Position numbers and translations under genes: made by a program
DNA from: an uncultured Verrucomicrobiota bacterium
GTDB taxonomy: Bacteria > Verrucomicrobiota > Kiritimatiellia > RZYC01
Assembly (NCBI GenBank): GCA_964490935.1
Contig: CAZBEO010000001.1
Coordinates: 20,742-84,741 of the forward strand
Reading direction: 5' to 3'
DNA: 64,000 nt
Part shown: one piece after another, positions 1 to 64,000 of the stretch
Position numbering within the stretch: position 1 is the first letter of the stretch
Layout of the letters: each line of letters starts with the position of its first letter
Notes under the pieces: model-generated
Seen by the model: the letters and a program-made list of their open reading frames with translations, nothing else
Told to the model about the DNA's origin: nothing
Database searches by the model: none

Positions 1-978
1 CAAAGCCTCCTCGCTGTCCACGCATACGGCATCCACATATCCGCAGGCCAGGGCAAGCTGTACGAAATCCACATCAAACCCCGCCGTTTTCTGCGCGCCC
101 ACAGAATCATGCACCCCGTTGTTCAATAACACATGATGAAAATGGGGGGCTTTCAAAGAGCCGATTATGGCCGGCGCGCCGAGATGCATCAGCAGCGCGC
201 CATCTCCGTCGAGACATATAACCGGGCGCTCGGTCTGCTGAAGAGCAATGCCCAAGGCAATCTGCGAGGCATGTCCCATGGAGCCGACCGTCAGAAAATC
301 TTTTTCATGATCCTGGCCACTCCGTTCACGGTATTCATATAACTCTCGCGAGAGTTGCCCCGTGGTGGAAACGACCGCCGCACGCTCCGGCAGGCAGGAC
401 ACCACCCATTCAACAGCGGCTTCCCGCTTCAACGAATAACGCACAGCGGAAGTCTTCCGCGCATACGGCTCGAATGTCCCGGCACGCACCAGCAACGCTA
501 CAGGCCGACGATCCGTTATGCTGCACCGTATCATTTCCTCCACACAGACGGCGGACTCTTGATCGTTGTCGGGAAGAAGCCGGCAGGGAATGCCCATGGC
601 TTCAAAAAGCGCCTGGGTTACCTTGCCCTGCTTCAGGTGCTGGGGTTCATCCTTCACGCCCGGTTCGCCACGCCAACCCACCAGCAGAAGCATGGGAATG
701 CCGTACACCTCAGGATCGGCCAGCGACAATAATGGATTCACGGCATTACCCTGGCCGGAGTTCTGCATGTAAACGAGAGCGGGACGCCCGGTCGCCAGAT
801 AATGGCCAGCCGCCAGGGCTACCGCGCCGCCTTCATTGGCAGCCGTCACATGGCGTCCTGTCGGCACCTCTTCGCTCACACAGGCACAAAACGACTTCAG
901 CAGCGAATCCGGAACGCCCGTAAAAAACGATACGCCGCACCCATCCAGCGTTTGAATAAATGAGTTAACCGATATCAT
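1..978 (-). CDS. aepY: phosphonopyruvate decarboxylase (ThDP-dependent), C-terminus cut by the window edge
   Basis: Reverse-strand translation from the ATG at 978..976 gives MISVNSFIQTLDGCGVSFFTGVPDSLL...LDGDGALLMHLGA. The ThDP GDG motif and the Ppd-like N-terminus are present. It sits 2 nt downstream of the PEP mutase stop. Confidence 0.7.
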   Translation of the reverse strand, partial: MISVNSFIQTLDGCGVSFFTGVPDSLLKSFCACVSEEVPTGRHVTAANEGGAVALAAGHYLATGRPALVYMQNSGQGNAVNPLLSLADPEVYGIPMLLLVGWRGEPGVKDEPQHLKQGKVTQALFEAMGIPCRLLPDNDQESAVCVEEMIRCSITDRRPVALLVRAGTFEPYARKTSAVRYSLKREAAVEWVVSCLPERAAVVSTTGQLSRELYEYRERSGQDHEKDFLTVGSMGHASQIALGIALQQTERPVICLDGDGALLMHLGAPAIIGSLKAPHFHHVLLNNGVHDSVGAQKTAGFDVDFVQLALACGYVDAVCVDSEEAL

Positions 979-980
979 GA

Positions 981-2279
981 CTAAATAAGCCCAATCACGT
1001 CTTTAATCGGCATGCAAAGCGCATCGGCTTCCCGTGCGCGTCCATGCAATAAAATGCTTTCCGCCGTTTTCTGCATGGCCGGATAGGCACTGCGTAAAAG
1101 CTGATTGGCATAGATCACCACATGCACGCCATGCCTTTCCAGTTCCTCCTCCGTCACCTGCGAATAGGTGCTTGGCACGGCCACCAGCGGAACACGGCGG
1201 GACAGCTTGGCGTACGCCTCACAAAAGGTGAAAAGTTCATCGGGCGTTTTGGCCTTGCTGTGGATCATGATGCCATCGGCCCCGGCTTCTATATAAGCCT
1301 GCACCCGGCTCAGCGCATCGGCCATCCCCGCACCCGTTATCAGACTCTCGCATCGGGCAATGATCATAAAATCATCAGAAATCTGCGACGCCTTCCCGGC
1401 GCGGATTTTTTCCGACATGATCGCCACGTCGGCCTGCTGCTGATTATTTCCAGCATCCAGCAGGGAATTTTTTTTCAGTCCGACCTTATCCTCAATGATC
1501 ACGGCAGAGATACCGAGCCGCTCGAGCGTACGCACCATGAACACAAAGTGCTCCGAAAGTCCTCCGCTGTCGCCATCATAAATAATGGGCTTCGTGGTGA
1601 CCTCAAGGATGTCATTCACCGTATGCAATCGCGAAGTGAGATCCACGCATTCAATATCCGGCTTCCCCTTCAGCGTGGAATCGGTCAGACTGCTCAGCCA
1701 CATGGCATCGAACTCGATGTTTTGAGGACCTCTCTTTACGCGGCAGTTTTCCACAATCAAACCACTGAGACCGCTGTGCGCTTCCAACGCGCGGATAAGT
1801 GGTTTCACCTTCAACAGGCGACGCAGACGCTGCCGCCGAATGTCCGGCGTGACGCCGACTTCGCGAATCGCCTTGTTAAGCTGCGTGGAAGAAATGCCTG
1901 GGGTATAGGAAGGCTCAATGAGTTCGCCCCCCCATTCGGCCAGCGCGTCGATCACGCGTTGGCGCGTCTCGCGCTGCACGCCCTCGCGCCAGTCATCGCC
2001 ATGCACCACGTAGTCGGGTTTTAATTCGCGCAGATTCGGCACATAATCCAGCGTATGCTGAGGCACCACCCGCACCACTCCCTTCAGACTTTCAACCACG
2101 GCGGCCCGCTGTTCATAGATCATGTATGGAAGGCGCTTATAGCTCGCAATGGCTTCATCGGTCAACACCCCCACCGTCACGTCGCCATATTCCGCCGCCA
2201 CCTTCAATATGTTCAAGTGTCCCGGATGAATAATGTCCGCGCTCATACCCACATATACTGTTTTCATAATGGCTGCCAT
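981..2279 (-). CDS. aepX: bifunctional cytidylyltransferase / phosphoenolpyruvate mutase
   Basis: The N-terminus carries the HxGH nucleotidyltransferase motif ([10 protein letters not shown]). The C-terminal ICL/PEPM domain carries the EDK motif ([13 protein letters not shown]) and GDSGG. Confidence 0.75.
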
Positions 2280-2312
2280 TTATCCTGCTTTATGTTCGCT
2301 GTTCTCTTTATG

Positions 2313-3494
2313 CTATGGAAACGTGGTCTCCAACTCGCTGAGCAGTTCAATCAATCCGATCACCCGCACGTTTGGTCTTAGCGTATAGCCGCCTTCAACC
2401 ATTGGACACACCACCCAGACCTGTTCCAAATTCAAACTCTCTTTTGTGGCGTTAAATCCTTTTGACAATTTGGGTGACAAGGAGGCTTTGCATTCAAAGC
2501 CGATCCGTCGCTGTCCCTGCTCCAGGATCAGATCAATTTCTTCGCCGGATGAAGTACGATAAAAGGAAGCCCGCCATCGAGGTAACTTCTGCGTGATTTG
2601 CTCTATACAAAGCCCCTCCCAAGAAGCTCCAAACAGTGGATGCGCAAAGAGGTCATCGTAAGAATGAATTTCCTGCAAGGCATGCAGAATGCCCGTGTCA
2701 CGAATATAGAATTTAGGTGCCTTCACAAGGCGTTTTTTCAGATTCAGCTCAAGGGGGGGCAAAACCCGAATCATGAACGTCTGTTCAAGCAGATCAATGT
2801 ATTTAAACACCGTACTGTGCGACCACCCCAACGATTGCCCGATCTTGGAGGCATTCAGAAGCTGTCCGTGGTAATGCGAGATCATTCGCCAGAACCGGAA
2901 AAGCCTGTTCGCAGAGATGGAAAATCCCAGCTCCGGGATGTCTCGACTCATAAAGGTCTGGATAAAATCATCCACCCATTCCCTGCATAAGCTGTCGCTT
3001 CGGGCCAGATAGGCCAGAGGAAATCCTCCCCTCCACCATAGCTTTTTAAATAGAGCCGGTCCCGGCGTCTCCAGATATACTTCTTCCAGCAAAAAGGGTG
3101 TCAATTCCAGATAATGAATACGGCCTGCAAGAGTTTCCTTTCCTTTCCGAATTAGATCCTGAGAAGCTGAGCCAAGTAGTAGAAAACGCCCTGGTCTTCT
3201 ATCCTGATCAACCAGCGCCCGCATCAACGGAAAGAGTGACGGCAACCGTTGGATTTCGTCGATGCAAACCAACTGGTCGGCACGCTCGCCAAGAAAAAGC
3301 TCCGGCTCTTCCAACCGCCTTAAATCAGAGGGCAATTCCAAGTCTAAAAACAGCAGATCATCCCGATCTTTCAACGTTTGATGCACCAACGTTGACTTGC
3401 CACACTGCCGAGGCCCTAAAACAGCCGTAACAGGATGATTGCTAACTGATTGCGCAAGTATATCAACCATATTCCGATGGTATAATGTTTGCAT
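2313..3494 (-). CDS. AAA+ ATPase with DUF4143 domain (COG1373-like)
   Basis: Walker A motif GPRQCGKSTL with a DUF4143-like C-terminal half. ATG start. Confidence 0.7.
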   Translation of the reverse strand: MQTLYHRNMVDILAQSVSNHPVTAVLGPRQCGKSTLVHQTLKDRDDLLFLDLELPSDLRRLEEPELFLGERADQLVCIDEIQRLPSLFPLMRALVDQDRRPGRFLLLGSASQDLIRKGKETLAGRIHYLELTPFLLEEVYLETPGPALFKKLWWRGGFPLAYLARSDSLCREWVDDFIQTFMSRDIPELGFSISANRLFRFWRMISHYHGQLLNASKIGQSLGWSHSTVFKYIDLLEQTFMIRVLPPLELNLKKRLVKAPKFYIRDTGILHALQEIHSYDDLFAHPLFGASWEGLCIEQITQKLPRWRASFYRTSSGEEIDLILEQGQRRIGFECKASLSPKLSKGFNATKESLNLEQVWVVCPMVEGGYTLRPNVRVIGLIELLSELETTFP

Positions 3495-3508
3495 TTCGCA
3501 CGTTACTA

Positions 3509-3531
3509 TTGCAATTTACAAAGAATTGCAA
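3509..3531. promoter_or_regulatory. perfect 8-bp inverted repeat TTGCAATT-N7-AATTGCAA upstream of the ATPase gene
   Basis: Seen directly in the sequence, about 15-35 bp upstream of the 2313..3494 start codon. A candidate operator. Confidence 0.25.
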
Positions 3532-3629
3532 GCTGAATCTTTTTCTCCGCGCTTGAAATCGTGTGGTTGCGGCGATGCTGCTCCACGCAATCTGTGGACT
3601 ACCATGATCTTCGCCCGCTCCCTTACCGC

Positions 3630-4571
3630 TCAGATTCTGTTCAGCTCATACCATTCGATCGTATTCTTCAGCCCCTCCCGGAAGTGCGTGGCAGATTTAA
3701 AGCCAAAGGCCTTTTCGGCGCGGGTGGTATCGAGTTTGCGGCGGGGCTGTCCGTTGGGCTTCGTGGTATCCCAGCGGATTTCTCCGTGGAACCCGGTCAG
3801 TTCGGCGATGAGCGCGACTAGGTCTTTGATGCTGATTTCATGGCAACTACCCAGGTTCACCGGCTCACTGTCGTTGTACTGCTCGGAGGCCAGCAGAATG
3901 CCCTCGGCGGCATCATCGACATATAGAAATTCGCGCGTAGCGGAACCATCGCCCCAGACTTCGATAAAGCCGGTTTTGGCATCGCGCGCCTCGACGCATT
4001 TCTTGATCAGCGCGGGGATCACATGCGAACTTTCCGGGTTGAAGTTGTCACGCGGCCCGTACAGGTTCACCGGAAGCAGAAAGATGGAATTATAACCATA
4101 CTGCTGACGGTACGCCTGCGACTGCACCAGCAGCATCTTCTTCGCGAGCCCGTAGGGTGCGTTGGTTTCTTCCGGATAGCCGTCCCAGAGGTCTTCTTCC
4201 TTGAAGGGCACCGGCGTATATTTCGGATACGCGCAAATTGTTCCGAGCGCCACGAATTTTTCCACCTTCCGCACATACGATTCATGCAGCAACTGCACGC
4301 CCATCATCAGGTTATTGTAGAAAAACTCGCCCGGATGCTCCCTATTCGCGCCGATGCCCCCCACCTGTGCCGCCAGATGAATCACCATCGTCGGCATGCA
4401 ACTGTCCAGCAGGCGGCACACATCCTCCTTCTTGCACAAATCGCACTTCTCATGCTGCGGAATCGTAATGATGGGTACGCCAGCGGCCTTCAGGCGCTCC
4501 ACGACGAACGATCCAAGAAAGCCCGAACCACCCGTCACCACCACCCGTTGTTGTTTCCAAAATTCGTTCAT
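3630..4571 (-). CDS. fcl: GDP-L-fucose synthase (GDP-4-keto-6-deoxymannose 3,5-epimerase/4-reductase)
   Basis: GGSGFLGS Rossmann fold, PYGLAKK catalytic YxxxK, and the GMER signature [32 protein letters not shown]. Confidence 0.85.
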
Positions 4572-4659
4572 TGAATTCTCCTTTGGGAAAGAAAAGAAGA
4601 CCCCTTACCCGTTTTTATAAAAGATCCTATTCCGGAGATGGCCCCGTGTTCTATTTTCA

Positions 4660-5841
4660 TCATTTAAGCCATTCAATGGGATCTGTTTTAAAGAAAACTT
4701 CAAACGGAATGCCCGACGGACCAACGACGACTGCTTTCGCATCGGGATATTCTCGCCGGAAGGCCGAAAGGCCCTGCTGATACCCCGGCCGTCCACTTTT
4801 TACCTCCAGCGCACAAATGGACTCCCCGTTCGATAGCACGTAATCTACTTCGTGCGGCCCTCTTCGCCAATACGTAACCACGCTGTTTGTACCAACGAGA
4901 TAGTTCAGCAAGTGGGCTCCGACGGCGTTCTCAATAAGGCGTCCGCGCCAGGTGGAATCCTGCATAGCCTTCTCACGGCTTTTCATACACAACCCATTGA
5001 TCAGCGCATTATTCCAGAGTACCAGCTTAGGGCTGCTTCCCCGTTTCTTAACATGCCCTTTCGAAAACAATTCCAACCCGCTGACCAGATACGCCCGATC
5101 AAGCAGCGTCAGGTAATGAGCCAGGGTCGTGGTATTGCCTGCATCATTCAACTGTCCGAGCATTTTATTATAGGAGAATAACTGGGCGGGAAAAGCTGCT
5201 GCCAGCCCGAATAGATTTCGCAGCAGGGCGGGTTTGTTGATCGGCTGCATTTGAAGGACGTCTCTCGAGATGGTTGATTCCACCAAGGCATCTCGAACGT
5301 ATTGCTTCCAATCATCCTCATTGTCGACGAACCGGGCCGCACCCGGATAACCGCCGAAAAAGAACCAATCCTCCAGCGACCAACCGAACGCTTCCTGCGT
5401 TTCCGCCCAATCCCAATGTGAAAATCGGTGAAGAAAAAAACGACCAGCCAAACTTTCCGTCAGCCCTTTTTGCAGCAGGAGCGCCGAGGAGCCCAGCAGC
5501 AGGAGCCGAATGTCGGCCTTGCGGCCATCCCAGAAATACTTAATCGCCTCGCTCCAATTCGGGAGCTTTTGCACCTCATCCAGGATCAGCAGCACGGGGG
5601 AGTTGTTTTTTGCACACTCCATTTCGGCCCGCTGCCATTGCGAGCTCAACCACGAATCGGCATCGGAAACCATGTAATCCGCCGTGGCATAGATAGAAGG
5701 ATAGTCCAGTTCGGCGGCAATCTGGCGGGAGGCAGTGGTCTTCCCCACTTGACGGGGACCTGTAATCACTTGAAAAACCGACGGCGTTTCGACCAGTTTA
5801 CGCACAATCGCCGGCACAGAATGTCTTTTTATTTCATTCAT
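4660..5841 (-). CDS. AAA+ ATPase with DUF4143 domain (paralog of 2313..3494)
   Basis: Walker A motif GPRQVGKTT and a LILDEVQK Walker B-like motif. The ORF-track start at 5877 is a TTG, so the internal ATG at 5841 is preferred. Confidence 0.6.
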   Translation of the reverse strand: MNEIKRHSVPAIVRKLVETPSVFQVITGPRQVGKTTASRQIAAELDYPSIYATADYMVSDADSWLSSQWQRAEMECAKNNSPVLLILDEVQKLPNWSEAIKYFWDGRKADIRLLLLGSSALLLQKGLTESLAGRFFLHRFSHWDWAETQEAFGWSLEDWFFFGGYPGAARFVDNEDDWKQYVRDALVESTISRDVLQMQPINKPALLRNLFGLAAAFPAQLFSYNKMLGQLNDAGNTTTLAHYLTLLDRAYLVSGLELFSKGHVKKRGSSPKLVLWNNALINGLCMKSREKAMQDSTWRGRLIENAVGAHLLNYLVGTNSVVTYWRRGPHEVDYVLSNGESICALEVKSGRPGYQQGLSAFRREYPDAKAVVVGPSGIPFEVFFKTDPIEWLK

Positions 5842-6008
5842 AGAGAAAGAGTAACCAATCATACTCAATGACTGCAAGATTATTGCTCAATGGAGAAGGC
5901 CCCGGCAGGATAAGCAGGAGGAAAATCCGGTCCATCCCCTTCATCCCGTCTAAAATTATTGGTTACGACTATACTGCTCCAGTCTCTAGGCGCACCATGG
6001 GCACCCCC

Positions 6009-6503
6009 TCACTTCATCAGCATACCCAGCATGACCTTATCCCACACCCATTGCACGCGCTCCTTGAACTGCGTGAAGCGCTTGATTCGTTTCTTTATGA
6101 ACTTCAGTTCTTCGTTGTTCTTTTGCGTGCCGTATTCCTTCAGCAGGCTCTGCGTCTGCTTGAGAACCTCTTCCGTGCGTTCCATGTGCTGTGCAATACT
6201 GTCGAGCATGGCCTTGCGCATGAACTTGCCCCAGTCTTCCGTCGCCTCGTAATAATCCTTGCGGTCCCCTTTTTTCCATACCTTCTTCAGAGCACCCCAC
6301 TGCTCCAGTTGTCGAACCGACATGCTGGCGCTGCCTTTGCTGATACCGAGGGCTTCGGTCAGGGCATCGAGACTCTGTGCCTCGCTGCTCAAATAGAGAT
6401 GGGCAAAAATCTGCCCGATCACCCGCCCCACGCCAAAGGATTGCGTAGCGCCCCCAGCCAATTCCACAAACGGAGCACGCAGTTCATTCACTTGTTCTTG
6501 CAT
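6009..6503 (-). CDS. MarR/GbsR-family winged-helix transcriptional regulator
   Basis: HTH segment LDALTEALGISKGSASMSVRQLEQWGAL. 164 aa. Palindromes lie near its start (6505..6524) and upstream (6733..6748). Confidence 0.5.
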   Translation of the reverse strand: MQEQVNELRAPFVELAGGATQSFGVGRVIGQIFAHLYLSSEAQSLDALTEALGISKGSASMSVRQLEQWGALKKVWKKGDRKDYYEATEDWGKFMRKAMLDSIAQHMERTEEVLKQTQSLLKEYGTQKNNEELKFIKKRIKRFTQFKERVQWVWDKVMLGMLMK

Positions 6504-6856
6504 AGACTTCGTCCCTGTGAAGTCCCGGACGGCGAGGCTTCCCTTGGCTGTTTACGAATAGTTGTGAACCGGATTTCTGACATGAAAACGACACGCCTGT
6601 GCGTTCATTTTGTTTTGAACGTATCATATCCCGCGTCGGGGTCAAGCGGGAAACAAGGCCCATGCGGGGTGGCGGGGAGGGGTATGGATCGCACGGGCGC
6701 TGCAAGCGAATGGCTACTTCAATACAGCATTTCGCAAACTTTCGTTTGCATGCAGCAATCCGTCATCTCATCCCGGAGTCGGCTATACCTGTGATCGTGG
6801 ACTACAGCTTCGAGCAACTATATGCCCAAAAATCGGACGGATTGCTACGGGTTGCT

Positions 6857-7822
6857 TTAGAGTTGGGCGACGCGGGCCTTTTGAATCCCGGTGAGCTGCA
6901 CGAGTATCTGCCGCTTGGAGCGTTCGTTCATGCAGAGAATGCGTTCACCGAGGCGCCCGGTGCTGAGGGCCTTGGCGCGCAGAGAAATCTGCAGGCTGCC
7001 CTGGCCAGCGGTCACCATGATGTAGTCGCCTTTTTTGGCGCACAAGGGGGTCCGCACGTAGTTGCGCAGAATGGGCGTGCCCTGTTTGACGGCGCGGTCC
7101 ATTTCCTGGCCGGTGATGGCTTCCTCCACCGGGATGCGCTTTTCGCCTTTGCGCTCCACCGGCATCCGTTCGCTGCGCAGGTCTTCCGGCTGGAGGAGTT
7201 GCCCGCAATCCAGGGCCCGTCCGGCCACCCAGACCTGCTGCAATTCATATTTTTTCAGTCGGACCGGGACATTGCAAATCGGCACTCCATCCACGGAGAT
7301 ATCGACCAGATAGGTGTCGTACTGATTAAAATTCCGGGCCTTGCGCGAGCGCGTCACCTGGAAAGCGGTTTCGCCGCGCGGTATCCAGATGTTGCGCTGG
7401 AGGGGCGCGAACTCCAGCATGAACTCATCGGAGTTGCCGCTCTTTATTCCGAGATGCTGCTCGACGGCTCCGGTCACTTCGCGGGGGGTGACCCGCCGTT
7501 GGGAACGGCTGACGGTGATCTTAATACTCCCGCTCACGCTGGCCGATTTCATGTCGGGGTATTGCTGAAGAGCGTAGGCCACGGAGGTGAGCGGATAGAC
7601 GGATGCTTCGTTGTCGAGGGGCGCATCGAACACCTTGCGATCGAGCCAACCTTCCGGGATGCCGGTCTGGTCCATCAGCATATCGCGCAGGAGAATGTCG
7701 GGTCCGGTTGAAACCACATCCGATTTAATCATCAGCACCTGGGCGCAGGCGAAGACGGGTACGGCGAGACAGCAAGCAATCAGCAGCAGTCTCCGGGCGT
7801 GGGTGCAGGCGTATTTTTTCAT
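6857..7822 (-). CDS. flgA: flagellar basal-body P-ring formation chaperone FlgA
   Basis: Signal peptide, SAF/FlgA C-terminal domain (GDYIMVTAGQGSLQISLRAKALSTGRLGERI). ATG at 7822 with an AAGGAG RBS. The ORF-track start at 7825 is a GTG. Confidence 0.75.
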   Translation of the reverse strand: MKKYACTHARRLLLIACCLAVPVFACAQVLMIKSDVVSTGPDILLRDMLMDQTGIPEGWLDRKVFDAPLDNEASVYPLTSVAYALQQYPDMKSASVSGSIKITVSRSQRRVTPREVTGAVEQHLGIKSGNSDEFMLEFAPLQRNIWIPRGETAFQVTRSRKARNFNQYDTYLVDISVDGVPICNVPVRLKKYELQQVWVAGRALDCGQLLQPEDLRSERMPVERKGEKRIPVEEAITGQEMDRAVKQGTPILRNYVRTPLCAKKGDYIMVTAGQGSLQISLRAKALSTGRLGERILCMNERSKRQILVQLTGIQKARVAQL

Positions 7823-7846
7823 CACAATGCTCCTTTTAAATGATTC

Positions 7847-8629
7847 CTATCGTCTCAAGGTGTTGGCAATGCCTTCCATTTCATCGGCGGCCTTGATGGT
7901 TTTCGAGTTGGCTTCGTAGGCGCGCTGCGAGAGGATCATGTGCACAAGTTCTTCGGCGGCATTCACGGCGGACGTTTCGGTGTACTTATGCGCTACCGTA
8001 CCCATGCCTTCCTCTCCGGGAATCATGCCGGCCTGCGGGGCACCGCTGGATTCCGATTCCGTAAACAGATTCCGCCCTATGCTGCGGAGCCCTTCGGGAT
8101 TCTGAAAGCGGACAAGCGTGACCTGGGCCAACTGAACCGGGTCGCCGTTGACGATCACGGTAAAGGACCCATCGGGTGCAACCGTGGTTTCGGTGGTTCC
8201 TTCGGGGATGTTGTCGAATCCGGTAACGCGATAGCCATCCACCGTGACGACCTCGCCGGTGGAGGTGCTGCGGAAGTTGCCGTCGCGAGTATAACCGGCG
8301 GTACCATCGGGCAGCGTAACCTCAAAAAACCCTTCGCCTTCGACCGCAAAATCCAGGTCACGTCCCGTTTCTTTGAGCGAGCCCTGCCGGAAGACTTTGG
8401 CGATTTCCGTCACCTTGGTGCCGTGTCCGATCTGTATGCCGTTGGGAATCTGGGCATCCCCGGATTCGGCGCCGGGGGTTAGCAGGGTGGAATAGAGCAT
8501 GTCCCCAAAGGAGATGCGGCTGGGTTTGTAGCCGGTGGTATTGATGTTGGCCAAGTTGTTGGCGATGGTGTCCAACGCCAGTTCCTGTGCCCTCATGCCT
8601 GATACGCCTGCCCATAATGAACGTTCCAT
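7847..8629 (-). CDS. flgG: flagellar distal rod protein FlgG
   Basis: N-terminal ANNLANINTTGYK and C-terminal ELVHMILSQRAYEANSK rod/hook motifs. AAGGAGG RBS. Confidence 0.85.
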   Translation of the reverse strand: MERSLWAGVSGMRAQELALDTIANNLANINTTGYKPSRISFGDMLYSTLLTPGAESGDAQIPNGIQIGHGTKVTEIAKVFRQGSLKETGRDLDFAVEGEGFFEVTLPDGTAGYTRDGNFRSTSTGEVVTVDGYRVTGFDNIPEGTTETTVAPDGSFTVIVNGDPVQLAQVTLVRFQNPEGLRSIGRNLFTESESSGAPQAGMIPGEEGMGTVAHKYTETSAVNAAEELVHMILSQRAYEANSKTIKAADEMEGIANTLRR

Positions 8630-8653
8630 GACTCCTCCTTGTGTAAAAACCGA

Positions 8654-9403
8654 CTAGGCACCCAGGGTGTTGATCATTTTAGTTTGATCCTCATCAAAGG
8701 TCCGTACCATCCGTTGATTGGCCTCAAAGGCCCGCATACAACTGATCATCTCCGCCAGCTCGTCGTAAATGGTCGTATTGCTTGCCTCGAGCGTCTTGTG
8801 CACAATTTCGTATTTATCAACATCGCCCTCACGGGCTGGCATATCTTCGGGCGCGCTGTAGAGTGCCGTTCCGGCCCGATCCAGGCGCTGCAAATCTTCA
8901 AACTGAACCACCTTGAGTGTGCCAAGCAGGTTGTTCTGCGCATCCCGAATGGTTCCGTCCGGCCCGGCGATGAGTTGGGAAAGATTGGCCTCCGGCGGCA
9001 CGACAATATTGCCGTTGGCGCCCTGCACCGGCATGCCGTCCATATTCTGCAGCGTACCATCCGGCCCCATCTTGAAATTCCCGTTTCGAGTATATAAATC
9101 GCGCTTGTCATCCCGTACCACAAAAAAACCGCTTCCCTGCACCGCGAAGTCCAGCGGACGTTCGGTCTGCTTGAGTGGTCCTTCGGTAAAATCAATGAAA
9201 ACCGGATCAAATCGACCTTTTTCGCGCAGGTCTTTGTAGAAATCAACCGACTGATTCAGGAGGGTGTCGAACACCTGGTCGCCCACGGTGAGCTTCTTAA
9301 ATCCAGGCATCGAGCTGTTCGCGATATTCTCGCTTATTGCCTGAAGGCGGTCCTGCTCGCGGCCAAGCATCTGAAATTCTGGACTGTAGAAATCGGCACT
9401 CAT
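8654..9403 (-). CDS. flgF: flagellar proximal rod protein FlgF
   Basis: ISENIANSSMPGFKK and C-terminal MISCMRAFEANQRM motifs. The start is taken at the internal ATG (MSADFYSPEF...), not the long ORF-track extension. No clear SD, so the start is uncertain. Confidence 0.65.
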   Translation of the reverse strand: MSADFYSPEFQMLGREQDRLQAISENIANSSMPGFKKLTVGDQVFDTLLNQSVDFYKDLREKGRFDPVFIDFTEGPLKQTERPLDFAVQGSGFFVVRDDKRDLYTRNGNFKMGPDGTLQNMDGMPVQGANGNIVVPPEANLSQLIAGPDGTIRDAQNNLLGTLKVVQFEDLQRLDRAGTALYSAPEDMPAREGDVDKYEIVHKTLEASNTTIYDELAEMISCMRAFEANQRMVRTFDEDQTKMINTLGA

Positions 9404-9414
9404 GCCGTGGGAAA

Positions 9415-9430
9415 AGCAGGTTGAATGCCA
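9415..9430 (-). promoter_or_regulatory. sigma54 (-24/-12)-like promoter, TGGCATTCAACCTGCT on the minus strand, upstream of flgF
   Basis: GG and GC elements spaced exactly as in TGGCACG-N4-TTGC. A near-identical motif sits divergently upstream of flgH. The -12 element lies only ~12 nt from the proposed flgF ATG. Confidence 0.4.
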
Positions 9431-9475
9431 CGCTTCGACCATTTCTTGCCAATACCTATACCGAACCAACCCACC

Positions 9476-9510
9476 TGCAACCTGCAACCCGCAACCCGGC
9501 ACCTGCACCC
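9476..9510. repeat. five tandem 7-bp units (TGCAACC TGCAACC CGCAACC CGGCACC TGCACCC)
   Basis: Seen directly in the sequence, located between the two divergent sigma54-like promoters. A candidate enhancer/activator-binding tract. Confidence 0.5.
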
Positions 9511-9518
9511 GCCTGATG

Positions 9519-9534
9519 TGGCATTCCTCCTGCT
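9519..9534 (+). promoter_or_regulatory. sigma54 (-24/-12)-like promoter TGGCATTCCTCCTGCT upstream of flgH
   Basis: GG-N10-GC spacing fits the consensus. It lies ~47 nt upstream of the flgH ATG, leaving room for a 5'UTR with the AAGAGG RBS. Confidence 0.45.
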
Positions 9535-9580
9535 ACCCTTATGCCATGAATGTAGAAATAACCCGTGTAAGAGGTGCTTT

Positions 9581-10195
9581 ATGAAGAGGATGAACCCCTT
9601 GATCTATAGCGGAATGCTCTGTTTGATGCTGACCTCATCCTCCTTGGCCGCAAGAAGTTGGAACATGGCGGCTAATTTCTACGGGCACAAGAAAGCCCGC
9701 GAGGTCGGCGACCTGCTGACCGTCCGCATCACGGAAGCCTCGAGTGTAGAAAAAGATGCCTCCCGCAGTGATAAAAAAAGCTACGGTTTGGGCGGATCGG
9801 CCAGTTTCGCTCATCCCACCATAGATAGCCGCGAGCTGGAATGGACCAATGCCACCCTCCCGAAGTTCTCCGTGGCCGCTAACCGCGACTTCTCTGGACA
9901 GGGTGCCGTTTCCGACTCAGACAAGTTTGAAACGTTCATCACCGTGCGCGTCATGGACGTGCTTCCGAACGGCGATTTGCTCATCGAAGGCAAGCGCTCT
10001 CTGATTCTGAAGAACGATACCGTGCAGGTGGTCCTGACCGGCGCCGTGCGCGTGCGGGACATTGACAATCAAAACACCATCGAATCCACGAAGATTGCCG
10101 ATGCCGTCATTCAATATCAAACCAGCGGTTCTCTCGAACGAACAACGAAGAAAGGGCTCCTTCCCCGATTTGTGGATTGGGTGAACCCGTTCTGA
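9581..10195 (+). CDS. flgH: flagellar L-ring protein FlgH
   Basis: Signal peptide and FlgH core (SRSDKKSYGLGGSASF...VRVMDVLPNGDLLIEGKR). The internal ATG with an RBS is used instead of the long ORF-track extension. Confidence 0.8.
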   Translation: MKRMNPLIYSGMLCLMLTSSSLAARSWNMAANFYGHKKAREVGDLLTVRITEASSVEKDASRSDKKSYGLGGSASFAHPTIDSRELEWTNATLPKFSVAANRDFSGQGAVSDSDKFETFITVRVMDVLPNGDLLIEGKRSLILKNDTVQVVLTGAVRVRDIDNQNTIESTKIADAVIQYQTSGSLERTTKKGLLPRFVDWVNPF

Positions 10196-10205
10196 GGACG
10201 ATCAC

Positions 10206-11363
10206 ATGAAAACAAACAAACGACTTTTCTATTTTAAAAACAATGCGGCGCGGCGTCTGATCGCCTGTTTCGCGGCGCTGGCTCTGCTGCCGTTCGGCAC
10301 ACCGACACAGGCCGCCGTCACGGCACGCCTGAAGGACATCGTGCGCATCGAGGGTGTGGATGCGGTGCAGTTGGTCGGCTACGGCATCGTGGTCGGACTC
10401 AGCGGCTCGGGCGACAAGGACCTCCAGCTCACCAAGCAGACCGTGGCCAACCTCCTCGAACAGTTTCGCATCACGATTCCCTCCACCGACATCAAAAGCA
10501 AGAATACGGCAGCGGTCATGGTCACCGCCAGCGCACCCGCCTTTCACCGCGAGGGCGACCGCGTGAACATTCAGGTCTCCACCATGGGCGACGCTTCCTC
10601 GCTCGAGGGCGGCATTCTCCTGATGACGCCGATGCTCGCTCCCGACGGCGTACTCTATGCCCTTTCCCAGGGCGCGCTGACGGTCTCGGGCTATTCCTCT
10701 GGCGTAGGCGGACGTGGAGGGCAGTCGGAGCAGGTGAATTATACCTCCGTCGGCTACATCCCGGGCGGCGCGGTGCTTCGCTACAGCCAGACCGAATCCT
10801 TTATTCAGGAAGGCATCATCCGCCTGGCCCTCAATCATGCCGATTTCACGACAGCCAACCGCCTGGCCGATGCGATCAACAAACTCTACGAAGGCTCGGC
10901 GGCGGTACGCGATGCCTCGTCGGTCTTTGTCCGTGTGCCTTCCGACATTATCGACATCGGGCAGACGGCCCGCTTCATGGCCAGCCTGGAATCGCTCACG
11001 ATCGAGCCGGATGCACAGTCCAAGGTGATCATCAACGAGCGCAGCGGCACCATTGTGATGGGCGGCAACGTACACATTGCCGAGGCCGTTGTGGCACACG
11101 GCAACCTGACTGTGCGCATTACCTCGAACCTAGCTGGCTACATGCCCGAACCCTTTACCACGGCGGAGGCCCTGGTGCTCGAAGAAACGCGCACGCAGGT
11201 ACACGAGGAGAATGCCAAGGTCATGCTGCTGCCCGGCACCACCACCGTGCAGGAACTAGCCGCCCTCCTCAATGAAGTGGGCACCACACCACGCGACATC
11301 ATCTCCATTCTCGAGGCCCTGCAGAATCTCGGCGCACTGCAAATGGAAGTGCAAACCATGTAA
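10206..11363 (+). CDS. flgI: flagellar P-ring protein FlgI
   Basis: LKDIVRIEGVDAVQLVGYGIVVGLSGSGD...; the protein is FlgI-family throughout, with a signal peptide. Confidence 0.85.
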   Translation: MKTNKRLFYFKNNAARRLIACFAALALLPFGTPTQAAVTARLKDIVRIEGVDAVQLVGYGIVVGLSGSGDKDLQLTKQTVANLLEQFRITIPSTDIKSKNTAAVMVTASAPAFHREGDRVNIQVSTMGDASSLEGGILLMTPMLAPDGVLYALSQGALTVSGYSSGVGGRGGQSEQVNYTSVGYIPGGAVLRYSQTESFIQEGIIRLALNHADFTTANRLADAINKLYEGSAAVRDASSVFVRVPSDIIDIGQTARFMASLESLTIEPDAQSKVIINERSGTIVMGGNVHIAEAVVAHGNLTVRITSNLAGYMPEPFTTAEALVLEETRTQVHEENAKVMLLPGTTTVQELAALLNEVGTTPRDIISILEALQNLGALQMEVQTM

Positions 11364-11377
11364 CTGGAGAAACCGTC

Positions 11378-11695
11378 ATGATAAATCCCATCTCATCCAA
11401 CGATGCACTTCCCGCCACCCTCGCCATGCAGGGGCGGCGTGCCGGCGAAAAACCCGATCCACTGCGCGAAGCCTGCGAAGATGCCGAAGGCCTTTTTGCA
11501 AGCCTTCTGCTGAAGGAAGGATTGAAGCCCGTGCTGGATGAAGCCGGCGAAGGAGAATCGCACTCGGGTGCGCTGTTGGAATTTTCAATCGAGGAAATGG
11601 CCCAGGAAATGGGCCGTCAAGGGCTGCTCGGAGTGGCCGATCAGTTTTATGAGCAATTGGCGGGGCAATCCAATCCGTTCGGAGGAGCACAATGA
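11378..11695 (+). CDS. flgJ: flagellar rod-binding protein (FlgJ N-terminal domain only)
   Basis: 105 aa with a rod-binding-domain pattern (ACEDAEGLFASLLLKEGLKP). No C-terminal glucosaminidase domain. GGAGA RBS. Confidence 0.55.
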   Translation: MINPISSNDALPATLAMQGRRAGEKPDPLREACEDAEGLFASLLLKEGLKPVLDEAGEGESHSGALLEFSIEEMAQEMGRQGLLGVADQFYEQLAGQSNPFGGAQ

Positions 11696-12096
11696 ACCAC
11701 AACGCGGTATCCGCAGAACTCAAAGACTGCCTGAAGCTGGTGGAGTCCGAAGCCTCCAATCTCCAGAAGGCCCTGCTCTCGCGCGACAGCGCCCTCATTC
11801 TGGACGCCGTCACACGGCAGCGCATCGCCCTGGATCAAATTCAATCGTACATCAGCGAGAACCAGGCCGACATGCGCTTCACGCCTACAGAAAAGAAGCG
11901 CGTCCTTCAGCCGATGATGCACCGCATACGCCGCGTGCTGACCATGAACGAACGCATGGCGCGAACACTCCTCGGCGTGATCGATAAAACGCTCTCGAAT
12001 CTGGCCATCGGAACCAAAAATACAGCCAATGTCTACAATGGATACGGGCGCATCGCCGGCATGGCCGCGCCTATTCTGATCAACGCACAGGGGTAA
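11692..12096 (+). CDS. putative flagellar export chaperone, FlgN-like (immediately upstream of flgK)
   Basis: 134 aa helical protein. The call rests on its position (flgJ - this gene - flgK) and a FlgN-like heptad pattern. The stop overlaps the start of the previous gene. Confidence 0.35.
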   Translation: MNHNAVSAELKDCLKLVESEASNLQKALLSRDSALILDAVTRQRIALDQIQSYISENQADMRFTPTEKKRVLQPMMHRIRRVLTMNERMARTLLGVIDKTLSNLAIGTKNTANVYNGYGRIAGMAAPILINAQG

Positions 12097-12100
12097 CGTC

Positions 12101-13537
12101 ATGTCTTCACTAACCGATATCACCACCGTGGCCCGAAGCGGCATCCTGGCGCAGCAGGAAAAGCTGAACGTCATCGCCCACAACATCACCAACGTCAACA
12201 CCAAGGGCTACCATCGGCAAACAGCCGTTCTCGCCACCAACCCGGCGAACATGCCCAACATCAGCACCACCATACCCTATTCGCAGGGCACCGGCGTCAC
12301 CGTGCAGGATGTCATGCGCGAGTACGACCTGCTCCGCGAACGGGCCCTGCTTGACGAACGCTCCGGTGCCGCCAAAGATGAATTTCTGGCCAATCAGCTC
12401 CCCGATCTCGAAGCCATCCTCCTGACCGATACCGAAAACGGACTCGCCCAGACCCTCACCCAGTTCTGGACCGCCTGGCAGAACGTGGCCACCTATCCCG
12501 ACAACATCACCATGCGCAACGTGGCACTCGAAAAAGGCGCGCAGCTCGCAGCCGTACTGAGCAAAACGACCGGCTCCCTCCAGAATTACCGCGACGCCAT
12601 CTCCGCCGGAGTTTCCCCAAACATCACCGGTTCCGTGGCCGACGAGGTGAACAGCCTGAACACCATGACCGCCGAACTCCAGAACCTGAACCGGAAAATC
12701 ACCCTCTATCAGGGCACGCGTGTTTCCACCGCCGACCTCGAAGACCGCCGCGATCTGCTCGTGGCCGACCTCGCCAAGCAGGCGGAAGTCTCCGTCGATG
12801 CCGACTACAACATCAGCATCGACGGCCAACTCCTGCTCAGCGGCGATGGCCTTACCCGCAATGAACTGAATATTACCGCCGCCGATCCGCTGACCTTTGA
12901 TGTCAACGGAAACCCCGTAAACATCGAACAGGGCGTCATCGGAGGCTGGAACGAACTGACCGCCTACATTGACTCACTCGGCGACAATCTCGATGCCCTC
13001 GCCGCCGAAGTGATCGCGCAAGTCAACACCCTGCACACCTCCGGCTATGATCTCGACGGTAACCCCGGTCTGGTTTTTTTCACCGGCACCTCCGCCTCCG
13101 ACATTTCCGTCAATGCCGCCCTCTATAATGCGGGCAACCCCCTGCTCAACAATCCGCGACTCATTGCCGCCGCGCAAACCCTCTACGATCCCGGCGGGCC
13201 CAATGAAGGGGCCAACACCGGCGACGGCGCTATCGCCCTGGCCATTGCCGATCTCTCCGGCGCCGCCCTCGCCGCCCTCGGAAACCAGTCGTTCAATCAG
13301 TATTACACGGAGCTTGCCACCAACCTCGGAACGCAGATTGGAACCTTTCAGTCGCTGGCCGAGAGTGGCGCGGCCACTATTTCCGCCCTTGAAAACGCCA
13401 TTCAATCCGAATCAGGCGTCAGCCTCGATGAAGAACTGATTCACATGATCACCGCGCAGCGCGCCTACCAAGCGGCATCCAAACTGCTCTCTGAAACCAA
13501 CACCATGTTCGATGTGCTGATGTCCATCACCCGATAA
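12101..13537 (+). CDS. flgK: flagellar hook-associated protein 1 FlgK
   Basis: N-terminal ISGILAQQEKLNVIAHNITNVNTKGY and C-terminal LIHMITAQRAYQAASKLL motifs. Confidence 0.8.
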   Translation: MSSLTDITTVARSGILAQQEKLNVIAHNITNVNTKGYHRQTAVLATNPANMPNISTTIPYSQGTGVTVQDVMREYDLLRERALLDERSGAAKDEFLANQLPDLEAILLTDTENGLAQTLTQFWTAWQNVATYPDNITMRNVALEKGAQLAAVLSKTTGSLQNYRDAISAGVSPNITGSVADEVNSLNTMTAELQNLNRKITLYQGTRVSTADLEDRRDLLVADLAKQAEVSVDADYNISIDGQLLLSGDGLTRNELNITAADPLTFDVNGNPVNIEQGVIGGWNELTAYIDSLGDNLDALAAEVIAQVNTLHTSGYDLDGNPGLVFFTGTSASDISVNAALYNAGNPLLNNPRLIAAAQTLYDPGGPNEGANTGDGAIALAIADLSGAALAALGNQSFNQYYTELATNLGTQIGTFQSLAESGAATISALENAIQSESGVSLDEELIHMITAQRAYQAASKLLSETNTMFDVLMSITR

Positions 13538-13554
13538 ATAACGGAGACCCTGCC

Positions 13555-13698
13555 ATGAAAAAGAAAAACACGCCAAGCCGCAACGCCCCTGCGGGAGAGT
13601 CCTTTAACCAGAACCTACAGGTCCTGACTCAGCAGCTCGGGCTCTACGCCATGCTCCTGCGCAACGCCTCCTCTAGGCAGCGCATAGTCAATTCTTAA
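13555..13698 (+). CDS. small hypothetical protein (47 aa) between flgK and the glycosylation-like genes
   Basis: ATG preceded by an ACGGAGA RBS; the same RBS is used by the next gene. No recognisable family. Not in the ORF track because it is under 60 aa. Confidence 0.3.
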   Translation: MKKKNTPSRNAPAGESFNQNLQVLTQQLGLYAMLLRNASSRQRIVNS

Positions 13699-13717
13699 AC
13701 GATACGGAGTACCCGGC

Positions 13718-15379
13718 ATGAAACAAGCCAGGCGAATCACCCTTCCAGCGCTTGACGACGCCTTGGAACACGCGAGACCCCGCAGCATCGTGCTGGTGGG
13801 CGCGGGCGGACCTCTGCCAGAACTGATTCGACTCCTGCGCGAACAGGAAGGGCTGGTCTGCCAGGGCATACTCGATCCCGACCCCGCGCTCAAAGGCGAA
13901 TTCATCGAAGACCTGGTCGTGCTCGGTTGGCTCGGAGATATTCCGCGCCACGCCTCCTGCGCCCTGATCGGACTCCCAAAACGCGCGAACGGCTTTGACC
14001 GTAAATCCGTTTATCATATTCTGCTCCGGCAGGGTCTTTGCCTACCGGTGCTTCAGGCGCGTTCGTCCGCCTCGGCACCGGATGTCACTTTGCCTGCAGG
14101 CACGGTCGTGCTCGAAGGGGCCGTGGTGGAACCGGGGGCCTCGCTGGGCGTCAACTGTCTGCTCGAGCCAGGCGCAAAGGTCACCCGCTGCGCTGCATTG
14201 GGCGAACATACCGTCCTGCACCGAAACACCACGTGGCGCAAAACCGGGCCAGCCCCCTCTGCGCAACCCGAGCCGCGCCAACAACTCGAAGCCGTCCTCG
14301 CCCAGGAACACGAACCCTTGCAGCGTATTATCGAGCGCATCAACTGGGCCAACATGGAAATCATCCTCGTGGTGAATCCGCAGGGACGCCTCATCGGAAC
14401 CATCACCGATGGCGACATACGCCGAGGGCTCCTCGCCGGGGTGGATATGAACCTGCCCGCCGGCCTCATCATGAACCGCACCCCGACCACCGCGCCGCAG
14501 GGCCTTTCCCGCAAAGAAATGCTGCACCTCATGCGCGAAAAATCCATTCGCCACCTGCCCGTGGTCGATGCCGAAGGCCGTCCGGTCCTGCTCGAACGCA
14601 TGGAACATATTTTGGATGCCATCAGCGGGCACGACGCTATCGTCATGGCGGGCGGCCTCGGCTCACGCCTGCGCCCGCTCACCAACGATACCCCCAAGCC
14701 GCTTCTGCCCGTCGGCAACCGCCCCATTCTGGACCACATTCTCGGCGGGTTGAAATCGGCAGGCATCGAGGAGGTGGTCCTCTCCCTGAACTACCGGGGC
14801 GACCAGATTCGCCACCACGTGGGCGACGGCGAACAGCACGGCATGCGCGTAAATTACGTCACCGAGAAAGAACGCCTCGGCACCGCTGGCGCGCTCTCGC
14901 TGCTAAATCCGCGTCCCACGCGCCCATTCCTGGTCATGAACGGCGATCTGCTCACGAATCTGAACTACGCCAAGCTGCTGCGCTTCCAGCAGGAAAACGA
15001 TTATGCGCTGGTTATGTGCGTGCGCCAGTACAAGATTCAGGTGCCCTACGGCGTGGTACAGATCACGCCCGAGGGACAGATCAACGCCCTGCAGGAAAAA
15101 CCCGTGCATGAACATTTCATCAATGCCGGAATCTACGTCATGAAGCCGCAGTGTCTCGATTACATTCCGCATCGGGCTTATTTTGACATGACCGATCTGA
15201 CCAATCTGCTCATCGAACGCGGCGAGAGCGTCGGCGCCTTTCCGCTGGTGGAATACTGGCGCGACATCGGACGTCCCGAAGACCTTCACGCCGCCACGGA
15301 GGAACACGCTCGCCACATTACTGCGGCAGGGGCTGCACGGCCCTGTACCTCACGCGTCCCGATGGAGGCCCTGGCATGA
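13718..15379 (+). CDS. tri-domain sugar-nucleotide enzyme: NeuD/PglD-like acetyltransferase + CBS pair + sugar-phosphate nucleotidyltransferase (PtmE-like)
   Basis: N-terminal Rossmann/hexapeptide region, central CBS (GTITDGDIRRG...IRHLPVVD), and a C-terminal segment AIVMAGGLGSRLRPLT...KPLLPVGN. Confidence 0.65.
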   Translation: MKQARRITLPALDDALEHARPRSIVLVGAGGPLPELIRLLREQEGLVCQGILDPDPALKGEFIEDLVVLGWLGDIPRHASCALIGLPKRANGFDRKSVYHILLRQGLCLPVLQARSSASAPDVTLPAGTVVLEGAVVEPGASLGVNCLLEPGAKVTRCAALGEHTVLHRNTTWRKTGPAPSAQPEPRQQLEAVLAQEHEPLQRIIERINWANMEIILVVNPQGRLIGTITDGDIRRGLLAGVDMNLPAGLIMNRTPTTAPQGLSRKEMLHLMREKSIRHLPVVDAEGRPVLLERMEHILDAISGHDAIVMAGGLGSRLRPLTNDTPKPLLPVGNRPILDHILGGLKSAGIEEVVLSLNYRGDQIRHHVGDGEQHGMRVNYVTEKERLGTAGALSLLNPRPTRPFLVMNGDLLTNLNYAKLLRFQQENDYALVMCVRQYKIQVPYGVVQITPEGQINALQEKPVHEHFINAGIYVMKPQCLDYIPHRAYFDMTDLTNLLIERGESVGAFPLVEYWRDIGRPEDLHAATEEHARHITAAGAARPCTSRVPMEALA

Positions 15380-16362
15380 ATGGAAAAACGGCCGTAGTCA
15401 CCGGCGCCTGCGGATTTATCGGCAGTCATCTCGCCGAGGAACTCGTTCGGCGCGGCGCACACGTCAAGGCGCTCGCCCTCTATGATGCACGCGGCGCACG
15501 CGGCTGGCTCGACCAGATTGATCCCGCCCTCGCACGCGAAATGGAACTCATTTCCGGCGACGTCCGCGACGCCGAGCAGATGCGCCGCCTCATCCGAAAA
15601 GATGATGTCGTCTTTCATCTCGCGGCCCTCATCGGCATACCCTATTCATACATCGCCCCGCGTTCCTACGTGCAGACCAATATCGAAGGCACCCTCAACA
15701 TCCTCGAGGCCGCACGCGAAGCCGGCGCGGCACGCGTCATGAACATGTCCACCAGCGAAGTCTACGGTTCCGCCCTGCGCGTGCCTATCGACGAAGATCA
15801 CCCCCTACAAGGACAAAGCCCCTATTCCGCCTCCAAAATCGGCGCGGAAAAAATGACGGAAAGCTATGTCAAATCCTTTTCGCTGCCTGCCGTCACCGTA
15901 CGTGCCTTCAACACCTTCGGCCCGCGCCAATCGCCCCGTGCCGTCATCCCCACCATCCTTATGCAACTGCTCGCTGGCGAAAAGGAACTCCACCTCGGAA
16001 ACCTGCACAGTACGCGCGATTTCAACTTTGTGGCCGACACCGTCGAGGGCCTAATCCGCCTCGCTTCCTGCGAAGCCGCCATTGGGCGGGCCGTCAACAT
16101 CGGCACCGGTGCCGAGATAACCATCGCCCAGCTCGCCGAAGCCGCCCAGCGCGCCGTCGGGCACACCGCTTCAATCATCGAAAAACAGGACCGCATGCGC
16201 CCCGAACAAAGCGAAGTACAACGTCTTTGCGCCGACGCCTCCCTGCTCCACTCGCTCACCGGCTGGACCCCACCCCCGCGCCTCGAGGAAGGCCTTCGCT
16301 TAACCGCCACATGGATGAAAACGGAACTGAACCGCTATGAGCCTCAACGATACTATGTTTAA
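15376..16362 (+). CDS. NAD-dependent epimerase/dehydratase (nucleotide-sugar 4,6-dehydratase-like)
   Basis: TGACGFIGSHL Rossmann fold, catalytic YSASK, ATGA start overlap with the upstream gene. Confidence 0.75.
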   Translation: MNGKTAVVTGACGFIGSHLAEELVRRGAHVKALALYDARGARGWLDQIDPALAREMELISGDVRDAEQMRRLIRKDDVVFHLAALIGIPYSYIAPRSYVQTNIEGTLNILEAAREAGAARVMNMSTSEVYGSALRVPIDEDHPLQGQSPYSASKIGAEKMTESYVKSFSLPAVTVRAFNTFGPRQSPRAVIPTILMQLLAGEKELHLGNLHSTRDFNFVADTVEGLIRLASCEAAIGRAVNIGTGAEITIAQLAEAAQRAVGHTASIIEKQDRMRPEQSEVQRLCADASLLHSLTGWTPPPRLEEGLRLTATWMKTELNRYEPQRYYV

Positions 16363-17077
16363 ACAGCCGCTGGCCCTCGCCCCGCGTGCCGTACTTTTTG
16401 ACCTGGATGACACCCTCTATCCAGAACGCCAATATGTGTTCAGCGGCTTTCAGGCCGTGGCCGCCTATATCCAGCGGGTGTACGGACTGCTTGTCTTCAA
16501 CGATCTGGTCAAGACCTACCTCACGGGCGAGCGGTCCAACGTCTTCGGAGCCACCCTCGAAAAACACTTCGGAAACGTCGAAGAGGCTGTCCTTAAAAAA
16601 ACACTCCACGTCTTCTGGACCCACACCCCGAAAATCGAACTCTATGAAGATGCCCGCATCTGCATGGCCCTGCTCTTCTCGCGCGGCATCAAGGTCGGCG
16701 TCATCACCACTGGACGCGGCGGCATCCAACAGAAAAAAATCGCCGCCCTCGAACTCGAACCCCTCCTCGACGGCATTATCTACACCGATGATCTTCTGGG
16801 CGACTCCGAACCCGGCCAGCCCAATGCCGACGCCTTTCACATCCTCGCCCTACAGCTCGAAGTCGAACTCAGCGACCTCTGCTTTGTGGGCGACAATCCG
16901 CTCACCGACTTCGCGATCCCCCGGCGCCTCGGCGTCAAAACCGTCCGCATACGCCGTCCCGGCGGTGAATTTTCCGAAGCCCAACCCCCCGCTCTCGGCT
17001 TTCAGGCCGACCGCGTCATCGAATCCCTCACCGATCTCCCCCGCCTCTTTCTCCCGGCCAACTCTATTCGACCCTGA
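16337..17077 (+). CDS. HAD-superfamily hydrolase (putative sugar-phosphate phosphatase)
   Basis: Motif I LFDLDDTLY and a C-terminal VGDNPLTD motif. Overlaps the upstream gene by 26 nt. Confidence 0.65.
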   Translation: MSLNDTMFKQPLALAPRAVLFDLDDTLYPERQYVFSGFQAVAAYIQRVYGLLVFNDLVKTYLTGERSNVFGATLEKHFGNVEEAVLKKTLHVFWTHTPKIELYEDARICMALLFSRGIKVGVITTGRGGIQQKKIAALELEPLLDGIIYTDDLLGDSEPGQPNADAFHILALQLEVELSDLCFVGDNPLTDFAIPRRLGVKTVRIRRPGGEFSEAQPPALGFQADRVIESLTDLPRLFLPANSIRP

Positions 17078-17211
17078 ACAGCGCCCCCCGGCAGCCCGCT
17101 CGCTTAGCCCCTCCTTCCCCTATCCAAAAAAGCGGCATATATGTATTGTTATTGACAGAATTAGGCGCTAGACACGGACACAAATCGAAACGGGGTTCCG
17201 GAGGGTCGCCC

Positions 17212-17619
17212 ATGTCCGCAGAGCTGAACATACTGATCGTTGATGATGAATTCAGCGCCAGGAAACTGCTGGAAATCATGCTCAAGCCGTACGGTCGCTG
17301 CGTGATGGCTGTGAACGGAAACGAGGCCATCAAAGCCGTGCAGCAGGCCCTTTCCAAGGATGACTACTTCGACCTCATCTGCCTCGACATCATGATGCCC
17401 GAGATGGATGGGCAGGAGGCCCTCAAAATCATTCGCCAGCTCGAAAACAAGCGTAGCCTTTGGCCTGGAAACGGCGCCAAGGTCATCATGACCACCGCCC
17501 TTCAAGATGCCTCGAATGTCATGACCGCCTTCATGGAGCAATGCGAATCCTACCTCGTCAAGCCCATCGAAAAAGAAGCCCTGCTCACCGAAATGCGCAA
17601 GCTGACGCTTATCCCCTGA
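17212..17619 (+). CDS. single-domain CheY-like response regulator
   Basis: ILIVDDE, the ICLDIMMPEMDG phospho-acceptor region, and a conserved K (YLVKP). Internal ATG used. Confidence 0.7.
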   Translation: MSAELNILIVDDEFSARKLLEIMLKPYGRCVMAVNGNEAIKAVQQALSKDDYFDLICLDIMMPEMDGQEALKIIRQLENKRSLWPGNGAKVIMTTALQDASNVMTAFMEQCESYLVKPIEKEALLTEMRKLTLIP

Positions 17620-17635
17620 CCGGTCGGAGCAAGCC

Positions 17636-18829
17636 GTGAAAGCCCTTCTCATCAAATGGCGGGACATGAACCCGCAGCTCAAACTCTTTCTTGCCGCCGT
17701 ACTGCTTTTTGGCGTCGCCGGCGGCATCTTCGACATCAGCTTCAACAACTACCTCAGCGACACCTTTCAAATCAGTGCCAAAACACGCGGCTGGCTCGAA
17801 TTTCCCCGCGAAACGCCTGGCTTTCTTACGGCTATCTTTGTCGGCCTCCTCTTCTTCATCCCGGAGACACGCATTGCCTCTCTGGCCGCCCTGCTGGCTG
17901 GCCTTTCCCTCATCAGCATAGCCGTCTGGGGACAGCAGTGGATACCCATGCTCATTCTCATGACGCTGTTCAGCACCGGACTGCACCTCTTTCTCCCCGT
18001 ACGCAACTCCGTGAGCATGCTCCTGGCAAAAGACGGCCGACACGGCCGGCGCATGGGGCAGGTCGGCGCTGTCCAGTTCGCCTCCGGCATCCTCGGCAGC
18101 GCCCTCATTTGGTTCGTCTTCCGAAAGACCTCCGGAAGCTACCCGCTGCTCTTCGTACTCGGCGGCATCCTAGCCCTGGTCGCCGCGGCACTCTTCTTCG
18201 CCATGCACCTGCCCGCTGCGCACCTTCAGCGCCCCAAATGGGTCTGGAACCGGCGATACTGGCTCTACTACGTTCTCGCCATCCTCTTCGGCGGGCGCAA
18301 ACAAATCTTTCTCACCTTCGGCCCCTGGGTGCTCATCCGCGAATACCACCAATCCGCCGCCGTCTTCGCCCAGCTCTGGGTGGTCGGAGCCATCGCCGGC
18401 CTCTTCTTTCAGCCCCTCCTCGGCAACCTCATCGACCGCTGGGGCGAGCGGAAAGTCCTCATCATCGACTCCATCCTCGTCACCACCGTATGTCTCGGCT
18501 ACGCCTGCTCACACTGGATTCCGAACCCCCGCCTCGTGCTACCCGTCCTCTTCGCCTGTTACTTGGGCGATCAGCTCCTCTTCGGCGTCAACATCGCCCG
18601 CATCACCTACATTTCCAAAATTGCCCTCAACCCAACCCATATCGCCCCGACCCTTTCACTGGGCAGCAGCCTGGACCACGCCGTATCCATGACCGTCCCC
18701 ATTCTGGGCGGCATTCTTTGGACCACCTACGGCTACCAAGCCGTCTTCCTGGCCGCCGCCGTACTCGCCCTGCTCATGCTCTTCTTCAGCGCCCTGATCC
18801 GCCTCCCCGCCCGCTGCGTGAAGCATTAG
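17636..18829 (+). CDS. MFS transporter
   Basis: ~12 predicted TM segments. GTG start with a GGAG RBS; an alternative ATG lies at 17666. Confidence 0.6.
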   Translation: MKALLIKWRDMNPQLKLFLAAVLLFGVAGGIFDISFNNYLSDTFQISAKTRGWLEFPRETPGFLTAIFVGLLFFIPETRIASLAALLAGLSLISIAVWGQQWIPMLILMTLFSTGLHLFLPVRNSVSMLLAKDGRHGRRMGQVGAVQFASGILGSALIWFVFRKTSGSYPLLFVLGGILALVAAALFFAMHLPAAHLQRPKWVWNRRYWLYYVLAILFGGRKQIFLTFGPWVLIREYHQSAAVFAQLWVVGAIAGLFFQPLLGNLIDRWGERKVLIIDSILVTTVCLGYACSHWIPNPRLVLPVLFACYLGDQLLFGVNIARITYISKIALNPTHIAPTLSLGSSLDHAVSMTVPILGGILWTTYGYQAVFLAAAVLALLMLFFSALIRLPARCVKH

Positions 18830-18991
18830 GGTGTAGCGAGCCACTGTTTTTAATCGCAATGCCGTCCGTTTTTCTTTATGAAGAGAGAGTGCGTTCGGTA
18901 GCTCTGTTCAATTCGATGAGGCCAAGGCACCACAGCGTCTCGCTGTTGTTTACGATGTGAGTATCCTCCGTATGGAGGAAAAGGAGTAGAC

Positions 18992-21900
18992 ATGCAAAAA
19001 ATATGGCGGTATGTGCAAAAAAGTGTGAAGCGGTATCGTTATGTGTCGCCTCTTGTGATGGGTTTTGTTTTTGGTTTATGCCGCATGGCCGCCGCGGCAC
19101 TCCCCGCAGATTTTCCTGCCATCACGGTGCCGGTATGCAGTGCTCCGTCCGAAGGCGATATCTTTCTGAGCAATTTCACGCAGGATTCGGATGTAAGTAC
19201 GACCCCGTATCTAATCATACTGAACAACGCAGGGGAGCCGATTGAATACCGAAGGCTGGACAGTCCGGTTAATACGGATTTCAAACGGCAGCCCAGCGGA
19301 GCAACCACGTATTTTCAACTGATGGATACCAACACCCTGGGAACCAATAAGTTTGCGTTCCACTTTGTGGATCGAAACCTGAATTCCACGGGAACCATCT
19401 CGGCGGTTACCACCGGCTTAATCACTGCGCTGACAGCGGAATGGATGACGGATGTTCACGAACTCCGTATGCAGGATAATGGACACGGCTACCTGCTGGC
19501 GTATCGTTTGACTCCCACCAACATGCTTTCTTATGGAGGAAAACTCAACGCGTTTGCCATCGACATGGCTATCCAGGAGGTGGATGCCGCCGGCAATCTT
19601 TACTGGCAATGGTCGCCTGAGAACTTCTTTACCCATCAAAACACCACGCCCGATGTGCCGCTGACCAACCGGATCGTTGATTATGCCCATTGCAATGCCG
19701 TTGATATCGATACAGACGGCCATATACTGCTTTCCACGCGCTACTTTGATGAAATTACCAAGATCAACCGGCAGACGGGTGAAATCATCTGGCGCATGGG
19801 GGGGAGTGCCTGCAGCAACAACCAGTTTACCTTTATCAATGATGATCAGCCGCAGGACGGGGGCGGCACCTTCACCGGGTTTTCCCACCAGCACGGGGTC
19901 CGCCGTCTTGCCAACGGAAACATCCTGCTCTTTGATAACGGCCACCTGAAGAACCCACCCTATTCGCGTGCGGTGGAGTATGCTGTAAACGAAGGGACGC
20001 TTACCGCCGAGAAGGTCTGGTCCTATACCCATTCTCCGCCGATTTCATCCACGGAGATGGGGTTTGCTCAGCGTCTGGCCAATGGCAATACTTTCATCTG
20101 CTGGGGCGGAAGTACCAGTCAGGTTGCCATTACCGAAGTGACGGCACAAAGCAACGTGGTCTTTGAGCTGACGCTGCCCGAAGGCGTGCACACCTACCGC
20201 GCGTTTAAACAATCCTGGACCACGAATATCTCCCCCACGAACACCTTTCTGCCGCCGCCGTATCGTCCGGATGGATGGCCCGCTCAGCACATGGGCGCGC
20301 ACAATTCCGACTGGGTGCCCCGCGAGATGCTGGACCTGCAGCAGACGAATGAAATGGCGAACGTACGGTTCATGTTGCGTGACCCGGCCAATCCGGTGGT
20401 CTGTGCCGGTGGAGGGGTGATTGTGGTATTGGACGGAAAGGAATATTTTATTGTCACGACCAGCTCGGTTAAATATCCCAATCTGTGCGCCCTGGATATG
20501 ACCGACGGGAGCGTCTACTGGCAATCCGCCCCGCTGACCAATGCCCCGTTTGGACAGTCTGCTCCCGGACCCGATTCCTGCGCCTCCACCGTGGCGCCCA
20601 TCGCCGATAAATATGGCAACATTTATCTGGCGGACTGTCATTATGTGTATTGTTACCGCATCGAAGCCCTCCCTGATGCGAGCGGGTATCAGCCGTGGAT
20701 ATGGCGTCAGCCCATGCCCAACCTGAAAATCTACAGCGATGTAGACGGCCTGTGGCACCCATCGAGTGATCCAACGGCGGCTGATACAAAGGGTTTCCCG
20801 TTTATGTCGTTTGTGCTTACCCCTGAAGTAGACGAAAACTATTACGTGGGCGGGTTTACGGTGCAGGGAGAAACCTTCATGTTTGATCACATCGACGGCA
20901 CCCTGGCGGGCGCGACGTATCTGGAAACCAACATGATCGGCACCGTCTCCAATCAGCCGCCCTGTGATCCGTACCTGTTTGCCGAAACCAACAATCCGAT
21001 GATTATGAGTTCAAACAATCCCATTCTGTTCGGCATCTGGGCAACCGGCATTACCAACACGGTGGATCCGGACCTGAAATATTTTATGAATCCCTGTCAG
21101 TTGAAGGGATATATGGAGGCCGGAACCTTCGGCATCGGAGCCATGGTGGCCAACAACCCCTGTATGATGAAAAATCCTACCAATCCGGCGGCCTGCCGTC
21201 TGTTTGTTGCGGGCGGGCAGTCCGAATATCTTAAGCAGTGGGATGTGGATACCAATACGCCCGATGTCATCATGTATGCCGTTGATTTTGATCCGACCGC
21301 CTCGTATTCCGGGCGGCTGGCCGTCTGCAACTACGACATCACAAACTACGTCGACTCCACGCCGCAGTTTGCCTTTAACGGGAGAATGGTTGACGGAGAG
21401 AGTTCCGCCACATCGCCCGACCTTTCCTATAACGAAAAGTGGCTTTTCTGCAGTGATAAAGCCGGGTCAAACTACTGCTTCGATACCCGGTCCGGCACCA
21501 CCGTCTGGTCCTACGACACCGGGGAGGCGCTGGGTTCTCCGACCACCTTTCAGAACGAAGACGAAGACGGCAACTTTCTATATATGACCATGGCCGGTTA
21601 TGATCCGTGGGCCTTCATGATCAACGCGGAAACCGGGCAGATTGCCTCCAACGAAACCTACGGACTGCTGGTGCGCAAACTTCCGCTTTCGCTCTATGTC
21701 CAAAGAAACTGCTGGCGCACGAATGAAGCCTATCAGCAGGTGTTTCAAAACACCGAAGGCTTTTTCACAAAGAACGCCATAGGCTCTTCGATCATATCCG
21801 GATGCAGTAACCGGGTCGAAATGATCTTCACCGTTGGATGGAAATATCCCATTCATATGCCTCCTGCGCTTGCGAATATGGCCACCATCCCGACCCATCA

Positions 21901-22429
21901 GCAGGTCGTATATCTGGACGTTGATAAACTGTGGAACAGCACCAACATGGCCGACCTTATTGCGGCGACCTACATGGACACCAACGGCACCAGTGAAGCC
22001 GGCTTTATTCCCAGTCCTTTAGGTAATCAGCGCGGAATTATGTTCTATATTTCTCAATCCTGCTGCATGGCCCAGTTCATGGATGTGAACAGTGCCGAAG
22101 GGCGGTTTGATTCGGGGCTGTATGCCTACCTGTATATGCCCGAAGACATGCGCTCACTGTATATGAAACCCTATGGCGGGCTCGGGCTGTTTAAGATTCC
22201 CTACGTCCCCGATTTTGCTGTTACGTCCATCGAACAGACCAACCAGAATCTCGCCTTGCAGTGGGATGCCAACCCCCCGGATGGAACGTTCACCGTGCAG
22301 TCCACGGATAATCTCATCCTGCCCGATTGGCAGCCGGCCGAACCAACGAACTTCTGGCCCTTTGCCGGGACCGTTTGGACGACCCAGTGCAGCAGCCCGC
22401 TGTTTTACCGGTTGATACTGGAACCCTGA
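18992..22429 (+). CDS. large secreted protein: arylsulfotransferase (ASST)-like N-terminal beta-propeller plus C-terminal PQQ-like repeat region
   Basis: ASST-like motifs HCNAVDIDTDGHILLSTRYFDEITKINRQTGEIIW and HQHGVRRLANGNILLFDNG. Later repeats (SVYWQS, TTVWSYDTGEALGSP). AAGGAG RBS. Confidence 0.55.
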   Translation: MQKIWRYVQKSVKRYRYVSPLVMGFVFGLCRMAAAALPADFPAITVPVCSAPSEGDIFLSNFTQDSDVSTTPYLIILNNAGEPIEYRRLDSPVNTDFKRQPSGATTYFQLMDTNTLGTNKFAFHFVDRNLNSTGTISAVTTGLITALTAEWMTDVHELRMQDNGHGYLLAYRLTPTNMLSYGGKLNAFAIDMAIQEVDAAGNLYWQWSPENFFTHQNTTPDVPLTNRIVDYAHCNAVDIDTDGHILLSTRYFDEITKINRQTGEIIWRMGGSACSNNQFTFINDDQPQDGGGTFTGFSHQHGVRRLANGNILLFDNGHLKNPPYSRAVEYAVNEGTLTAEKVWSYTHSPPISSTEMGFAQRLANGNTFICWGGSTSQVAITEVTAQSNVVFELTLPEGVHTYRAFKQSWTTNISPTNTFLPPPYRPDGWPAQHMGAHNSDWVPREMLDLQQTNEMANVRFMLRDPANPVVCAGGGVIVVLDGKEYFIVTTSSVKYPNLCALDMTDGSVYWQSAPLTNAPFGQSAPGPDSCASTVAPIADKYGNIYLADCHYVYCYRIEALPDASGYQPWIWRQPMPNLKIYSDVDGLWHPSSDPTAADTKGFPFMSFVLTPEVDENYYVGGFTVQGETFMFDHIDGTLAGATYLETNMIGTVSNQPPCDPYLFAETNNPMIMSSNNPILFGIWATGITNTVDPDLKYFMNPCQLKGYMEAGTFGIGAMVANNPCMMKNPTNPAACRLFVAGGQSEYLKQWDVDTNTPDVIMYAVDFDPTASYSGRLAVCNYDITNYVDSTPQFAFNGRMVDGESSATSPDLSYNEKWLFCSDKAGSNYCFDTRSGTTVWSYDTGEALGSPTTFQNEDEDGNFLYMTMAGYDPWAFMINAETGQIASNETYGLLVRKLPLSLYVQRNCWRTNEAYQQVFQNTEGFFTKNAIGSSIISGCSNRVEMIFTVGWKYPIHMPPALANMATIPTHQQVVYLDVDKLWNSTNMADLIAATYMDTNGTSEAGFIPSPLGNQRGIMFYISQSCCMAQFMDVNSAEGRFDSGLYAYLYMPEDMRSLYMKPYGGLGLFKIPYVPDFAVTSIEQTNQNLALQWDANPPDGTFTVQSTDNLILPDWQPAEPTNFWPFAGTVWTTQCSSPLFYRLILEP

Positions 22430-23343
22430 CCCCGAAGGTGGAAGCGCTCGATGAGGGCGGCGCGTTCCTCTTCGTTGCTTCGCTCATATTCCGCCTGCGC
22501 ATATTCGTAGAACCGCCCGTCGGGAGGGCGGACGAAAAGGAGCTGTTCGCGTATCCAGTCAAGGGCGCGGGCGAGGGCTTCGGGCGCGAGGGGCGGGGCT
22601 TCGGAATCGAGGCGGTCGGTCCGCACCATCGTCTCTTCACCCAAGGCCTGGGTGAACGCTTCCACGGCGGCCTCATCCGATGGGCGTTCGATGAGGCAAA
22701 GCAGAAGGTCCGGTCGTTTCGCCAAAGGCGCGAGGCTGCCGCTCTGGCCGGAGACGGCGTCGCCAATCCAAGCGGCGAAGGCGGGACGCGGGGACGCAAA
22801 GACGGCGCCGATTTCCGCGCCGGTTCCATACCCCGCGAGAAGTTGTACGCCGGGCAGGATGCGGCAGTCTTTCATCGCGGCACGATAGGTGCAGAGGAGC
22901 GCAGCGAGTACTTTTTCTTCCGGGAGCGAGGGCGGCAGATTGGGTGCCAGCAGTATCCAGCCGCGTGCGCAAAAGACCTCGGCAAGAGCCTCCTGCTGCT
23001 CCGTTTCGAGGTGCGCGGAAACGACAGCCAGCGGGTAACGCTGCGAGGGATGCGCGTCGTAGTCGGCGGGCAGATACAAATCATAGGCGTAGGTTCCCCG
23101 ACGCAGAAGCAACACCCGCTCGCCGATAAAGAAGGGATCGTCGGCTGGAAAATACGTTTCGGCGTGCTGGTTCGTCCAGCAGGGAGCGAGCGAGGCAGGT
23201 GGCGGTGCAGGCGCGGCCAAAACCGTCGCACCGGCACAGATTAAGAGGAACAGCAACCCCAGTCCGAGTGAGTTATCACCCCGGACGGGGTGAAGGCCTA
23301 TAGCCCAGGGTCGGCAGACCCTGGGTTTCTCATTCTCCAACAT
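22405..23343 (-). CDS. putative secreted alpha/beta-hydrolase-fold protein (start uncertain)
   Basis: Signal-peptide-like LGLGLLFLLICAGATVLAAPA followed by a ~280 aa hydrolase-like body. The in-frame ATG at 23343 lies inside a repeat element; an alternative TTG lies near 23256. The long ORF-track extension runs across repeats. Confidence 0.4.
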   Translation of the reverse strand: MLENEKPRVCRPWAIGLHPVRGDNSLGLGLLFLLICAGATVLAAPAPPPASLAPCWTNQHAETYFPADDPFFIGERVLLLRRGTYAYDLYLPADYDAHPSQRYPLAVVSAHLETEQQEALAEVFCARGWILLAPNLPPSLPEEKVLAALLCTYRAAMKDCRILPGVQLLAGYGTGAEIGAVFASPRPAFAAWIGDAVSGQSGSLAPLAKRPDLLLCLIERPSDEAAVEAFTQALGEETMVRTDRLDSEAPPLAPEALARALDWIREQLLFVRPPDGRFYEYAQAEYERSNEEERAALIERFHLRGQGSSINR

Positions 23344-23366
23344 CCCATGCACCCCGGATGGGGTGC
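23262..23366. repeat. ~100-bp MITE-like dispersed repeat, copy A (inverted relative to copy B at 50794..50890)
   Basis: The reverse complement aligns nearly base-for-base with 50794..50890. It ends in a GCACCCC-N4-GGGGTGC hairpin followed by T8 (23371..23380). Confidence 0.55.
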
Positions 23367-23462
23367 GTGTTGTTTTTTTTGTCGGCTTCCCGGGGTCCGA
23401 TGACCCCGTGCCTTTCTCCCCGGCCCCTCCGGGGCCATCATGACGCTGACTTTTGTCGGTAT

Positions 23463-23560
23463 TTCCAACGATTGGAAAAAACGTCTGAAATAGTGCCAAC
23501 GATTGGAAAAACCGTAGCTGCACAGCAGTCCCGCCCACGCGGGATTTCCAATGGTTGGAA
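23463..23560. promoter_or_regulatory. three palindromic TTCCAA-N3-TTGGAA(AAAA) sites (23463..23477, 23495..23508, 23546..23560)
   Basis: Seen directly in the sequence, in the region upstream of the hydrolase gene and downstream of the giant gene. Each site is followed by an A-run. Preceded by the 13-nt GACTTTTGTCGGT, which is shared with the 50896 locus. Confidence 0.35.
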
Positions 23561-23604
23561 AAAACGATTTGAGCGGTTTTTGGCGTGCCGGGTTTCATGG
23601 TGGA

Positions 23605-26600
23605 TCAGGGTATCGAAACTCGGGTGCGGATGTAAAGGGTGCCGTGATTGGTGACGGGTATTTGGATGGCCCCGCCGGTGCCCGGGATGTTGGTCTGGAC
23701 CGCATTCCACTGAGGCGTGGTTAGGTTGGTGGTGGAGTAGATGTGATAGATGCGGTCGGACGCGGTGAAGAAGGTGACGTAGTCCTGCGAGGAGGAGGCG
23801 ACGGGGTTGACGGCAAAGAGCGAGGCGGGATCGGTGGGATCGGTGTGGGCGGTATATTCATCGCGATTGGACATGCCGTCGCCATCGGTATCGTCGTCAG
23901 ACTGGGCCGCGGTGGGGCTGGCGAAGTAGGTGTTTTCCCAGGTGTCGGGAAGTCCGTCGGAATCAGCATCGCCGGTGCAGCCGGTGATTGTCTGGGCGGT
24001 GTTAAGCGATCCACGTGTGGCGTCGGTGGCTGCAGCCCAAGTGAAATCGGCGTAGGTTGTTCCGGCTCCGGAAAGCTGGAGCGAGCGTCCGAGGGCGAGG
24101 GTGGTGGATTCGCTCACGCCGATGTCGGTGGAAAGCGTGCCGACGGCGAGGTTGTTGGCGGCGGTAAAGACCCCTTCATAACTCAGGAACTGAATGACGG
24201 CGGAGTCGGAGCGGCGAACGAGTGCGAGACCGTCGGGTGAGCCGTTTTGCAGGCCGGGCATATCGAACCAGAGGGTGCCAAAGCCGCATCCTTCGTCGGG
24301 CAGGAGGCCGGAAAGGGAGATCGCGCCGGCGTAGGCTTCTCCGTTATAGCCGTTGTAAGGAATGAGGGTGTAGTTGGTAAGGCTGATCCCGGCGGGACCG
24401 GCGATTTCAACGCCTTCATTGGTGTCACCACCGTCGTTATCATAATGGATTTCATTGATCCAAACGGAAGCGGACTCGGCAATACGCAGGGTCACGTCTT
24501 CGAAGTCGACCCCATCATCGCCAACGGCATAGAAGGTGCAGGTGTAGATGCCTACCGGTTGTGCCTGAGCCCAAGTGAAGGTTCCGGAGCCGTTCGTGGA
24601 GCCGAACGTTGCTCCGGATGGAGCGTTGCTGACGGAGAGCGTGATGGGTTCATTGTCGGGATCGGTGGCGGTGACGGCGAAGGAGAGTGAGCTGCCTTGC
24701 AGGGCCGTTTTCCCGCCGATAGCGGTAAGGACCGGCGGATTCGTGTTGCCGATGCGTACTTCCAGGGTGATGGTTTCGGAGTCGGTGAGGCGTCCATCGG
24801 TGGCATAGAAGGTGCAGGTGTAGACGCCGAGAGGATTCGGAGTGAGCCACTCGAACGTATCGCTGAGGAAGGTGGATCCCGCAGGGGCGTTGCTGACGGA
24901 ATAGGTGATGGCGTCGCCATTGTAGTCGGTGGCGTGGACCGTGAAATTCAGGGAGTTGCTCTCGATGACCGATTGGTTACCGATGGGGTTCAGCACGGGC
25001 GGCAGGTTGGTTTCGCCGTTGCAGGGATAAATGAGTTGATGTTCGTTGAGCCACCCGGGCGTGGCGGAATTGGTGGGGTTCGACCAGATGAATTCCATGT
25101 AGTTGGTGCCGAGGCCGCTGAGTTGGAGCGAGTTGCCGATGGGCGTGGTGTCGTTGGATTCACGCACGACGACATCCAGGGAATACTCGCCTGCGGCGGG
25201 ACCGTTGATGGCCAGGAAGGTGGGGCTGTAGCTGAGCAGCACAACGAGGTTCGTCCAATCACGAACCAGGGCGATGCCGCCGGTCTGCTGAAGGATTTTG
25301 GTGAATGGGACGGCGCCGTAGCCGCACCCTTCATCCGGGAGGACGCCGCTCAGCGCGTTGCTGGCATAGACGGAGCCATCGGTGCGGTAATAAAAGAGGG
25401 CGTAATAGGCTAGGTCCAACCCGGCGGTTCCGGCGATTTCCACGAACTCGCCGGTGTCGGTTCCATCGTTGTCGTAATGGAATTCGTTGATCCAGAGATC
25501 GCCTTCGGCAAGCACCTCGATGGTGATGGCCTCTGAGTCGATGCCGTCGTTGTCCACAGCTTGGAAGGTGGTGGTGTAGACACCACATACGGCGGTGTTG
25601 GACCAAGTGAAGACGCCGGTGTCGTCCAGCGAAACAAACGTGGCGCTTGGCGGTAGGTCGAAGGCCGAGAGGGTGATGGATTCCTCATCCGGGTCGACGG
25701 CAGTCACGGAAAATTGCAGGGTTTGATTCTGGATGACATGCCGGTTTCCAATGGGCTGAAGCACGGGCGCATTGGTGGCGGGGCTGACGGTGATCTTCAC
25801 GGAATCACTGTCGGCGCCATCGGTGTCGGTGGCGTAGAATACACACGTGTAGGCCCCCGCGGGTGCGGCATTGCTCCAGGTGAACAGGCCGAGTCCCGCC
25901 TCAGCGGAAAAATTCGCACCGGCGGGCAGATTGCTCACGGTCATGGTAATGGCATCGCCATCGGCATCGGTGGCGGCAACTTCAAAGGAGAGGGTGAGCC
26001 CTGTGGTGATGATCTTGTCGGCCACGTTCTGAATGACCGGCGCCTGCGCGCCGGAGGCCACCGTGATGATGACGGTTTCCGTGCCTGCACCATCATTATC
26101 TACGGCATAGAAGGTGGTGGTGTAGACGCCGGCCGGCACCGCCGAAGCCCAAGAGAACGTGCCGGTGGCTCCACTCGAATTGAACGTGGAGCCGGGTGGC
26201 GCATTGCTGACGCTTAGCGTGATTACATCGCCATTGACATCCACGGCGGTGATTGTGAATTCCAGCGCATTGCTTTGCACGACAATGGGATTACGGATCG
26301 GATAAATGGCAGGAGGTTGCTCTCCGGCGTCGGCGCTGGGGTACATACGCTGAAGTTCATTCAGCAGGCCGTGCGATGCAGCCAAGCCGTTATCCTGCCA
26401 GATAAAATCAGCATACGCGGTGCCCAAGCCGGTGAGCTGAAGCGAGCAGCCCGTCTCTGCGCCGGACTCGGACCCAATGTTCTCGGAGGATTCTTCGGCG
26501 GCTGGCCCAGTCACGCCCACCATGACGCCTTCGTAACTGATAAACTGCACGAGGTTCGTTTCATCCATGACCAGCGCGATGCCTTCCGTTTCGTTCTGCA

Positions 26601-29031
26601 GCCCGCTGATGGGCACCCAGACCGCGCCAAAGCCGCTGCCTTCATCCGGGATGGTACCAACGAGCGCAACGGATTTGTAGGCCGTGCCGTCGCCGCCGTT
26701 GTAGGCGAGCACCGAGTAATAGGAAAGTTCCACGCCGGCGGTTCCGGCGATTTCCACGCCTTCATCGGCATCCGTGCCTGCGTTGTCGTAATGGAGTTCA
26801 TTGATCCAGACCGTGCCATCCACCAGCACACGAATGGTGGCCGTGCGCGATTCCGTACCATCGGCATCCGTCGCCTGGAACGCACACGCATACACCCCGG
26901 CGGGCCCGGCGTTCGGCCATGAAAAACTTCCCTGCTCATTGGTGGAGGCAAAGAAGGCACCGGCAGGAAGGTTGGTGCAGGAGAGCGTGGCTGTGTCGCC
27001 ATCGGTGAGTTTGGCGTGTACGGAAAATTCGAGGGTTTGCCCTTCGGTCACGCGCTGGAGGGGGATGGCATCGAGCGAGGGCGGCGTGCGCCCGAGACTG
27101 AAAGATTTCATCACGGCCATGTGCGCATTTCCTATGGAGTCCGAATCGCTGTTCAGCACGGGCGAAGGCGGGGGCGGATTCGTCCAGAGGCGCGTATCGA
27201 AAACGAGCCCGTCGTGGAAGTCAACGCCCTGCACGGTCGTGCGGTAGTGATTTTCTTCGAGGTTGCGGCTGGGCAACACGTAGTCGAATGGGTACTCCCG
27301 GTTTCGGCTTGTTTCCGTGACCCCATATTGATCGGTGGGCTTGCGGGCATCGCTAACGACGTTGGTCAGAATCGCCAGGCAGGGCTCGGCACGCGACGCG
27401 GTGTTCAGGTCGCCGGCGATAACCAGATAATCGTTGGTCGGAAAATTCGCCAGAGCGATGTAGTTGGTCAGCAGGCGTGCCTCGGCGGCGCGATCCTCTT
27501 CGGTTCCAGAATAATAGATATGCAGACTGACCACGTGCAGATCGCGGTCGCCGGGGATATCAATGGTGGCCCAGGCGATATCGCGGTTCGCCGTGATCGG
27601 ATCGGCCCATTCCCCCGCGGCGGTGATGGGCCAGCGGCTGATAATGGCGTTGGGCTGCGGAAAATAGGCGCTGGATTGTGGTTCGATGTAATAATAATAC
27701 TCCGTGCCGAAAAAGACATCGACGAATTCGCGCATCGTGCTGTTCGTGATGTTACACTCTTGTAACCCGACAATATCCGGCTTCAGGGCGTGAAAGATGC
27801 GGTACGCCGGCTCCTTGTAGACCGAAGGAAAGCCATCAACCAAGTTGGCGGCCATGATGGAGATCGTTTCGTTGTCGCGGATCGAGAGCGTATGCGTGGC
27901 GGGCTCTCCGATCGTTGCCCCCTCCGCCCCATCCAGCGTCAGTGCGAGCGTTTCCACGCTTTCCATGTTGTCATCATCGGCAATCACCACGGAAATCATC
28001 TGCTGCGTTTCGCCGCCCGCCGTGAACACCAGCGAGGTGGGCGACACCGTGTAGTCCACCCCCGCCGAGGCCGTCCCGCCCGCATCGCCGATCCACACCG
28101 TCACATCCGCCGAACGCGAAAGAACCACGGCTACCTGCTGCGTACCGACATCCTCGTCCACCAGCGCATCCGCATAGGCGAAACAAACGGAGGGCGGTTC
28201 CGCCACCGTCAGGTTGACTTCGTCCAGGCTGTACCCATCCTTATCCGACGCATAAAACTGCATCGTTTGGACGCCGACGGGCGTCGCGCCCGCCCAGCGA
28301 AACGTCCCGTGCTCATTGGTCGAGACAAACGTCGAACCCGAGGGCGCGTTGCTCACCGACAGCGTCACCGGATCGCCATCCGTGGGCGTGGCAAACACGC
28401 TAAACTCGATCGTATCGCCCAGGGTGACGGTTCGGCTGGGAATGGCCTGTAACACGGGCGGCGTGTTGGCCGCTGCGCCATCATAATAATACAGCTCCAC
28501 GAATTCATAAAAAAAGTTGGCGGCATCCGAATATTCCGTAATCACCAGCACCGAGGTCTCGTCGGTTCCGACGCCCCCGACGCCCGGGGTCGCATCCGCC
28601 ATGCCCAGGGTACTCCAGTTGGTGACGGCATCGCCGCCCACCGAGGCATTCAGGCGCTGGATCGAGTTCCTTTTCGGATCACGCGACAAGGGCGTCGGGC
28701 CATCCAGCACCACCGAAGAGGCGTCCAGCAGGGAAAACTGTTCGCCGCCATCAATCACCGGCAACTGATTTTCCGCATTGAGGTAGAGCACTTCATCGCC
28801 CAGTGTGACCCCCCAGTACGCTTCAAAGTCGGCGCGGGAACCGTAACGACCAACAATCAGGTATTCACCCGGCTCGATCGTCGTTCCATCGGGCAGCGTA
28901 TACGTCTTGCTCCTGTTGGTTTGCTTGACCTTGTACCCCGAAACATCCAGGGCCGACGCCGTAACCACCAACGAGAGCCCCAGCAACATGGCGCACCACA
29001 GCTTAAAATATCCCGAGCTTCTGCATCCCAT
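23605..29031 (-). CDS. giant secreted multidomain protein (1808 aa): lamin-tail domains x4, Ig-like (He_PIG-type) repeats x~7, Calx-beta, endonuclease/exonuclease/phosphatase (EEP) domain, C-terminal Ca-binding Asp-rich module
   Basis: LTD motifs (WINELHYDNAGTDADEGVEIAG, LWINEFHYDNDGTDTGEFVEIAG, VWINEIHYDNDGGDTNEGVEIAG). EEP motifs (LQEC...AGDLNTASR...FDYVLP). Calx-beta (VDYTVSPTSL...SIRDNE). Signal peptide. ATG with an AAGGA RBS. Confidence 0.7.
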   Translation of the reverse strand: MGCRSSGYFKLWCAMLLGLSLVVTASALDVSGYKVKQTNRSKTYTLPDGTTIEPGEYLIVGRYGSRADFEAYWGVTLGDEVLYLNAENQLPVIDGGEQFSLLDASSVVLDGPTPLSRDPKRNSIQRLNASVGGDAVTNWSTLGMADATPGVGGVGTDETSVLVITEYSDAANFFYEFVELYYYDGAAANTPPVLQAIPSRTVTLGDTIEFSVFATPTDGDPVTLSVSNAPSGSTFVSTNEHGTFRWAGATPVGVQTMQFYASDKDGYSLDEVNLTVAEPPSVCFAYADALVDEDVGTQQVAVVLSRSADVTVWIGDAGGTASAGVDYTVSPTSLVFTAGGETQQMISVVIADDDNMESVETLALTLDGAEGATIGEPATHTLSIRDNETISIMAANLVDGFPSVYKEPAYRIFHALKPDIVGLQECNITNSTMREFVDVFFGTEYYYYIEPQSSAYFPQPNAIISRWPITAAGEWADPITANRDIAWATIDIPGDRDLHVVSLHIYYSGTEEDRAAEARLLTNYIALANFPTNDYLVIAGDLNTASRAEPCLAILTNVVSDARKPTDQYGVTETSRNREYPFDYVLPSRNLEENHYRTTVQGVDFHDGLVFDTRLWTNPPPPSPVLNSDSDSIGNAHMAVMKSFSLGRTPPSLDAIPLQRVTEGQTLEFSVHAKLTDGDTATLSCTNLPAGAFFASTNEQGSFSWPNAGPAGVYACAFQATDADGTESRTATIRVLVDGTVWINELHYDNAGTDADEGVEIAGTAGVELSYYSVLAYNGGDGTAYKSVALVGTIPDEGSGFGAVWVPISGLQNETEGIALVMDETNLVQFISYEGVMVGVTGPAAEESSENIGSESGAETGCSLQLTGLGTAYADFIWQDNGLAASHGLLNELQRMYPSADAGEQPPAIYPIRNPIVVQSNALEFTITAVDVNGDVITLSVSNAPPGSTFNSSGATGTFSWASAVPAGVYTTTFYAVDNDGAGTETVIITVASGAQAPVIQNVADKIITTGLTLSFEVAATDADGDAITMTVSNLPAGANFSAEAGLGLFTWSNAAPAGAYTCVFYATDTDGADSDSVKITVSPATNAPVLQPIGNRHVIQNQTLQFSVTAVDPDEESITLSAFDLPPSATFVSLDDTGVFTWSNTAVCGVYTTTFQAVDNDGIDSEAITIEVLAEGDLWINEFHYDNDGTDTGEFVEIAGTAGLDLAYYALFYYRTDGSVYASNALSGVLPDEGCGYGAVPFTKILQQTGGIALVRDWTNLVVLLSYSPTFLAINGPAAGEYSLDVVVRESNDTTPIGNSLQLSGLGTNYMEFIWSNPTNSATPGWLNEHQLIYPCNGETNLPPVLNPIGNQSVIESNSLNFTVHATDYNGDAITYSVSNAPAGSTFLSDTFEWLTPNPLGVYTCTFYATDGRLTDSETITLEVRIGNTNPPVLTAIGGKTALQGSSLSFAVTATDPDNEPITLSVSNAPSGATFGSTNGSGTFTWAQAQPVGIYTCTFYAVGDDGVDFEDVTLRIAESASVWINEIHYDNDGGDTNEGVEIAGPAGISLTNYTLIPYNGYNGEAYAGAISLSGLLPDEGCGFGTLWFDMPGLQNGSPDGLALVRRSDSAVIQFLSYEGVFTAANNLAVGTLSTDIGVSESTTLALGRSLQLSGAGTTYADFTWAAATDATRGSLNTAQTITGCTGDADSDGLPDTWENTYFASPTAAQSDDDTDGDGMSNRDEYTAHTDPTDPASLFAVNPVASSSQDYVTFFTASDRIYHIYSTTNLTTPQWNAVQTNIPGTGGAIQIPVTNHGTLYIRTRVSIP

Positions 29032-29233
29032 CTGGTCACATCCTTCAATTTGCCTATAGTGGGTTGGAATATAACCCGAAGCGCACAGAAAGTTTACCTT
29101 TCTAGCAGGAGGGGGCGCGTGAAAGAGAGTGAAACCACAAGGATTACTTCGAAGTTAAACGTGGGATTCAACTTCACATAAAAGGAGGGACATAAATATT
29201 CCTTTTCCCTTAATACAGGGTCATAATGAGGGC

Positions 29234-29716
29234 ATGACAAAAAAGGTATATATTGAAACAAGTACTGTAAGCTACTTAACGGGTCGTGCAAACAGAGATG
29301 TGGTGCTGGCGGGTCACCAGCAGTCAACGCAGGAATTCTGGGAACTTCTTGGCCGGGGACTGGACCCTTATGTTTCCGCCTTAGTTGTGAAAGAAGCCTC
29401 GGAAGGAGATCCCGAATCCGCGAGCAGACGATTATCCGCCATTGACGCTTTCTTGATCCTGAAAACGACACCAGATGCCGAGGTGTTATCAGAAAAAATA
29501 TTGGAAGCGCATGGTGTCCCAAAAGAATTTCCCGAGGATGCACTTCACATTGCTATCGCAGCCGTCAATGGGATGGATTTCATGGTCACATGGAACTTTA
29601 AACACATTAACAATCCATTTACGAAAATGATGATTCGTCATGCTGTTGAGAATGCTGGCTATGAATGTCCTGAAATGGTATCTCCTGAAGCATTTCTGGG
29701 AGGAAATAATGAATGA
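29234..29716 (+). CDS. PIN-domain protein (VapC-like putative toxin)
   Basis: VYIETS near the N-terminus; C-terminal EDALHIAIAAVNGMDFMVTWNFKHI PIN-like acidic-residue pattern. Confidence 0.45.
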   Translation: MTKKVYIETSTVSYLTGRANRDVVLAGHQQSTQEFWELLGRGLDPYVSALVVKEASEGDPESASRRLSAIDAFLILKTTPDAEVLSEKILEAHGVPKEFPEDALHIAIAAVNGMDFMVTWNFKHINNPFTKMMIRHAVENAGYECPEMVSPEAFLGGNNE

Positions 29717-29921
29717 TCCTTATGTAGATGAAATACGGAAATATCGGATGGCTCATACGCATGCCTTTAATGGCGATATCCACCGCATAGGTGAAGACCT
29801 GCGGAGTTTCGAATCAACGCTGGGCAGCCGGGTTGTATCTCTCGAGCCTAAACGACTCCGTCAACAACCGGCTATACGCGTATGTTTGACCCACAATGGG
29901 TCAAACGTCGGCGAACTGTAA
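29709..29921 (+). CDS. small protein (71 aa) overlapping the PIN gene stop by 8 nt; possible cognate partner
   Basis: ATG preceded by GGAGG. Sequence MNDPYVDEIRKYRMAHTHAFNGDIHRIGEDL. No confident family. Confidence 0.3.
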   Translation: MNDPYVDEIRKYRMAHTHAFNGDIHRIGEDLRSFESTLGSRVVSLEPKRLRQQPAIRVCLTHNGSNVGEL

Positions 29922-29953
29922 CCGGTCGAAATGCAACACTTGGGAGGCGTGCC

Positions 29954-31399
29954 ATGTCTGAACCGATCACCCGTTACAAACCCATTGTGTATATTGTCGG
30001 CCTGACGGCCGCGCTGGCGGGCCTGCTCTTCGGGCTCGACGTGGGCGTCATTTCCGGCGCGCTTCAATTCATTGAAAAGGACCTGGGCATCGGCACGTTT
30101 GGCATAGAGGAAGTCGTGAGTGCACTGTTGTGGGGCGCCACGTTCGGCGCGCTGATCAGTGGCTTCTTCACCAAGGCGCTGGGGCGCAAAAGCACCCTGC
30201 TCATCGGCGCAGTCATCTTTGCACTCGGCTCGCTCTGCTGTTCGATCGCTCCCACGGCGGGCATCCTGATCGGCGCGCGCTTTGTGCTGGGTATTGCCGT
30301 GGGCATCGCCTCCTTCACCGCCCCGATGTATCTTTCGGAAATCGCTCCCCGCTCCATTCGCGGCGCCCTGGTCTCCATGTATCAGCTCCTCATCACCATC
30401 GGCATCGTCCTCGCCTTCATGAGCGACACCTATTTCGCCACCTACTGCCGCATCCACGAAGTACTCGGCGGGCATTGGCGTCTCATGCTCGGATCCCTTG
30501 TGGTGCCCTCCACCCTCATGTTCATTGCCGTCTTCTTCCTTCCTGAAAGCCCCCGCTGGCTCCTGCTCAAAGGACGCAGCGAACACGCGCGCCGAGTGCT
30601 CGACCGCATCCGCAACACCACCGAAGAAGTCTCCCGCGAAATCGAAGAAATAGAAACCAGTCTCGAAGCGAAACAAAACGGCTTCCACCTGCTGCGCAAC
30701 AACCCCGGTTTCCGAAAAGTCCTGCTGCTCGGCATCGGATTGCAGGTGATTCAACAACTCACCGGCATCAACGTGGTCATGTATTACGCACCGAAAATTT
30801 TCAGCATCGCCGGATTTCAAACCTCCGCCGAACAAATGTGGGGTACCGTTCTCGTGGGCTGCATCAATGTGCTGGCCACCTTTGTGGCCATTGCCTTCGT
30901 GGATAAACTCGGACGCAAACCCATCATGTACGGCGGCTTCATCGTCATGGGCATCGCCATGACCGCCGTCGGCCTCTGCTTTAAATTCGGACTCGATAAT
31001 CATCCCGCCATTCAGACCAATCCGGCCCTTCACGCCGTGAATCCCCTGCTCTCCTTCGCGGCGATTGCCTTCATCCTTCTATTCATCATCGGCTTTGCCG
31101 CCAGTGCCGGGCCGATCATCTGGGTTATGTGCGCAGAAATATTCCCGACTGCGGGCCGCGATCTGGGCATCACCGTTTCCACCTGCACCAACTGGGTGGT
31201 CAACGGGATTGTCGGCATGACCTTCCTTTCTCTGCTCGACGGCTTCGGACACGGCAACACCTTCCTGCTCTACGGCGGCATCGAGGTCCTCTTCATCCTC
31301 TTCTTCCTGCGCTGGGCCCCCGAAACCAAGGGCGTATCCCTCGAAGAAATCGAAGCCAACGTGCTGCACGGAAAAAAACTCCGCGACATCGGACGCTAA
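29954..31399 (+). CDS. MFS sugar porter (sugar:H+ symporter family)
   Basis: Sugar-transporter signatures GLLFGLDVGVISGA, GRK, and PESPRWL. GGGAGG RBS at the internal ATG. Confidence 0.8.
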   Translation: MSEPITRYKPIVYIVGLTAALAGLLFGLDVGVISGALQFIEKDLGIGTFGIEEVVSALLWGATFGALISGFFTKALGRKSTLLIGAVIFALGSLCCSIAPTAGILIGARFVLGIAVGIASFTAPMYLSEIAPRSIRGALVSMYQLLITIGIVLAFMSDTYFATYCRIHEVLGGHWRLMLGSLVVPSTLMFIAVFFLPESPRWLLLKGRSEHARRVLDRIRNTTEEVSREIEEIETSLEAKQNGFHLLRNNPGFRKVLLLGIGLQVIQQLTGINVVMYYAPKIFSIAGFQTSAEQMWGTVLVGCINVLATFVAIAFVDKLGRKPIMYGGFIVMGIAMTAVGLCFKFGLDNHPAIQTNPALHAVNPLLSFAAIAFILLFIIGFAASAGPIIWVMCAEIFPTAGRDLGITVSTCTNWVVNGIVGMTFLSLLDGFGHGNTFLLYGGIEVLFILFFLRWAPETKGVSLEEIEANVLHGKKLRDIGR

Positions 31400-31420
31400 A
31401 ACGATTTCGCTGATTCTTTT

Positions 31421-31435
31421 GGAGGGTGAGCGTCC
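31421..31435 (+). repeat. GGAGGGTGAGCGTCC, a REP-like dispersed motif copy
   Basis: Member of a motif family also seen at 32651, 43451, 56635, 60318 and 60436. Confidence 0.5.
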
Positions 31436-31518
31436 ATGGATTGCCATTCAACACCACGGGCTGAAATCCCGCGCTACACGGGCACAGCCACCACACAGAA
31501 CTCATGCATGATCCATGG

Positions 31519-32460
31519 TTAGTTGCTCCCGTACGCTGCGGCGCGGTCCTGTCTACGTGCCAATTCACTGGTATAATGACAACCAAGGCTCGATGATCGC
31601 TCTCTTGCCCAATCGGTTAGCTTGGTATGTCCGGCAGGCGAAGTGTTCACATAGAGGAGATTGTCCATCAACCCCTTGATTTCTTCCCGGGTGATCATGA
31701 CGTCACCGACCAGTTTTCCTATAGCCCATCCGACCGCATAGCCAACAGCTGGCGGAACCGGGATAATGAATCGCCTCTTGCCGATGATATCACCGACCGT
31801 TTCGACGAGCCCCCTGTACGTAAACGTTTCCGGCCCGATGGCGTTAATCACTTGGTCATCGCGCTTACGCCCCTGTTGCACAGCCAAGTCGGCGAGATCG
31901 CCCACATGAATCGGCTGGAGCTTGTACTGCCCGTCACCGAAGACGCCAAAAAGAGCAAGGTGACGCAAGGCCCAGGCGATGTTGTTTACGAGGATGTCCT
32001 CCTTCCCAAACAGTACCGTCGGACGCAGAATCGAATGCGAGAGGCCGCTTTCGACAAGCATTCTTTCGAGAAGCGCCTTTCCTCTGAAGTATTCCAATGG
32101 GGAATCTTCAGATGGATTGGTGATGCTCACATGAACCACTCGCTCGACGCCTGCCGCCGTCGCCGCATCAAAGAGAATCTTGGTGTTTCGCACGGCATCG
32201 GCATGCGTGAAACTGCGGTGGTTGAATCGCACCCAATACGTATTATAAAGGACGGAGACGCCCCGGAGGGAGTCCACAAGCAGTTTCGGGTCTTCGAAGT
32301 GAAAGGGCGTGGCGCGCACCCGATCGCCAAAAGGGTTTCGGCGCTGCGTGGAGTTTGTAAGTGTGATTACGGTCTTGCCCTCCGACAACAGGCGCTCGGC
32401 GATGTATTTCCCCGAGTACCCAAACGCTCCTGTAACAGCGTGTATGTTTCTTTCATTCAT
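31519..32460 (-). CDS. NAD(P)H-binding NmrA/NDUFA9-like SDR-family protein
   Basis: AVTGAFGYSGKYIAERL Rossmann motif; length and architecture fit the atypical SDR/complex I NDUFA9-like family. Confidence 0.7.
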   Translation of the reverse strand: MNERNIHAVTGAFGYSGKYIAERLLSEGKTVITLTNSTQRRNPFGDRVRATPFHFEDPKLLVDSLRGVSVLYNTYWVRFNHRSFTHADAVRNTKILFDAATAAGVERVVHVSITNPSEDSPLEYFRGKALLERMLVESGLSHSILRPTVLFGKEDILVNNIAWALRHLALFGVFGDGQYKLQPIHVGDLADLAVQQGRKRDDQVINAIGPETFTYRGLVETVGDIIGKRRFIIPVPPAVGYAVGWAIGKLVGDVMITREEIKGLMDNLLYVNTSPAGHTKLTDWARERSSSLGCHYTSELARRQDRAAAYGSN

Positions 32461-32650
32461 AATCTGAGACTCATATTTTCACTCTTGGAAGCCAGCATAG
32501 CCCGTTCAATTTTACTGCGCCACTTTTCTCTCCCAAAACTTTCTATGCGATCTATGCGTTCCTTGTGGTGAATGAAAAACAACAGACTCGCGATGGCCTT
32601 TGCGAAAAATGGCCCTTTCGGATCATGCCTTTCGTGTTTTACGGTTCGCG

Positions 32651-32665
32651 GGGACGCTCACCCTC
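32651..32665 (-). repeat. inverted copy of the GGAGGGTGAGCGTCC motif
   Basis: An exact reverse complement. The following ~45 nt (ATGAATGGCCATTCAACACCACGG...GCGCTACA) are a direct repeat of 31436..31480. Confidence 0.5.
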
Positions 32666-32846
32666 CATGAATGGCCATTCAACACCACGGCGCGGAAGCC
32701 CGCGCTACATTCAATCATCTTGCGCCTGCGCCATTTTCGTCCCTTGACTTTTTAGTACGTCCACTCCAAAAATAGCCGCCGGTGGAAAAGACCCATGGCA
32801 TTTCGAGCATGGCTATATTGATAGCATCAATTTCAAAGAGTGACGT

Positions 32847-33620
32847 ATGTCAACGTGGGAATCACTACTAGTACATCTCCGGCGGGTGCGGCGGGGCATC
32901 TGGTTTGATGCGGCCGTCTTTCTGGCCAACTGCTGGCTGGTGCCGCGTCTCACAGCGATATCGGAGGAGGACGGAGAAACGAGCCTTGCCTATGCGGCGG
33001 CGATGATGTTTTCGCTGCTGCTCTACGTGCTGGGCGCGGGGCTCAAGCGCCGGCCCTTGCAGGAACGGCTCGCCCGAACCGTGCGCAAACCAACCGCCAC
33101 CTGGGCATGGATTGTTCTGTTCACCTTGATTATCATGCAGTTCGCGTTGGGCATGGTCCTCTTTATGATAAGCACCGATGCGCTGGCCCTGCACTTCGCG
33201 GCCTCTCCGTGGATGCCTGCCAAGGATTCCGTATGGCTGCTGGTTCCGTCCTTGGTCGCAGGATCTGCGCCGGTAGTCATGACCATTCGTGCGTTGCTGC
33301 CGATGCCCAACGCCGCGGAAGCTTGGGTTCCGGCAGGTACCGACCTGCGCCGACAGGAACGGTTTGCCGATACTGCGCTGTATTTTTCAGCCCTGGTTAT
33401 GCTCTCGATTTGGGATGGCATGTTCATGCAATCCCTCGCCGGACGGGGCCCCTACCCCTGGTATATGGCCGCCCTGCTCATCACCCTGATTACGGTTCCT
33501 TTTGCCATGTTTTACGCGGCGCCACGCATTCTTTTTCTGGCAGAAGATTACCGGCGGCCCACCACGTGGCTGCGCATTGCGACCGTTATGCTGCCGCTCT
33601 CCGTGCGCCTACTGACCTAA
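32847..33620 (+). CDS. hypothetical integral membrane protein
   Basis: Multiple hydrophobic segments; no recognised family. Confidence 0.45.
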   Translation: MSTWESLLVHLRRVRRGIWFDAAVFLANCWLVPRLTAISEEDGETSLAYAAAMMFSLLLYVLGAGLKRRPLQERLARTVRKPTATWAWIVLFTLIIMQFALGMVLFMISTDALALHFAASPWMPAKDSVWLLVPSLVAGSAPVVMTIRALLPMPNAAEAWVPAGTDLRRQERFADTALYFSALVMLSIWDGMFMQSLAGRGPYPWYMAALLITLITVPFAMFYAAPRILFLAEDYRRPTTWLRIATVMLPLSVRLLT

Positions 33621-33680
33621 ACAGCGGGTACCCTGTTGTGATTTGGAAGAGAGATGCGAAGGTAATGAGCCCTTGTTTTG

Positions 33681-34047
33681 TCAGGAATTCTCCAGAGTCT
33701 CTGCATCAACTTTGTCTTTTGCTCGTCCGGTTGAATTTTTATTTTTGATCATGTTCTCTTTTGAGAGAATTGGAATAGACAGGGATTCAATTTCAATGAT
33801 TACTTTGTCCTTATATGCCTCTTCCTCTAACAATGCTAACAGCATTTCTTTGTAATCTTGATTCAACATCGTATTTCTTTGTTAATGAGAAAACTTCCTT
33901 GGTTAGCTCCCATACAAATGAAACGGACTCGCTAGCCGATAGACTAACGGGACTTTCCCGTGAGGATATGTTGGAAGAAAATTTTCTGGTTACTGTTCTG
34001 TCTAGTTTCATGATACGAAAATAGCATAATACCGACTTCTGCTTCAA
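33681..34047 (-). pseudogene. frameshifted gene remnant inside a low-GC (~38%) island
   Basis: Two overlapping minus-strand ORFs in different frames (33811..34047 and 33681..33869). The base composition contrasts with the ~60% GC surroundings. Confidence 0.3.
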
Positions 34048-34212
34048 CTCCTATTCCCAAAGCTGGCCCCCCGCCAATTGACGTTGCGTGATTCTCGCTC
34101 TCTTCATTCGTTGGAATTTCGGTTGAAAAACACCCGGGAACACGCTACAGGACTGGAGTAGCAATACGGCCCGCAGAAAAAAACTAACTCTCCAAAAAAC
34201 GAAAAGCGCACC

Positions 34213-35406
34213 GTGAAACAGAAGAAGAAAAACTACGAACCGCCCGAGCATCCATCCTCTGTCGGTCTGACCCGCGCGCAACGCCTGCGCGTGGTCGAGC
34301 CCGACCAACCTCTGCTCCTTGAATCTGGAGCCACCCTCGCCCCGATCGATATCGAATACGAAGCCTACGGCACACTCAACGCCGCGCGCGACAACGCCGT
34401 ACTCATCACCCACGCCCTCTCCGGCGATGCCCACGCTGCCGGATGGGATGACCCCGAAACCGCCGCCGAACGCCCTTGGCGCCTGCGTAAGCCCGGCTGG
34501 TGGGATGCCATCATCGGCCCCGGAAAGGCGATCGACACCAACCGCTGGTACGTCCTGTGCACCAACGTCCTCGGTAGTTGCTACGGCACCACCGGCCCCG
34601 CCTGCCTCGACCCCGAAACCGGCCAGTCTTATGGCCTCCGCTTTCCCATCGTCACCGTGGGCGACTGGGTTCACCTCCAGGCCCGCCTCCTTGATCACCT
34701 CGGCATCGAGCGCCTCCACGCCGTCATCGGCGGTTCCCTCGGCGGCCAGCAGGCCCTCGAGTGGGCACTCAAATATCCCGACCGTGTCAACAAATGCGGC
34801 GTACTCGCCGCCGCCGCCCGGCTCTCCGCCCAGGGCCTTGCCTACAACGCCGTCGGACGCTATTCCATCCTCCACGACCCCGCCTTCTGCGACGGCGATT
34901 ACTACGGCGCCATCGGCCCCAACCACGGTCTCGCCGCCGCCCGGATGCTCGCTCACATCACCTACCTTTCCGAGGAAAGCATGAACCACAAATTCGGACG
35001 CCGCCGCAAAGGCGCCGACACCGGCTACGGCTTCGACATCGAATACGAAGTCGAAAGCTACCTTGAATATCAGGGCCAAACCTTTGTCCAGCGCTTCGAT
35101 GCCAACAGCTACCTCTACATCACCCGCGCCATGGATTATTACGATGCCGCCGCTCGCGCCGGCGGCGATCTCACCGAGGCCTGCTCGCGCCTCCAATCCC
35201 AGATGCTCGTGGTGTCCTTCTCCACCGACTGGCTCTACCCGCCCCCTCAATGCCGCGAACTCGCTCTTGCCATCGCCCGCAACGGGAAAGGCGTCCACCA
35301 CGTCGAAATACAAACACGCCACGGACACGACGCCTTCCTCGTCGAAACCGAAAAAGTTTCGCGCCTCCTCGGCCGCTTCCTTACCTCGAAAGGGTTTCAC
35401 TCATGA
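34213..35406 (+). CDS. metX: homoserine O-acetyltransferase MetX
   Basis: An alpha/beta-hydrolase MetX fold throughout, with the catalytic GGSLGG nucleophile elbow. GTG start. Confidence 0.85.
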   Translation: MKQKKKNYEPPEHPSSVGLTRAQRLRVVEPDQPLLLESGATLAPIDIEYEAYGTLNAARDNAVLITHALSGDAHAAGWDDPETAAERPWRLRKPGWWDAIIGPGKAIDTNRWYVLCTNVLGSCYGTTGPACLDPETGQSYGLRFPIVTVGDWVHLQARLLDHLGIERLHAVIGGSLGGQQALEWALKYPDRVNKCGVLAAAARLSAQGLAYNAVGRYSILHDPAFCDGDYYGAIGPNHGLAAARMLAHITYLSEESMNHKFGRRRKGADTGYGFDIEYEVESYLEYQGQTFVQRFDANSYLYITRAMDYYDAAARAGGDLTEACSRLQSQMLVVSFSTDWLYPPPQCRELALAIARNGKGVHHVEIQTRHGHDAFLVETEKVSRLLGRFLTSKGFHS

Positions 35407-36179
35407 CCGAACCCCTCACCACGCCCTGTGAAGATGCACTCGAACTTCTCCGTCAAGCCCTCGGCGACCGACTCGACCCCACCATGGCAAACCTCACGCC
35501 CGAAGGACTCCGCGACCTCGTGCACCGCCTCGGCGTCACCCCGGAAAAACCCGCCGCTCCCTCCGCACGCTGGCAGGATGAATGGATCGAACACCTCGTT
35601 CCTGAAGGCGTCTCCGTGCTCGACCTCGGCTGCGGCGAAGGACTCCTTCTCGAACGCCTCGCCCAACTCAAAGGGGTGCGCGGACAGGGCGTCGAACTCG
35701 ATCCCGATGCCGTTGAAGCCTGCGTCGCGCGTGGCGTACCCGTCATGCAAGCCGACCTCGACCGGGGCCTTCAGGGCTTCCCCGATGGACTCTTCGACAT
35801 CGTTGTTCTCGAAGAAACCCTCCAAACCCTGCGCAATCCTCAAATCGTCCTGCGCGAAATGCTGCGTGTCGGGCGTTGCGGCTTGGTTTCGTTTCCCAAT
35901 TTCGGCTGCTGGCGCGTCCGACTTGAACTCGCCCTGACCGGGCGTATGCCCGTCAGCTCCGCCCTTCCGCATGCCTGGTACGACACCCCCAACATTCATC
36001 TCATGACCCTGCTGGATTTCGAGGAACTCGCCGCCCAAGAACAGTTCATCATCACCCGAGGCTACGCCCTTGCCGAAGGCTGCGTCCGCCCCCTCGCCCC
36101 CGGCGACAACCTCGCCGCCGAAGAAGTTCTCCTCGAAATCCGCAAAAACGAACATGGACAAAGCGGGACGCAGGGGTAG
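35403..36179 (+). CDS. metW: methionine biosynthesis protein MetW
   Basis: LDLGCGEG methyltransferase-like motif. ATGA-coupled to the metX stop. Confidence 0.75.
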   Translation: MTEPLTTPCEDALELLRQALGDRLDPTMANLTPEGLRDLVHRLGVTPEKPAAPSARWQDEWIEHLVPEGVSVLDLGCGEGLLLERLAQLKGVRGQGVELDPDAVEACVARGVPVMQADLDRGLQGFPDGLFDIVVLEETLQTLRNPQIVLREMLRVGRCGLVSFPNFGCWRVRLELALTGRMPVSSALPHAWYDTPNIHLMTLLDFEELAAQEQFIITRGYALAEGCVRPLAPGDNLAAEEVLLEIRKNEHGQSGTQG

Positions 36180-36220
36180 TATGTGCCCATTCATTAACCC
36201 ACGAATTGTTGGAGGTCATT

Positions 36221-37444
36221 ATGCGTATCAAAGCATTCAAAGCGTATCGCCCGCCCCTGGAACTCACGGAAAAACTAGCCAGTCTTCCCTATGATGTCTA
36301 TTCCGTGGAAGAAGCGCGCGAGCTGACCGTCGATAATCCCTACGCCTTCCTGCACGTCAGCATCCCCGCCGTGGACCTCCCCGAAGATACGCCCGAAAAA
36401 GACGAAAGCGTCTATCAAAAAGCCGGCGAAAACTTCCAGGCCTTCATCGCAAAAGACTACCTCATTCAGGATGAAAAGCCCGGCCTCTTTCTCTATCGCC
36501 AGATCATGGGCAAACACCATCAGCGCGGCCTCGTAGCGGTCAGCCATGTGGATGATTACGACAAAGAACTCATCAAAAAACACGAGCACACCCGCGCCGC
36601 ACCCGAAGAAGACCGCACCCGCCACATCGAAGCACTCAATGCCCAGGCAGGACCCGTCTTCCTCACCTACCGCGATGTCCCCGAGATCAATGACATCCTC
36701 GCCGACATCGAAAAAAGCGAGCCGCTCTTTGATTTCACCGCACCCGACGGCATTCAACATGCCGCCTGGCGCATTCCCGAAACCGCACGCCTCGTGCAAC
36801 TCTTCGCCGCCATCCCAGTGGATTACATTGCCGACGGACACCACCGCGCATCCGCCGCCGCACGCGTTGCCCGCGAGCGCCGCGCCGCGCATCCCGAACA
36901 CGCCGGCGACGAAGAATACAACTGGTTCCTCACCGTCCTCTTCCCCTCCACCCAGCTCCAGATTCTCCCCTACAACCGCTGCATCGCCGACCTCCAGGGA
37001 CTCACTCCGAAAGAACTGATTGAAGCCATACGCCTGGCAGGCTTCACCGTACGCGAAACCACCCTCACCAAACCCGATAAACCCGGCATGATCTGCATGT
37101 ACCTCGCGGGAAAATGGTATGAAATGGGCTGCCCCAAAGTGGACTCCGCCGACCCGGTGCAAACCATGGATGTCAGCCTCCTTCAAAACCGTGTCCTGGC
37201 ACCTATCCTCGGAATCGATGACCCGCGCAAAAACCCGCGCGCTTCCTTCGTGGGCGGAATCCGCGGACCCGAGGAACTCAAAAAAAGAGTCGAATCCGGG
37301 CGCGACGCCGTGGCCTTCTCCATGTATCCCACCGACATCCGCCAGCTCATGGATGTGGCCGACGCCAACCTGGTCATGCCCCCGAAAAGCACCTGGTTCG
37401 AACCAAAACTCCGCTCCGGCCTCTTCGTGCATGCGCTAGAGTAA
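36221..37444 (+). CDS. DUF1015 family protein
   Basis: MRIKAFKAYRP...DGHHR signature of DUF1015. GGAGG RBS. Confidence 0.7.
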   Translation: MRIKAFKAYRPPLELTEKLASLPYDVYSVEEARELTVDNPYAFLHVSIPAVDLPEDTPEKDESVYQKAGENFQAFIAKDYLIQDEKPGLFLYRQIMGKHHQRGLVAVSHVDDYDKELIKKHEHTRAAPEEDRTRHIEALNAQAGPVFLTYRDVPEINDILADIEKSEPLFDFTAPDGIQHAAWRIPETARLVQLFAAIPVDYIADGHHRASAAARVARERRAAHPEHAGDEEYNWFLTVLFPSTQLQILPYNRCIADLQGLTPKELIEAIRLAGFTVRETTLTKPDKPGMICMYLAGKWYEMGCPKVDSADPVQTMDVSLLQNRVLAPILGIDDPRKNPRASFVGGIRGPEELKKRVESGRDAVAFSMYPTDIRQLMDVADANLVMPPKSTWFEPKLRSGLFVHALE

Positions 37445-37586
37445 AAGCATTCTCATCGCGCCTCTCTCTCGGGAGGGCCCGTGTCCCCACGGGCCAAGCG
37501 GAAAGTGAGCGCGGAGAGTACAGAGAAATATGGAACGACCTGAAGATCAATAAAAGGCCGTTGGGGACAACGACCCTCCCCAGAAC

Positions 37587-39366
37587 TCACTCGGCGAGAA
37601 TTCGCGCCTGCTGACGTTCGCGGAGAATGTCGCGGTTGGTCCAGACGAGCCAGGGATCGCGATACGGCAGGCCGCGCGGGGTGTCCTGAATGGTTTTCAG
37701 CTCTTCCGCGTCGATGGGCAGGCGAATCCGGGTGGGGTCGAGGGCGGCTACCGTGCCACTGCGCTGACGGCCCACCGGTTCCGTTTCACCAATGGAAAAG
37801 CCCGCCTGCATCAGACCGGCGCGAACAGGCAACGCCGCACAATAGGTCACAAGCACCGAATCGGGTTTCATCACGGCACGGATGAGGCGAAAGAAATCCA
37901 GGGTCCAGAGTTCGCTGTTGCGCTGGGTGGAGAAGGCATCGAGAAAGACGATGTCCTGCGAGACGGGAGGCACGGATTGAACCGTGTGGCGGGCATCACC
38001 CAACCGAAGGTGAATGGTGCTGAACGCGGCGTTGGAGTCGCCGGAGTCATGCAGCGCACACAGTCGGACGCTCCAGGAAAAGGCCTCGGAGGCTTCTTCC
38101 GGCATCACGGCGGCGGCTCGGAGCAGTACGCGCCGATCCAGCTCAAGGGCTGTGACATGCAGCGGATGCTGCTTCAACTGTTCGGCCAGATTACAGGCAA
38201 CTAGCGTGTTGTAGCCGAGGCCGAAACAAATATCGAGGAGGGCGACCGGGCCGTCGGCCAAGCGCCGATCCAACTCCACCGGCTGCACATATTTTTTCTC
38301 GGCCTCCAGGCGTGCGCCGGCCTGGGTGTGGTAGTGCTCTTTGAAGTCGTTGTTCCAGAGGGTGATGCTTCCATCGCCAGTGATGACGGCCTCAGGCGCG
38401 GCAGATGCCGTGGCCTCGCCGGACGCCCCGCCGGGCACCAGATCACCCTGGCACCATTCCCGGAGAATCATCTGCTGCTGAATAGTCTCCATGAACCGCC
38501 CCTTGGGCATGTGCCATTGCGGGGCGACGAGTTCTTCGGGCGGGGTATCGGTGGTCATGCGAATGACGGGCCACGCACGCGGAATACGGCGCAGGAAATC
38601 GAGCAGCATTTCGCCGTAGGCATATTCCTGATACACGGAAAAGGGGTGAGCGGCATATTCATCGGCCAGAGGTGTATTTTTAATGACGTGCAGATTGTGT
38701 ATTTTGACAGCCTCGATGGGGAGGGCGGCGAGGGTTTCGGCGGTGGTGTTGATGTGTTCCTGATCTTCGCCGGGAAGACCGAGGATCACATGCGCGGCGA
38801 TGGGTATGCCCCGTGCGTGAAGGGCGGCCACCGCCCGTTCGGTTGCGGCATAGTCGTGCCCGCGGTTAATACGGCGCAGGGTGGCGTCGTGTACGGTCTG
38901 AATGCCCAGCTCAACCCACACATCGGTGGTCTCTGCCCAAGAGGACAAAAAATCGAGCGTGGATTCGGAAAGGCAGTCGGGTCGGGTGCCGATGGATATG
39001 GCGTCGAACGAGGCCATGCCGCGCACCTGCTCGAAGAGCATGCGCGTGGCGGCATCGAGTTCATGGGTGGCAGTGAAGGCCTGAAAATAGAGCATGTAGC
39101 GGCGGGCTAAATAGCGCCTGCGTGCAAAATGAATGGCGGCGGCGACCTGCTCTGCGATGGTCTCGCTGTTCATGGTCTGCACGGCACGCGCACCGTGTTC
39201 CGGGCAGAACGTGCAGCCGCCCGAGCCGGAGAGATCGCGATGCGGGCAGCCGCGCCCGAGGTCCACCGGGATACGGAAGAGCGGTCCCCCGTAGCGCTGA
39301 ATCATGTAGTCCCGATAAAGGGTTATCGGCTTTGCATCGGAATGGGCTGGTGTGAATTCCATCATG
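37587..39366 (-). CDS. fusion protein: TIGR01212-family radical SAM (YhcC/YtqA-like) N-terminal domain + MnmC2/MnmD-like tRNA mnm5s2U methyltransferase C-terminal domain
   Basis: The N-terminal half matches TIGR01212. The C-terminal half carries LDICFGLGYNTL...DIVFLDAFS...DSVLVTYCAA. The start is taken at the ATGATG immediately after the tsf terminator. Confidence 0.6.
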
Positions 39367-39380
39367 GGGGTGGAAACAAA

Positions 39381-39420
39381 ACAGGCGGCGCTTATGCGGC
39401 GCCGCCTGTCTGTTTTGGTT
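39381..39420. terminator. bidirectional Rho-independent terminator (GGCGGCGC-loop-GCGCCGCC flanked by A- and T-runs)
   Basis: Perfect 8-bp GC stem. A T-run follows on the plus strand and a TGTTTTGTTT run on the minus strand (downstream of tsf). Confidence 0.6.
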
Positions 39421-39435
39421 AACGTAGTGTTACGC

Positions 39436-40281
39436 TTATTCGCCCAGTTGGTAGCGGACAAAGCGGCGGATGGAAAGGGTGTCGCCGAGTTCCTTGCCTT
39501 TGGCGGCGAGGAGCTTGTTGATGGTCCATTCCGAATCCTTTACGAATTCCTGATCCAGCAGACATATCTGACTAAAGTACTTGTTGATCTTTCCGCCTAC
39601 GATCTTCTCAATAATGTTGGCTGGCTTGCCTTCCTGCTCCATCTGCTTGACGTAGATTTCCTTTTCGGAGGCCACCACGTCGGATGGGACATCGGCATCG
39701 CAAAGATAGCGCGGGTTCGCGGCGGCAATCTGAAGCGTCAGGTCCTTGACCAGTTCAGCGAAGACCTCGCTGCCGACCGTCTCGCCCTTTTCGCAGGCCA
39801 CTTCAATCAGTACGCCAACCTTGCCACCCAGATGCACATAGGAGGCCAAGCGCCCCGTGCTCTGAAGCGCATAAGCGATGTTGCGGCTCACCACCAGATT
39901 TTCACCGATTTCGGTGATCTTGGCGGTCGTTTCATCCTTTACGGCTTCCGCCAAGGCGCCATCGGCTAGGCCTTTGGCCTTTTCGTGGAGCGACTTCACA
40001 AACGCCTGGAAGGTTTCATTGCGGGTGACAAAGTCGGTCTCGCAATTCACTTCAATCATCACCGCCTTGTTTCCGTCTTCATAGACGGATGCGGCGATGA
40101 GGCCGTCCTTAGCCGCACGCGAGGCCTTTTTTCCGGCAATGGCCACGCCGCGTTCGCGGAGCAGCTTGATAGCCTGCTGCATGTCGCCATCGGCTTCCTG
40201 GAGCGCACGTTTGCATTCCATCATGCCCACGTTCGTGGCTTCACGCAGCTCTTTGACCTGTTTTGCATTGATTTCTGCCAT
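39436..40281 (-). CDS. tsf: translation elongation factor Ts
   Basis: VKELREATNVGMMECKRAL N-terminal UBA-like signature, EF-Ts dimerisation domains. Strong RBS. Confidence 0.9.
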   Translation of the reverse strand: MAEINAKQVKELREATNVGMMECKRALQEADGDMQQAIKLLRERGVAIAGKKASRAAKDGLIAASVYEDGNKAVMIEVNCETDFVTRNETFQAFVKSLHEKAKGLADGALAEAVKDETTAKITEIGENLVVSRNIAYALQSTGRLASYVHLGGKVGVLIEVACEKGETVGSEVFAELVKDLTLQIAAANPRYLCDADVPSDVVASEKEIYVKQMEQEGKPANIIEKIVGGKINKYFSQICLLDQEFVKDSEWTINKLLAAKGKELGDTLSIRRFVRYQLGE

Positions 40282-40319
40282 GATACTAAATTCCTTCCTC
40301 TCTGCTTGTTCCTGAACTC

Positions 40320-41351
40320 TTATTCAGCGGCAGGCGCTGCCGCCTCGGGGGCGGGTGCCGCCTCGACTGCGACCGCAGGTGCTTCAACCGGAGCTGCTTC
40401 AACCGGGGCTTTCACTGGCTCAACCGGGGCTGCTTCGACCTTCGCTTCGGTTTTGACTTCCGCTTTCGCCTCGGCTTTGGCTTCCACCGACTTAGCGGCT
40501 TCTTCGGCCTTCTTCGGTACACGAGTTTTGCGGGCGGTTTCTTCCTTCACGCGGCGCGTTTCGCGTTCGCTTTTGGCCTTGGCCTTGGCTTCGGCGTCTT
40601 CGGCGGCCTTGCGGCGCAACTCGTCGGATGCCTTCTTGGCGTATTCATTCGAAGCCTGAAGAATCGTATCGCCCAGCGCCTTGGTCACCAGGCGAATCGC
40701 GCGAATGGCGTCGTCATTGCCTGGGATGGGATAGTTGATGTTGTCCGGATCGCAGTTCGTATCCAGCATGGCAATGACGGGGATGCCCAGCTTGTTGGCT
40801 TCCGTCACAGCAATGGACTCGCGGTTCACATCCACCACAAAAAGTGCACCCGGCAAGCGGTTCATTGAAGAAATGCCGCACAGATTCTTCTGCAGCTTGT
40901 CCAGCTCGCGACGAAAGCGCGCCGCTTCCTTCTTCGATCCCGCGCTCTTGAAGCCGTCGTCGGTTTCCATTTTTTCGAGTTCGCGCATACGGTTGATGCT
41001 GTTGCGCATGGTATCGTTGTTGGTCAGCATGCCGCCCAGCCAGCGATGGGTCACGTAATGCTGTTTCAGACGATCGGCCGTTTCTTTCAGCGGCTCCTGC
41101 GCCTGCTTTTTCGTGCCGACAAACAACACGGATTTGCCGGAAAGAATCAAGTCATACACGAACTCCTGCGCCACGCGCAGCAGGGCCAAGCTCTTGGCCA
41201 GATCGATGATGTAGATTCCGTTGCGCTCGCCAAAAATGAAGCGTTTCATTTTGGGATTCCAGCGCTTGGTTTGATGCCCGAAGTGAAGGCCTGCATCCAG
41301 TAAATCCTGGACAGCCACTTTAGTCTGAACGACACTGCTGCTATCTGCCAC
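40320..41351 (-). CDS. rpsB: 30S ribosomal protein S2 with ~100-aa Lys/Ala/Glu-rich C-terminal extension
   Basis: LLDAGLHFGHQTKRWNPKM core. GTG start with AGGAGG 5 nt upstream (the ORF-track start is a longer alternative). Low-complexity KAE/AP tail. Confidence 0.85.
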   Translation of the reverse strand: MADSSSVVQTKVAVQDLLDAGLHFGHQTKRWNPKMKRFIFGERNGIYIIDLAKSLALLRVAQEFVYDLILSGKSVLFVGTKKQAQEPLKETADRLKQHYVTHRWLGGMLTNNDTMRNSINRMRELEKMETDDGFKSAGSKKEAARFRRELDKLQKNLCGISSMNRLPGALFVVDVNRESIAVTEANKLGIPVIAMLDTNCDPDNINYPIPGNDDAIRAIRLVTKALGDTILQASNEYAKKASDELRRKAAEDAEAKAKAKSERETRRVKEETARKTRVPKKAEEAAKSVEAKAEAKAEVKTEAKVEAAPVEPVKAPVEAAPVEAPAVAVEAAPAPEAAAPAAE

Positions 41352-41517
41352 AATAACCTCCTGTGAGTTGTTCCGGGTAGCCCGGAAAATCCGCTTTCCT
41401 TCCCGTGGCCGGGAAGTACTCGCTTCCGCCCGGCATGATCCGGGCCCTTTGTGAGGGGCGGAATATACCACCCCGAATCGCCGTAGCAAGCGTTTTGTTG
41501 AGCAAAAAACCCGTGAT

Positions 41518-42372
41518 TCAATCGCTTTCTACCGGTTCCGGCAAGGTGACGGACCGCACGCGCCCGATGATATGCCCGGGAATCACGCCACCTGCATAGG
41601 CGACATAACCCCACGGAAAGGCCAACCATTCGCCGATTCCGCCACCGAGGTAGGTGCCGTAAGCCGGATAGAGTACGTTGTAGCCCTGCTTTTGCAAGTC
41701 CAGCCCCTGCTCGCTGCGCAGGTAACTGAGGGCATCTTTCGTGGCCAGCGCCTCGGGATAGAGATTGAAGAAGGGAATCATATAGGCGAACGAATAGGTT
41801 CCCTTCCATTCCCGTTTGGCGAAATCCTTGGAGTGCCCGCCTTCGTGCAGGAGGATGGCGGGGATATCCGAATAGATGTTGATGGTGTTGGAATAAGGGT
41901 TGTAATTATCGCCGCCGAAGACGCGCCCCGGAAATGCGGTATACATCAGCCAACTCCAGAAGCCCAGAGTGTAGCGCCAGCCCGCGCCAATGGATTTGTT
42001 GCGGAAGGTGCGTCGCCATTCATCCCGTACACTGTATTCATTGATGCGCACCTTGACGTTGGTGAGACTGTTCAGCGCCAGATAATCGCGCAGCACCTCC
42101 ACGGACTCTTCAGAAACAAGATGACTGTCTACTTTGTAGTTCAAAAGGACCAGCTTGGAAAGCAGGCTGCCGGGCCAAACCCAGCCGACAATGTGGTCGG
42201 CGGCACCCCAAGAATTGCCGTACATAATCTGCGACTCCCCTTCGGACAGCGGGGTGCCTTCGATGTAATTGATTGGTTGTCCGATCCGATAAGGAACGGT
42301 CGCGCAGCCGGTGCCGAGCAGCAGCAGCGCAAACGCAGGCAACAGGGTCCAAACAAACACGCACCTTTTCAT
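41518..42372 (-). CDS. lipoprotein with HExxH motif (putative Zn-metallopeptidase)
   Basis: LLLGTGC lipobox and a HEGGH motif. The ATG at 42372 is preferred over the TTG at 42399. Confidence 0.45.
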   Translation of the reverse strand: MKRCVFVWTLLPAFALLLLGTGCATVPYRIGQPINYIEGTPLSEGESQIMYGNSWGAADHIVGWVWPGSLLSKLVLLNYKVDSHLVSEESVEVLRDYLALNSLTNVKVRINEYSVRDEWRRTFRNKSIGAGWRYTLGFWSWLMYTAFPGRVFGGDNYNPYSNTINIYSDIPAILLHEGGHSKDFAKREWKGTYSFAYMIPFFNLYPEALATKDALSYLRSEQGLDLQKQGYNVLYPAYGTYLGGGIGEWLAFPWGYVAYAGGVIPGHIIGRVRSVTLPEPVESD

Positions 42373-42580
42373 GCAGCGTAGCGTCCGCCTTAAGACCAAT
42401 TAATTCAAGCTCAAACACAACGGCGTTCAGATTTCATGAGTGTTTAATTGTGAATTTGTTATAGACAAAAGAGAGGAATAATCTTAAAGGTCAAAAGCTG
42501 TTCAAAAGGGACAGCGGTGATAGGAATAATGAGTTGCGTATGGGTCGCTGCTCGTTCAGGTGTAAACGAAAGGAGATTGT

Positions 42581-43339
42581 ATGAGAGGTTCCAATGTGTG
42601 CAAAGCGCTGAGTATCATGATGACTGTGGTATGCGCCGCAACGGTGGCTCAGGCGGCCGTTTGGAGCAAGTCGAATGTTCAGTTCCTGTATGGCCAGAGT
42701 TATGAAAAGGGTTCGGGTGAGTCCGACGGCAATATCATGACGCTGGAACATAACAGCGGATGGGAGTATGGCGACAACTACTTCTTCGTTGACTTCGCGA
42801 ACTTTGACCGCGACAGCGTCAATCTGTATGGCGAATGGTGCACCCGCCTGAGCCTGTTCAAAATAGCCAACAAGCTGTCCGGCAGTGAAATTTCAGCCGG
42901 CCCGGTAGCGGATGTGCTGGCGGTTGGTCAGATGGACTTAGGCGATGGCTTCCGTGCCTATATGGCCGGTGTCGGCGCCGTGTTCTCTATACCTTATGTC
43001 AACTATTTCTCAGTGGACGTAAAATACCGCGACAATCCGAATGCGGATGGCAACACCTATCAGGTGACTCCGGTTTGGGATATTCCGTTCAGCATCGGCC
43101 CGGCCCGCTTTGATTTCACGGGCTTCTTGGACTGGACCGGACGCGAAGACAGCCAGCCGGTCAGCATCCTGACGCAACCTCAGCTTCTGCTCGATTTGGG
43201 CAATTTCTGGGGCGCGCCGGACCGTCTGTATGCTGGTGCCGAATTCCAGTACTGGTCAGAAAAATTCGTGTTCACGGACGACGGCATAGACTATGCCGAA
43301 GAAAAATGTCTGCAAGCCATCGTGAAGTGGGTGTTCTAA
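42581..43339 (+). CDS. outer-membrane beta-barrel protein, Tsx/OmpK-like (putative nucleoside channel)
   Basis: Signal peptide, alternating amphipathic strands, C-terminal ...KWVF. AAGGAG RBS. Confidence 0.45.
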   Translation: MRGSNVCKALSIMMTVVCAATVAQAAVWSKSNVQFLYGQSYEKGSGESDGNIMTLEHNSGWEYGDNYFFVDFANFDRDSVNLYGEWCTRLSLFKIANKLSGSEISAGPVADVLAVGQMDLGDGFRAYMAGVGAVFSIPYVNYFSVDVKYRDNPNADGNTYQVTPVWDIPFSIGPARFDFTGFLDWTGREDSQPVSILTQPQLLLDLGNFWGAPDRLYAGAEFQYWSEKFVFTDDGIDYAEEKCLQAIVKWVF

Positions 43340-43368
43340 GAACCCCGCATCGCGATTGAATTGAAAAA

Positions 43369-43397
43369 GAACCCCGGACAACCGGGGTTCTTTTTTT
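43369..43397 (+). terminator. Rho-independent terminator (GAACCCCGG-loop-CCGGGGTTC + T7)
   Basis: Seen directly in the sequence, just after the Tsx-like gene stop. Confidence 0.65.
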
Positions 43398-43450
43398 GAC
43401 GTAGCACGGGCTTCCAGCCCGTGATCTTCAGCGAAAGGCTGGCAGAGCCT

Positions 43451-43475
43451 GGAGGGCGAGCGTCACGGCGAACCG
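43451..43475 (+). repeat. GGAGGGCGAGCGTCACGGCGAACCG REP-like motif copy
   Basis: Closely related to the copies at 56635..56659 and 60436..60460. Confidence 0.5.
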
Positions 43476-43500
43476 TCTCGGGATTAATGTACCCTATTGT

Positions 43501-44477
43501 CTATTTGGCACAGTCGTTACCCGTGCGGAGTGCGCGAAGCACCTCCTGCATATCCGGAAAGAGCGGCGCGGTGCATTCCAGTTTTTCCCCGGTGCGCGGA
43601 TGCAGGAAAATCAGTTTTCCCGCGTGCAGCATCTGGCGGGCCAGAGACGGTGAATCAATCTGAACCGGTTTCCGGCCGTATACCCGGTCGCCCAGCACCG
43701 GATGTCCCGCATGCGCCATGTGCACTCGAATCTGGTGGGTGCGCCCGGTTTCTATTTTGACGCGCATCCGGCTGCATGCGGCAAACCGCTCCTCGGTGCG
43801 GTAGTGCGTGACCGCCTCGCGTCCCCGCTCCGCCTGCACACTCATTTTTTTGCGATCACTCACGCTGCGTCCAATCAGCGTCTGGCAGACGCCGTCCGGT
43901 GGCGAAAAATGCCCATGCACCAGCGCCACATACTCCTTGTGAATGGTGCGGTCTCGAAACTGGTCGGAAAGCGCCTGCATCGAAAAATCGTTTTTTGCCA
44001 CCACCAGCGCGCCGGACGTATCCTTGTCCAGCCGGTGAACAATGCCGGGCCGCACCGTGCCGTTGATGGTGCCCAGATCGTTGCAGTGAAACAGCAGCGC
44101 ATTCACCAGCGTTCCCTGATAATGCCCAGGTGCCGGATGCACCACCATGCCCGGGGCCTTATTCAACACCAGTAAATCCTCATCTTCAAACAGGATTTCA
44201 ATCGGCAAATTTTCGGGCTTGACCTCCAGGGTTTCCGGCGGCGGCAGCGTGTACTCCACCTGCTCTCCCCCGTGAAGACGCTGACTCGCCTTTGCGTGGG
44301 CGCCATTCAGCGCCACGTCCCCGTTTTCAATCAGCCGTTGCCAACGCGCACGCGAAATTGACGGCTCCGCACGCGCCAGCCAGGCGTCCAGCCGCAGGGG
44401 CACCGCCAAATGCTCCACCTCCAGCACGATCTCACCTTCCGGCGGCTCTCTTTTTTCCAGTTTTTCTTCTCTGCTCA
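43501..44477 (-). CDS. rluD: RluA/RluD-family pseudouridine synthase
   Basis: S4 domain plus the catalytic HRLDKDTSG motif. Internal ATG start. Confidence 0.75.
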
Positions 44478-44675
44478 TGAAAAGCACGATACCCGAGCGG
44501 CCCACATACCGCAACGCGGAATGCAGCAACCCGCATTGCTCCTTCTAATTAACTTGAAATAAAGCCTTCATTTCATAAACTTACGATTCGATTGTGGTTA
44601 GTATTGGTCTCGCACGTTTGTTCCCCCACCTTGCGCCAGAGAGGCGCGCCGAATCGGGAACGCGAAGGAAATGTC

Positions 44676-46976
44676 ATGGATGATCTTTTACTGGATTTTA
44701 TAACGGAGTCAAAAGAACACCTAGATACCATCGAGGATGACTTCGTCATGCTCGTCCAGCAAAAAGACAATCCAGACAGCGAACTGGTCAACAAGGTGTT
44801 CCGCGCCATTCACACGGTGAAGGGCGTGGCCGGGTTCGTCGGGCAGAAACGCATCGGCGAACTCTCTCACGTCATGGAGTCCCTCCTGCAGCAAATCAAG
44901 GTAGGCAAAAAGAAGCCCGAACAGCGCTACATGGATGTCCTGCTCGAGGGCGTGGACCAATTGAATACCATGCTGGACAACATCGAGGACGCCAACGATA
45001 TGGATATTTCTAAGGTATACGACAAACTCAGCGTGCTGGTGGAGGAAGAGAGCCCGAGCGCCGAGGCAGCGCCACTCCAATCGAAGTCCGAGCCGCCTAC
45101 GGAAGAAAAGAAAAAAGCTACCGCAAAAAGCAAGAAGGCGGACGTGGCACCTGCCAAAGAAACCCCGCCACCCCCTCCTGAGCCCGAACCACTGGCCGAC
45201 ATCCCGGAACTCTCTATTACGCCGGACATGATCGCGCGCTTCACGCAGGAATCCATGGACCTGCTCGACGAAGCGGAGCAAGGCCTCCTGCAGATTGACA
45301 AACATCCGGAAGGTGCCGATGGCTATATCGGAGAAGCCTTCCGCATGATGCACAGCTTCAAGGGCAACTGCGGATTCTTCGGCTTGGCCGATTTTGAACA
45401 GCTTAGTCACAGGGTCGAAAACATACTCGATGCCATGCGACACGGCGAAACAGCCGGATCAAAAAACGCCATTGGACTCCTGCTGAAAATGGTGGACTTC
45501 CTTCGCAACGGCCTGACCAATTACGCCGAGCACGGCAAATCCAAAATTCTCGGTCTGCCCGGGATGCTGGACCTGCTCAGCGACATGATCCCTGGCGAGG
45601 CTCCCGAAAAGAGTGCGGAGGCTCCTACCTCCACTCCGGCACCCGAAGAAAAGAAAGAAGAACTAACGTTCGACAAGGAGGAACCACCGCCGCCGCCCGC
45701 CAAGCCAGAAAAGGCGGTTGCCCCGCCCCCCGCTCCCGCGCCCAAAGAGGAAAGCCAGACAAGCACGACCAGGTCGATGCCCACTGCCACTGCAGCGGTA
45801 CGCCAGGGCATCCGCGTGGACATTGACAAACTCGACCGCCTCATCAACCTGGTGGGCGAACTGGTCATCGCCGAGGCGATGGTGGTGCGCAATCCGGCGG
45901 TCATGGACATGGAAGACGAAACACTCGAGCGGGCCATTCACCACTTAAACCGCGTCTCCGCTGATCTGCAGGATGTGGCCATGTCCGTGCGCATGGTGCC
46001 CCTCTCCGCCACCTTCCGCAAGATGACGCGTCTGGTCTACGATGTTTCCAAAAAAGCGGGAAAAAACGTGGAGTTACAACTCGATGGCGAAGACACTGAG
46101 GTGGACAAAACCGTGATCGAGCAGATCGGCGATCCCCTGGTACATATCGTGCGCAACGCCATTGATCACGGACTCGAAAACCCCGAAGAACGCCGGGCCG
46201 CCGGCAAGTCCGAAAACGGCATCGTGCACATCGAAGCACGTCACGAAGGCGGCGAAGTCTGGATCATCATCAAGGACGACGGCAAAGGCCTGAACCGTGA
46301 GCGCATCCTGAAAAAAGCCGTGACCAACGGCCTGATTCAGGAAGACCAGGCATCTGAAATGAAAGACGAAGAAGTCTTTAAACTGGTCTTTGAACCGGGA
46401 TTTTCCACGGCGGAAAAGGTCACAGATATCTCCGGGCGCGGCGTGGGCATGGACGTGGTGAAAAAGAACATCGAAAAGCTGAAGGGCCGTGTTGAAGTGC
46501 GAAGCAAACCCGGCCAGGGAAGCACCTTTATTATGCACATCCCGCTGACGCTGGCCATCATCGACGGCATGTTGATCCGCGTGAGCGATGCCCGCTACAC
46601 CATTCCATTGCTATCCATCCGGGAAACACTGCGTCCAACCCGCTCGCAAATCACGGTGACGCCGGACGGCCAAGAAATCGTGCGGCTGCGCGAGGAAATG
46701 ATTCCGGTATTGCGGCTCCATAAAATTTTCAACAAGAAGACCGACTGCGCCTCGCTGGAGCAGGGCCTGCTGATCATTGTGGAATGCGACCGGGACTGTG
46801 TGGCCCTGTTTGTGGATGAATTGCTCGGGCAGCATCAGACGGTCATCAAGGGCCTGTCGGACTATCTGGGAAGCGCACGCGGCGTATCCGGGTGCACCAT
46901 TCTGGGTGATGGGCAAGTCAGCCTGATTCTGAATGTGGGTGGCTTGATCGATATCAGCAACGATCAACGCGCCTGA
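44676..46976 (+). CDS. cheA: chemotaxis histidine kinase CheA with two Hpt (P1) domains
   Basis: Two Hpt domains (FRAIHTVKG and FRMMHSFKG), Pro-rich linkers, a dimerisation domain, HATPase (GRGVGMDVV), and a CheW-like C-terminus. Confidence 0.85.
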   Translation: MDDLLLDFITESKEHLDTIEDDFVMLVQQKDNPDSELVNKVFRAIHTVKGVAGFVGQKRIGELSHVMESLLQQIKVGKKKPEQRYMDVLLEGVDQLNTMLDNIEDANDMDISKVYDKLSVLVEEESPSAEAAPLQSKSEPPTEEKKKATAKSKKADVAPAKETPPPPPEPEPLADIPELSITPDMIARFTQESMDLLDEAEQGLLQIDKHPEGADGYIGEAFRMMHSFKGNCGFFGLADFEQLSHRVENILDAMRHGETAGSKNAIGLLLKMVDFLRNGLTNYAEHGKSKILGLPGMLDLLSDMIPGEAPEKSAEAPTSTPAPEEKKEELTFDKEEPPPPPAKPEKAVAPPPAPAPKEESQTSTTRSMPTATAAVRQGIRVDIDKLDRLINLVGELVIAEAMVVRNPAVMDMEDETLERAIHHLNRVSADLQDVAMSVRMVPLSATFRKMTRLVYDVSKKAGKNVELQLDGEDTEVDKTVIEQIGDPLVHIVRNAIDHGLENPEERRAAGKSENGIVHIEARHEGGEVWIIIKDDGKGLNRERILKKAVTNGLIQEDQASEMKDEEVFKLVFEPGFSTAEKVTDISGRGVGMDVVKKNIEKLKGRVEVRSKPGQGSTFIMHIPLTLAIIDGMLIRVSDARYTIPLLSIRETLRPTRSQITVTPDGQEIVRLREEMIPVLRLHKIFNKKTDCASLEQGLLIIVECDRDCVALFVDELLGQHQTVIKGLSDYLGSARGVSGCTILGDGQVSLILNVGGLIDISNDQRA

Positions 46977-48676
46977 ACCACAAGCCATCCATGCGGCGGG
47001 ATGTCCTGTCGGGGTTCACTGATTGCCCGCCCGCTCCATAGATCCGTCCCGACGAAGGGCAGTAGTGCTGAAATCGTCCGTTCCTGTACGTTGAACAATA
47101 CGGCGATTTCTGCATGACCCGCAAGCGACCGAACAAAGCCAAGCGCCTCGCTGGGCTCATTTTTTGTCCACCAATGCAAATCGCCCCGGCACAGAACCGG
47201 ATGTTTCCGACGCAAAGCAATAGCCTGCCGATAAAATGCGAAGAGTTCCCGGTCGGGTGCGCGGGAAACCGGAAAAACCCCTCCTCCGGGCAAACGCTCC
47301 GACTGCTCATAGGTCACATCATCCCAGAGCATGGGCTGCCGATCATCCGGATCATTCACGCCCCACATTCCGACTTCCGTACCGTAATAAATCATCGGGG
47401 CCCCGAGGTAGGTCATCTGCATCACCACCAATTGCCTCAGGAGTTTCTTCTCGCGAGCGCCGGGTTGCCTGGTGAAGAGATCCGGATGATCGCTCAAACG
47501 GAATTCGGCAAAATAATCATCCCAGGTTTTTTTCGGATGGTCGGGATTGGCGATAGTGGAGAGAATGCGTCCGGTGTCGTGCGAGTCGAACAGGTTCTGC
47601 AAAATGCCGTTCACTTCTGGAGGATAGGCATCAAGCAGGGCCTGTAGCTTGGTCCGGCATTCTGCAGCATCGATGGCGTATTTCCCGCGAATGAAATAAC
47701 TCAGCGCCGGATAGACCCACATATAGTTCATGACCGCGTCCAGTTCGTCGCCCTGCAGAAATTCAGTCGCCAGATTGACCACCTCGCCGGTGGTATACGC
47801 CTCGGGATTGATACGCTTGACCAGCGCACTCCACTCCTTCCAGAAGCGGTGCGGAACGCAGAATGCCACGTCCAATCGCCAGCCATCCACGCCCCAGATC
47901 AAATCGCCGTCGCCGTGCGGGTCCATCCAGCGGCGTGTGACGTGAAAAAGATAGTCCCGAACTGGGACAACCAGATTGCCGTCCGCACGACCGAACTCGG
48001 GCAGCGACCGCACGCCGAACCAACCGATGTAATCAAACGTGCCGTCCCGATGCCACCGCTCCACCGTATGCCAATCGCGATAGGCCGACGACGCGCCGAT
48101 TTTTAGCAAATCCTGAAAAGCGAAAAAGGCGCGACCGGTATGATTGAACACCCCGTCAAGAATCACTCGCATGCCGCGCTGATGTATTTCATGCACCAAC
48201 TCCACAAAAAACAAATCCGCCGCCGTCCATATCCAGGTGGCGGGGTCCTCCGTTTCCTTGGCCTCGGCCAAACGCTGCAAATCCCCCGCCCGGTCCGGGC
48301 CGAACGCTGGATCGATGTGATGAAAACACGTCGCGTCGTATTTATGCAGCGACTGCGCCTGAAAAACCGGATTCAGATAAAGGGCGTTCACCCCAAGTTC
48401 CTGGAGATAATCGAGCTTTTCGCGCACGCCCACGAGGTCGCCTCCGAATCGCCGGTTGAACACCGCGCTCCGGTTGAATTTGCCCGGTTCCCTTTCCCAT
48501 TCGTCCTGATCATACCAATCCATCCCCCACGGTGAAATACGCCAGCCCGGGATCGGCTCTTCTGAAAAATCCGACACCTCCGGATTACTCGACGGACAAC
48601 CATTGCGGAAACGTTCCGGGAAAATTTGATACCATACTGCGTCGTGCGCCCATTCGGGGATGTTATGCCGATCCAT
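46964..48676 (-). CDS. glycoside hydrolase family 13 (alpha-amylase superfamily) enzyme
   Basis: GH13 regions DGVFNH, GWRLDVA, EVV and FDSHD. 13-nt convergent overlap with cheA. Confidence 0.8.
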   Translation of the reverse strand: MDRHNIPEWAHDAVWYQIFPERFRNGCPSSNPEVSDFSEEPIPGWRISPWGMDWYDQDEWEREPGKFNRSAVFNRRFGGDLVGVREKLDYLQELGVNALYLNPVFQAQSLHKYDATCFHHIDPAFGPDRAGDLQRLAEAKETEDPATWIWTAADLFFVELVHEIHQRGMRVILDGVFNHTGRAFFAFQDLLKIGASSAYRDWHTVERWHRDGTFDYIGWFGVRSLPEFGRADGNLVVPVRDYLFHVTRRWMDPHGDGDLIWGVDGWRLDVAFCVPHRFWKEWSALVKRINPEAYTTGEVVNLATEFLQGDELDAVMNYMWVYPALSYFIRGKYAIDAAECRTKLQALLDAYPPEVNGILQNLFDSHDTGRILSTIANPDHPKKTWDDYFAEFRLSDHPDLFTRQPGAREKKLLRQLVVMQMTYLGAPMIYYGTEVGMWGVNDPDDRQPMLWDDVTYEQSERLPGGGVFPVSRAPDRELFAFYRQAIALRRKHPVLCRGDLHWWTKNEPSEALGFVRSLAGHAEIAVLFNVQERTISALLPFVGTDLWSGRAISEPRQDIPPHGWLVVQAR

Positions 48677-48832
48677 GTGCCTGTTCTTTCTCCGTTTTCA
48701 GGGTCTCGGGGTCAAAAACGCAAAAGCATACCCCTATACAGGCTAAACCGATAGCGTTTTCCGCCTAAAATCAAGGCTTGCCATTGAGATGGCACCGCTT
48801 ATGCTCTCTTTACGTGCCGGGAGTTCCTTTTT

Positions 48833-49831
48833 ATGCAGAAAGACATACTGATCATTAAGCTGGGATACTGTGAAACACTCGTCAACGAGCAAGGGTTTGT
48901 ACCCAGTCTCGGCGACGTGTTTCGGCATACGGTTTTGTTGCATCGCTATGCAAATGATAGGGTTACCTGGCTGACCAGCCTGTCCGCCGTGCCCCTCCTG
49001 CGCGGAAATCCCTATATTGACGAACTGCTCGTCTACGATGAAAACACGACCGAGGCGCTAAAAAAACGACACTTTGATGAAATTATCTGCATCGAAAAGG
49101 CCGCCACCATCTGCCATTTAGCCAAAAGTATCCCCGCCAATATCTATTACGGGTTCGGATGGAACGGAAAGAACGTGGATGCCCATCCAAACGCCCAGCC
49201 CGCTCTTGATATTGCCAATGGAAAAGATCACTTTCTCCCCATTCAGGCCCTTCTCTACCAAATGGTCGCCGGCTACTGGAACGGCGAAGAGTATATTCTC
49301 GGCTACACCCCGAAAAAACTGCCCAAATACGATGTCGGCCTCAACTTTCGGGTCGGAAGCAAGTGGCCCACGAAGGCCTGGCCGAGGCACCACTGGCAGA
49401 AACTCGCCGCCCTCTGTGAGCAGAAAGGCTACTCCGTAAGCTGGCAGAAGGGCGAAAAAGATATTGAAGAATACATCGACTGGATTAACGCCGGACGCAT
49501 CATCATCACCTGCGACAGCCTTGGCATGCACCTGGGTCTCGCCCTAAAAAAGAAGGTCGCCGCCCTCTTCGGCCCCACCCCTTCCGACGGCATCTACATG
49601 TACGGGCGCGGCCTTATCATTCGGGCCAACTGGTCCTGCATGGACCTGCCCTGCATGAAACCGCAATGCAAAAAAGACACTGCCTGCATGGAGGCTATTC
49701 AGCCGGACATGGTCTTTCAGGCCATTCTCAACATGATGAACGACTCCGCCGTCAGCTCCAGTCGTCGCCGCTGCCCCGCCACCCTGCGTGCCACAGCCCA
49801 GCAGCCCCTGATCCCCGTTGAGTCGCCCTGA
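48833..49831 (+). CDS. glycosyltransferase family 9 (heptosyltransferase-like)
   Basis: N-terminal ILIIKLG and C-terminal ITCDSLGMHLGLALKKKVAALFGPT GT9 signatures. Confidence 0.7.
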   Translation: MQKDILIIKLGYCETLVNEQGFVPSLGDVFRHTVLLHRYANDRVTWLTSLSAVPLLRGNPYIDELLVYDENTTEALKKRHFDEIICIEKAATICHLAKSIPANIYYGFGWNGKNVDAHPNAQPALDIANGKDHFLPIQALLYQMVAGYWNGEEYILGYTPKKLPKYDVGLNFRVGSKWPTKAWPRHHWQKLAALCEQKGYSVSWQKGEKDIEEYIDWINAGRIIITCDSLGMHLGLALKKKVAALFGPTPSDGIYMYGRGLIIRANWSCMDLPCMKPQCKKDTACMEAIQPDMVFQAILNMMNDSAVSSSRRRCPATLRATAQQPLIPVESP

Positions 49832-49842
49832 GAGGTATGCCC

Positions 49843-50778
49843 ATGACCTCTCCCGAACTCGTGACTATTCCCGATTCATTCAACTACATCGGAATCTTTC
49901 TTACCTTCCGCTGTCCCTACCGCTGCTCCTACTGCATCAACCAGTACGGCAACGGCGTTCACCTCGACTACCCCGAAATCCCCGGCACCGACTGGGTGAA
50001 TTTCTTCCGCCGACTCCCCGCCAACGACATACCCATTACCCTCCAGGGCGGTGAACCCGGACTCCACCCCGACTTCTTCTCCATCCTGCACGACACCCTC
50101 GAATTTCACCCCGTGGACATCCTGACCAACCTCGCCTTTGATCTCGACCGCTTCATTGCCGAGATTGATCCCGCTCGCATCAATCGACCCGCCCCTTACG
50201 CCCCCATTCGCGTCAGCTTCCACCCCGAACAATTTTCTCTGCCCTTTATCACCGAAAAAATTCTTCTCCTCATGAACGCTGGATTCCGCGTCGGCCTCTA
50301 CGGCGTAACCCACCCCAATCAGACAGACCTCATGGAAGAGGCCGCCAGCACCTGCCGAAACCTGGGCATAGACTTCCGACTCAAACCCTTTTTGGGCACC
50401 CACCAAGGAAAACTCCACGGACAATACACCCACCCCGATGCCTGCGACGGAAAGTCCCCCCGCACCTGCGACTGCGCCACCTCTGAACTGCTCGCCGCCC
50501 CCGACGGCACCATCCACCGCTGTCACACCTTTTGCTACCGGCACCTCCAACCCGTGGCCACCATCTACGATGCCCAACTCACCCTCACCGACGACTTCAC
50601 CCCCTGCAATCTCTTCGGCCAGTGCAACCCGTGCGACATCAAAGTAAAAAACAACCGCTTCCAGCAGTTCGGCCACGTCGCCACCCGCATCCGAAACATT
50701 CGCTCAAAAGTTTGCGACATGATGGCCCCGGGAGGGGCCGAGGATAATAGCCCGGGGTCAGCGACCCCGGGAAGTTGA
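49843..50778 (+). CDS. radical SAM protein with Cys-rich SPASM-like C-terminus
   Basis: CPYRCSYC cluster motif and C-terminal CDC...C...C...CNPC cysteines. Translationally coupled to the GT9 gene. Confidence 0.6.
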   Translation: MTSPELVTIPDSFNYIGIFLTFRCPYRCSYCINQYGNGVHLDYPEIPGTDWVNFFRRLPANDIPITLQGGEPGLHPDFFSILHDTLEFHPVDILTNLAFDLDRFIAEIDPARINRPAPYAPIRVSFHPEQFSLPFITEKILLLMNAGFRVGLYGVTHPNQTDLMEEAASTCRNLGIDFRLKPFLGTHQGKLHGQYTHPDACDGKSPRTCDCATSELLAAPDGTIHRCHTFCYRHLQPVATIYDAQLTLTDDFTPCNLFGQCNPCDIKVKNNRFQQFGHVATRIRNIRSKVCDMMAPGGAEDNSPGSATPGS

Positions 50779-50793
50779 CAAACAAAACAAGAT

Positions 50794-50890
50794 GCACCCC
50801 GGAGGGGGTGCATGGGGTGTTGGAGAATCAGAAACCCAGGGTCTTCCGACCCCTGTGCTATATGCCTTCACCCCATCCGGGATGTAACTC
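50794..50890. repeat. ~100-bp MITE-like dispersed repeat, copy B
   Basis: Aligns with the reverse complement of 23262..23366. Starts with a GCACCCC-GGAG-GGGGTGC hairpin, followed by GACTTTTGTCGGT (50896..50908). Confidence 0.55.
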
Positions 50891-50916
50891 ACGCGGACTT
50901 TTGTCGGTGGAATCAA

Positions 50917-51897
50917 TCATCGGAACGATTGGATCAGATCGCCGGAGACGACGGTTTTGCGGGTGCCGTCGGGGAGGCGCAGGACGAGGGCTCCCTCCGG
51001 CGTAATGGATTCGGCATGGCCTTCGAGGGCTCCCGCTTCCTGTCGTACGGTGACGGTTCGGCCGAGCGTGCAGCTTCGGGCGCGCCAAGCCTCGAGCACC
51101 GGTTCAAATCCTTCCGTGCAAGCCTGCACGTAGCGCCGTTCAAAGGATTCGATAATCGTGCGGGCGAGCGCCCTGCGGTCGAGCGGCGCGCCGGCCTCGG
51201 CGGCCAGCGAGGTGGCCTGTTCGCGCAGTTCCGGCGGAATGGCATCGGCGGGTGTGTTGATGTTGAGTCCGATGCCCAGGACGGCGTAATCAATCGAATC
51301 GAGATCAAAGCCAGCTTCCGTCAGGATGCCGCAGATTTTTTTTTCGCCGATCAGCAGATCGTTCGGCCATTTCACCTCGGCACGAATTCCGGCAGTCTCT
51401 TCAATCGCTTCGGAGACGGCGACGGCGGCCAGCAGGGGCAACAAGGTGAGACTTCGTGGAGAAAAGCCGGGGCGCAACAGCATGGTAAAACACAGGCCAT
51501 GCGAGGCATCCGAGAGCCATGCGCGCCCGCGCCGCCCCCGTCCGTCTGTTTGGTGTTCAGCAATGAACAGGGTGCCTTCAGGGCATCCGGAGAGAGCGGC
51601 CTCTTTGGCGGTCGTATTGGTGGACGGCAGTTGCCTGAAGTAGTGAATGCCTTGTTGTCCGAAGTGCTTTGTTTGAAGCTGAAAGCGTATTTCTTCGGGC
51701 AGCAGGAGGTCGGGCGCGGCATGGAATCGGTAGCCTTTTCGGTGGGCGGATTCGATGCGGTAGCCCATCTCGTTAAGGGTGGCGACCTGTTTGCTCACGG
51801 CCATTCGGCTGATACCGAGTTGCGTGGCGAGGCTTTCGCCGGTGAGCCAGCCGTCAGACGTGCGCAGTGCGGTAAGAATCGAATCGCGATTAGTCAT
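50917..51897 (-). CDS. birA: bifunctional biotin-[acetyl-CoA-carboxylase] ligase / biotin operon repressor
   Basis: N-terminal HTH, BPL catalytic GRRGRAW and KWPNDLL motifs. The start overlaps the upstream gene stop by 8 nt. Confidence 0.8.
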   Translation of the reverse strand: MTNRDSILTALRTSDGWLTGESLATQLGISRMAVSKQVATLNEMGYRIESAHRKGYRFHAAPDLLLPEEIRFQLQTKHFGQQGIHYFRQLPSTNTTAKEAALSGCPEGTLFIAEHQTDGRGRRGRAWLSDASHGLCFTMLLRPGFSPRSLTLLPLLAAVAVSEAIEETAGIRAEVKWPNDLLIGEKKICGILTEAGFDLDSIDYAVLGIGLNINTPADAIPPELREQATSLAAEAGAPLDRRALARTIIESFERRYVQACTEGFEPVLEAWRARSCTLGRTVTVRQEAGALEGHAESITPEGALVLRLPDGTRKTVVSGDLIQSFR

Positions 51898-54343
51898 GTT
51901 CACTCCCCCCGGCAGCGCGCAGGCGATCCGCCGCTTCGCTTGCCAACCCCACGGTTTGATCACGGTTTTCCTGCAGTAATTCGATGCGAAAAGCAGCGGC
52001 CCCGCGAAAAGCGTCGGCCTCGAGAAGAGCCAAGGACGACTCGGGTTGGTTGCGGATGATCTGATTGCGCCCGACCTGATCGCGCAGGGCCCTATACGTC
52101 ACGCCCTTGCGGTCCGTCAGTTCCAATTCGTTGGCCTTGCATGGTTCGCCGCACTTCGGCCAGCCATGCCCCGTGCCGAGGTGATGCGCGTAGAGGCAGT
52201 ATTGGGTAAAGAAGAGCGTGGGATGATGGTACGCGAGCCATTCCCAGCGACCAGGGTCGGTTTGGCGCGCCAGGAGGGCGCGGGCCTCTTCATCGAGTTC
52301 GAGCGCGGGGGTCAGAGCGGTCAATCCGCAGCGCAGGGCTTTTTGCGCGGCGGCGGGGTGCGCGATGTTGAGGGAAAAATCGCCGATCAATTCCAGGCCC
52401 GGGTGCAGTCGCCGCATGCGGCGGAAGGCACCCCAGGTGCGTGCGAGATAGAAATCAGGTTCGAGCGCGGCATGCTCTTCAATGAGATGTGCCTGCGGTT
52501 CGGTGATCACGCGCGGGCTGGTCAATCCCACCGGGAGGCCCGCTTCGCGCGTCCGGGCTAGGGCCTCGCGTAGAGCCTTTCCACCCGGAAATTCCAAGTA
52601 GATTCCCACGGGCGCGGCCATGTGCGGTGCGTGTTCGAGAAGCGCATCGAGTTGTTCTTCGGAGCGGACCAACCATTTCAGCACGGGTGCATAGGCCCCG
52701 GCTTCCTGAAGCACCGGCAAGGGCTCTTCGGGAAGGACGATATGCTGTTCAGCGTGTAGGCGCTGCTCTAGTAGGCGCTCAACCAGTTGGCGGCGCAGCT
52801 CGTTGAGCACGCTTTTCGGGATCATGAGGTCCGTTTGCTGAACCTGACCCTCCGCGCCTTCCAGCGTGATGGAGCCGGGGGCGTAGGGCGTATCGCCAAG
52901 GCGGCCCAACTGCTCGGTCAGCACCTCAAGGGTCGTCGGGCGGGTGCGGGCAGGCTCGGGCACGTGGGAGGATTCCACCTCCGCCTCGTGACCTGCCGCA
53001 TCGCGCCCGTACAGGCGGAGGGGCCGCCCCGCCGACGCAAACAACCTAAAATCCAACAGCACCGGATGCGGTGTGGTGATCTTGGCGTATGACTGGCGCA
53101 GCTCGCGGTCCAGCACCGGATCGGACGTCTTCCACACCGTCATCCCCGGGCGCAACGATGAAAGCTCCACGTCCTCCCGCCCAAAACCAAGTTCATACGC
53201 CTCGGGACCATGGCCCGAAGCAGGCAGACGTTGTGCCTGATAAATGCGGGCACCGGACCTGCGCCCCTCCGTATCCGGATAATCAAAGGCCACGCCGTCG
53301 CCCGGCTGTGGGGGAAAGAGCAAGTCCTTCGCCGTGTCCAGAATAACCGATCGCCTGCCGATGCGCGAAAGAGTTCCAAGCAGCAAACCTTGGTGCCCCA
53401 CGAGGCGGGAATCAACCAGTTCCGCATGTTCGTCGCCATGGACATAACCGGCGGTTTGCCCGCGTGCAAAAAGAATTTCCAGCGTCTGATGGGGCCGCTC
53501 GGTGCTGACCTTCTGATCGCGAAGCGCCGCCTGAATGGCATCGCGGTAGGCCGCCACCGTCGCAGCCACGTAGTCGGCCTTTTTGAGGCGTCCCTCGATC
53601 TTGAAGCAGGTCACGCCCGCCTGGATGCGCTCCTGCACAAAATCGAGCCCGCAGAAATCTTTTGGGCTGAGGAGGTGGCGACCCGGCGTTTCGAGGGGTG
53701 AACCGTGATTGGAGAGCGCGTAGGGTAGCCGACACGGCTGAGCGCACGCCCCCCGGTTTGCGCTGCGCCCGCCCATATAAAAACTGGCATGACACTGCCC
53801 GGAATAGGAGATGCACAAGGCCCCGTGCACAAACACCTCGAGTTCCACGGAGGTCTGCCAGCGAAGGTGGCGAATTTCCTCGGTGCTCAGCTCGCGCGGA
53901 AGAATCACGCGCGTAATGCCGAGTTCCTCCTGCGCCCAATTGATCGCCTCGGGCTCTGAAAGGGTCATTTGTGTGGAGGCGTGCAGCGGAAGCGAGGGAA
54001 TCCGACGGTGAATCCAGTCGGCCAGGCCGATGTCCTGTACAATCACGGCATCCACCCCCGAATGCGCCGCCGCCTCGGCCAGTCGCACCGCTTCATCCCA
54101 CTCATTTGGAAAAATCAGCGTGTTCAGCGTCAGATACAGCCGCACATTATGCCGGTGACACAGCGCCACAGCCTCCCCTAATCGCGGCCCTTCAAAATTC
54201 TCCGCCCGCAATCGGGCATTGAACCGGCCCGTACCCAGATAGACGGCATCCGCGCCATTCGCAATCGCGGCGCGCAAAGACTCCTCGTCACCTGCGGGCG
54301 CGAGCAATTCAATTGGGACGGGTTGCAGTGGCTGGCTTGTCAT
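51890..54343 (-). CDS. U32-family peptidase-like protein (YegQ/RlhA-like) with DUF3656-type C-terminal extension
   Basis: U32 core with conserved Cys cluster (CISYSGQCHAS...CAQPCR). 817 aa. Confidence 0.75.
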   Translation of the reverse strand: MTSQPLQPVPIELLAPAGDEESLRAAIANGADAVYLGTGRFNARLRAENFEGPRLGEAVALCHRHNVRLYLTLNTLIFPNEWDEAVRLAEAAAHSGVDAVIVQDIGLADWIHRRIPSLPLHASTQMTLSEPEAINWAQEELGITRVILPRELSTEEIRHLRWQTSVELEVFVHGALCISYSGQCHASFYMGGRSANRGACAQPCRLPYALSNHGSPLETPGRHLLSPKDFCGLDFVQERIQAGVTCFKIEGRLKKADYVAATVAAYRDAIQAALRDQKVSTERPHQTLEILFARGQTAGYVHGDEHAELVDSRLVGHQGLLLGTLSRIGRRSVILDTAKDLLFPPQPGDGVAFDYPDTEGRRSGARIYQAQRLPASGHGPEAYELGFGREDVELSSLRPGMTVWKTSDPVLDRELRQSYAKITTPHPVLLDFRLFASAGRPLRLYGRDAAGHEAEVESSHVPEPARTRPTTLEVLTEQLGRLGDTPYAPGSITLEGAEGQVQQTDLMIPKSVLNELRRQLVERLLEQRLHAEQHIVLPEEPLPVLQEAGAYAPVLKWLVRSEEQLDALLEHAPHMAAPVGIYLEFPGGKALREALARTREAGLPVGLTSPRVITEPQAHLIEEHAALEPDFYLARTWGAFRRMRRLHPGLELIGDFSLNIAHPAAAQKALRCGLTALTPALELDEEARALLARQTDPGRWEWLAYHHPTLFFTQYCLYAHHLGTGHGWPKCGEPCKANELELTDRKGVTYRALRDQVGRNQIIRNQPESSLALLEADAFRGAAAFRIELLQENRDQTVGLASEAADRLRAAGGSEHD

Positions 54344-54401
54344 GATTGCAGCGGATATAGCCTATTCCTCTCTTTCGCGCAATACCTCGGCAGAAATTAT
54401 C

Positions 54402-54941
54402 CTACAGCGTGGACGCGCTATCCGGCGGAACGGCTCCCATTCTGCGCTTCAGTTCTTCGAGAAATGCAGCGAGATTCCCTTCGGTTATTTTTGCATGCGG
54501 GATAACATGCGCCTGCATGGTTCCGATAAAGAGGTAGCTGTGCGTCGGGGTGGACTCCACCCGTTCAATGCCCTGAAACAGCACCCTATGTTCTCCAACA
54601 TCCGTTCGTTCAACAAGCCCCGCAGTCGTAAGTTCCAACTCATGCCGACACAAAACTCCCGCGTTTGCGTCCTGTTTGTACATGTTGGCCAGCGTCTTAG
54701 TTTTGACTCTCCCCGCGAAAAACCAGAAGAGCAGCAGAAAAAGCGTACCCACACCCTCAAAAACCAGGATTCCCTCCGGATTTTCCCCAAGTCCTATCTC
54801 AACCAGACCGATCACCAGAAAAAGCAGTGCAAAGGCCGCAACAAGAATAATTTTTCTCCTGCGGATGTATGGGTTGTTCTTCAGGCAGTCTCGGTTGAAG
54901 GCCGCCAAGTCTTCCATATCCACCGTGTATTGAATTTTCAT
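54402..54941 (-). CDS. YcxB-like membrane protein
   Basis: Two central TM helices and YcxB-like topology. Internal ATG used; the ORF-track N-terminal extension was rejected. Confidence 0.4.
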   Translation of the reverse strand: MKIQYTVDMEDLAAFNRDCLKNNPYIRRRKIILVAAFALLFLVIGLVEIGLGENPEGILVFEGVGTLFLLLFWFFAGRVKTKTLANMYKQDANAGVLCRHELELTTAGLVERTDVGEHRVLFQGIERVESTPTHSYLFIGTMQAHVIPHAKITEGNLAAFLEELKRRMGAVPPDSASTL

Positions 54942-54945
54942 TCGT

Positions 54946-55536
54946 TCACTTTCGTGCAAGGTGAACCGGAATCGGCCCCTCGTGCGGGGCAAGGTCGCAA
55001 CACATGTTTTTGGCGATGCGGGCGGCCTTTTCATAACCATCCACCAGCTCGACCAGGCGAAGCGCAAAGAGAAACGAGGTTCCCGCCGCACGCGCGGTGA
55101 AGAAACCGTCATCCGCCGCAAACGGCTCATCCACCCACTGCGCGTCGGGCATATCCCGCTCAAGGCCCGGATAACAGGTACAACGACGCCCCGCAAGCAC
55201 CCCTGCATCGTAGAGCACTTTCGGCCCGGCGCAGATGGCCGCCAACCGTTTGCCCTGCTCGCTAAAATCCACAATCCACTCGCCCAGCAGCTCACTGCGG
55301 CACAAACGCTCCACGCCACCCGTACCGCCCGGGATGACGATCATGTCAAAGAGGTCACGGTCGAGGTCTCCTAGAAGACAGTCCGGCAGAAGCTGCGTAC
55401 CGCGTGCGGCAATGACCACACCATCGCGCAGGCCCGCCACCACCACATCCCATTCCGCCCGGCGCATTACATCCACGGCTATGACCGCTTCCATCTCTTC
55501 CACGCCATCCGCCAAAGGTACTACCACGTTGGTCAT
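54946..55536 (-). CDS. DJ-1/PfpI family protein
   Basis: ICAGP nucleophile elbow and the VIPGG motif. AGGAGG RBS. Confidence 0.75.
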   Translation of the reverse strand: MTNVVVPLADGVEEMEAVIAVDVMRRAEWDVVVAGLRDGVVIAARGTQLLPDCLLGDLDRDLFDMIVIPGGTGGVERLCRSELLGEWIVDFSEQGKRLAAICAGPKVLYDAGVLAGRRCTCYPGLERDMPDAQWVDEPFAADDGFFTARAAGTSFLFALRLVELVDGYEKAARIAKNMCCDLAPHEGPIPVHLARK

Positions 55537-56285
55537 GCGTTCCTCCTGTCCATGTGCCTGAGTTCACCCGAAACGGCGGCGACCTCCGCTTCGCTCAAGG
55601 GAAATTCGCCCGGCTCGATCAGTACGCGCTGCATCGCATCCGGGCCGCAAAGCATCACGCCGGCCACACCCTGCATTCCCCCTTCGAGCCGCCCTCCCGC
55701 AAAACAGATAATTGGACTGACCGGTACGCTCCGCCCGAGCTTCTCCGAAAGATGTTTTTGCAGCGTGCCGACCGACTGCTTCACCTGCTCCAGCGGAGAG
55801 CGGTCCGGACGTTTCCCGTCATACAGAATGTCCTGCCCGCTCACCGACATCGTGCCGGACCAGTTTTTTGTTTCCACCACGAAAACACCCGTCGGCCCCA
55901 CCACCACATGGTCCATATCCGATGCCGCCCCGCGCAACAGCAAACCGTGAAAAACCGTGAAAGTGGCCGGAAGCAGATACAGAGCACGCGCCACCTGCTC
56001 CTCCCCCTGCGCTCCCTTGAAATACGAGGCCAAACGCCTCTCTCCCGCATACAACACCAGCGCCAACCCGGCGCACAGAGCGACCAGCGCCAACCCGGCC
56101 GTCGAACGCGCCACATCCGGATACGGCAGTGCCGCCCGCAGAAAAAATCCCGCCAGAAACATAAACAAGAGCAGGGGAAACATGCCCCGCATGAAGCCGG
56201 TAAAGCGCGGACGCACACCCGGACTGCCCACCACTTCGGCGAACGTCACGCCGCCATCTGATTTCTTTGTTCGCGCCATACTCAT
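55533..56285 (-). CDS. NERD (nuclease-related domain) protein with N-terminal TM segment
   Basis: NERD core DHVVVGPTGVFVVETKNW. The stop overlaps the DJ-1 start by 4 nt. Confidence 0.6.
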   Translation of the reverse strand: MSMARTKKSDGGVTFAEVVGSPGVRPRFTGFMRGMFPLLLFMFLAGFFLRAALPYPDVARSTAGLALVALCAGLALVLYAGERRLASYFKGAQGEEQVARALYLLPATFTVFHGLLLRGAASDMDHVVVGPTGVFVVETKNWSGTMSVSGQDILYDGKRPDRSPLEQVKQSVGTLQKHLSEKLGRSVPVSPIICFAGGRLEGGMQGVAGVMLCGPDAMQRVLIEPGEFPLSEAEVAAVSGELRHMDRRNA

Positions 56286-56380
56286 CGACCTCCCGCACCG
56301 GTTATCCAATCAATGTGTTTACTTTTCAACTAAAACCTCATAAATTTCCAGTCCGTTCACCCGTAAAAGAGAGGTGCCTT

Positions 56381-56608
56381 ATGAACCCTTGTTTAGCCTT
56401 TGGTCAGCCCGGTTGGCTGGAAATACTCCTGGTCCTGCTGATTGCCCTGCTCCTGTTCGGCTCGAAAAAACTACCCGATCTCGCGCGCGCCCTCGGGAAA
56501 AGCCTCAGTGAATTCAAGCGCGGCAAGGATGAAGTCGTCCGGGAACTCACCCAAAGCGACGGGCCGGGGGAAAAAGAGAAAGAGGACGAACCCACAAAGC
56601 CACTCTAA
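56381..56608 (+). CDS. tatA: twin-arginine translocase subunit TatA/E
   Basis: WLEILLVLLIALLLFGSKKLPDLARALGKSLSEFKRG signature. RBS AGAGAGG. Confidence 0.75.
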   Translation: MNPCLAFGQPGWLEILLVLLIALLLFGSKKLPDLARALGKSLSEFKRGKDEVVRELTQSDGPGEKEKEDEPTKPL

Positions 56609-56634
56609 GGGCCTTGGAGCCCTTTTGTTTCACT

Positions 56635-56659
56635 GGAGGGCGAGCGTCCACGCGAGCCG
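56635..56659 (+). repeat. GGAGGGCGAGCGTCCACGCGAGCCG REP-like motif copy
   Basis: Intergenic, between the tatA and receiver-GHKL genes. Confidence 0.5.
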
Positions 56660-56693
56660 CTTCAGCCGACGGATTTCCGTCCGGCCAGGAAAC

Positions 56694-57578
56694 TCAACTC
56701 AACTGCTTGCGCACACAGACCACATTGCCCCGATCACGATATTCCACATGATCGAAAATCATCCGACTCAGAAAGATGCCGCGTCCGCAGGGTTTGTAAA
56801 ACGACTCCGGCGCCAGCGGACTCGGGACATCCCGCCAGTTGAACCCCTCGCCTTCGTCCCGAAGAATCCATTCACAGAACTTCCCCCGGACGCCGTGGTA
56901 TTCAATCGTCACCAAGCGGCGTGCCCGGTTGTCATCCGACAAACGCTCCTCGTGAATTAGGCGCAATCCATCCGACTCGTACAACGCCTTTTCCTTTTCC
57001 TGCTGCGTGATACCCAAATTGCCGTGCTCAATGGAGTTACTCAGCAATTCATCCAGTCCGAGAATGAGGTCCAGCCGTTCCTTTTCAGTAAAAACGATTT
57101 TAGTTTGAGCCACCAGATACTGAGCCGTCCGAGTGGTGGCCTCGATACGATTGTCCACCTGCATAATCAGCGAACGCTCGAGCACCATGCGGCTCAACTC
57201 GTGCCCTCCGTCGCGCTCAGAAATCACAATGGCATATTTGTGCAACAATTGCAGAAGCTGCTTGTCCGACACCGGTTTCTGAAGGAAGTTGTTTGCGCCC
57301 GCGTTAAGTGCCCGCGAGGCCGCCTCCGCCGAGCCTTCCCCCGTAATGATGATCACCACCACATCCTTGTTTTTCTCGCGTATATTCTGCAGAAGGGTGA
57401 TGCCGTCCATCCGAGGCATTTGAACGTCAGTAATCACCAGGTCGGGGCATTCGCGTTCGAACAGTTCAAGGGCCTCGGCACCATCTCGCGCCGCAATCCA
57501 TTGGTACCCTTGCTTCTGAACCACGGCGGTCAGGTAGGTGCGGGCCGTGCTGTTATCCTCTGCGATCAGTATTTTCAT
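56694..57578 (-). CDS. response-regulator receiver fused to GHKL-type ATPase/serine-kinase-like domain (RsbW/SpoIIAB-like)
   Basis: KILIAEDN and DLVITDVQMPRMDG receiver motifs. C-terminal region with an anti-sigma-kinase-like ELLSNSIEHG N-box. Confidence 0.6.
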   Translation of the reverse strand: MKILIAEDNSTARTYLTAVVQKQGYQWIAARDGAEALELFERECPDLVITDVQMPRMDGITLLQNIREKNKDVVVIIITGEGSAEAASRALNAGANNFLQKPVSDKQLLQLLHKYAIVISERDGGHELSRMVLERSLIMQVDNRIEATTRTAQYLVAQTKIVFTEKERLDLILGLDELLSNSIEHGNLGITQQEKEKALYESDGLRLIHEERLSDDNRARRLVTIEYHGVRGKFCEWILRDEGEGFNWRDVPSPLAPESFYKPCGRGIFLSRMIFDHVEYRDRGNVVCVRKQLS

Positions 57579-57767
57579 AGGCCAATCAGTCTGCCTTCCA
57601 TGCGACGACAGGATAAAACGAACTTGTTCAAGCGACATAAAGAGTAGATAAATCAGCTTGACGAATCAACCCTTCGTTCTGATAAAAAAACGCTCAACCC
57701 ATCGGTAAATGAAGACTGGCTGTGGAGACGCACTGCGCATCCAACGCCGCACAAAAAGGAAAAGACC

Positions 57768-59648
57768 ATGTCGGAAGAAAAAAAAGAATTCAAAGCGGAA
57801 CTCAAACAGGTGATGGACATCATCATTCACTCCCTCTACTCCCACCGGGAAATCTTTCTGCGCGAACTGATTAGCAATGCCTGTGATGCCATTGACCGCC
57901 TGCGGTTTGATGCCATTCAGCAACCCGAACTCACCGGCGAGGATGCCGACTGGAGCATCCGCGTCATCGCCGATAAACAGCACGGCACCCTAACCATCGC
58001 CGATAACGGCAAAGGCATGACCCGCGAGGAAATGGACGATAACCTCGGCACCATCGCCCGCTCCGGCACCAAAAACTTCCTGCAGCAACTGAAAGAGCAG
58101 AACGCCGAAAATCGCCCCGAACTGATTGGCCAATTCGGCGTTGGCTTTTATTCCGCTTTTATGGCGGCTGATCACGTCACCGTACTCAGCCGCGCCGCCG
58201 GACAAGAGGCCGCCACCCGCTGGACCTGCGCTGGCGGAGAAGGCTACACGCTGGAAGACGCCGAAAAATCCGGACGCGGAACCGTAATCACCCTCCACCT
58301 CCGCGACGACGCCAAAGAATTTCTCGATGAATGGCGCATCCGCGAACTCGTGAAGAAGTATTCCGATTTTATTGAATATCCCATTTCACTCGAACTCGTG
58401 GATGAAAAGGGCGACTCTCCGGCCATCACCAACCCGGTGATGAATGCCATGAAGGCCATCTGGATTCGCTCGAAGTCCGACGTGACGGAAGATGAATACA
58501 ACGAATTCTACAAAGCCATCTCGCACGACTTCCAAAACCCAGCGCGCATCATTCATTATGCCGCAGAAGGCACCATGGAATTCAAGGCCCTCCTCTTCCT
58601 CCCCAGCCAGCGTCCCTTTGACTTCTTCTTTGGCGACACCAAAACCGGACCCGCACTCTACATCCAGCGCGTACAGATTATGGATCACTGCGAAAAGCTG
58701 TTGCCCCGCTACCTGCGTTTTGTCAAAGGCGTGGTGGACTCCTCCGACCTCCCCCTCAACGTCTCGCGCGAAATGGTGCAGCATAGCGCCGTCCTCGCCA
58801 AAATTCAGAAAAACCTCGTCAGCAAGGTCCTCTCCGAACTGGCTGAAATGAAAACCAAAAACTACGAAGACTACGTCAAATTCTTCAAGGAATTCGGCGA
58901 CGTACTCAAAGAGGGCGTCCACGAAGATTTTGCCAACCGCGAAAAAATCGCTGACCTGCTGCTCTTTCACTCCACCACGGCAGACAAACCGGACCAGTAT
59001 GTCACCCTGGAACAATACCTCTCCACCCTCGGCGAAGACCGCAAAGAAATCTATTACCTTTGCGGAGAACACCTCGCCGCGCTTGCCGCATCGCCCTACG
59101 TGGAAACCTTCAAAGCCAAAGGCGAAGAAGTCCTCCTCCTCACCTCGCCCGTCGACGAATGGATGATCGACGCCCTACGTGAATACAAAGGCAAAACCTT
59201 CAAAGCTGTAGACCGGGGCGAAGCCCAAATCGGCGAAGAGGAAAAAGAGGCCCTCAAACAAAATCAGGAACACTTTGCAAGCCTGCTCCAATTCCTCAAA
59301 GACAAGCTGGATACCCTCAAAGAGGTCCGCCTTTCCGCACGCCTGAAAAACAGCGCCGCCTGCCTGGTGGTGGATGAGCAAGGCATGAGCGCTCAAATGG
59401 AGCGGATGATGCGCAAAATGGGACAAGAAGTCCCTGCTGCCGAGCGAATACTGGAACTCAATCCCGAGCATCCCGCCGTCAAAACCATGCTTGAACTATA
59501 TGAAAAAGACCGCAAAGACGAACGGGTCGAGCTGTATGGACGACTCTTCTACGATGAAGCCATCATCGCCGAAGGCTCACGGTTGGAAGACCCCGCCGCC
59601 TTTGCCGAACGCATCAACCGCCTGATCGCCCGGCCCGCGAATGCCTGA
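57768..59648 (+). CDS. htpG: molecular chaperone HtpG (Hsp90)
   Basis: N-terminal YSHREIFLRELISNACDA Hsp90 ATPase signature, through to the C-terminal dimerisation domain. Confidence 0.9.
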   Translation: MSEEKKEFKAELKQVMDIIIHSLYSHREIFLRELISNACDAIDRLRFDAIQQPELTGEDADWSIRVIADKQHGTLTIADNGKGMTREEMDDNLGTIARSGTKNFLQQLKEQNAENRPELIGQFGVGFYSAFMAADHVTVLSRAAGQEAATRWTCAGGEGYTLEDAEKSGRGTVITLHLRDDAKEFLDEWRIRELVKKYSDFIEYPISLELVDEKGDSPAITNPVMNAMKAIWIRSKSDVTEDEYNEFYKAISHDFQNPARIIHYAAEGTMEFKALLFLPSQRPFDFFFGDTKTGPALYIQRVQIMDHCEKLLPRYLRFVKGVVDSSDLPLNVSREMVQHSAVLAKIQKNLVSKVLSELAEMKTKNYEDYVKFFKEFGDVLKEGVHEDFANREKIADLLLFHSTTADKPDQYVTLEQYLSTLGEDRKEIYYLCGEHLAALAASPYVETFKAKGEEVLLLTSPVDEWMIDALREYKGKTFKAVDRGEAQIGEEEKEALKQNQEHFASLLQFLKDKLDTLKEVRLSARLKNSAACLVVDEQGMSAQMERMMRKMGQEVPAAERILELNPEHPAVKTMLELYEKDRKDERVELYGRLFYDEAIIAEGSRLEDPAAFAERINRLIARPANA

Positions 59649-59782
59649 GAATTCACGCAAATTAGCTTATTTTCAGCGGCCACCGGCAAAATGATGTTAG
59701 AACGCATGATCGGCCAAGGCCGCGCCGATCGCGGGGAACCATTGGTCCGGCGTATGGCGGAGTTTTGTGAAGTGGTGATCTT

Positions 59783-59902
59783 TTAGCAGGCACACTTCGA
59801 CTCCCCGGAATTGTGTTGAATGAGACGGTGATCAATATCCTCCGACAGGCCAATATATTTGCGCCCCGTCGCATTTTGAAGGATATACACTTGGTAATTC
59901 AT
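59783..59902 (-). pseudogene. truncated N-terminal fragment (39 codons) of a GIY-YIG gene, inside direct-repeat copy 1
   Basis: Identical to the first 36 codons of the 59989..60243 gene, followed by a premature stop. Confidence 0.45.
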
Positions 59903-59915
59903 AGATAAAAAAAGG
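59793..59915. repeat. 123-bp perfect direct repeat, copy 1 (copy 2 at 60134..60256)
   Basis: Identical base-for-base by eye; contains the GIY-YIG start and N-terminal coding region. Confidence 0.7.
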
Positions 59916-59942
59916 CCGGAACATGCGTTCCGGCCCTCAAGT

Positions 59943-59990
59943 TGGTAGCGGGGGTTGGATTCGAACCAACGGTCCCGCAGATGCGGGATT
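59943..59990 (-). other. partial tRNA-Met-like 3' half (anticodon loop CTCATAA + identical T-arm/acceptor/CCA) without a matching 5' half
   Basis: 28 nt identical to the 3' end of the tRNA at 60562..60637, plus an identical anticodon loop. The 5' region is GIY-YIG coding sequence. It is followed by the same terminator hairpin. Confidence 0.45.
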
Positions 59991-60243
59991 ATGAGCCGGG
60001 AGAAAGGCCTGTCAGTCGATATAATCCTGACCCACCTTTTTGCCGTTTTAAGAGATTTTCAAGCTTTCGGGCTTCGGTCAGGGTCAAGGGCGAAGAGGAC
60101 CAAATCAACGTCCAGGGGCCCTTTCCGCGAGTCCACTTCGACTCCCCGGAATTGTGTTGAATGAGACGGTGATCAATATCCTCCGACAGGCCAATATATT
60201 TGCGCCCCGTCGCATTTTGAAGGATATACACTTGGTAATTCAT
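59989..60243 (-). CDS. small GIY-YIG nuclease-superfamily protein (UPF0213/YhbQ-like)
   Basis: YQVYILQNATGRKYIGLSEDIDHRLIQHNSG...KWTRGKGPW motifs. Its stop codon lies in the anticodon-loop-like CTCATAA of the partial tRNA. Confidence 0.65.
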   Translation of the reverse strand: MNYQVYILQNATGRKYIGLSEDIDHRLIQHNSGESKWTRGKGPWTLIWSSSPLTLTEARKLENLLKRQKGGSGLYRLTGLSPGS

Positions 60244-60256
60244 AGATAAAAAAAGG
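60134..60256. repeat. 123-bp perfect direct repeat, copy 2
   Basis: Identical to 59793..59915. Confidence 0.7.
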
Positions 60257-60317
60257 TTCTTCCGGGTTTTTCGTGAAATCTGTACCTATCACGGACGCGA
60301 AAAGAATCTGAATATAC

Positions 60318-60342
60318 CGGCTCGCGGGGACTCTCGCCCTCC
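60318..60342 (-). repeat. inverted REP-like motif copy (CGGCTCGCGGGGACTCTCGCCCTCC)
   Basis: Reverse complement of the motif family. It could pair with the copy at 60436..60460 to form a long hairpin. Confidence 0.5.
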
Positions 60343-60435
60343 AAGTCTTGGATTTGATAGCATTAATATCCTATTCATCAACAACATGTTAAACAATTAA
60401 TAGCAAACTTGGCCTGTAATGCCCTGCAATTATGT

Positions 60436-60460
60436 GGAGGGCGAGCGTCCTCGCGAGCCG
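60436..60460 (+). repeat. GGAGGGCGAGCGTCCTCGCGAGCCG REP-like motif copy
   Basis: Sits in the tRNA-GIY-YIG spacer. Confidence 0.5.
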
Positions 60461-60523
60461 TAGAACATCAATCTTTAGAAATAGCTCAAAATGGCAGAAT
60501 GCTCACGAAATTCCCGGAAGAAC

Positions 60524-60554
60524 CTAAAAAAAGGCCGGAACATGCGTTCCGGCC
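60524..60554 (-). terminator. Rho-independent terminator downstream of tRNA-Met (GGCCGGAAC-loop-GTTCCGGCC + T7 on the minus strand)
   Basis: Hairpin plus U-run, seen directly in the sequence. An identical copy at 59905..59937 follows the partial tRNA. Confidence 0.6.
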
Positions 60555-60561
60555 CTCAAGT

Positions 60562-60637
60562 TGGTAGCGGGGGTTGGATTCGAACCAACGGCCTTCAGGT
60601 TATGAGCCTGACGAGCTACCAGGCTGCTCCACCCCGC
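60562..60637 (-). tRNA. tRNA-Met (anticodon CAT); D-arm and overall sequence resemble initiator tRNA-fMet
   Basis: The reverse complement, GCGGGGTGGAGCAGCCTGGTAGCTCGTCAGGCTCATAACCTGAAGGCCGTTGGTTCGAATCCAACCCCCGCTACCA, folds as a cloverleaf with an encoded CCA. It is nearly identical to E. coli tRNA-fMet across the D-arm and acceptor. Confidence 0.85.
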
Positions 60638-60710
60638 AGTCATTTCGTCTCGAATGGGGGGCAATATGACGCCCCTTCTTCTGCTTTGCAACCCCTTTTT
60701 TAACCTTTCT

Positions 60711-63560
60711 TTAATTCACCGGTTCGGCCTGCCCAAATCCCCAAGGCTGGGTGCGCGGGGTTTGGGTGGCGCTTTGCCAGATATACCATAGGCCGAGTTC
60801 AGGCGCATAGACGGTGCGATCGTATTTCCCGTCGCCATCGAAATCCGCCGGGACGGCATACGCGTCACTCCAGCCCCAATACTCGCTGCTCGTGGTCTGC
60901 GTGGCCGAGAGCCAGGCGCGCCACAAGCCGGTTTCCGGCGCGTAGACGGCCACATCGGCAAGACCGTCACCATCGTAATCGCCCGGCATGGCAACCGCCT
61001 GGTTGTTACCCCATGCCTGCGAACGTCCGGTTTGGGTGGCGCTCTGCCAGATCAGCCACGTACCGCTTTCCGGTACGTAGACGGCGATGTCCGTGAGTCC
61101 ATCGCCATCGTAATCGTCCGGCACGGGTCCGGCTTCATTCCAGCCCCAAGCCTGCACGCGCATCGTCTGGGTGGCGCTCTGCCAGATCAACCATGTGCCG
61201 CTTTCCGGGACATACACGGCAATGTCCGTAATACCGTCGCCATCATAATCGCCCGGCACGGGGAACGCCTCGGCCCATCCCCAAGCCTGTACGCGCGCGG
61301 TCTGCGTCGCGCTCTGCCAGATTAGCCAGGTGCCGCTTTCCGGCGCATACACGGCCACGTCATAGAGGCCATCGCCATCGAAGTCGCCCGTCACCGGATA
61401 GGCATCGCTCCAGCCCCATGCCTGGAAGCGTCCGGTCTGTGAGCTGGATTGCAGGATGCTCCACGCGCCGCCTTCTGCGTAGTAGACGGCGATATCGGCG
61501 ATGGTGTCGCCATCGTAATCGAGATAAGCGGCAGGCATCCGCATCGAAGCCTCTATGGAGGCGTCGCCGTTGTCCGCTCCATAGAATGCGCGGACCGTGT
61601 AGTAGAACGTCTGACTGTTCGTGAGGGAGGTATCGGTCCAGGAGGAGGCACCCTGAGCGGCCTCGCCCACGAATACGCCTGTCCCGCCCGGTGTGGCCGA
61701 GCGATAGATCAGGAAGCCCTTTTCGCCGCCGATCGGGGCCCAGCCGATGCGTATCGCGCGTCCCGCGCGCGTGGTCGTCAAATTCGTCAGCGCCAGGGGA
61801 TATTCATAAGCGCCCATATCCACGGCGGCACCAATGATACGACTGTTTCCGAATACATCGTTGGTACTGGCCATCCAGCTTTCGTTGGTTCCCGCATTGA
61901 TGCAGGGGGATTCGATCTGAAGCCTTGGATCGGAGTCACTCACGAATAGCGGATCGTTGGTGATGCAATGCACAAAATCCACCTGACTCGGACGAGTGCA
62001 GCAGTAGGCCATATCCACGGCGGCGCCTTCGAAGGCGTACTCGGAAACCCCCTCGTCGTCGACATTGCCGTAGATGATGGAGTTACGGATGACGGCATCC
62101 GCTCCCACGTAAAGTCCGGCATTGGTGGTTGCCGAATTGAAGGCCACCGTGCAACTGAGAAGAGAGGCTTGGGTTTCCCCTTCCTCCGAAGGAACGATGG
62201 CCACACCACCGGCCTGACCCTCGGCTTGGTTATCGGTAATGAGCGTATTTCGGACTTCAGCATCGCCTTCCAATTGAACGCCGCCGACGTCGCCCTCGCT
62301 ATAGTTTTCAACGACATAGCTGTTGATCATCCGCCCGCCGTTCACCCAAACGCCGCCGACTTTTCCGGTATGGACCACGCTGTCTACCGTTTCGCTGGTG
62401 GCTTGGTTGAAGACCATGTAGCAGGTGTCAAGGAGCCCATAGCCCTGCACATACGCGCCTCCCGCAGAGTTGGCCGTGTTAAGTAGAAGATAGGTGTTGC
62501 GCAGGATTCCCCCATCGGCGAGAAACACCCCTCCGGCGCGACCATACGGCTCCACCCCGAAGGCATAATTTCCATAGATAAAGCATTGTTGGAGCAGTCC
62601 GCCACCGTTGAGCCACGCGCCGCCGCCGGAAAGCGCCGTCCCTTGGAACAGGATGCTGCCGTTCAGCGTGCCACCGTGCTCGAAGTAAGCACCGGCGCCA
62701 CGGCGGGCGGTGTTTCCGTATACCGAGCATTCCTCGGACGTTCCATCCTGATTGAAATACAATCCGCCGCCGTCTCCAAGCGCGATGTTTTCGTGCAGAT
62801 CGCAATCGCTCGCGAGGGCGCTGTTTTCCAGGCCGAGGCCGGCGGCATCTCCATCGGATTCGTTGCCGATAAACTCGCAACGGCTGATACGCGAAGAACC
62901 TGCCGCGCGACCTCCGGCATAGGACCCCGCCCGGTTACTGATGATGCTGGCATCGGTCAGCAAGGCCTTTCCGCCCATGTTGACGCCGCCGTACCTATTG
63001 GACGCCGTGTTTCCGGAAATAGTCACATTACTGACGGTTCCGGCGAGCAATTCGAGCCCCGCGGAATAATAGTCGGCGCCGCCGGTCAGCGTGAAGGTGT
63101 GCACGAAGGCATTGCTGTGATCCACGTTCATCACGCGACAAACACCTTGTCCATTCAGGATCACATTTTCCTTGGCAGGCACGCCGTTCAGGGTCATCCG
63201 TTTGAGGACGGTCACCGGCGCGGTCAGGTTGTAGGTTCCGGGGCCGACCAGCGTGGTACCGCCCACGGCGCAGGCGTCAATCGCGTCTTGGACGTTGGTG
63301 GCGGCATCAAACCAGTTCGTGAACGGAGTAACATGCAGTCCGCTCGGTGAGACGTAATTGATAAAGCCCGACTCCACCACCCGTACGGTGCCGTGGCGGA
63401 GGCCACACCGCCCAGATTCGAGGCCGTCAGCACCACCGGATAGAGACCCGGCGCACTCCAAGAAGCCGTGATGAAGGTTTGGTCGGTGTAGGTATTCGTG
63501 ACGCCCACCCCGGTAACAGTCCAAACCAGACTGGCAGGCTTGCCGAACAGGGAAGCCCAC
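60711..63560 (-). CDS. C-terminal ~890 aa of a giant secreted protein: right-handed beta-helix region, FN3 domain, six FG-GAP-like repeats (frame A downstream of a frameshift)
   Basis: Beta-helix repeats with NxxGGG-type turns. FN3 segment (GWAPIGGEKGFLIYRSATPGG...FYYTVRAFYG). Repeats of the form GDYDGDGxxDxAVY...WxxWQSATQT. The first ~55 residues of this ORF look non-native. Confidence 0.6.
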   Translation of the reverse strand: MGFPVRQACQSGLDCYRGGRHEYLHRPNLHHGFLECAGSLSGGADGLESGRCGLRHGTVRVVESGFINYVSPSGLHVTPFTNWFDAATNVQDAIDACAVGGTTLVGPGTYNLTAPVTVLKRMTLNGVPAKENVILNGQGVCRVMNVDHSNAFVHTFTLTGGADYYSAGLELLAGTVSNVTISGNTASNRYGGVNMGGKALLTDASIISNRAGSYAGGRAAGSSRISRCEFIGNESDGDAAGLGLENSALASDCDLHENIALGDGGGLYFNQDGTSEECSVYGNTARRGAGAYFEHGGTLNGSILFQGTALSGGGAWLNGGGLLQQCFIYGNYAFGVEPYGRAGGVFLADGGILRNTYLLLNTANSAGGAYVQGYGLLDTCYMVFNQATSETVDSVVHTGKVGGVWVNGGRMINSYVVENYSEGDVGGVQLEGDAEVRNTLITDNQAEGQAGGVAIVPSEEGETQASLLSCTVAFNSATTNAGLYVGADAVIRNSIIYGNVDDEGVSEYAFEGAAVDMAYCCTRPSQVDFVHCITNDPLFVSDSDPRLQIESPCINAGTNESWMASTNDVFGNSRIIGAAVDMGAYEYPLALTNLTTTRAGRAIRIGWAPIGGEKGFLIYRSATPGGTGVFVGEAAQGASSWTDTSLTNSQTFYYTVRAFYGADNGDASIEASMRMPAAYLDYDGDTIADIAVYYAEGGAWSILQSSSQTGRFQAWGWSDAYPVTGDFDGDGLYDVAVYAPESGTWLIWQSATQTARVQAWGWAEAFPVPGDYDGDGITDIAVYVPESGTWLIWQSATQTMRVQAWGWNEAGPVPDDYDGDGLTDIAVYVPESGTWLIWQSATQTGRSQAWGNNQAVAMPGDYDGDGLADVAVYAPETGLWRAWLSATQTTSSEYWGWSDAYAVPADFDGDGKYDRTVYAPELGLWYIWQSATQTPRTQPWGFGQAEPVN

Positions 63561-64000
63561 AGCTCGGTGCTGTCATTCACGCGCAGGGTATCTTCGTTCA
63601 GGATATAGACGATACAACTCGGAAGCAGATTGGTCGGGATGACCTCATCGCAGCCGATGTCCACCGTTCCTTCATAGATGCGCGATTCGGAATCATAGTC
63701 CACTTCCCCGTTCACGATCCCGGAAGAATCCCCGGCATTACGTGCAGGCGAAGAGGGCAGGATGTGCGGATTGTGCAAGCTGGCCAGGCGAGGATTGGCA
63801 CCCGTGATGTTGCCCGTTCCAGTGACGCCGGGGGTGGTCAGACAATAGTTCACTTCGATAGCGCCACTCGGCTTGTAATTATCGGCACCCACTGGCGCTT
63901 CGTTGTAGTACATGAGACTGTTGCGCGTGATGCCCTTGCCGTGCAGGACTCCGCCACCGTACCCCTCGGCCAGGTTGCGCACCACCGTACAATTACGCAT
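63224..64000 (-). CDS. N-terminal/middle portion of the same giant protein in a different frame (continues beyond the window); the two parts are separated by a frameshift near 63392..63400
   Basis: Ig/PKD-like sequence up to ...TASNLGGVASA, then junk-like tail. The frame of the 60711..63560 ORF becomes protein-like at exactly this point. Confidence 0.5.
   Translation of the reverse strand: MRNCTVVRNLAEGYGGGVLHGKGITRNSLMYYNEAPVGADNYKPSGAIEVNYCLTTPGVTGTGNITGANPRLASLHNPHILPSSPARNAGDSSGIVNGEVDYDSESRIYEGTVDIGCDEVIPTNLLPSCIVYILNEDTLRVNDSTELWASLFGKPASLVWTVTGVGVTNTYTDQTFITASWSAPGLYPVVLTASNLGGVASATAPYGWWSRALSITSHRADCMLLRSRTGLMPPPTSKTRLTPAPWAVPRWSAPEPTT

What the first reader, a model, noticed from the sequence alone, without database searches (positions are those of the whole stretch)
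59783..60637. tRNA-Met locus with a duplicated tRNA 3' half, a YhbQ-like GIY-YIG gene plus a truncated second copy, and perfect 123-bp direct repeats
A complete tRNA-Met (CAT) sits at 60562..60637. Its anticodon loop plus T-arm/acceptor/CCA reappear at 59943..59990, where the 5' part is instead the 3' end of a GIY-YIG ORF. The ORF's stop codon is the TAA of the loop sequence CTCATAA. Both tRNA ends are followed by identical terminator hairpins. A 123-bp segment carrying the GIY-YIG start and first 36 codons is duplicated perfectly (59793..59915 and 60134..60256), and the downstream copy is truncated to 39 codons. This looks like the scar of a tandem duplication or integration event targeting the tRNA anticodon loop, or else an assembly collapse.
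Basis: seen in the sequence. Interest (0 to 1): 0.6.

Follow-up and report, generated by a model that had tools for sequence, protein, structure and literature searches.

The report
Nuclease cassette beside initiator tRNA gene
Beside the initiator tRNA gene sits a tiny nuclease gene whose last codons run into a broken second copy of that tRNA. The same arrangement, often in tandem arrays, recurs in about 60 other Verrucomicrobiota/PVC genomes, and I found no description of it.

Summary

**Layout on the minus strand**
- An intact initiator-type tRNA-Met with a terminator.
- An 84-aa Slx1/UPF0213-type GIY-YIG gene. Its stop codon is the TAA of GGCTCATAA, the tRNA anticodon stem and loop.
- A 16-nt hairpin that replaces tRNA positions 39-46.
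- tRNA positions 47-76 with a terminator.
- A second copy of the nuclease gene, cut off at codon 37.

One copy is split by the insertion.

**The same cassette elsewhere**
- tRNA-fMet, then a GIY-YIG ORF ending in the anticodon loop, then the hairpin and tRNA 47-76, occurs in 61 of 80 loci fetched from other genomes.
- 17 loci hold two or more copies, full or partial.
- Three loci have a mirror-image version.
- tRNA-Asn versions exist with diverged paralogues.
- The ORFs are under purifying selection.
- No integrase or other gene is a conserved neighbour.

**Most likely reading (about 0.45)**
A self-contained cassette that duplicates, and occasionally spreads, by recombination through its tRNA-derived repeats. 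The nuclease probably supplies the break.

**Main rival (about 0.3)**
A vertically inherited host operon.

I found no prior description.

The parts
60562..60638 (-). Intact initiator-type tRNA-Met(CAT), with a U1xU72 mismatch and an A11:U24 pair. The anticodon stem is UCAGG/CCUGA.
   Evidence: ARAGORN. Rfam tRNA at 63.8 bits. Sequence.
60526..60557 (-). Intrinsic terminator after the tRNA: a 12-pair stem followed by a T-run. It belongs to repeat copy 2.
   Evidence: Terminator scan. Lies within the 67-nt 100% repeat.
60255..60524 (.). 270-bp MITE-like insertion that splits repeat copy 2. It has 23-nt terminal inverted repeats (GGTTCTTCCGGG...) and is flanked by the 8-bp duplication TAAAAAAA (60247-60254 and 60525-60532). 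Inside it are two inverted copies of a 24-26 nt repeat that also occurs elsewhere in the window.
   Evidence: Inverted repeats I1 and I2. The uninterrupted copy at 59906-59915 shows the empty site. Fold energy -108.5 kcal/mol, z = -6.05. The inner motif recurs at 56635, 43451 and 32643.
59989..60243 (-). Intact 84-aa GIY-YIG nuclease gene of the stand-alone UPF0213/Slx1 type. Its start codon lies 4 nt after the terminator T-run, and its stop codon is the TAA of the tRNA anticodon loop.
   Evidence: ORF list. Pfam PF01541 at 2.2e-12. PDB profile hits 1zg2 (8.7e-9), 1ywl and SLX1. AF2 model with pLDDT 90.8; best folds are UPF0213 and Slx1.
59989..59997 (-). GGCTCATAA: the last two bases of the tRNA anticodon stem 5' strand plus the 7-nt loop. 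It encodes Gly-Ser-stop.
   Evidence: The same 9-mer ends 52 of 84 family ORFs.
59973..59988 (-). Conserved hairpin TCCCGC-ATCT-GCGGGA, which replaces tRNA positions 39-46.
   Evidence: The stem is TCCCGC/GCGGGA in 46 of 52 distinct pseudo-halves, with compensatory variants and a hypervariable loop.
59943..59972 (-). Pseudo-tRNA 3' segment (positions 47-76: CC, T-arm, acceptor 3' strand, ACCA). It is identical to the intact tRNA.
   Evidence: WIN row, 0 mismatches.
59907..59938 (-). Second copy of the terminator. It belongs to repeat copy 1.
   Evidence: Terminator scan. 67-nt repeat.
59783..59902 (-). Truncated distal copy of the nuclease gene, a 39-codon ORF. It is identical to the intact gene through codon 36 and breaks inside codon 37, the W of the conserved SKWT motif.
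   Evidence: Comparable partial distal copies in L043, L015 and L008.
59793..59972 (-). Repeat copy 1: 180 nt comprising tRNA 47-76, the terminator and ORF codons 1-36. Copy 2 is 60134-60254 plus 60525-60591, with the shared TAAAAAAA counted once.
   Evidence: Exact matches of 123 nt and 67 nt that overlap by 10 nt.

Best explanation
**What is shown**
The locus holds one and a half tandem copies of a cassette of about 340 bp. The cassette is attached to the initiator-tRNA gene in many Verrucomicrobiota/PVC genomes.

One cassette contains, in order:
- a copy of tRNA positions 47-76 with a terminator;
- an ~85-aa stand-alone GIY-YIG (Slx1/UPF0213-like) nuclease gene, whose 3' end and stop codon are built from the tRNA 5' half and anticodon loop;
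- a conserved hairpin that replaces tRNA positions 39-46.

The nuclease gene therefore always sits between an intact tRNA gene and a hairpin-disrupted pseudo-copy of it. It is bracketed by direct repeats of tRNA sequence.

**History of this window (inferred, about 0.75)**
1. Unequal recombination between the tRNA 3' end with its terminator and the pseudo-copy made a second cassette.
2. That distal copy lost everything after codon 36.
3. A 270-bp MITE-like element then inserted into the terminator T-run of the proximal copy.

**How the cassette works (inferred, about 0.45)**
- It is a self-contained, largely selfish cassette. It persists, duplicates and occasionally moves by recombination through its tRNA-derived homology blocks.
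- A crossover in the 47-76 block gives the common layout. A crossover in the 1-38 block gives the mirror layout.
- The nuclease most plausibly supplies the initiating break. The break would be in the tRNA gene's anticodon arm, which is the only part of the tRNA missing from the pseudo-copy, or at the hairpin. The hairpin-bearing pseudo-tRNA would then be the uncuttable donor or cognate site.
- This resembles homing by a free-standing endonuclease gene, and SegB-driven segmental amplification in the phage T4/T6 tRNA cluster.

**Not settled**
Which DNA the nuclease cuts, and what the hairpin does, are not shown.
For: **Conserved architecture**
- 61 of 80 loci from other genomes have tRNA-Met upstream and loop plus hairpin directly after the ORF. 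3 of 80 have the mirror layout, and 17 of 80 hold two or more copies, full or partial (sequences).
- 61 of 84 ORFs end in GS-stop, and 52 of 84 end in GGCTCATAA.
- The tRNA-derived stretch at the ORF end runs 7-23 nt in most loci. It is nearly the full 5' half in L039 and L212.

**Which parts travel together**
- The hairpin goes with the ORF, not with the host tRNA. The variant stem TCCGGC/GCCGGA is confined to one protein clade, and it sits in the same array as standard modules in L046 and L069.
- The 47-76 tail is identical to the adjacent tRNA in 53 of 70 pseudo-halves, although T-stems differ between species.

**Both layouts fit one model**
Crossovers on either side of the hairpin predict the common layout and the mirror layout seen in L042, L073 and L075.

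**The design was rebuilt on a second tRNA**
tRNA-Asn(GTT) modules use diverged GIY-YIG paralogues. In L035 the stop lies in GGCTGTTAA and a hairpin again replaces positions 39-46.

**Gain, loss and decay**
- A syntenic empty site: L125 versus L058, L045 and L077.
- Decayed modules: L094, L134, the third copy in L002 and the second copy in L058.

**The protein looks active**
- The alignment-invariant residues include Y16, R26, H30 and E62, which I take to be GIY-YIG catalytic positions; Y6 is nearly invariant.
- Median dN/dS is 0.29, and selection also holds between array paralogues.
- The fold matches Slx1, a structure-specific nuclease.

**No partner or vehicle**
- No other conserved neighbour gene, hence no integrase partner.
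- Not found on phage contigs or plasmids.

**Published analogy**
The GIY-YIG endonuclease SegB in the T4/T6 tRNA cluster cuts in the tRNA region and drives tandem segmental amplification (PMC2330249, PMC13096335).
Against: - No cleavage site is known, and the 84-aa protein has no DNA-binding domain. Sequence-specific homing is therefore not obviously possible.
- The intact tRNA gene stays next to the cassette. If it were the target, it would remain cuttable.
- At population scale the locus is stable. The same protein sits in the same context, with the same two-gene array, in every contig from many samples.
- ORFs from syntenic genomes cluster together. Synonymous sites are saturated between lineages, and both paralogues of old arrays stay under purifying selection. 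These points fit long vertical inheritance and a host-level function as well.
- The empty site in L125 could be a clean loss by repeat recombination rather than an uninvaded allele.
- The asymmetry in T-stem differences could be an edge effect of gene conversion next to the hairpin.
Confidence: 0.45

Rival explanations
1. **Vertically inherited host operon.** An ancient tandem duplication of the initiator-tRNA gene trapped a small nuclease gene, which is co-transcribed with the tRNA. The hairpin plus pseudo-tRNA tail acts at the RNA level as a 3'-end, stability or processing element, or merely inactivates the spare copy. Arrays, partial copies and losses are ordinary unequal crossing-over between the repeats. 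Identity of the tails is gene conversion.
For: - The same locus occurs across all classes of the phylum.
- Context is stable in every sample holding identical proteins.
- Purifying selection is long-term, including on both paralogues of old arrays.
- ORFs of syntenic genomes cluster together.
- The ORF start abuts the tRNA 3' end or terminator without a promoter of its own.
- No vehicle was found: no phage or plasmid copies.
Against: - The same design was rebuilt on tRNA-Asn with a different paralogue and on different flanking sequence.
- The mirror layout exists.
- The hairpin stem is conserved in sequence, not only in pairing, while its loop is hypervariable. A plain RNA stabiliser would be expected to covary more.
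- Extra hairpin copies have entered the T-loop and other positions of pseudo-tRNAs.
- Decayed and missing modules in close relatives argue against an essential function.
Confidence: 0.3
2. **Integrase-dependent miniature island (CIME-like).** The cassette is a remnant or non-autonomous integrative element flanked by attL, which is the tRNA, and attR, which is the pseudo-copy. Tyrosine integrases of larger islands that use the same tRNA move and stack it in trans. The nuclease is cargo.
For: - Direct repeats of the tRNA 3' end flank the cassette, as in tRNA-integrated islands.
- The same tRNA's anticodon loop is used by other insertions. L024 and L026 are 97.6% identical to the right of tRNA position ~29/30 and unrelated to the left of it. 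L015, L032, L039, L057 and L063 have similarly truncated tRNAs.
- The L058 insert also carries a lipoprotein gene between pseudo-tRNA remnants.
- Chimeric T-stems suggest junctions in the T-loop. By my own knowledge (Williams 2002, not read here), the T-loop is a classical integrase crossover site.
Against: - No integrase or any other gene recurs near the cassettes.
- Crossovers appear on both sides of the hairpin, giving two layouts. That is unlike a fixed-site recombinase.
- The model does not explain why the only conserved cargo is always this nuclease under purifying selection.
- It does not explain the hairpin either.
Confidence: 0.12
3. **Toxin-antitoxin or defence module.** The nuclease is a toxin or effector, and the pseudo-tRNA/hairpin RNA is its antidote, decoy or sensor, loosely like type III toxin-antitoxin systems with repeated RNA.
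For: - L071 has three 60-nt pseudo-tRNA/hairpin units in tandem upstream of the ORF.
- Weak PADLOC hits to PDC-S14, best E-value 1.4e-4.
- An addiction mechanism would explain persistence despite the flanking direct repeats.
Against: - The repeated-RNA array occurs in only one or two loci.
- The PADLOC hits cover only the generic GIY-YIG domain.
- By my own knowledge, GIY-YIG enzymes are DNA nucleases with no RNase precedent.
- No defence-island context was seen.
Confidence: 0.05
4. **Assembly artefact.** The duplicated 180-nt block is a mis-join or a collapsed/expanded repeat.
For: - Perfect identity of the two copies.
- Many homologues lie on very short contigs, which shows that such loci are hard to assemble.
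Against: - The two copies have different unique neighbours. Only one carries the 270-bp insertion.
- The same partial-distal-copy layout recurs in independent assemblies, including an isolate genome and closed chromosomes.
Confidence: 0.03

Closest known systems
Free-standing GIY-YIG homing endonuclease genes in phage tRNA clusters (T4/T6 SegB)
   Same: - A GIY-YIG nuclease gene lies between tRNA genes.
- SegB cuts in the tRNA gene region and promotes inheritance of its own locus (PMC2330249).
- SegB drives tandem segmental amplification of a tRNA-plus-segB unit (PMC13096335).
- In both cases the repeats bracketing the unit are tRNA-region sequence.
   Different: - By my own knowledge of the Seg family, SegB is about 2-3 times larger and has a DNA-binding region. 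The protein here is a bare 84-aa catalytic domain of the Slx1/UPF0213 branch.
- The cassette here is chromosomal in bacteria, not phage-borne.
- Here the ORF is fused to a pseudo-tRNA that carries a conserved hairpin.
- No cleavage activity has been shown.
tRNA-integrated genomic islands and non-autonomous derivatives (CIMEs), including tandem accretion
   Same: - An intact tRNA at one end and a displaced partial tRNA repeat at the other.
- Tandem stacking at one tRNA gene.
- Presence/absence between relatives.
   Different: - About 340 bp and no integrase in cis or as a conserved neighbour.
- The repeat is interrupted by a hairpin that replaces positions 39-46.
- Homology extends on both sides of the hairpin, and both crossover products exist.
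UPF0213 / YhbQ / prokaryotic Slx1-like stand-alone GIY-YIG proteins
   Same: - Same minimal domain and fold: 1zg2, 1ywl and SLX1.
- Called the minimal, possibly ancestral form of the superfamily (PMC1564403).
- Function unknown.
   Different: - This subfamily has its own conserved C-terminal motif, LKRQKGGxG(F/L).
- It has a fixed genomic context.
- No curated NCBIfam model covers it.
Group I introns with homing endonuclease genes in bacterial tRNA anticodon loops (including tRNA-fMet in cyanobacteria; PMC3984707 appeared in a search, but was not read; this is my own knowledge)
   Same: - A mobile-element association with the anticodon loop of tRNA genes.
- GIY-YIG endonucleases are common intron passengers.
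   Different: - No intron or ribozyme is present. The only Rfam match that reaches its family's gathering score is the tRNA; the other two are weak sub-threshold hits.
- The functional tRNA is uninterrupted.
- The ORF lies between two gene copies, not inside one.
Integron gene-cassette arrays
   Same: Same-orientation arrays of promoterless small ORFs, each followed by a structured palindromic site, downstream of a fixed entry point.
   Different: - All cassettes encode the same nuclease.
- There is no IntI integrase.
- The site is a 16-nt hairpin inside a pseudo-tRNA, not an attC.

Membership tests
GIY-YIG nuclease superfamily | Match to the GIY-YIG catalytic domain model above the curated threshold | tested here: met
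   PF01541: E = 2.2e-12, 47.5 bits against a cut-off of 22.6.
GIY-YIG nuclease superfamily | Catalytic residues conserved: Tyr of the GIY motif, Tyr of the YIG motif, Arg, His and Glu | tested here: met
   Y16, R26, H30 and E62 are invariant and Y6 is nearly invariant in 31 sequences. The consensus over 84 ORFs agrees.
GIY-YIG nuclease superfamily | The GIY-YIG alpha/beta fold | tested here: met
   AF2 model with pLDDT 90.8. Best PDB matches are UPF0213 BH0048, Slx1, EF2693 and the UvrC N-terminal domain.
UPF0213 / YhbQ-like (prokaryotic Slx1-like) subfamily | Closest sequence relatives are stand-alone ~100-aa UPF0213 proteins, with no extra domains | tested here: met
   Profile against PDB: 1zg2 at 8.7e-9, 1ywl at 1.7e-6, then SLX1. 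Protein length 81-137 aa, mean 88.
Free-standing homing endonuclease gene | Site-specific cleavage of the allele that lacks the gene | not testable with these tools
   Needs biochemistry. No target has been shown.
Free-standing homing endonuclease gene | Presence/absence polymorphism at the same site in related genomes | tested here: met
   L125 is empty, while L058, L045 and L077 are occupied with synteny on both sides. Loss cannot be told apart from non-invasion.
Free-standing homing endonuclease gene | A DNA-binding or target-recognition region in addition to the catalytic domain | tested here: not met
   The 84 aa hold the catalytic domain plus a ~20-aa basic tail.
Free-standing homing endonuclease gene | Evidence of recent horizontal spread | tested here: inconclusive
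   - Identical proteins always sit in the same context.
- The NJ tree on 85 aa is poorly resolved.
- The tRNA-Asn version shows at least one ancient retargeting.
tRNA-integrated genomic island / integrative element | Direct repeat of the tRNA 3' part at the distal end | tested here: met
   Positions 47-76 are repeated, and 53 of 70 copies are identical to the tRNA.
tRNA-integrated genomic island / integrative element | An integrase (tyrosine or serine recombinase) gene in or next to the element | tested here: not met
   Clustering of all ORFs of at least 90 aa in the 80 loci finds no shared family beyond the nuclease and tRNA-overlapping reading frames. The largest other cluster covers 14 loci or fewer.
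Bacterial initiator tRNA (tRNA-fMet) | Mismatch at positions 1:72 and an A11:U24 pair | tested here: met
   U1xU72 and A11:U24 in the window tRNA. C1xA72 in most related loci.
Bacterial initiator tRNA (tRNA-fMet) | Three consecutive G:C pairs at the bottom of the anticodon stem | tested here: not met
   Two G:C pairs plus A29:U41 (UCAGG/CCUGA). The same variant is seen in all related loci and in 120 metagenome tRNAs. It is therefore a lineage-wide variant rather than evidence for an elongator tRNA.
MITE (the 270-bp insertion) | Terminal inverted repeats, a target-site duplication and no coding capacity | tested here: met
   23-nt TIR at 91%. TAAAAAAA on both sides, with an uninterrupted empty site in the other repeat copy. 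Only short ORFs inside.
MITE (the 270-bp insertion) | Multiple copies in the genome | tested here: inconclusive
   No second full copy in the 64-kb window. Only its inner 24-26 nt motif recurs.
REP/RAYT-like dispersed palindrome system | The palindrome is dispersed genome-wide in many copies | tested here: not met
   Outside the cassette zones there are 2 copies in 182 kb of flanks (0.4 expected) and 1 in 62 kb of window (0.15 expected).
Type III toxin-antitoxin | A tandem array of short RNA repeats next to the toxin gene | tested here: not met
   Absent in the window. Seen only in L071 and, in part, L035.

The most novel reading that the evidence does not exclude
This may be a previously unrecognised class of minimal, self-contained mobile cassette of about 340 bp.

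- An ~85-aa Slx1-like GIY-YIG nuclease would use tRNA genes that read ANN codons as both target and homology arms. Those tRNAs have anticodon loops ending in UAA, which supplies the ORF's stop codon.
- The nuclease would mark its own pseudo-tRNA copy with a cognate hairpin.
- The cassette would spread or amplify by break-induced recombination, without any recombinase.

If true, this would also give the first functional context for the UPF0213/YhbQ/prokaryotic Slx1 family.
Probability: 0.3. Interest if true: 0.85.

Novelty: new variant of a known kind. Interest (0 to 1): 0.72.

Why it matters
- **An orphan protein family gets a context.** Stand-alone UPF0213/YhbQ/Slx1-like GIY-YIG proteins are widespread, have been solved structurally and still have no assigned function. 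Here one subfamily has a rigid, phylum-wide DNA context that names candidate substrates: the tRNA-fMet gene's anticodon arm and a 16-nt hairpin. That makes its activity directly testable.
- **It could be one of the smallest autonomous mobile units.** If the cassette is break-driven, it would show how a universally conserved tRNA gene can serve as a portable homology arm while the functional tRNA is kept intact.
- **It affects genome annotation.** The pseudo-tRNA halves, the ORFs that end inside them and their tandem arrays are likely to break assemblies and confuse tRNA and gene callers in PVC genomes.

Tried and rejected
1. **The hairpin's 3' strand as an acceptor 5' strand (tRNA minihelix mimic).** Rejected. 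The variant stem TCCGGC/GCCGGA keeps the hairpin but not pairing with the acceptor. The tRNA-Asn versions use TCCGCC/GGCGGA or TCCCGC/GCGGGA, neither related to the Asn acceptor.
2. **A genome-wide REP-like palindrome spread by the nuclease.** Rejected. There is no meaningful excess outside the cassette zones.
3. **A conserved partner gene such as an integrase.** None found.
4. **Carriage on phages or plasmids.** None found. IMG/VR gave no confirmed relative. PLSDB gave only distant YhbQ-like hits at 33-42% identity.
5. **Rfam hits to MicC and suhB at the locus.** Both are far below their gathering scores and are driven by the terminator hairpins, so they are chance matches.
6. **A decayed C-terminal half downstream of the truncated copy.** Only a weak in-frame similarity: 25.6% over 39 aa, E = 0.006 in a 300-nt search space. 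It overlaps the end of htpG. I treat it as not real.
7. **Occupancy from a metagenome scan for the intact tRNA core.** Only 3 of 105 loci carry the cassette. The tRNA core is shared by many phyla, so this figure is not an occupancy estimate. It did yield the empty site L125 and the decayed sites L094 and L134.
8. **Recent mobility, tested by looking up identical proteins in many samples.** Always the same context.
9. **The source strain.** The exact window protein is not in the public protein collection, so no sister strains could be compared.
10. **Literature.** Seven searches found no description of this arrangement.
Full report
**1. The observation**

On the minus strand the window reads as follows.
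- tRNA-Met(CAT) at 60638..60562. ARAGORN finds it and Rfam scores it 63.8 bits. It has a U1xU72 mismatch and an A11:U24 pair, so it is initiator-type.
- A 12-pair intrinsic terminator.
- A 270-bp block at 60524..60255.
- An 84-codon ORF at 60243..59989 that ends ...CCC GGC TCA TAA.
- The hairpin TCCCGC-ATCT-GCGGGA at 59988..59973.
- CC, the T-arm, the acceptor 3' strand and ACCA at 59972..59943.
- The same terminator again.
- ATG and 36 codons identical to the ORF, running into a 39-codon ORF at 59902..59783.
- 134 nt of unrelated sequence, then the stop codon of a convergent htpG gene at 59648.

The exact repeats of 123 nt and 67 nt overlap by 10 nt. They are one perfect 180-nt repeat made of tRNA 47-76, the terminator and ORF codons 1-36. 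The period is 341 bp.

The upstream copy is split by the 270-bp block. That block has 23-nt terminal inverted repeats and folds far better than shuffles (z = -6.05). It is flanked by TAAAAAAA on both sides, whereas the other repeat copy shows the uninterrupted site GATAAAAAAAGGCCGG. It is therefore a MITE-like insertion that came after the duplication.

Two things were missed: this insertion, and the fact that the pseudo-copy carries a 16-nt hairpin in place of tRNA positions 39-46.

**2. The protein**

- The ORF matches Pfam GIY-YIG at 2.2e-12. No curated NCBIfam model covers it.
- A profile of 31 homologues hits the solved UPF0213 proteins BH0048 (8.7e-9) and EF2693, then SLX1.
- The AlphaFold model is confident, with pLDDT 90.8. 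Its best structural matches are the same proteins and the Slx1 nuclease domain.
- The alignment-invariant residues include Y16, R26, H30 and E62, which I take to be GIY-YIG catalytic positions; Y6 is nearly invariant. The subfamily has its own conserved basic C-terminal motif, LKRQKGGxG(F/L).

**3. The lead that changed the picture**

In the alignment of homologues nearly all proteins end in Gly-Ser-stop. That is GGC TCA TAA, the tRNA anticodon stem and loop.

I fetched 80 loci from species-representative genomes. 254 stretches were confirmed in all, almost all from Verrucomicrobiota, with a few from Kiritimatiellia, Lentisphaerae and other PVC bins. The architecture is conserved across them.
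- 65 of 80 have an intact tRNA-Met on the same strand within 260 nt upstream of the ORF.
- 71 of 80 have loop plus hairpin directly after an ORF.
- 61 of 80 have both.
- Of 84 intact ORFs, 61 end in GS-stop and 52 end in GGCTCATAA.
- The tRNA-derived stretch at the ORF end is 7-23 nt in most loci. It is almost the whole 5' half in L039 and L212, where the last codons are encoded by the pseudo-tRNA acceptor and D arm.

The unit is therefore a nuclease gene lying between an intact tRNA-fMet gene and a second, hairpin-disrupted copy of it, with the ORF reading into that copy.

**4. Repeats, arrays and variants**

*The tail.* Positions 47-76 of the pseudo-copy are identical to the neighbouring tRNA in 53 of 70 comparisons, although T-stems differ widely between species. 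Where they differ, it is mostly the T-stem 5' strand next to the hairpin that differs, while the 3' strand matches the host. That holds in 8 or more cases against 1. This could mean junctions in the T-loop, or an edge effect of gene conversion.

*The hairpin.* The stem is TCCCGC/GCGGGA in 46 of 52 distinct pseudo-halves. There are double compensatory changes at two pairs. The loop is hypervariable, with 40 different loops of 2-7 nt. The variant stem TCCGGC/GCCGGA is confined to one protein clade and co-exists with standard modules in the same arrays (L046, L069). The hairpin is thus inherited with the ORF, while the tail is homogenised with the host tRNA.

*Arrays.* 17 of 80 loci hold two or more copies, full or partial. 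Copies range from identical (L002, L004, L072) to saturated at synonymous sites yet still under purifying selection (L046, L069, L038). L071 has three ORF-less 60-nt loop-hairpin-tail units in tandem.

*Mirror layout.* Three loci (L042, L073, L075) read: promoter, tRNA 1-38, hairpin, part of the T-arm, ORF, intact tRNA.

*tRNA-Asn versions.* These use diverged paralogues. In L035 the ORF ends GGC TGT TAA in the Asn loop, and a hairpin TCCGCC-TCA-GGCGGA replaces positions 39-46, although that segment's sequence differs from the Met one. In L016 a hairpin replaces positions 26-34 instead.

The common denominator is that one strand of the anticodon stem is replaced by a TCC...GGA hairpin. A stop codon in the loop is only possible for tRNAs with U36-A37-A38, that is, readers of ANN codons. 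Met and Asn both qualify.

*Extra hairpins.* Further copies sit in the T-loop or after the acceptor of some pseudo-tRNAs.

**5. Dynamics**

- A syntenic empty site exists. L125 has the tRNA, a terminator and an aroB-like gene. L058, L045 and L077 have about 1.2 kb more between the same tRNA and the same gene. In L058 the extra DNA is an intact module, a decayed one, a lipoprotein ORF and a last pseudo-tRNA remnant.
- L094 holds a frameshifted module with a degenerate hairpin. L134 holds a solitary tail remnant.
- The right-hand end of the duplicated segment is most often at the tRNA 3' end (30-35 nt). It sometimes runs through the terminator (47-73 nt) and occasionally into the next ORF.
- The window (about 190 nt in that comparison, 180 nt exact), L043 (193 nt) and L015 (192 nt) all break inside the codons for the conserved SKW(T) motif. 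I cannot explain this coincidence.
- The same tRNA is also hit by other insertions at the anticodon loop. L024 and L026 are 97.6% identical over 2.9 kb to the right of tRNA position ~29/30 and unrelated to the left of it. L015, L032, L039, L057 and L063 look the same.
- At population scale I saw no movement. Identical proteins found in up to 24 contigs from many samples always sit in the same context.
- There are no relatives in viral contigs or on plasmids.
- No other gene family recurs next to the cassette, so there is no integrase partner.

**6. How it most likely works**

*Shown.* The anatomy, its conservation, purifying selection on the nuclease (median dN/dS 0.29), tandem duplication, decay and absence in relatives, and re-creation of the design on a second tRNA.

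*Inferred for this window (about 0.75).*
1. Unequal recombination between the tRNA 3' end with its terminator and the identical pseudo-copy made a second cassette.
2. The distal copy lost everything after codon 36.
3. A MITE-like element then inserted in the proximal terminator T-run.

*Inferred for the cassette (about 0.45).* It behaves as a self-contained, largely selfish unit that recombines through its two tRNA homology blocks.
- A circle, or a donor copy, of the form [tRNA x..38, hairpin, tRNA 47..y, spacer, ORF] that crosses over with the chromosomal tRNA in the 47-76 block gives the common layout.
- A crossover in the 1-38 block gives the mirror layout.
- Equivalently, a double-strand break in the intact tRNA gene at the anticodon arm could be repaired by synthesis-dependent annealing from a donor pseudo-copy. 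The anticodon arm is the only part missing from the pseudo-copy. Such repair would copy the ORF while regenerating an intact tRNA, and repeated breaks would build arrays.

The nearest published behaviour is SegB, a GIY-YIG endonuclease in the T4/T6 tRNA cluster. It cuts in the tRNA region (PMC2330249) and drives tandem amplification of a tRNA-plus-segB segment (PMC13096335).

*Weak points of this reading.*
- The protein has no DNA-binding domain.
- The intact tRNA next to the cassette would remain cuttable.
- The hairpin's sequence conservation points to recognition by a protein, but I cannot say which protein or why.

**7. Rivals**

- **Vertically inherited host operon, with gene conversion and unequal crossing-over (about 0.3).** It fits the stability, the old paralogues and the lack of a vehicle. 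It does not explain the Asn versions, the mirror layout or the hairpin.
- **Integrase-dependent miniature island (about 0.12).** It fits the att-like repeats and the evidence that this tRNA is an integration hot spot. There is no conserved integrase, and the crossover position is not fixed.
- **Toxin-antitoxin or defence reading (about 0.05) and assembly artefact (about 0.03).** Both are poorly supported.

**8. Comparison with what is known, and novelty**

- Membership of the GIY-YIG superfamily and of the UPF0213/Slx1-like branch is met on sequence, residues and fold.
- Membership of 'homing endonuclease gene' is only partly met. Polymorphism is present, a recognition domain is absent, and cleavage could not be tested.
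- Membership of 'integrative island' fails on the integrase.
- The 2006 superfamily survey describes stand-alone Slx1-like domains as the minimal form, without assigning a function (PMC1564403).
- Seven full-text searches found nothing on a tRNA-fMet-linked GIY-YIG cassette, a pseudo-tRNA with this hairpin, or Verrucomicrobial arrays of this kind. Subscription-only literature was not searchable.

I rate it a new variant of a known kind: a free-standing nuclease-gene cassette at tRNA genes. I give it about 0.3 probability of being a new class of minimal mobile element. Interest is 0.72.

Noticed in passing
window 56635-56658 (+), 43451-43474 (+), 32643-32666 (-), partial at 31420-31435, and two inverted copies inside the insertion at 60319-60342 (-) and 60436-60459 (+): A dispersed 24-26 nt repeat, GGAGGGCGAGCGTCCNCGCGAGCC, lies in intergenic-looking positions. 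The 270-bp MITE-like insertion carries two inverted copies of it. Its nature is unknown.
   Followed up: partly
window 60717-61489 (minus-strand ORF 60711..63560): Six tandem 135-nt (45-aa) repeats lie in the C-terminal part of a 949-aa protein. The motif is GDYDGDGxxDIAVYxPExGxWxIWQSATQT, which looks like FG-GAP/VCBS repeats. This ORF is the tRNA's upstream neighbour.
   Followed up: no
window 23440-23575: The only other copy of the hairpin TCCCGC-N4-GCGGGA in the window is at 23529. It lies among three copies of a CCAACGATTGGAAAAAAC-like motif, between two long minus-strand ORFs. About 0.15 hairpin copies are expected by chance in the window.
   Followed up: partly
L024 versus L026, around locus position 2387; also L015, L032, L039, L057, L063: Two genomes are 97.6% identical to the right of tRNA-fMet position ~29/30 and unrelated to the left of it. 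In six loci the 'intact' tRNA upstream of the cassette lacks its 5' half. Other, presumably large, DNA insertions therefore target the anticodon loop of the same tRNA.
   Followed up: partly
window 59793/60134; L043 2962; L015 2980; L008 3010: The truncated distal ORF copies of independent lineages break at almost the same place, inside the codons for SKW(T): AARTG|G. L008 breaks 30 nt further on, at GTATG|G. The cause is unknown. It could be a preferred break site or microhomology.
   Followed up: partly
L016 2998-3330 and L035 2860-3420: tRNA-Asn(GTT) genes carry an analogous cassette with a diverged GIY-YIG paralogue. In L016 the hairpin replaces tRNA positions 26-34 instead of 39-46.
   Followed up: partly
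L001, L006, L052, L078, L202 (T-loop of the pseudo-tRNA); L072 2786 (after the acceptor); L079 2723 (inside the ORF 3' end): Extra copies of the same hairpin have replaced the T-loop or been added at other positions of pseudo-tRNAs. In L202 the T-loop copy is identical, loop included, to the hairpin of the next module, which suggests local copying.
   Followed up: partly
window 60241-60256 and 59900-59915; L058 2476-2486; L036 2488-2497: The nuclease ORF starts 0-10 nt after the terminator T-run or the tRNA 3' end. It has no Shine-Dalgarno sequence or promoter of its own. Expression must depend on read-through and processing of the tRNA transcript, or on leaderless-like initiation.
   Followed up: no
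L212 3090-3170: In this lineage the ORF stops at a TAG inside the D-loop of an almost complete pseudo-tRNA. If RNase P processed that pseudo-tRNA, the mRNA would lose its stop codon. This is speculative.
   Followed up: no
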